Position numbers and translations under genes: made by a program. The notes below the pieces were generated by a model, which had not been told where the DNA came from, ran no database searches, and saw nothing but the letters and a program-made list of their open reading frames with translations. Positions 1 through 24,000 of a stretch of DNA of 24,000 bases are shown here, in pieces; positions within the stretch are counted from its first letter, which is position 1; the number at the start of each line of letters is the position of its first letter. This DNA is from Gordonia jinhuaensis (GTDB lineage: Bacteria > Actinomycetota > Actinomycetes > Mycobacteriales > Mycobacteriaceae), in NCBI RefSeq assembly GCF_014639795.1, contig NZ_BMGC01000009.1, positions 129,298 through 153,297 on the forward strand, written 5' to 3'.

Positions 1-112
1 ACATGGCCTTCTCCCGTTGTTCGTTGTGTCGTGTTCGTCCTGCGCGGTGTCGTGTTCGTCCCGCGTGGTGTGGGTCCGCGAGACCGCTGCAGGAGCGACT
101 CGCGACACTTTT

Positions 113-127
113 TGAAAACGATTGGCG
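113..127. promoter_or_regulatory. Zur-box-like site 1 (TGAAAACGATTGGCG)
   Basis: Matches 11 of 15 positions of the actinobacterial Zur palindrome TGAAAAT-N-ATTTTCA. The left half is near perfect. It is an A/T-rich island in otherwise GC-rich DNA, upstream of the COG0523-like/rpmE2 operon. Confidence 0.35.
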
Positions 128-165
128 TTAAGCCGCGACAGCACGTTACCCTCAACGCACGAAAA

Positions 166-180
166 TGAAAACCATTCCCG
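166..180. promoter_or_regulatory. Zur-box-like site 2 (TGAAAACCATTCCCG)
   Basis: Same core as site 1 (TGAAAAC-N-ATT), 53 bp downstream and 20-55 nt upstream of the candidate starts of the COG0523-like gene. Matches 11 of 15 positions of the Zur palindrome. Confidence 0.35.
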
Positions 181-199
181 ATAGAGCCTGCTCGTCGGG

Positions 200-1591
200 A
201 TGCGGGGCTGGCAAGGAGATGGTGTGAACGACATGCGCACAGGGGATCGACACTCGCTGGTGGTGGTCTGCGGTCTGGACTTCGACACCACCCGCCGCAC
301 CGCCGCCACGCTGCTGGCACCCACCACCGTGGTGGTCGAGTACGACCTGAGTGCGCTGGCCCTCGGGCATATCCGACGGGTGGTGCGCACCGTCGACGCC
401 GACGGACTGCCGAGCGTGCGCTACACCGACGTGGCGCTCGAACATGGCTGCGTGTCGTGTGCCCTGCGCCTGGATCTGCTGCCGCTGCTGCCGCTGCTGC
501 CGCTGCTGCGGTCGATGCGGACGTGGAGCGGGGTCGAGCGGATTGTGCTCGCGCTGCACCCGATGATCGAACCCGAGCCGCTGAGCTGGGCGATCACCAA
601 CACGATGGTCGTCGGTGTGCCCGGCCGGGTCGACGCGCCGGCCGGTCGTGACGTGCGCCTCGACGCGGTGATCGCCTGCCTCGACATGCGGCGGTGGCTC
701 TCGGATGCCACCGGCGACCAGACGCTGTCCGAGGCGGGGATCTCCGAGATCGACGACGAGCGCACCCTCGCGCAAGTGGTGGTCGGCCACGTGGAATTCG
801 CCGACGCCCTGGTGCTGACCGGCGTGGCCGACACCGCGCAGGAGAGTCAGGCGTGGGAGAGCCGGGGCTGGGAGATGGCCCGCACCTGTGCGGTGTTGCG
901 GCGGGTCGCCCCGCTGGCGCCGGTGCTCTACGAGCGCGCCGACCGCACACTGACCGCCGGCAGGATCGCGCAACTGCTCGCTGCGATCCCCGACGGCTCG
1001 CGCCGTGGGAGGGTCTTCGGTGCACACGACCCCCTGCTGTCGGGTCAGCCTCCGCTCGACGACGACTGCGGCGTACAGATCGTCGAGTTCTCCGCCGACC
1101 GTCCCTTTCACCCTGAACGCCTGCACACCGCGATCGACAGTCTGCTCGACGGTGTGGTCTGCGCACGGGGACGCCTCTGGGTGGCGACGCGACCCGACGA
1201 GGCGCTGTGGCTGGAGAGTGCGGGCGAGGCGTTGCGCATCGCCGACGGTGGTGACTGGCTCGCCGCGATGACCCCGGCCGAGCGTGACGAGGTCGCAGCC
1301 GTGGATCCCGAGCGCGTGGCCATGGCGTCGCTGCGCTGGGACCCCGTCCACGGCGACCGGCACACCGCACTGGTGGCCGTGGCGCATCGCGCCGATCCCG
1401 CCCACATCCAGGACGAACTGCGCGCCGCCTGTCTCACCGACGCCGAATATGCGGCCGGTCCGGCGCTCTGGAACACCTGGTCGGACCCGTTCGGGCATGA
1501 ACACGTCGATCCGTGCGTTGACAGCCAACAGGAGCGTGACGGCACCGCGCCGGCCACGCATGAACCGACCACGAGAAAGGACGCCCCATGA
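200..1591 (+). CDS. COG0523/CobW-family-like protein with degenerate GTPase motifs and a CobW C-terminal-like domain
   Basis: 463-aa ORF. The N-terminal region aligns by eye to the COG0523 G-domain, but Walker A is [11 protein letters not shown] instead of GxxGxGKT. The CxCC metal motif reads GCVSC, and NKxD is replaced (VLTGVAD). The C-terminal part ([17 protein letters not shown]...RGRLWVA) looks like CobW_C. The stop overlaps the rpmE2 start (ATGA at 1588-1591). Start uncertain: AAGGAG at 213-218 favours GTG 224 or ATG 233 over ATG 200. Confidence 0.75.
476..508 (+). repeat. In-frame 9-bp tandem repeat (CTGCTGCCG x3.7) encoding [11 protein letters not shown]
   Basis: Read directly from the sequence. 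It lies immediately after the degenerate GCVSC motif of the COG0523-like CDS. Confidence 0.9.
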
Positions 1592-1854
1592 AGAAGGACA
1601 TCCACCCCGATTACCACCCGGTGGTCTTCCAGGATGCGTCGACGGGCAAGACATTCCTCACCCGCTCGACCGTCACCTCGGATGCCACTTTTGAATGGGA
1701 GGACGGTAACCGGTATCCTCTAGTGGTTGTCGATGTCACGTCCGACTCGCATCCGTTCTGGACCGGTGCGCAGCGGGTGCTGGACACGGCCGGTCGAGTG
1801 CAGAAGTTCGAGCGCAAGTACGGAAAGCGCACTCGTCCCACCAAGAACGCATAA
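1588..1854 (+). CDS. rpmE2: 50S ribosomal protein L31 type B (Cys-less, zinc-independent paralogue)
   Basis: 88 aa starting [14 protein letters not shown], with HPFWTG. It contains no cysteine, so no CxxC zinc knuckle. GAAAGGA RBS 6 nt upstream; start overlaps the stop of the upstream CDS. Confidence 0.93.
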
Positions 1855-1905
1855 CCAGCGCGTGGCGATCGGACGGTCGTCACAAGCAACGAGAAGGGCT
1901 TAACA

Positions 1906-2079
1906 ATGGCTGTACCGAAGCGTCGGATGTCGCGGGCGAATTCCCGCTCCCGTCGTGCGCAGTGGAAGGCGGAGAACCCGCAGCTGCAGAACGTCAAGGT
2001 CGGAGGCGTCAAGCAGCGCGTCCCGCGTCGTCTGGTGAAGGCCGTGCAGGCCGGCATCATCGACCTCGACCGGCGCTGA
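1906..2079 (+). CDS. rpmF: 50S ribosomal protein L32
   Basis: 57-aa ORF not in the track (<60 aa): [57 protein letters not shown]. It has the typical L32 N-terminus (MAVPKRR.S). GAGAAGGG RBS 7 nt upstream. Same position relative to mprA as Rv0979A in M. tuberculosis. Confidence 0.9.
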
Positions 2080-2100
2080 TCCGGTAACAGACGCAGCGTG

Positions 2101-2132
2101 AAGCTGGCCACCTGGTGGTGGCCAGCTTTTCG
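2101..2132 (+). terminator. Rho-independent terminator after rpmF
   Basis: Perfect 12-bp stem AAGCTGGCCACC / GGTGGCCAGCTT with loop TGGT, followed by TTTCGTGTG. Confidence 0.8.
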
Positions 2133-2157
2133 TGTGTCCGGAAGTTAGCACCGAGCG

Positions 2158-2829
2158 ATGCTGCTTCAGCAGTTCCTCAACTTCGCCGGGATCACCGCGT
2201 TCGCGGCCTCCGGTGCGCTCATCGGTGTCCGCAAGAACCTCGATCTGTGGGGAGTGGCGACCGTCGCGGTGGCCTCTGGTGTGGGCGGCGGGATCATACG
2301 AGACCTGCTCATCGGCATACATCCGCCCGACTCGATCCAGCGGTGGCCCAACATCACCACCGCACTGGTCACGGCGCTGGTGGTGATGGTGATCCATCCC
2401 CGGTTTCGGCTGATCCAGCCGTTGGTGATGCTGTTCGACGCCGTCGGTATGGGCTTTTTCGCCACCTCCGGAGCCGGTATCGCCCTCGACCACCACGACA
2501 GCGCCTTCGCGGCGGTGATCATCGGTCTCATCACCGCGGTCGGCGGCGGGATCGTGCGCGACGTCCTGGTCCGCGACATCCCGCTGCTGCTGCAGCCGTC
2601 GGACCTGTACGCGGTGCCGGCGACCCTGGGCGCGATGGTGTTCGTGTGGCTCGACGCGATCGGCCCGCGATGGGTCGCGCTGCTGGTGGGCAGCATCGTC
2701 GCCACGGTGCTGCGACTTCTCGCCCTGTGGCGCGGCTGGAGTCTGCCGATGGCCTCCCGGATGCGCTGGTCGGGCAGCGGGTTGTCGCGAACTGTCCTCG
2801 GCAGGTACGGGGACAGGTCAGGAGACTGA
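2158..2829 (+). CDS. TRIC/UPF0126 family membrane protein (two Gly_transporter-type repeats; YadS/YicG-like)
   Basis: 223 aa and multi-pass hydrophobic. The duplicated signature G(V/I)GGGI(I/V)RD(L/V)L appears twice (SGVGGGIIRDLLIG and AVGGGIVRDVLVRD), which is diagnostic of the UPF0126/TRIC family. Confidence 0.85.
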   Translation: MLLQQFLNFAGITAFAASGALIGVRKNLDLWGVATVAVASGVGGGIIRDLLIGIHPPDSIQRWPNITTALVTALVVMVIHPRFRLIQPLVMLFDAVGMGFFATSGAGIALDHHDSAFAAVIIGLITAVGGGIVRDVLVRDIPLLLQPSDLYAVPATLGAMVFVWLDAIGPRWVALLVGSIVATVLRLLALWRGWSLPMASRMRWSGSGLSRTVLGRYGDRSGD

Positions 2830-2856
2830 ATTCGCGGCCGCTCGTTGTGGGCCGTT

Positions 2857-2927
2857 GCAAAAATCGGCCCCGTGAGCGTCGCCGAGGGAAGATTGCCCTC
2901 CGCGGCCACCACGGGGCTGATTTTTGC
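2857..2927 (+). repeat. Structured hairpin repeat, copy 1 (about 71 nt)
   Basis: GCAAAAATCGGCCCCGTG...CGCCGAGGGAAGATTGCCCTCCGCG...CACGGGGCTGATTTTTGC. 18-bp basal stem (one G.T) plus an inner stem around loop AAGATTG. Lies 28 nt after the stop of the TRIC-family gene. Confidence 0.85.
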
Positions 2928-2979
2928 CACCTCACCCGGTGAGGCGAACCGTCCGGGCCCCGGCGGCGTCCAAGAAGGC

Positions 2980-3825
2980 GTGACCCCCAACCCTGACGGC
3001 GTGTTCTCGCGCGACGATCTGCGGCGCCGACACGGCGTCGACGACAACGAGCTGCGCAGGATGCTGCGCTCCGGCGACCTGCAGCGGCTGCGCTCGGGCT
3101 GGTTCGCGACCAGCGATGCCGATCCGGTGGTCGGTGAGGCGGTCCGGCGCGGCGGGGCGTTGAGCTGTGTCTCGGCGTTGCGTCATCACGGGTTGTGGAC
3201 CCCACCTGGCTACTCCGACGACGAGCTGCACATCCGGGGGAGCAGACACGCGACGACGGTCGCGCGCGGGCACCGCACGCAGTGGTGTCAGGCGCCTGGT
3301 CGGGTCGGATCCGTCCAGGCGGCCGTCGATTCGGTGCCGGTGGCCCTCGCGTGTGCGGTGCGCTGCCTGCCCGCGGAGTACTGGGTGGCGGCATGCGATT
3401 CGGCGATGAACCGGCTCGGCTGGACCATCCCCGACCTGCAGGAAGGGATGGGCACGGTGACTGCGGGGATGCGGGCGCTGATGGCGCGCTGCGACGGCCG
3501 GTCGGAATCGGGGACCGAGTCGGTCGCGCGTTACCGGCTCACCTCGGACGGATATGACGTGGTGGTCCAGCCCTACATCGAGGGAGTCGGGCGCGTGGAC
3601 CTCAGGATCGGCAGGCTGCTGATCGAGTGCGACAGCAAAGCCCATCACACCAGCAGGGAGAACTACCGCAACGATCGGCGCCGAGACCGGCAGTCACTGA
3701 TCGACGGATGGTTGTACATGCGGCTGATCTACGAGGACGTGATGTACAGGTGGGAGAGCGTGGTGTCTGACATCGCCGCCGTCACCAGGGCCGACCGGCA
3801 TCGGATGCGCCGGCGGCAAGCGTAG
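2980..3825 (+). CDS. DUF559/Vsr-like endonuclease-fold domain protein (hypothetical)
   Basis: The N-terminal motif VFSRDDLRRRHGVDDNELRRMLRSGDLQRLRSGWFAT and the C-terminal LLIECDSKAHH...DRRRDRQSLIDGWLYMRLIYEDV resemble the common actinobacterial DUF559 family. The track ORF starts at 2845 but that part reads through repeat copy 1. Start taken as GTG 2980 (alternative GTG 3001); it is uncertain. Confidence 0.6.
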   Translation: MTPNPDGVFSRDDLRRRHGVDDNELRRMLRSGDLQRLRSGWFATSDADPVVGEAVRRGGALSCVSALRHHGLWTPPGYSDDELHIRGSRHATTVARGHRTQWCQAPGRVGSVQAAVDSVPVALACAVRCLPAEYWVAACDSAMNRLGWTIPDLQEGMGTVTAGMRALMARCDGRSESGTESVARYRLTSDGYDVVVQPYIEGVGRVDLRIGRLLIECDSKAHHTSRENYRNDRRRDRQSLIDGWLYMRLIYEDVMYRWESVVSDIAAVTRADRHRMRRRQA

Positions 3826-3843
3826 GTGCCGCATGCAGTCGGT

Positions 3844-3916
3844 GGCAGAAATCGGCCCCCTGAGCGCCGCCGAGGGAAGATTGCCCTCGGCGTCCACCAC
3901 GGGGCTGATTTTTGCC
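3844..3916 (+). repeat. Structured hairpin repeat, copy 2 (73 nt)
   Basis: GGCAGAAATCGGCCCCCTG...CGCCGAGGGAAGATTGCCCTCGGCG...CACGGGGCTGATTTTTGCC. Same orientation as copy 1, with a perfect inner stem. Lies 19 nt after the stop of the DUF559-like gene. Confidence 0.85.
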
Positions 3917-3938
3917 ATCTGATCTCCGCCATCAGGTG

Positions 3939-3964
3939 GGAACCTGGTGCGCGTCGGAGGGGTT
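3939..3964 (+). promoter_or_regulatory. ECF (SigE/SigH-type) promoter-like motif GGAAC-N18-GTT upstream of mprA
   Basis: GGAACC at 3939-3944 and GTT at 3962-3964. The spacing is compatible with mycobacterial GGAAY(A)-N16-17-(c)GTT promoters. The two elements also form an inverted repeat (GGAACC/GGTTCC). Confidence 0.3.
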
Positions 3965-4003
3965 CCTTACCAGCGTCTCAGTCACTCACGTAAAACTGGA
4001 CAC

Positions 4004-4693
4004 ATGCGCATCCTGGTTGTAGACGACGACCGAGCCGTCCGCGAGTCCCTGCGGCGATCACTCACCTTCAACGGCTACACCGTCGACACCGCGACCGACG
4101 GGATGGGTGCGCTCGAACAGATCACCCAGGAGCGACCCGACGCCCTCGTGCTCGATGTGATGATGCCGCGTCTGGACGGTCTGGAGGTGTGCCGGCGGCT
4201 CCGGTCGACCGGCGACGACCTGCCGATTCTCGTGCTCACCGCCCGCGACAGTGTCTCCGAACGTGTTGCCGGCCTCGATGCGGGCGCCGACGACTATCTG
4301 CCCAAACCGTTCGCACTCGAAGAACTGCTGGCCCGGCTGCGCGCCCTGATGCGTCGTGCCACCACCGAGAACCCCGAGGCCGAGTCGGAGGCGATGACCT
4401 TCGCCGACCTGACCATGGACCCCGACACTCGTGAGGTGACCCGGGGTGAACGCTCGATCAGTCTTACCCGCACCGAGTTCGCGCTGCTGGAGATGCTGAT
4501 GGCGAACCCGCGCCGGGTGCTCACCCGCAGTCGGATCCTCGAAGAGGTGTGGGGTTACGACTTCCCGACGTCGGGCAATGCGCTCGAGGTCTACATCGGG
4601 TACCTGCGACGCAAGACCGAGGCCGAGGGCGAACCACGACTCATCCACACCGTCCGCGGTGTCGGTTATGTGTTGCGTGAGACGCCCCCGTGA
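4004..4693 (+). CDS. mprA: OmpR-family response regulator MprA
   Basis: 229 aa. [20 protein letters not shown]...[17 protein letters not shown]...[37 protein letters not shown]...[12 protein letters not shown] is near-identical in long stretches to M. tuberculosis MprA. Followed by mprB, pepD and moaB2 in the same order. The track ORF start at 3947 is an upstream extension. Confidence 0.93.
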
Positions 4694-6189
4694 CCGTCGG
4701 CCATCCCTCGGCGCCGCCGCCTGAGGGTGGACACGGTGCGCCACAACAGGATTCGCGACTCCCGCGTCCGATGCGCGATCCGTTTGCGATCACCCGGTCG
4801 GTATCACTGCGGCTGCGCGTGACCTTGCTGGCCGCGACCGTCGTGGGGGTGGCGGTCGCGGTGATGGCTGCGGCCGCCTATCTGGTGGTCTATCGCGCGC
4901 TCTACGCCGACGTCGACACGCAACTGGAGAACCGCGCCGACAGCCTCACCGTGCTGGTGAGCTCCGGTGCGCTGGACTCGACTCCGCAACTTCTCGTCGG
5001 TGGGACGTTGTACTCGACCGACGTCTCGGTGGGGTTGGTGTACCCGGACGGCCGGTCGGTGTGGATCGGTGAGGTGACCTACGGTTCGGTCGAACGCGAG
5101 GTCGCCGCGTCGGCACCCGGCTCGGGACTGAACAATTCGAGTCTGCGCACGGTCGACAACAAGCGTGTGATCGCACGCAAGGTCGAGAACGGCGACACGT
5201 TGATCCTCGCCCAGGACCTCGAGCCCACAGACGAGGTGCTCAACCGCCTCGCCTGGGTTCTCGCGATCGTCGGCGGCTGCGGTGTGATCCTGGCGGCGGT
5301 CGCCGGCACCACGGTGGCGCGCGCCGGGTTGCGACCAGTCGCGAGATTGACCCATGCCGCCGACCGGGTCGCGCGGACCGACGATCTGCGCCCGATCCCC
5401 GTCTCGGGCAACGACGAACTGGCGAGACTGACCGAGAGCTTCAACATGATGCTGCGCGCGCTGGCCGAGTCGCGCGACCGGCAGAGCCGGCTGGTCGCCG
5501 ATGCCGGACATGAGCTGCGCACCCCGCTGACATCGTTGCGGACCAATTTGGAGTTGCTGATCGCGGCCAGCGAGCCGGGTGCCCCGCCGGTGCCGCCGGA
5601 GGACATGGCTGAGCTGCGCACCGACGTGATGGCCCAGATCGAGGAGCTCTCCACCCTGGTCGGCGATCTGGTGGACCTGGCCCGGGAGGATGCGCCCGAG
5701 GTGGTCCACGAGGAGATCGAACTCACCGAGATCCTCGACCGATCTCTCGAACGCGTTCGCCGCCGCCGCAGCGACGTCGAGTTCGAGGTGTACGCCATGC
5801 CCTGGTACGTCTTCGGTGAACCGGCCGGGTTGTCGCGGGCGGTGCTCAACATCCTCGACAACGCCGCCAAGTGGTCGCCACCGGGCAGCCCGGTGCGGGT
5901 GACGCTGCAGCAGGTCGACCCGCTCAACGCCGAGCTGGTGGTCGAGGACGCGGGCCCCGGGATCCCGCCCGATGAGCGAGACCTGGTGTTCGAACGCTTC
6001 TACCGCTCGACGGCGTCGCGGTCGATGCCCGGTTCGGGGCTCGGCCTGGCGATCGTGCGTCAGGTGGTGGTCAAACACGGCGGTTCCGTGTCGGCCGAGG
6101 CCTCCCAGCTCGGTGGGGCACTCCTGCGCATCCGGATGCCGGGTCGGCCGATACCCGCCGATGCGACGCCCCGCGTGGTCAGTCAGTGA
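4690..6189 (+). CDS. mprB: Two-component sensor histidine kinase MprB
   Basis: 499 aa with two TM segments, a HAMP region, H-box [14 protein letters not shown] and an HATPase_c domain (N-box ILDNAAKW, G-boxes EDAGPGI and GSGLGLAIV). GTG start overlaps the mprA stop (GTGA). Alternative start ATG 4771. Confidence 0.9.
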
Positions 6190-6190
6190 C

Positions 6191-6226
6191 GCGAACACCA
6201 ATGAGGCGAACGCCAATGAGGCGACC
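6191..6226 (+). repeat. 15-bp tandem direct repeat GCGAAC(A/G)CCAATGAG x2.4
   Basis: Read directly. It begins 2 nt after the mprB stop codon. Confidence 0.8.
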
Positions 6227-6352
6227 ACACCGTCGGCGGGTAGGGCCGGGTGGTGTCCGAGTTGACGCGCGCGAGAAAATGATTGGGTGATGGCGGGAGT
6301 CGGTGTGAGCCGAACCGACAGAGGTCGACTCCCAGTGTGAACTGCCAGGTAT

Positions 6353-6371
6353 GTCTCAGTCGGTTCTCAGA
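6353..6371 (+). promoter_or_regulatory. MprA-box-like site: GTCTCAGT-CGG-TTCTCAGA
   Basis: Two 8-bp direct repeats separated by 3 nt (19 bp total). This is the architecture described for MprA binding sites in M. tuberculosis. Lies about 150 nt upstream of pepD. The first half-repeat GTCTCAGT recurs at 3975-3982, just upstream of mprA. Confidence 0.5.
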
Positions 6372-6518
6372 CCCGTCGGCGAGTGTGTGATCGAGAACGA
6401 TTGTCCGGCGGTGTCGCCGCTGCGGGCGATCCAAGCTGCGGGCAACGAACCGGCGGGCACACGAACCGGTGGGCGAACGTGAGTGGACAACACTCCGAGT
6501 GAAAGGCACGAGGACGCA

Positions 6519-8111
6519 ATGACACCGAGCGGGTCTGAGTCTGGCGGGTCGCAGGGCGACCAGGGTGAGGGCCACGGGCGTTCCGGTGAGCCCCACGAGG
6601 GTGCTCACAGCTCGGATTCGTCCCCCTCGAATTCGCCCACTTTGAATTCACCACAGTCGCACGGCCAGGGGCCCTATCCCCAGACCCCGTACCCGCCGTC
6701 GTCCTACCAGCAATCCCCGTATCCGAACTCGCCGTATCAGCAGTCGTCCTACGGCCAGCAGGGGTCGACGTCGCAGTTCCCCGCCTACGGTTATCAACCC
6801 GGCCAGCAGGGCGACCAGTCCGGCCAGTCGGGCTACGGATACTCGACCACTCCGCAGCAGGGCTTCGGCGGTCATGGCGGCACGGGCAACGGCGGCTACG
6901 GCGGCACTCAACCAGGCGGCGGTCAACCAGGCGGCACTCAACCAGGCAGCGGCCACCCCGGCGAGGGCGATTTCGGTGACGGGGGCTCGAGAGGCACCAA
7001 GTCCGGCAAGTCGCGGGCCCCGCTGATCGTCGGACTGGTCGCAGCCTGTGCGGTCGCCGGCGTGATCGGTGGTCTCGTGGGCGCCAACATCAACGACAAC
7101 GACAACTCGTCGAACTCATCCTCACGTGGATCGAATGTGGTCCTCGGCGGCGACGTCGATTCCAGCCAGCCCGCCGCGGCGCCTGCGGGATCGGTCCAGG
7201 CGGTGGCCTCGAAGGTGCTGCCGTCGGTGGTCTCCATCGACGTGCGTTCGGCCTCGGCTGCCGGTGAGGGTTCGGGTGTGGTGCTCTCGCCCGACGGCGT
7301 GATCCTCACCAACAACCACGTGGTGTCCGGTGCGGGCAGCAACGCCCAGATCGTCGTGAGCTTCAGCGACGGCAGCCGTTCGCCGGCCACGGTCGAGGGC
7401 ACCGACCCGATCTCCGACATCGCCGTGATCAAGGTCGACAAGTCCGGACTCACCCCCATCGACATCGGCACCTCGGGGAACCTCGCCGTGGGTCAGAGCG
7501 TCGTGGCCGTGGGCTCACCCCTCGGACTCGCCGGGACGGTCACCAGCGGCATCATCAGCGCGCTGAATCGACCCGTCTCGTCGCAGGGCGAGGAGACGGG
7601 GACGGCCTCGGTGATCGACGCGATTCAGACAGATGCGGCGATCAATCCGGGCAACTCCGGCGGCGCTCTGGTCAACATGAACGGTGCGCTGATAGGAATC
7701 AACACAGCGATCGCGAGCCTGGGCGGCGACCAATCCTCGCAGTCGGGCAGCATCGGCCTCGGTTTCGCCATTCCGGTCGACCAGGCGATGCGCGTCGCCA
7801 AGGAGCTTGAGTCAACAGGCAAGGCGACGCAGGCGGGACTGGGCGTGTCGGTGCGGGCCAACGGCTCGGCGGCCGACAACGGTGCGGTGATCACCGACGT
7901 GACCGCCGGTGGTGCCGCGGCGAAGGCCGGTATCCCGCGCGGTGCGGTGGTCACCCGCGTCGACGATCGCGTGATCACCAACGGCGATGCACTCGTGGCC
8001 GCGATCCGGTCGCACGCACCGGGCGACCAGGTGTCGATCACCTACACCACCGGCGGTCAGACCAAGACCGTGAAAGTCACCCTGGACACACTCGAAGTCG
8101 GAGGACGATGA
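6519..8111 (+). CDS. pepD: HtrA-family membrane serine protease PepD (trypsin-like domain + PDZ)
   Basis: Catalytic triad contexts TNNHVV (His), DIAVIKV (Asp) and GNSGGALV (Ser). C-terminal PDZ-like region (ITDVTAGGAAAKAGIPRGAVVTRVDD). Single TM helix APLIVGLVAACAVAGVIGGLVGA. Start taken as ATG 6519 (GAGGA 4 nt upstream); GTG 6483 is also possible. Confidence 0.88.
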   Translation: MTPSGSESGGSQGDQGEGHGRSGEPHEGAHSSDSSPSNSPTLNSPQSHGQGPYPQTPYPPSSYQQSPYPNSPYQQSSYGQQGSTSQFPAYGYQPGQQGDQSGQSGYGYSTTPQQGFGGHGGTGNGGYGGTQPGGGQPGGTQPGSGHPGEGDFGDGGSRGTKSGKSRAPLIVGLVAACAVAGVIGGLVGANINDNDNSSNSSSRGSNVVLGGDVDSSQPAAAPAGSVQAVASKVLPSVVSIDVRSASAAGEGSGVVLSPDGVILTNNHVVSGAGSNAQIVVSFSDGSRSPATVEGTDPISDIAVIKVDKSGLTPIDIGTSGNLAVGQSVVAVGSPLGLAGTVTSGIISALNRPVSSQGEETGTASVIDAIQTDAAINPGNSGGALVNMNGALIGINTAIASLGGDQSSQSGSIGLGFAIPVDQAMRVAKELESTGKATQAGLGVSVRANGSAADNGAVITDVTAGGAAAKAGIPRGAVVTRVDDRVITNGDALVAAIRSHAPGDQVSITYTTGGQTKTVKVTLDTLEVGGR

Positions 8112-8767
8112 CGATGATCGATCATGACGCAGTGGCACAGCGCAACGCACCGTCGCCGTTGGCAGATGTCCTCGACATCAGTGCCGATCTGGGCTCGGTG
8201 AGCGACCGCGACGTCGCCGAGGCCGATCGGGCCGCACTGAGGTTGGCCGCTGTCGACGGGGATATCGACGACGAAGCGGCACTCGGCGGTGGCGACCTGC
8301 CGCGTGCGCTGGTGGTGATCGTCGACGACCGTGCCGCGCACGGTGAGGATCAGTCGCTGCTCGGACCGCTGGTGGGGGAGCTGCTCGAGGAGGCCGGCTT
8401 CCACGTGGACGCCACCGTCGCGGTCGCCGCCGACGAGATCGACGTGCGCAATGCACTCAACACCGCGGTCATCGGTGGCGTGGATCTGGTGGTGTCGGTG
8501 GGCGGCGTGGGCTCGGGTCCCCGCGACGTGACTCCCGAGGCCACAGCCCCGTTGCTGGACAAGGAGATTCCGGGCATCGGCGAGGCGATCCGCAGTTCGG
8601 GTCTGGCTGCCGGTGCGACGGATGCGGGACTGTCTCGCGGTCTGGCCGGGATCTCCGGACAGACCCTCGTGGTGAACCTGGCGAATTCGCGCGCGGCCGT
8701 GCGCGATGGCATGGCAACGGTCACGCCGTTGGCCTCCCATGTCATCGCGTCCATCAGTGACTTCTGA
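8108..8767 (+). CDS. moaB2: MoaB/MogA-family molybdenum cofactor biosynthesis protein
   Basis: The MoCF_biosynth core runs from RALVVIVDDR to GGVDLVVSVGGVGSGPRDVTPEAT...PGIGEAIR...VVNLANSRAAVRDG. Position after pepD matches Rv0984. ATG overlaps the pepD stop (ATGA). About 55 aa of acidic N-terminal extension, so the true start could be further in. Confidence 0.8.
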   Translation: MTMIDHDAVAQRNAPSPLADVLDISADLGSVSDRDVAEADRAALRLAAVDGDIDDEAALGGGDLPRALVVIVDDRAAHGEDQSLLGPLVGELLEEAGFHVDATVAVAADEIDVRNALNTAVIGGVDLVVSVGGVGSGPRDVTPEATAPLLDKEIPGIGEAIRSSGLAAGATDAGLSRGLAGISGQTLVVNLANSRAAVRDGMATVTPLASHVIASISDF

Positions 8768-9044
8768 CCCCAGCGAGGAGCAGGCGTATCCGACCGGCGA
8801 GTCCACGGATACGCCCGATTCCGCACGCACTCGCGATCCAGTCGCCGACACCGAGAAGTCCCAGAAGATGGACGCCGACCGTGCGTGGGAACGACGCCGC
8901 CGGGTGGCCCGGATCTTCGGTGAGGGACTGCCCGAGACAACTCGCGAAGAGCGCGAGCGCAATAGAAGTGATGAAGATCACAGTGCAGGCGGGAAGCGCG
9001 GCGAGGATTGGTACCGCCGTAATATTCCGCCGCACCACATTTGA
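8739..9044 (+). CDS. Small hypothetical protein (charged; C-terminal WYRRNIPPHH)
   Basis: ORF in a different frame overlapping the moaB2 3' end. Codon third positions are mostly G/C. Sequence MSSRPSVTSDPSEEQ...RAWERRRRVARIFGEGLPETTREERE...DWYRRNIPPHHI. Start could be ATG 8739 or GTG 8757. No family recognised with certainty. Confidence 0.45.
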   Translation: MSSRPSVTSDPSEEQAYPTGESTDTPDSARTRDPVADTEKSQKMDADRAWERRRRVARIFGEGLPETTREERERNRSDEDHSAGGKRGEDWYRRNIPPHHI

Positions 9045-9441
9045 GTTGTCACAGGCTGTTTGTCTAGGACCTTTGTGTTTGCCTGGAGTTAACCTCGCGT
9101 AATTTACTATCGCGTAGATCGGACCGCTGCCCGGCGCGGAGCGTGTCGTTTACCTGACCGACTCGCGGTGGACCTAACTGTTGTCGCCAGTGCTTGCGAC
9201 AGCTAACGTACCGCGATGCAGGACCCGTTCTCTCGAACCGACGAGCGGGTTCCCGTCTCACGCGGACCGCGATCGGTGTGCGTGAAGCGATTTGGGGGTT
9301 TAGGGGAATTTACGTGCCGGTAACACGCATGATCCATGCCTGTTAATTCGCCCGGTGGAGGATTTCGCGGAGCCAACAAGTCATCCCGAGCTCGCTTTTC
9401 GGTGGAGCGCGGTTACACAGCAATCCTGTGAGAGGGAACGA

Positions 9442-10053
9442 ATGAGCAAGTTCAGCAAGGTGGGTCTGCGTCGCGTCGTTGGCGCGAGCGCGGTCGCGGC
9501 CGCCGCAGCCGTGGGCCTGGCCAGCATGGGAGCGGGCAACGCTGCAGCTGCGTCGCTGCCCAATGGCAGCAAGGTCACGGTGGGTGTCGACGGCACCAAG
9601 ATCGTCCTGAAGCGCACCGGCGAGTCGGCGTACTCGATCCCGTCCCTGGAGTCCAACGGCGCCGGCCGTACCGCTCTGCTGTCGGGCCACTACACCGCGT
9701 CCGCGCCTAAGGGCACTGACGTGTCGTTGTCGGTGGGTGTCGCGGTCGGTTGCCAGGTGGACATCAGCGGTCTCTCGAGCAACTTTGGCGCCAGTGTCAA
9801 CCTGCTCGCTCTGACAGGCAACGCCTCCTTGGGCTTGACTGCTCCGATCACGCCCGGTCAAGCCGGCACGGCAAGCGTTGATGGCGCGGAAGCCGCCAAG
9901 GGTGGCACCGCGACAGTTGACGTCAGCGACTACCAGATCTACCTGCCCACCTGCGCCGGTTACGCACAGGCGCGTACCTTCATCACGGCAACGGTCACCG
10001 GTAACTACTACGTGACGTCCACTCTGTGGGGCGCACCGTTCAGCTTGACCTAA
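9442..10053 (+). CDS. MspA-family mycomembrane porin, paralogue 1
   Basis: 203 aa. Signal peptide MSKFSKVGLRRVVGASAVAAAAAVGLASMGAGNAAA. The mature part is beta-rich, with VGCQVD (compare MspA LGYQIGFP) and C-terminal CAGYAQARTFITATV...LWGAPFSLT (compare MspA GGVLLRPFARLIAS...TYGEPWNMN). GAGAGGGAA RBS before ATG 9442. The track ORF start at 9355 would bury the signal peptide. Confidence 0.72.
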   Translation: MSKFSKVGLRRVVGASAVAAAAAVGLASMGAGNAAAASLPNGSKVTVGVDGTKIVLKRTGESAYSIPSLESNGAGRTALLSGHYTASAPKGTDVSLSVGVAVGCQVDISGLSSNFGASVNLLALTGNASLGLTAPITPGQAGTASVDGAEAAKGGTATVDVSDYQIYLPTCAGYAQARTFITATVTGNYYVTSTLWGAPFSLT

Positions 10054-10131
10054 TCTGCAGCAGATAAGTCCACCTCGACAATCTTGAATTCTTATCTGCC
10101 GCAAGCAGATTGATATTCCGTAAGGGGAATC

Positions 10132-10863
10132 ATGAAGAAGACCACTGCGCGTCGCGCAACCGCTGCTGTCGGGCTCGCCGGCGCAGCGGCCGTCACCGCC
10201 GTGAGCCTCGGCGCCGGCAACGCCGCGGCCTGGGGCAACACTGCCTCGGTACCCGACGCGACCCTCACGAAGACCGTGAGCGGCCTTACCGTCAAGGCTA
10301 AGCTGTTCGACCAGTCCGTCACCTACGCTCGTCCGATCACCACCCTGCCGACCCTGCGCGACGTGTGGGCCTCGGGCAAGATCAGCGTTGAGGTCTCCGG
10401 GGGAGACGTCAAGGGTGGCAAGATCGCATCCGGTTATCTCGTCGGTTGCCAGGTTAACTTCGGTGCCAGCGCGGAGGGCGATGGCGGCTACGACGTATCC
10501 CCCGAGACCACCGGTGGTGGAGTGTCGGGCGGTGAGTCTGTCCCTGTCACCAACACGGGCAACTACACCGGCTCGCCGAGCGCGTCCGGCAAGGCTGGCT
10601 TCACCCTCGGCCCCGGCACCACCAAAAAGGTGTTCCTGATCGATAACACCAATGGTGATCTGAGCCCCGATGCCGACAACTACCACAGCTACGGCAACCC
10701 GTTCACCGGGAACAAGGCTGGAATTGCCTACAGTCAGCAAGAGTTCAGTTACGACGGCTGCGCCGGCTACGCACAGGCCAAGGCCTTCGTGACGGTCAAG
10801 GTGACCACCGACAACACCACCGCGAATCTCACCTTCTACAGCAAGCCCTTCAGCCTCGGCTGA
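10132..10863 (+). CDS. MspA-family mycomembrane porin, paralogue 2
   Basis: 243 aa. Signal peptide ending GAGNAAA as in paralogue 1. LRDVWASGKISVEVSG (compare MspA TREWFHSGRAKYIVAG), SGYLVGCQVNFG, and CAGYAQAKAFVTVKV...FYSKPFSLG. AAGGGGA RBS 3 nt upstream. Confidence 0.78.
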   Translation: MKKTTARRATAAVGLAGAAAVTAVSLGAGNAAAWGNTASVPDATLTKTVSGLTVKAKLFDQSVTYARPITTLPTLRDVWASGKISVEVSGGDVKGGKIASGYLVGCQVNFGASAEGDGGYDVSPETTGGGVSGGESVPVTNTGNYTGSPSASGKAGFTLGPGTTKKVFLIDNTNGDLSPDADNYHSYGNPFTGNKAGIAYSQQEFSYDGCAGYAQAKAFVTVKVTTDNTTANLTFYSKPFSLG

Positions 10864-10885
10864 TCTGCTGCGATCGACATTCGCG

Positions 10886-10927
10886 AAATCGGGCGGAATC
10901 CCTCGGGATTCCGCCCGATTTGTGTTG
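10886..10927 (+). terminator. Rho-independent terminator after porin pair
   Basis: Perfect 17-nt arms AAATCGGGCGGAATCCC / GGGATTCCGCCCGATTT, followed by GTGTTG. Confidence 0.8.
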
Positions 10928-11042
10928 TCGGCGGATTCATTCGAGACCACCCATTGTCCATTCGGCTGGTCTGCGAGCCTAGGGTCTGGTTGGATAACTC
11001 TCGGACGGTCGGGGGTTCGATGACGAACACGTGGAGGATTGT

Positions 11043-12089
11043 GTGAAGGCTCGGGATCTCATTTCCCGTTGGCGCACGGGCCGTTCGATGACCGTGGCGG
11101 TTCTCGCAGCGACTCTGGTCGCCACCACCGGTGCCCTGGTCACCCCGGCAGCAGCGAATGCTGCGCCTGTCAGTGCGGGTGCCACCGCGCCCGACGGATC
11201 CAAGCTCACCAGCGCCGTACAGAACGGGCAGAGTGCGAGCCTCACGGTCCACTCGGCCGCGATGAACCGCGATATTCCGCTCGATGTTCTGCTGCCGCAT
11301 GATCGTTCGAAGCCGCGTCCCACCCTCTATCTGCTCAACGGTGCCGGTGGCGGTGAAGATGCGGCCACCTGGCTCAAACAGTCCGATGCGGCCACCTTCT
11401 TCGCGAACAAGAACGTCAACGTCGTGATCCCTGAGGCGGGTGCCTTCACCTACTACACCGACTGGATCCGCGACGATCCGGAACTCGGTCGCAACAAGTG
11501 GGAGACCTTCCTGACCGCTGAGCTGCCGCCGATCATCAACTCGGCTCTGGGCGCAAACGGCACCAACGCGATCGCCGGTATTTCGTCGTCGGCCACGTCG
11601 GTGCTCAACATGGTGATCCACCACCGTGACCTGTACAGGGCAGTCGGGTCCTACAGCGGCTGTGCGGCATCCTCATCGCCGCAGGGACACTTCTACATCC
11701 AGGCCGTGGTGAGTGGCCGTGGCGGTGGTGACACCGACAACATGTGGGGCAAGTTCCCCGGCCCGCTGTGGACCCGCAACGACGCCGTGGTCAACGCAGA
11801 GGGACTGCGCGGCAAGGCGATCTACATCTCGAACGCGACCGGACTCCCGGGCAAGTACGACAACCCATCCTACGTGCCCGATCCGGTTCGTCTGGGCGAT
11901 CAGCTGGTGATCGGCGGCATCATCGAGGCCGCCACCCGTCAGTGCACTCAGATGCTCGTCGACAAGCTGCAGTCCCTGCACATCCCGGCGCACTACAACT
12001 TCCCGGCCGGCGGAACGCACTCGTGGAACTACTGGCAGGACCAGCTGCACTGGTCGTGGCCGGTACTGGGCAAGGCGATCGGTGCCTGA
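11043..12089 (+). CDS. Secreted esterase-D/Ag85-family protein (mycoloyltransferase-like)
   Basis: Signal peptide (MKARDLISRWRTGRSMTVAVLAATLVATTGALVTPAAANA). Ag85-like blocks LYLLNGAGGG, VVIPEAG.FTYYTDW, NKWETFLTAELP, nucleophile context AIAGISSSATS and His context GGTHSWNYWQDQL. GGAGGA RBS 4 nt before GTG 11043. Confidence 0.8.
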   Translation: MKARDLISRWRTGRSMTVAVLAATLVATTGALVTPAAANAAPVSAGATAPDGSKLTSAVQNGQSASLTVHSAAMNRDIPLDVLLPHDRSKPRPTLYLLNGAGGGEDAATWLKQSDAATFFANKNVNVVIPEAGAFTYYTDWIRDDPELGRNKWETFLTAELPPIINSALGANGTNAIAGISSSATSVLNMVIHHRDLYRAVGSYSGCAASSSPQGHFYIQAVVSGRGGGDTDNMWGKFPGPLWTRNDAVVNAEGLRGKAIYISNATGLPGKYDNPSYVPDPVRLGDQLVIGGIIEAATRQCTQMLVDKLQSLHIPAHYNFPAGGTHSWNYWQDQLHWSWPVLGKAIGA

Positions 12090-12134
12090 TTCAGTCATCC
12101 GCCTGATCAAAGGTCACTGACTGAGCTCGACAAC

Positions 12135-12174
12135 ACGGTGGGCGTGATCCTCTGATGAGGGTCACGCCCACCGT
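12135..12174. terminator. Bidirectional hairpin between convergent genes
   Basis: 18-bp stem ACGGTGGGCGTGATCCTC / GAGGGTCACGCCCACCGT (one G.T) with loop TGAT. A second short hairpin GAGGCCG-GACTTT-CGGCCTC at 12229-12248 abuts the ABC gene stop. Confidence 0.65.
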
Positions 12175-12246
12175 CGTGTCGGGGTGCGCGCGCGAGGTCG
12201 GCCACGCGGAATTGTGCTCTCGATGTAGGAGGCCGGACTTTCGGCC

Positions 12247-14292
12247 TCAGGCGAACTGCGCGTTGTAGAGCCGCGTGTAGAGGCCGTCGGCGGCGAGCAA
12301 CTCCTCATGTGTGCCGTGCTCGACGATCCGGCCGTGATCGAGCACGAGGATCGCGTCGGCGCCGCGGATCGTCGAGAGCCGATGGGCCACGATGATGCTC
12401 GTGGTGGTGGCGTGTAGCCGGGCCAGTGCGTCCTGGATCAACATGTCAGTGCGCGAGTCGACCGAGCTGGTCGCCTCGTCGAGGATCAGCAGCCGCGGAC
12501 GCGCGGCCACAGCGCGTGCGATCGCGATGAGCTGACGTTCGCCCTCGCTCAGACTCGATGCGTCCTCGCCGATCTCGGTGTCGACGCCGTCGGGCAGTGC
12601 GGCCAGCACATGATCGGCGTGGCTGTAGGACACCGCCGCAGCCACCGCGGAGTCGGTCTGTGCACTGCGTGCCGCGACGTCGGCAGAGTAGTTGCCGGAC
12701 CTGTCGTCGCCAGACCTGCCAAGGATGGCCTCGATGCCCAGCGACCAGTCGCCGCGTGTGTGGATGCGCATGTTGTCGTCGCCGAAGCCGAAGGCGATGT
12801 TCTCGGCGACCGTTCCGGCAAACAACCAGTTGTCCTGGGTGACCAGCGCACACATCGCCCGCACCTGCGCCCGGCCGAGCACCGCGGTGTCAATGCCGTC
12901 GATGCGAATGGTTCCCGCATCGGGGTCATAGAAGCGCAGCAACAGATTCGTGAGGGTGGTCTTGCCGGCACCCGTGGGGCCGACGATGGCAGTGGTGGAA
13001 CCGGCAGGGATCGTCACGGTGAGGTCGCTGACGGCGTTGGCATGGTCGGCATCGGTAGTCGGCGACACCGAGGGATAGCCGAACGAGACTCCCTCAAATC
13101 TCACCTCGGGTGGACCGGCGCCTGGCGGCGGAGTGATCACAGCGTCGTCGACGGCCGGGTCGGATTCATCGGGGTTGGCCAGCAGTTCACGCACTCGGCG
13201 CAGTGACGCCGACCCGGACTGCAGTTCCCCGATCATCGCCGAGAGTGCGTTCACCGGTCCGTTGAACTGGCCGGAATAGTTCAGGAAGGCCTGCATCTGA
13301 CCCAGGGTGATCGCGCCCGAGACCACATGCAGCGCACCGATGATCGCCACCACGAGGTAGGCGGCGACCGAGACGAACTGCAGGAGTGGGCGGATCGCGC
13401 CCGACCACGATTGCGCGGTGCGCACCGCGGCCGCCTGACGGGTGTTGATCTCGTCGAAGCGGCGGCCGGCCGCGGGTGCGGCCCCGTAGATCTGCAGAGT
13501 CGGTCGCTCGACATAGGTTTCCTCGATATACGAGGTCAATTCCGCTGTCGCACGCCACTGTTCGACGAAGTGCGGTCGTGCGCGCCGGGCCATCACGATA
13601 CCGATCACCAGACTCAGCGGCACCGAGGCCACCACCACGAGGGTGAGTGTGCCGGAGATGATCGGCATGATCACGAGCACCGCCACGAGGGTGAGGATCG
13701 ACACGGGTAGCCGCACCAGCAGCGGTGAGATCACCGATGCCACGTTGTCGATGTCGTTGGTGACCCGGCTCAGCGTCTCGCCCCGCGCAGTGGTGTCGAG
13801 GTAGCTCACCGGCAGCCGCTGCAGCTTCTCTGACACATCGCGGCGTAGGCCGTGCACCGCGCGCTGGGTGATCCCGGTGAGCACACGCCCCTGGATCCAG
13901 CTGGTGAGCGATCCGATCAGGTACAGGGCCGCCAGCAGTGCGATCCAGAGCCAGAGTCGTTCGTAGTCGATGCCCATACCCGGTCGGACGCCCGCTTTGT
14001 CGAGCACGGTGGCCACCTTGTCGGCGCCGTGGGCACGCAGTGACGCGATCAGCTGCTCGGCCGAAATGCCGCCGGGCAGGTGTCGGCCGAGGGCGCCGGC
14101 GAAGATGACGTCGATGATGCGCGCCATCACCAGCGGCGCGCAGATCGAGGTCGCCACGTTCAGGCAGGCGAGGAGGGTCACCGCGACCATCCGGATGCGC
14201 TGGCCCGACAGTCGGCCGAACAACCAGCGGAAGCCGCCGCGGCCGTCGATGGATGCAGTGACCTTCGCAGTCGAGCTCGTGGCGGCGGTCAT
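12247..14292 (-). CDS. ABC exporter fused permease/ATPase subunit (canonical NBD catalytic motifs, degenerate signature LSEGE)
   Basis: 681 aa with six TM helices plus an NBD. Walker A GPTGAGKTT, Q-loop VTQD, signature LSEGERQ, Walker B LLILDEATS, H-loop IIVAHRLS. An extra segment of about 40 aa lies between the Q-loop and the signature. Start overlaps the stop of the upstream subunit (ATGA). Confidence 0.9.
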   Translation of the reverse strand: MTAATSSTAKVTASIDGRGGFRWLFGRLSGQRIRMVAVTLLACLNVATSICAPLVMARIIDVIFAGALGRHLPGGISAEQLIASLRAHGADKVATVLDKAGVRPGMGIDYERLWLWIALLAALYLIGSLTSWIQGRVLTGITQRAVHGLRRDVSEKLQRLPVSYLDTTARGETLSRVTNDIDNVASVISPLLVRLPVSILTLVAVLVIMPIISGTLTLVVVASVPLSLVIGIVMARRARPHFVEQWRATAELTSYIEETYVERPTLQIYGAAPAAGRRFDEINTRQAAAVRTAQSWSGAIRPLLQFVSVAAYLVVAIIGALHVVSGAITLGQMQAFLNYSGQFNGPVNALSAMIGELQSGSASLRRVRELLANPDESDPAVDDAVITPPPGAGPPEVRFEGVSFGYPSVSPTTDADHANAVSDLTVTIPAGSTTAIVGPTGAGKTTLTNLLLRFYDPDAGTIRIDGIDTAVLGRAQVRAMCALVTQDNWLFAGTVAENIAFGFGDDNMRIHTRGDWSLGIEAILGRSGDDRSGNYSADVAARSAQTDSAVAAAVSYSHADHVLAALPDGVDTEIGEDASSLSEGERQLIAIARAVAARPRLLILDEATSSVDSRTDMLIQDALARLHATTTSIIVAHRLSTIRGADAILVLDHGRIVEHGTHEELLAADGLYTRLYNAQFA

Positions 14293-20700: not shown

Positions 20701-20817
20701 GCTCACCGGGTGTAACCACGGGCCGGCTCCGGTTATGCCCGCTCCCGCTATGCCTGCTGGGTTCGCCCGCTCGCGCACCGGCTGGGCTCGCGCGCCGAGC
20801 ACATCGACGAGCGTGAC

Positions 20818-21501
20818 TCATAACGGCAGCTGCCGGACGCCGCCGGACGGGGTGAGCACATGGGTCACCGGGTGGTCGTAGTCGTCGTGGGGCAGCGCAT
20901 CGAGGATCTCGTCGTCATAGACCACCGCGACCAGCACCGCGCCGGTCGCGGCGTGTAGCGACCGGTCGTAGTAGCCGGCGCCGCGTCCCAACCGCACGCC
21001 GGTGCGGTCCACGCCGAGTGCGGGGATCAGCACCACCTGCGCATCGGTCAGCGCATCGGGTGTCCGCGCGGGTCCGGCGGGGGCGGGGATACCGAAGCGC
21101 GATGGCATCAGTGAATCCGGACCTCGATACTCCGCCCACAGCAACGGCGCGGGCTCGCCGGGTGGGATCACCGGCACGATCACCCGCGCGCCGCGACGGC
21201 GCAGTGCGTCGAGCATCTCCACCGAGCCCGGTTCGGTACCCGCGGGTACGTAGGCGGCGACCAATACATCCGGTCCGAGGCCGAGCAGCTGGTCGCCGAG
21301 CAGGTGCCCGACCAGTCGTTCGGCGTCGGCGGCGCGTGCGTCGGCGTCGCGTGCGGCGCGTGCCGACCGCAACTCCCGACGCATGGCGGACTTGGCGTCG
21401 ACGCCGCTCTCGCCGGCACCGCCGCTGTTCACGTCGGCCCTGTCCACACGGTCGGGGTCCACAGGGTCGGGGTCCACACGGTCGGGTTCCGGGGGAGTCA
21501 T
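20818..21501 (-). CDS. 5-formyltetrahydrofolate cyclo-ligase
   Basis: KSAMRRELRSARAA near the N-terminus, then PALGVDRTGVRLGRGAGYYDRSL and DDYDHPVTHVLTP. Position equals Rv0992c. Alternative start GTG 21432, downstream of the tandem repeat. Confidence 0.85.
   Translation of the reverse strand: MTPPEPDRVDPDPVDPDRVDRADVNSGGAGESGVDAKSAMRRELRSARAARDADARAADAERLVGHLLGDQLLGLGPDVLVAAYVPAGTEPGSVEMLDALRRRGARVIVPVIPPGEPAPLLWAEYRGPDSLMPSRFGIPAPAGPARTPDALTDAQVVLIPALGVDRTGVRLGRGAGYYDRSLHAATGAVLVAVVYDDEILDALPHDDYDHPVTHVLTPSGGVRQLPL
21442..21486 (-). repeat. 15-bp tandem repeat x3 (GTCCACA(C/G)GGTCGGG) encoding PDRVD/PDPVD pentapeptides
   Basis: Read directly. It lies in frame in the first 20 codons of the longest 5-FCL ORF. 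Confidence 0.9.
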
Positions 21502-21624
21502 GGCGACCAGTGTGCGTGCTCACAACCGGCGATTCGCCACATCGGATGCCGAGATGTGTATCTCACAGCTTTCGCGGCGGACTTCGGCAGACGCATGTCG
21601 GGTGAGCGCAATAGGCTGAGGCCC

Positions 21625-22566
21625 ATGAACGACATGATGCCGAGCTGGGTCGAGTACGAGTCCGTTCCGAACACGCCTCCGATCCCGCGGACGGCGATCG
21701 TTCCCGCCGCCGGTCTCGGCACGAGGTTCCTGCCGGTCACCAAGACCGTGCCCAAGGAATTGCTGCCCGTTGTCGACACCCCGGGTATCGAACTGGTCGC
21801 CGAGGAGGCCAAGTCGGCGGGCGCCGAACGTCTGCTGATCATCACCTCGCCGGGCAAAGACGGTGTGGTCGCGCACTTCGTGGAAGACCTGGTGCTCGAG
21901 TCCACCCTCGAGTCACGCGGCAAGGCCGCGATGCTGGCCAAGGTCCGCAAGGCGCCCAACCTCATGGAGGTCTCGGCGGTGGTGCAGAACGAGCCCAAGG
22001 GGCTCGGCCATGCCGTGGGGATCGTGGAGGCCGAACTCGACGACGACGAAGACGCCGTGGCCGTCCTCCTGCCCGACGATCTGGTGCTGCCGGGCGGTGT
22101 CCTCGAGGTGATGGCCCGCACCCGCGCCAAACGCGGCGGCACCGTGCTGTGCGCGATCGAGGTCCCCGACGACAAGATCTCGGCCTACGGCGTCTTCGAC
22201 GTGGAACCGTTGCCCGACGCGGCCAACCCGAACGTCATGAAGCTCAAGGGGATGGTCGAGAAGCCCAACGCCGAGGACGCCCCGTCGAACTACGCCGCAG
22301 CCGGGCGCTACATCCTCGACCGCGCGATCTTCGACGCGCTGCGCCGCATCGAGCCGGGTGCCGGTGGTGAGCTGCAGCTCACCGACGCGATCGCACTGCT
22401 GATCGAGGAGGGTCATCCGGTGCATGTGGTGGTCCATCGCGGGACCCGCCACGATCTGGGCAATCCGGGCGGCTACATCAAGGCCTGTGTCGACTTCGCG
22501 CTGGTGCGCAATGACTACGGCCCCGAGCTGCGTGAGTGGCTCGAAGCTCGCCTCAAACAGGACTGA
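21625..22566 (+). CDS. galU: UTP-glucose-1-phosphate uridylyltransferase
   Basis: AIVPAAGLGTRFLPVTKTVPKELLPVVDTPGIELVAEEA...GLGHAVG...LLPDDL...MVEKP...AAAGRYILD is highly similar to M. tuberculosis GalU. The track ORF (from 21304) is an upstream extension. ATG 21625 chosen; 21595, 21634 and 21637 are possible. Confidence 0.9.
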   Translation: MNDMMPSWVEYESVPNTPPIPRTAIVPAAGLGTRFLPVTKTVPKELLPVVDTPGIELVAEEAKSAGAERLLIITSPGKDGVVAHFVEDLVLESTLESRGKAAMLAKVRKAPNLMEVSAVVQNEPKGLGHAVGIVEAELDDDEDAVAVLLPDDLVLPGGVLEVMARTRAKRGGTVLCAIEVPDDKISAYGVFDVEPLPDAANPNVMKLKGMVEKPNAEDAPSNYAAAGRYILDRAIFDALRRIEPGAGGELQLTDAIALLIEEGHPVHVVVHRGTRHDLGNPGGYIKACVDFALVRNDYGPELREWLEARLKQD

Positions 22567-22731
22567 GTATCACCCGCCGCTCGACCAGAACCGGTGGTCG
22601 GCCACACCCACTGTGAGCCGGTCCGGCCCTGGCTAACCAGCGTGGTGTCCGCTGCCCTCGCGTGACGACCCGCTAACGTCGTGCACGCACCCTGACGCGC
22701 GTCCGGGTGGAGGTGGTGGACGGGAGGCGAG

Positions 22732-24000
22732 ATGCGGTCGGTCGAGGAGCAACTGTCGCGGGTCACCGCGTCCGCGGTGGCACCCAGGCCCGTACGGGTG
22801 GCGATCTCCGAGGCGCAGGGTTTGCTGTGCGCCGAAGAAGTGGTCGCGTCCGAGCCGCTGCCGTCGTTCGACCAGGCGGCCATCGACGGCTATGCGGTCC
22901 GCAGCGTCGACGTGATCGATGCCGGTGAGATCGCCGGCGACGACACCGAGGCGCCCGGTGAGCGGATCGTCCTCGTGTTGCCGGTGGTGGGGGAGATCAG
23001 CGCCGGTGACCGCACACCCACCCGTCTGCAACCCCACCAGGCCGTGCGGGTGGAGACCGGCGCACCGCTGCCCACCCTCGCCGACGCGGTGGTCCCGTTG
23101 CGCTGGACCGACGGTGGCGTATCCAAAGTCCGTGTCGGACATGGTGTCTCGTCGGGCGACTATGTGCGCCGAGCCGGCGACGATGTCCAGGCCGGTGATG
23201 TCGCGGTGCGTACCGGCACGGTGATCGGACCGGCGCAGGTCGGTCTGCTCGCGGCAGTCGGCCGTGGGCGCGTTCTCGTCCATCCGCGGCCACGGCTGTC
23301 GGTGATCTCGGTGGGCGCCGAACTCGTCGACATCGATCGCACCCCCGGACAGGGTCAGGTCTACGACGTCAACAGCTACGCGCTGGCCGCTGCCGCGCGT
23401 GATGCCGGCGCCGACGTACATCGCGTGGGGATCGTCGACCGTGAAGCCGCCTCGCTGCGCGAGGTGGTGGAGGGTCAGCTCATTCGTTCGGAGATCGTGG
23501 TGATCTCGGGTCCGGTGGGCGGTGCGGCGTCGCAGGCCATCGTCGACGCGCTCGCCGATCTCGGGGAGCTGTCGATCGACCGCATCGCGATGCATCCCGG
23601 CTCGGTGCAGGGGTTCGGGCGGCTCGGCCGTGACGAGGTGCCCACATTCCTGGTGCCGGCGAATCCGGTGAGCGCGCTGGTCGCCTTCGAGGTGATGATC
23701 CGACCGCTGATCCGTATCGCGCTGGGCAAACGTCAACCGATGCGCCGCATCGTTCGCGCCCGCACCGTCGGCCCGATCGTCTCGGTCAAGGGGCGACGCG
23801 GATATCTGCGCGGGCAGCTGATGCGCGACGAGCAGACCGGCGACTATCTGGTCCAGGTCCTCGGCGAATCCGAGACGGGCAGTTCGCATCTGCTGGCCGG
23901 ACTCGCTGAGGCCAACTGTCTGGTGCTCGTCGATCCCGAGGATGAGGAATTGCGCACCGGCGACGAGGTCGACGTGGCGTTCCTCGCGTTGCGGGGTTAG
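22732..24000 (+). CDS. moeA: Molybdopterin molybdenumtransferase MoeA
   Basis: 422 aa with MoeA N-terminal/linker, MoCF_biosynth and C-terminal domains (FDQAAIDGYAV, RRAGDDVQAGDV, VISGPVGG, MHPGSVQGFG). GGGAGG RBS 5 nt upstream. Follows galU as Rv0994 does. The stop falls at the last base of the window. Confidence 0.9.
   Translation: MRSVEEQLSRVTASAVAPRPVRVAISEAQGLLCAEEVVASEPLPSFDQAAIDGYAVRSVDVIDAGEIAGDDTEAPGERIVLVLPVVGEISAGDRTPTRLQPHQAVRVETGAPLPTLADAVVPLRWTDGGVSKVRVGHGVSSGDYVRRAGDDVQAGDVAVRTGTVIGPAQVGLLAAVGRGRVLVHPRPRLSVISVGAELVDIDRTPGQGQVYDVNSYALAAAARDAGADVHRVGIVDREAASLREVVEGQLIRSEIVVISGPVGGAASQAIVDALADLGELSIDRIAMHPGSVQGFGRLGRDEVPTFLVPANPVSALVAFEVMIRPLIRIALGKRQPMRRIVRARTVGPIVSVKGRRGYLRGQLMRDEQTGDYLVQVLGESETGSSHLLAGLAEANCLVLVDPEDEELRTGDEVDVAFLALRG

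Follow-up and report, generated by a model that had tools for sequence, protein, structure and literature searches.

The window analysed here, the whole stretch of 24,000 nucleotides from Gordonia jinhuaensis, is Mycobacteriales DNA of 66% GC, and its gene order (CobW, L31, L32, TRIC, MprA, MprB, PepD, MoaB2 ... MscL ... GalU, MoeA) resembles that of the Rv0981–Rv0994 region of M. tuberculosis. It contains three copies of a hairpin repeat, each about 75 nt long with near-perfect pairing, which lie where the original prediction had placed them: copy 1 at 2855–2929 on the forward strand, with its apex GAGGGAAGATTGCCCTC at 2884–2900; copy 2 at 3842–3918, also forward, with the apex at 3872–3888; and copy 3 at 18396–18472 on the reverse strand, with the apex at 18426–18442. 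They score 75.5, 73.9 and 79.5 bits, respectively, with our covariance model R1. Copies 1 and 2 lie upstream and downstream of a gene at 2980–3825 on the forward strand, for which they would be the boundary palindromes, and copy 3 stands alone, with mscL on one side of it and an esterase gene on the other, both genes being on the reverse strand. The genes directly upstream of the three copies are, by Pfam, the ones that had been named from the sequence (TRIC/Gly_transporter, a DUF559-like gene and mscL), and the gaps from stop codon to hairpin are 27, 18 and 51 nt.

At the apex of all three copies a 5-bp inner stem, GAGGG/CCCTC, encloses the 7-nt loop AAGATTG, and the alignment gives the expected common centre CGCCGAGGGAAGATTGCCCTC(C/G)GCG exactly in 3/3 copies. 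We considered whether a 5-bp stem with a 7-nt loop might be like a tRNA anticodon arm, and rejected this reading as neither strand has a U at position 33. The basal stem GCAAAA...TTTTGC, thought to be common to all copies, is found in copies 1 and 3; copy 2 opens with GCAGAA and does keep its pairing by means of G.U wobbles, as had been proposed. A hand-checked alignment of copies 1 and 3 also bears out the three double compensatory changes reported between them (T-A to C-G, G-C to T-A and G-C to C-G). The arms of copies 1 and 2 are 88% identical. On the 3′ side of each main hairpin there is another, small one with an unrelated sequence, formed by CCTCACC/GGTGAGG at 2930–2950, by CATCTGAT/ATCAGGTG at 3915–3939 and, on the reverse strand, by TGTAC/GTACA at about 18365–18395.

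Several other repeats were seen in the window. An unrelated and nearly perfect 25-bp palindrome at 12121–12188 (−50.5 kcal/mol) has esterase and ABC-transporter genes converging on it, and is probably just a bidirectional terminator of the ordinary kind. There are in-frame tandem repeats in the PepD/HtrA-like gene (6900–6960; about four copies of a 15-nt unit like CGGCGGTCAACCAGG) and in the CobW-like gene (476–518; 9-nt unit CTGCTGCCG). Two apparent tandem MspA-porin paralogues lie at 9355–10053 and 10132–10863, with a 76% identical direct repeat in this region (9951–9999 and 10758–10806), and the gap between MoaB2 and MspA is shorter in syntenic relatives than in the window.

Folding and covariation of the hairpins

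Each copy folds into one long hairpin, with free energies of −50.6, −52.2 and −56.0 kcal/mol for copies 1, 2 and 3. The corresponding z-scores are −7.8 for the first two and −8.4 for the third, and none of 200 shuffles folds equally well. Covariation was measured on an alignment of 16 copies from 10 genomes, where 85.5% of cells are paired compared to 69% for shuffles and 38–49% for slid controls. Double changes are found at 13 of the 19 stem pairs, and the covariation score is 0.435 compared to 0.16, a value reached by none of 500 shuffles. The outer arms are almost wholly different between genomes, yet are still paired. Covariation this strong across the 16 copies agrees with the earlier claim that selection acts on structure, and the view that the hairpin is maintained by selection, or restored by some mechanism, is well supported by the alignment. 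Selection for termination alone could keep the pairing.

The same claim had placed this selection at the level of RNA, which the alignment does not support: G.U pairs are about as frequent on one strand as on its complement (59 vs 55). Likewise, when folding energies of the sense and antisense strands are compared, neither is consistently better, giving no RNA-level signal. As had been suspected, the element is not a named RNA family, in that Rfam has no match at the gathering threshold; a search at E up to 10 returned just generic hairpin and miRNA models, at no more than 28 bits compared to thresholds of 46–168.

The enclosed gene and the TRIC–mprA site

The gene between copies 1 and 2 encodes, by Pfam, a fusion of an AbiEi_4 winged-helix domain with a Vsr/DUF559-type (REase_MTES_1575) nuclease. 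A sequence search of the PDB gave a marginal DUF559 match and nothing else, so that a fold search was required. For the AlphaFold model (pLDDT 89), Foldseek matched the N-terminus to AbiEi antitoxin (PDB ID: 6y8q), and the C-terminus to the catalytic domain of I-Bth0305I (PDB ID: 3r3p; TM 0.74, probability 1.0) and also to DUF559 (PDB ID: 3hrl), with Holliday-junction resolvases and TnsA as weak matches. Judged from this predicted structure, the closest solved fold to the nuclease domain would be that of I-Bth0305I, a homing endonuclease. Residues D217, E226, D228, H233 and D242 are invariant among 28 homologues. The nuclease family comprises 1,206 clusters (50% identity) at E ≤1e-10, whose class annotators have labelled variously as AbiEi antitoxin, DUF559 or very-short-patch-repair endonuclease, and our search for a phage homologue gave none that was convincing.

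The database call for this gene (P0001; 310 aa, 2893–3825) begins at a TTG within the hairpin loop (AAGA-TTG, 2893). We prefer the GTG at 2980 as the probable start, on account of the homologue alignment and of a conserved promoter-like motif, GAAC-N17-CGTC, on the forward strand at 2946–2970, which ends 9 nt before the GTG and which we take to be of the ECF-sigma type from the general ECF promoter consensus. When both strands of the whole window are searched this motif occurs twice. In the form GGAAC(C)-N17-CGTC(C/T)AAG it comes after the upstream hairpin and before the start codon, both in the window and at three homologous loci of one Gordonia metagenome-assembled genome (MAG; L134, L140 and L141), and a weaker form is present at L133, L139 and L135. 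The start codon lies 9–12 nt past the CGTC in the Gordonia and Williamsia members, and the cassette mRNA would be leaderless or nearly so. In each cassette the upstream hairpin (copy 1 in the window) precedes the motif, which would place it outside the nuclease gene's own mRNA. Several homologues are annotated into the downstream hairpin, and the 27 C-terminal amino acids of one protein (P0044) match the hairpin of a lone copy (L058). Annotated gene starts and ends near these hairpins are unreliable.

We compared this site with six Williamsia-like contigs (L147–L152) that show the same CobW-L31-L32-TRIC-MprA-MprB-PepD synteny, with MprA 91–93% and TRIC about 55% identical to those of the window. 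In 6/6 of these contigs only 68–118 nt separate the TRIC stop from the mprA start, and none has a long hairpin between the two genes. Homology in the conserved mprA promoter region picks up again at about 3939; the left junction falls somewhere in 2757–2854, and is imprecise as the C-termini of TRIC differ. Since all six syntenic sites are short and free of hairpins, we conclude that a unit of about 1.1 kb (2830–3938, forward), in which the two hairpins enclose the promoter-like motif and the nuclease gene, was inserted here and brought both hairpins with it. TRIC–mprA is the single site tested for presence and absence, in genomes distant from that of the window, and owing to this distance the comparison yields neither a sharp junction nor a defined target duplication; none is visible at the imprecise junctions. 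We also sought an empty site through the TRIC orthologues of Gordonia sp. PKS22-38 and G. soli, where synteny is not conserved. The window TRIC is itself about 19 residues longer at its C-terminus than those of its syntenic relatives (223 aa compared to 204–206 aa), and as this extension (2757–2829) starts where homology to the empty-site DNA ends, the TRIC frame may run into inserted DNA.

Hairpins at homologous genes and lone copies

Flanking hairpins were sought at eleven homologous genes, those of the window, L041, L133, L134, L135, L139, L140, L141, L144, L145 and L146, using the covariance model R1 together with direct folding. A long hairpin lies on at least one side of 10 of the 11, and on both sides of most (the remaining locus, L144, is ambiguous). 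For instance, Williamsia limnetica (L139) has hairpins on both sides, as does G. soli (L133), where the arms are 89% alike and the apex is GAGGGCA(T/C)ATTCCCCTC. In an Actinomycetes MAG of the OH_CB series (L041) the gene, whose protein is 45% identical to that of the window, lies on the opposite strand, flanked on one side by a single hairpin and on the other by a tandem triplet. The triplet (2359–2673) has a 114-nt period, of which the hairpin takes up 81 nt and the spacer 33 nt, and its units are 92% alike, with the single-base apex variants CGCGGGAAGATTGCCCTC and GAGGGGAGATTGCCCTC. L134, L140 and L141 are three paralogues of one Gordonia MAG, some with decayed outer stems; G. defluvii (L135) has long hairpins with a different apex; and two genes of Tsukamurella tyrosinosolvens (L145 and L146; 35–37% identity) each have a hairpin sequence of their own, the two flanking hairpins of L146 being mutually inverted.

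The cassettes have a different context at every locus, in each case among housekeeping genes, and the nuclease genes have about 40-fold more long palindromes beside them than expected (by a strict count of ungapped palindromes, 6 of the 16 long ones in 196 kb fall in the 3 kb or so of DNA that flanks these genes). No near-identical cassettes were seen at different sites, and the G. defluvii protein P0049 has one context in every case. The cassette genes of L135 (G. defluvii) and L140 (Gordonia MAG) lie on opposite sides of the same DEAD/ResIII helicase gene; they are not orthologous (51% identity), and the shared neighbourhood may be coincidence or preference. Taken with the empty site, this layout makes it very probable that a nuclease cassette was inserted and that the hairpins are the repeats at its boundaries.

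The cassettes of the window and L041 have the same 17-nt apex, despite proteins that share 45% and arms that share about 40% identity, which argues for a ligand that would be sequence-specific; the obvious candidate is the cassette's own winged-helix/nuclease protein. An alternative reading is that GAGGG-N7-CCCTC is a duplex operator by which the winged-helix domain autoregulates the gene, as in AbiEi, with the stem and the lone copies as by-products. The AbiEi match of the N-terminal domain, half-sites that are one helical turn apart and the position of the upstream hairpin directly upstream of the promoter-like motif all fit this idea. We nevertheless consider it highly improbable, as an operator needs neither a covarying outer stem of 30 bp nor a second copy downstream, and it would account neither for lone copies at the 3′ ends of unrelated genes nor for the Tsukamurella hairpins, which vary at the apex and are conserved in the arms.

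We searched for the apex elsewhere by an exact scan for GAGGGAAGATTGCCCTC in 185,579 species genomes (one each), which gave 64 loci, about 50 of them chance matches in unrelated and mostly lower-GC genomes. Real copies, within long hairpins, occur only in Gordonia and in the “Actinomycetes bacterium OH_CB*” MAGs, at 1–2 per genome. Three more came from a metagenome scan for the 17-mer; two matches on viral contigs were rejected as chance matches in low-GC DNA, and a blastn search of plasmids found no match to the window hairpin. As the exact 17-mer was the search key, the apex conservation seen in lone copies results in part from the search itself. Nearly all copies start 0–50 nt past a stop codon, and the neighbours of the lone ones include genes for malic enzyme, 6PGD, argininosuccinate synthase, PhoU, IdeR, PGM, a DsbA-like protein, an aminotransferase, a NUDIX protein and acyl-CoA carboxylase.

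The arms of the hairpins (apex excluded) are more alike within a genome than between genomes, with mean identities of 0.585 and 0.393. This includes the comparison of lone with cassette copies, where identities are 0.72–0.73 for copy 3 against copies 1 and 2, 0.58–0.62 for L034 against L134 and 0.55–0.61 for L007 against L041. A similar picture is found in T. tyrosinosolvens, which has at least seven further copies of the L145-type hairpin (about eight in total), again with conserved arms and a variable apex. These fill gaps between convergent genes or come after stop codons, for instance at corA/SUFU, SDR/rpsO, DoxX/efeB, VOC/thpD and pirin/glucosidase. R1 gave no further copies when about 130 kb of flanking DNA, taken without selection, was searched, and the hairpins thus do not form a REP family of high copy number.

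The original prediction had proposed a REP- or MITE-like mobile palindrome as one of two alternatives, the other being a dedicated 3′-end RNA element, and had suggested a search for an associated RAYT/TnpA-REP-type gene elsewhere in the genome. The first alternative is much nearer to the evidence than the second, and an associated gene does exist, between copies 1 and 2, though it is not a RAYT. Like REP/REPIN elements with their RAYT, the hairpins are palindromic extragenic repeats dispersed after genes, with a single associated gene flanked by repeat copies and a repeat sequence that is genome-specific and varies with the version of that gene. They differ in that the gene encodes a winged-helix and Vsr/PD-(D/E)xK-type nuclease rather than a Y1 HUH transposase, the hairpins are 70–80 nt long compared to 20–40 nt, there are about ten copies or fewer per genome compared to tens to hundreds, and flanking copies are mostly direct rather than inverted. 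A stricter version of the idea, in which classical REP/REPIN or MITE elements owe their movement to a RAYT (Y1 HUH) or a DDE transposase from another part of the genome and tend to land around the nuclease gene, would account for dispersed extragenic palindromes of genome-specific sequence, and for the tandem array of three at L041. We give it very little chance. Neither the 24-kb window nor the flanks that were retrieved contain a transposase, RAYT or parent insertion sequence, the copy number is low, and neither a GTAG-type REP head nor terminal inverted repeats distinct from the stem nor a target duplication was seen; it also leaves the repeated and specific pairing with one nuclease family across genera unexplained.

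Orientation, termination and known systems

The loop had been predicted to keep the same sense relative to the upstream gene. This is true of the window copies, which amount to two independent cases, as the neighbour on the other side is co-directional for all three and a single unit includes both copy 1 and copy 2. It does not extend beyond the window. Among lone copies with co-directional neighbours the loop is in the sense orientation in copy 3, L035 and L057 and antisense in L015 and L058; L046 lies between divergent genes and several other lone copies between convergent ones, and the cassette hairpins of L041 and L134 are antisense to the nuclease gene. With orientation mixed, equal G.U counts and no strand bias in folding, the argument for RNA-level selection fails outside the window.

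It is nevertheless possible to see the hairpins primarily as RNA 3′-end elements, either intrinsic bidirectional terminators or 3′ stabilisers, which are selected at the RNA level and merely insulate the nuclease gene. The placement of nearly all copies 0–50 nt past a stop codon, often between convergent genes, is what would be expected, as are GC-rich stems with a base (GCAAAAAUC...GAUUUUUGC in the window) that gives a U-run on both strands, and a simple scan finds a terminator-like site at 2903–2929. There is also a precedent in mycobacteria, the tuberculosis Rho-independent terminator (TRIT; Gardner et al. 2011, PMC3152330), a conserved palindrome at gene ends that is reported from Mycobacterium alone, with 147 copies in M. 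tuberculosis, and whose overlap with stop codons is at about −8. Compared by its description, TRIT is the nearest published analogue in Mycobacteriales: it too is a conserved palindrome, sits very close to the ends of genes in one genus of this order and is mostly bidirectional, and its authors suspected a binding factor (PMC3152330). It differs in that no associated gene is reported.

Even so, we regard a primarily RNA-level explanation as unlikely. It does not explain why the paired hairpins of a cassette are 88–89% identical while the family otherwise diverges freely, why the hairpin family accompanies one gene family to unrelated sites, why the 17-nt apex with its asymmetric loop, which a terminator does not require, is conserved, or why the empty site is free of hairpins. 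Orientation and G.U pairs are both unbiased. Many members, moreover, have a weak U-tract or none (for instance L057, L058 and L046); in the window copies UUUUU is paired within the base of the stem, and many family members have three U or fewer, where a typical intrinsic terminator has 7–9 nt of U-tract directly after its hairpin. Termination as an additional role is a different matter, and one that we consider probable, given that the hairpins are strong and symmetric, have an A-tract/U-tract base and are placed after stop codons. As bidirectional terminators or insulators they would make an insertion less costly, which would also help to keep the arms paired.

Overall, the explanation that we favour, with a probability of roughly 60%, is that the hairpins are the boundary palindromes of an inserted and probably selfish nuclease-gene cassette, together with a lone derivative of them (copy 3). 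The cassette protein would recognise the apex GAGGG-N7-CCCTC at the ends of the cassette, either as duplex or as an extruded hairpin, and the nuclease would promote the spread or maintenance of the unit in a homing-like or transposition-like manner or by recombination between hairpins. That the nuclease itself moves the hairpins is a tentative suggestion, for which the odds are somewhat against. The movement might be homing-like repair, excision and integration, recombination between hairpins, or a passive spread in which the hairpins serve as insulating terminators. A simple strand-specific mechanism is not easily squared with the loop orientation, which varies relative to the gene between cassettes, or with the inverted flanks of L146. 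The lone copies could be scars of gene loss by recombination of the direct repeats, similar to solo LTRs, or hairpins that were moved without the gene, similar to REPs. A tblastn search beside the lone copies, copy 3 included, found no nuclease homologue or gene remnant, which leaves the scar model without direct support. When the site of the L058 lone copy was compared with L141 and L142, the neighbouring genes differed.

Several known systems resemble this cassette in part. EDxHD/Vsr-like homing endonuclease genes such as I-Bth0305I provide the closest solved match to the nuclease fold, and the catalytic residues are invariant; as with free-standing homing endonuclease genes, the element is a single gene of small size and selfish appearance, which some genomes have and others lack at an otherwise conserved intergenic site. 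I-Bth0305I differs in that it resides in a phage group I intron, and we know of no homing endonuclease gene bounded by matched long palindromes or accompanied by dispersed lone repeats. In integrons, too, single genes bounded by imperfect hairpin-forming palindromes (attC) are found in varied insertion places. However, the GTTRRRY core sites are absent here (the ends being GCAAAA...TTTTGC), there is no integrase or cassette array nearby, and attC has conserved ends with a variable centre whereas the Gordonia-type hairpin is conserved at its apex. The likeness to solo LTRs lies in near-identical direct repeats that flank a coding region with single copies elsewhere, an analogy that concerns the origin of the lone copies only and involves no reverse transcription.

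No earlier description turned up when we searched the literature on DUF559, MTES_1575, I-Bth0305I and Vsr for a connection with flanking palindromes. It is possible, if on the doubtful side of even, that we are looking at an apparently undescribed class of selfish element of Mycobacteriales, a winged-helix and Vsr/EDxHD nuclease cassette whose palindromes would be recognised by the nuclease, and which would insert after stop codons and seed lone palindromes used as bidirectional terminators. There are few cases of dispersed palindromes tied to a specific gene, REP with RAYT being the main one, and here a genomic signature like that of REP/RAYT is seen with a different class of enzyme in at least three genera. 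If the hairpins on either side of the gene are indeed acted on by its nuclease, a widespread orphan family would gain a function, and the protein with its DNA hairpin would form a compact pair that is directly testable. Canonical terminators are scarce in high-GC actinobacteria, and on the same condition the cassettes would provide one route by which conserved terminator-like palindromes arise in these genomes. Should the selfish class prove real, the REP-like and TRIT-like repeats of actinobacteria would have an origin independent of RAYT.
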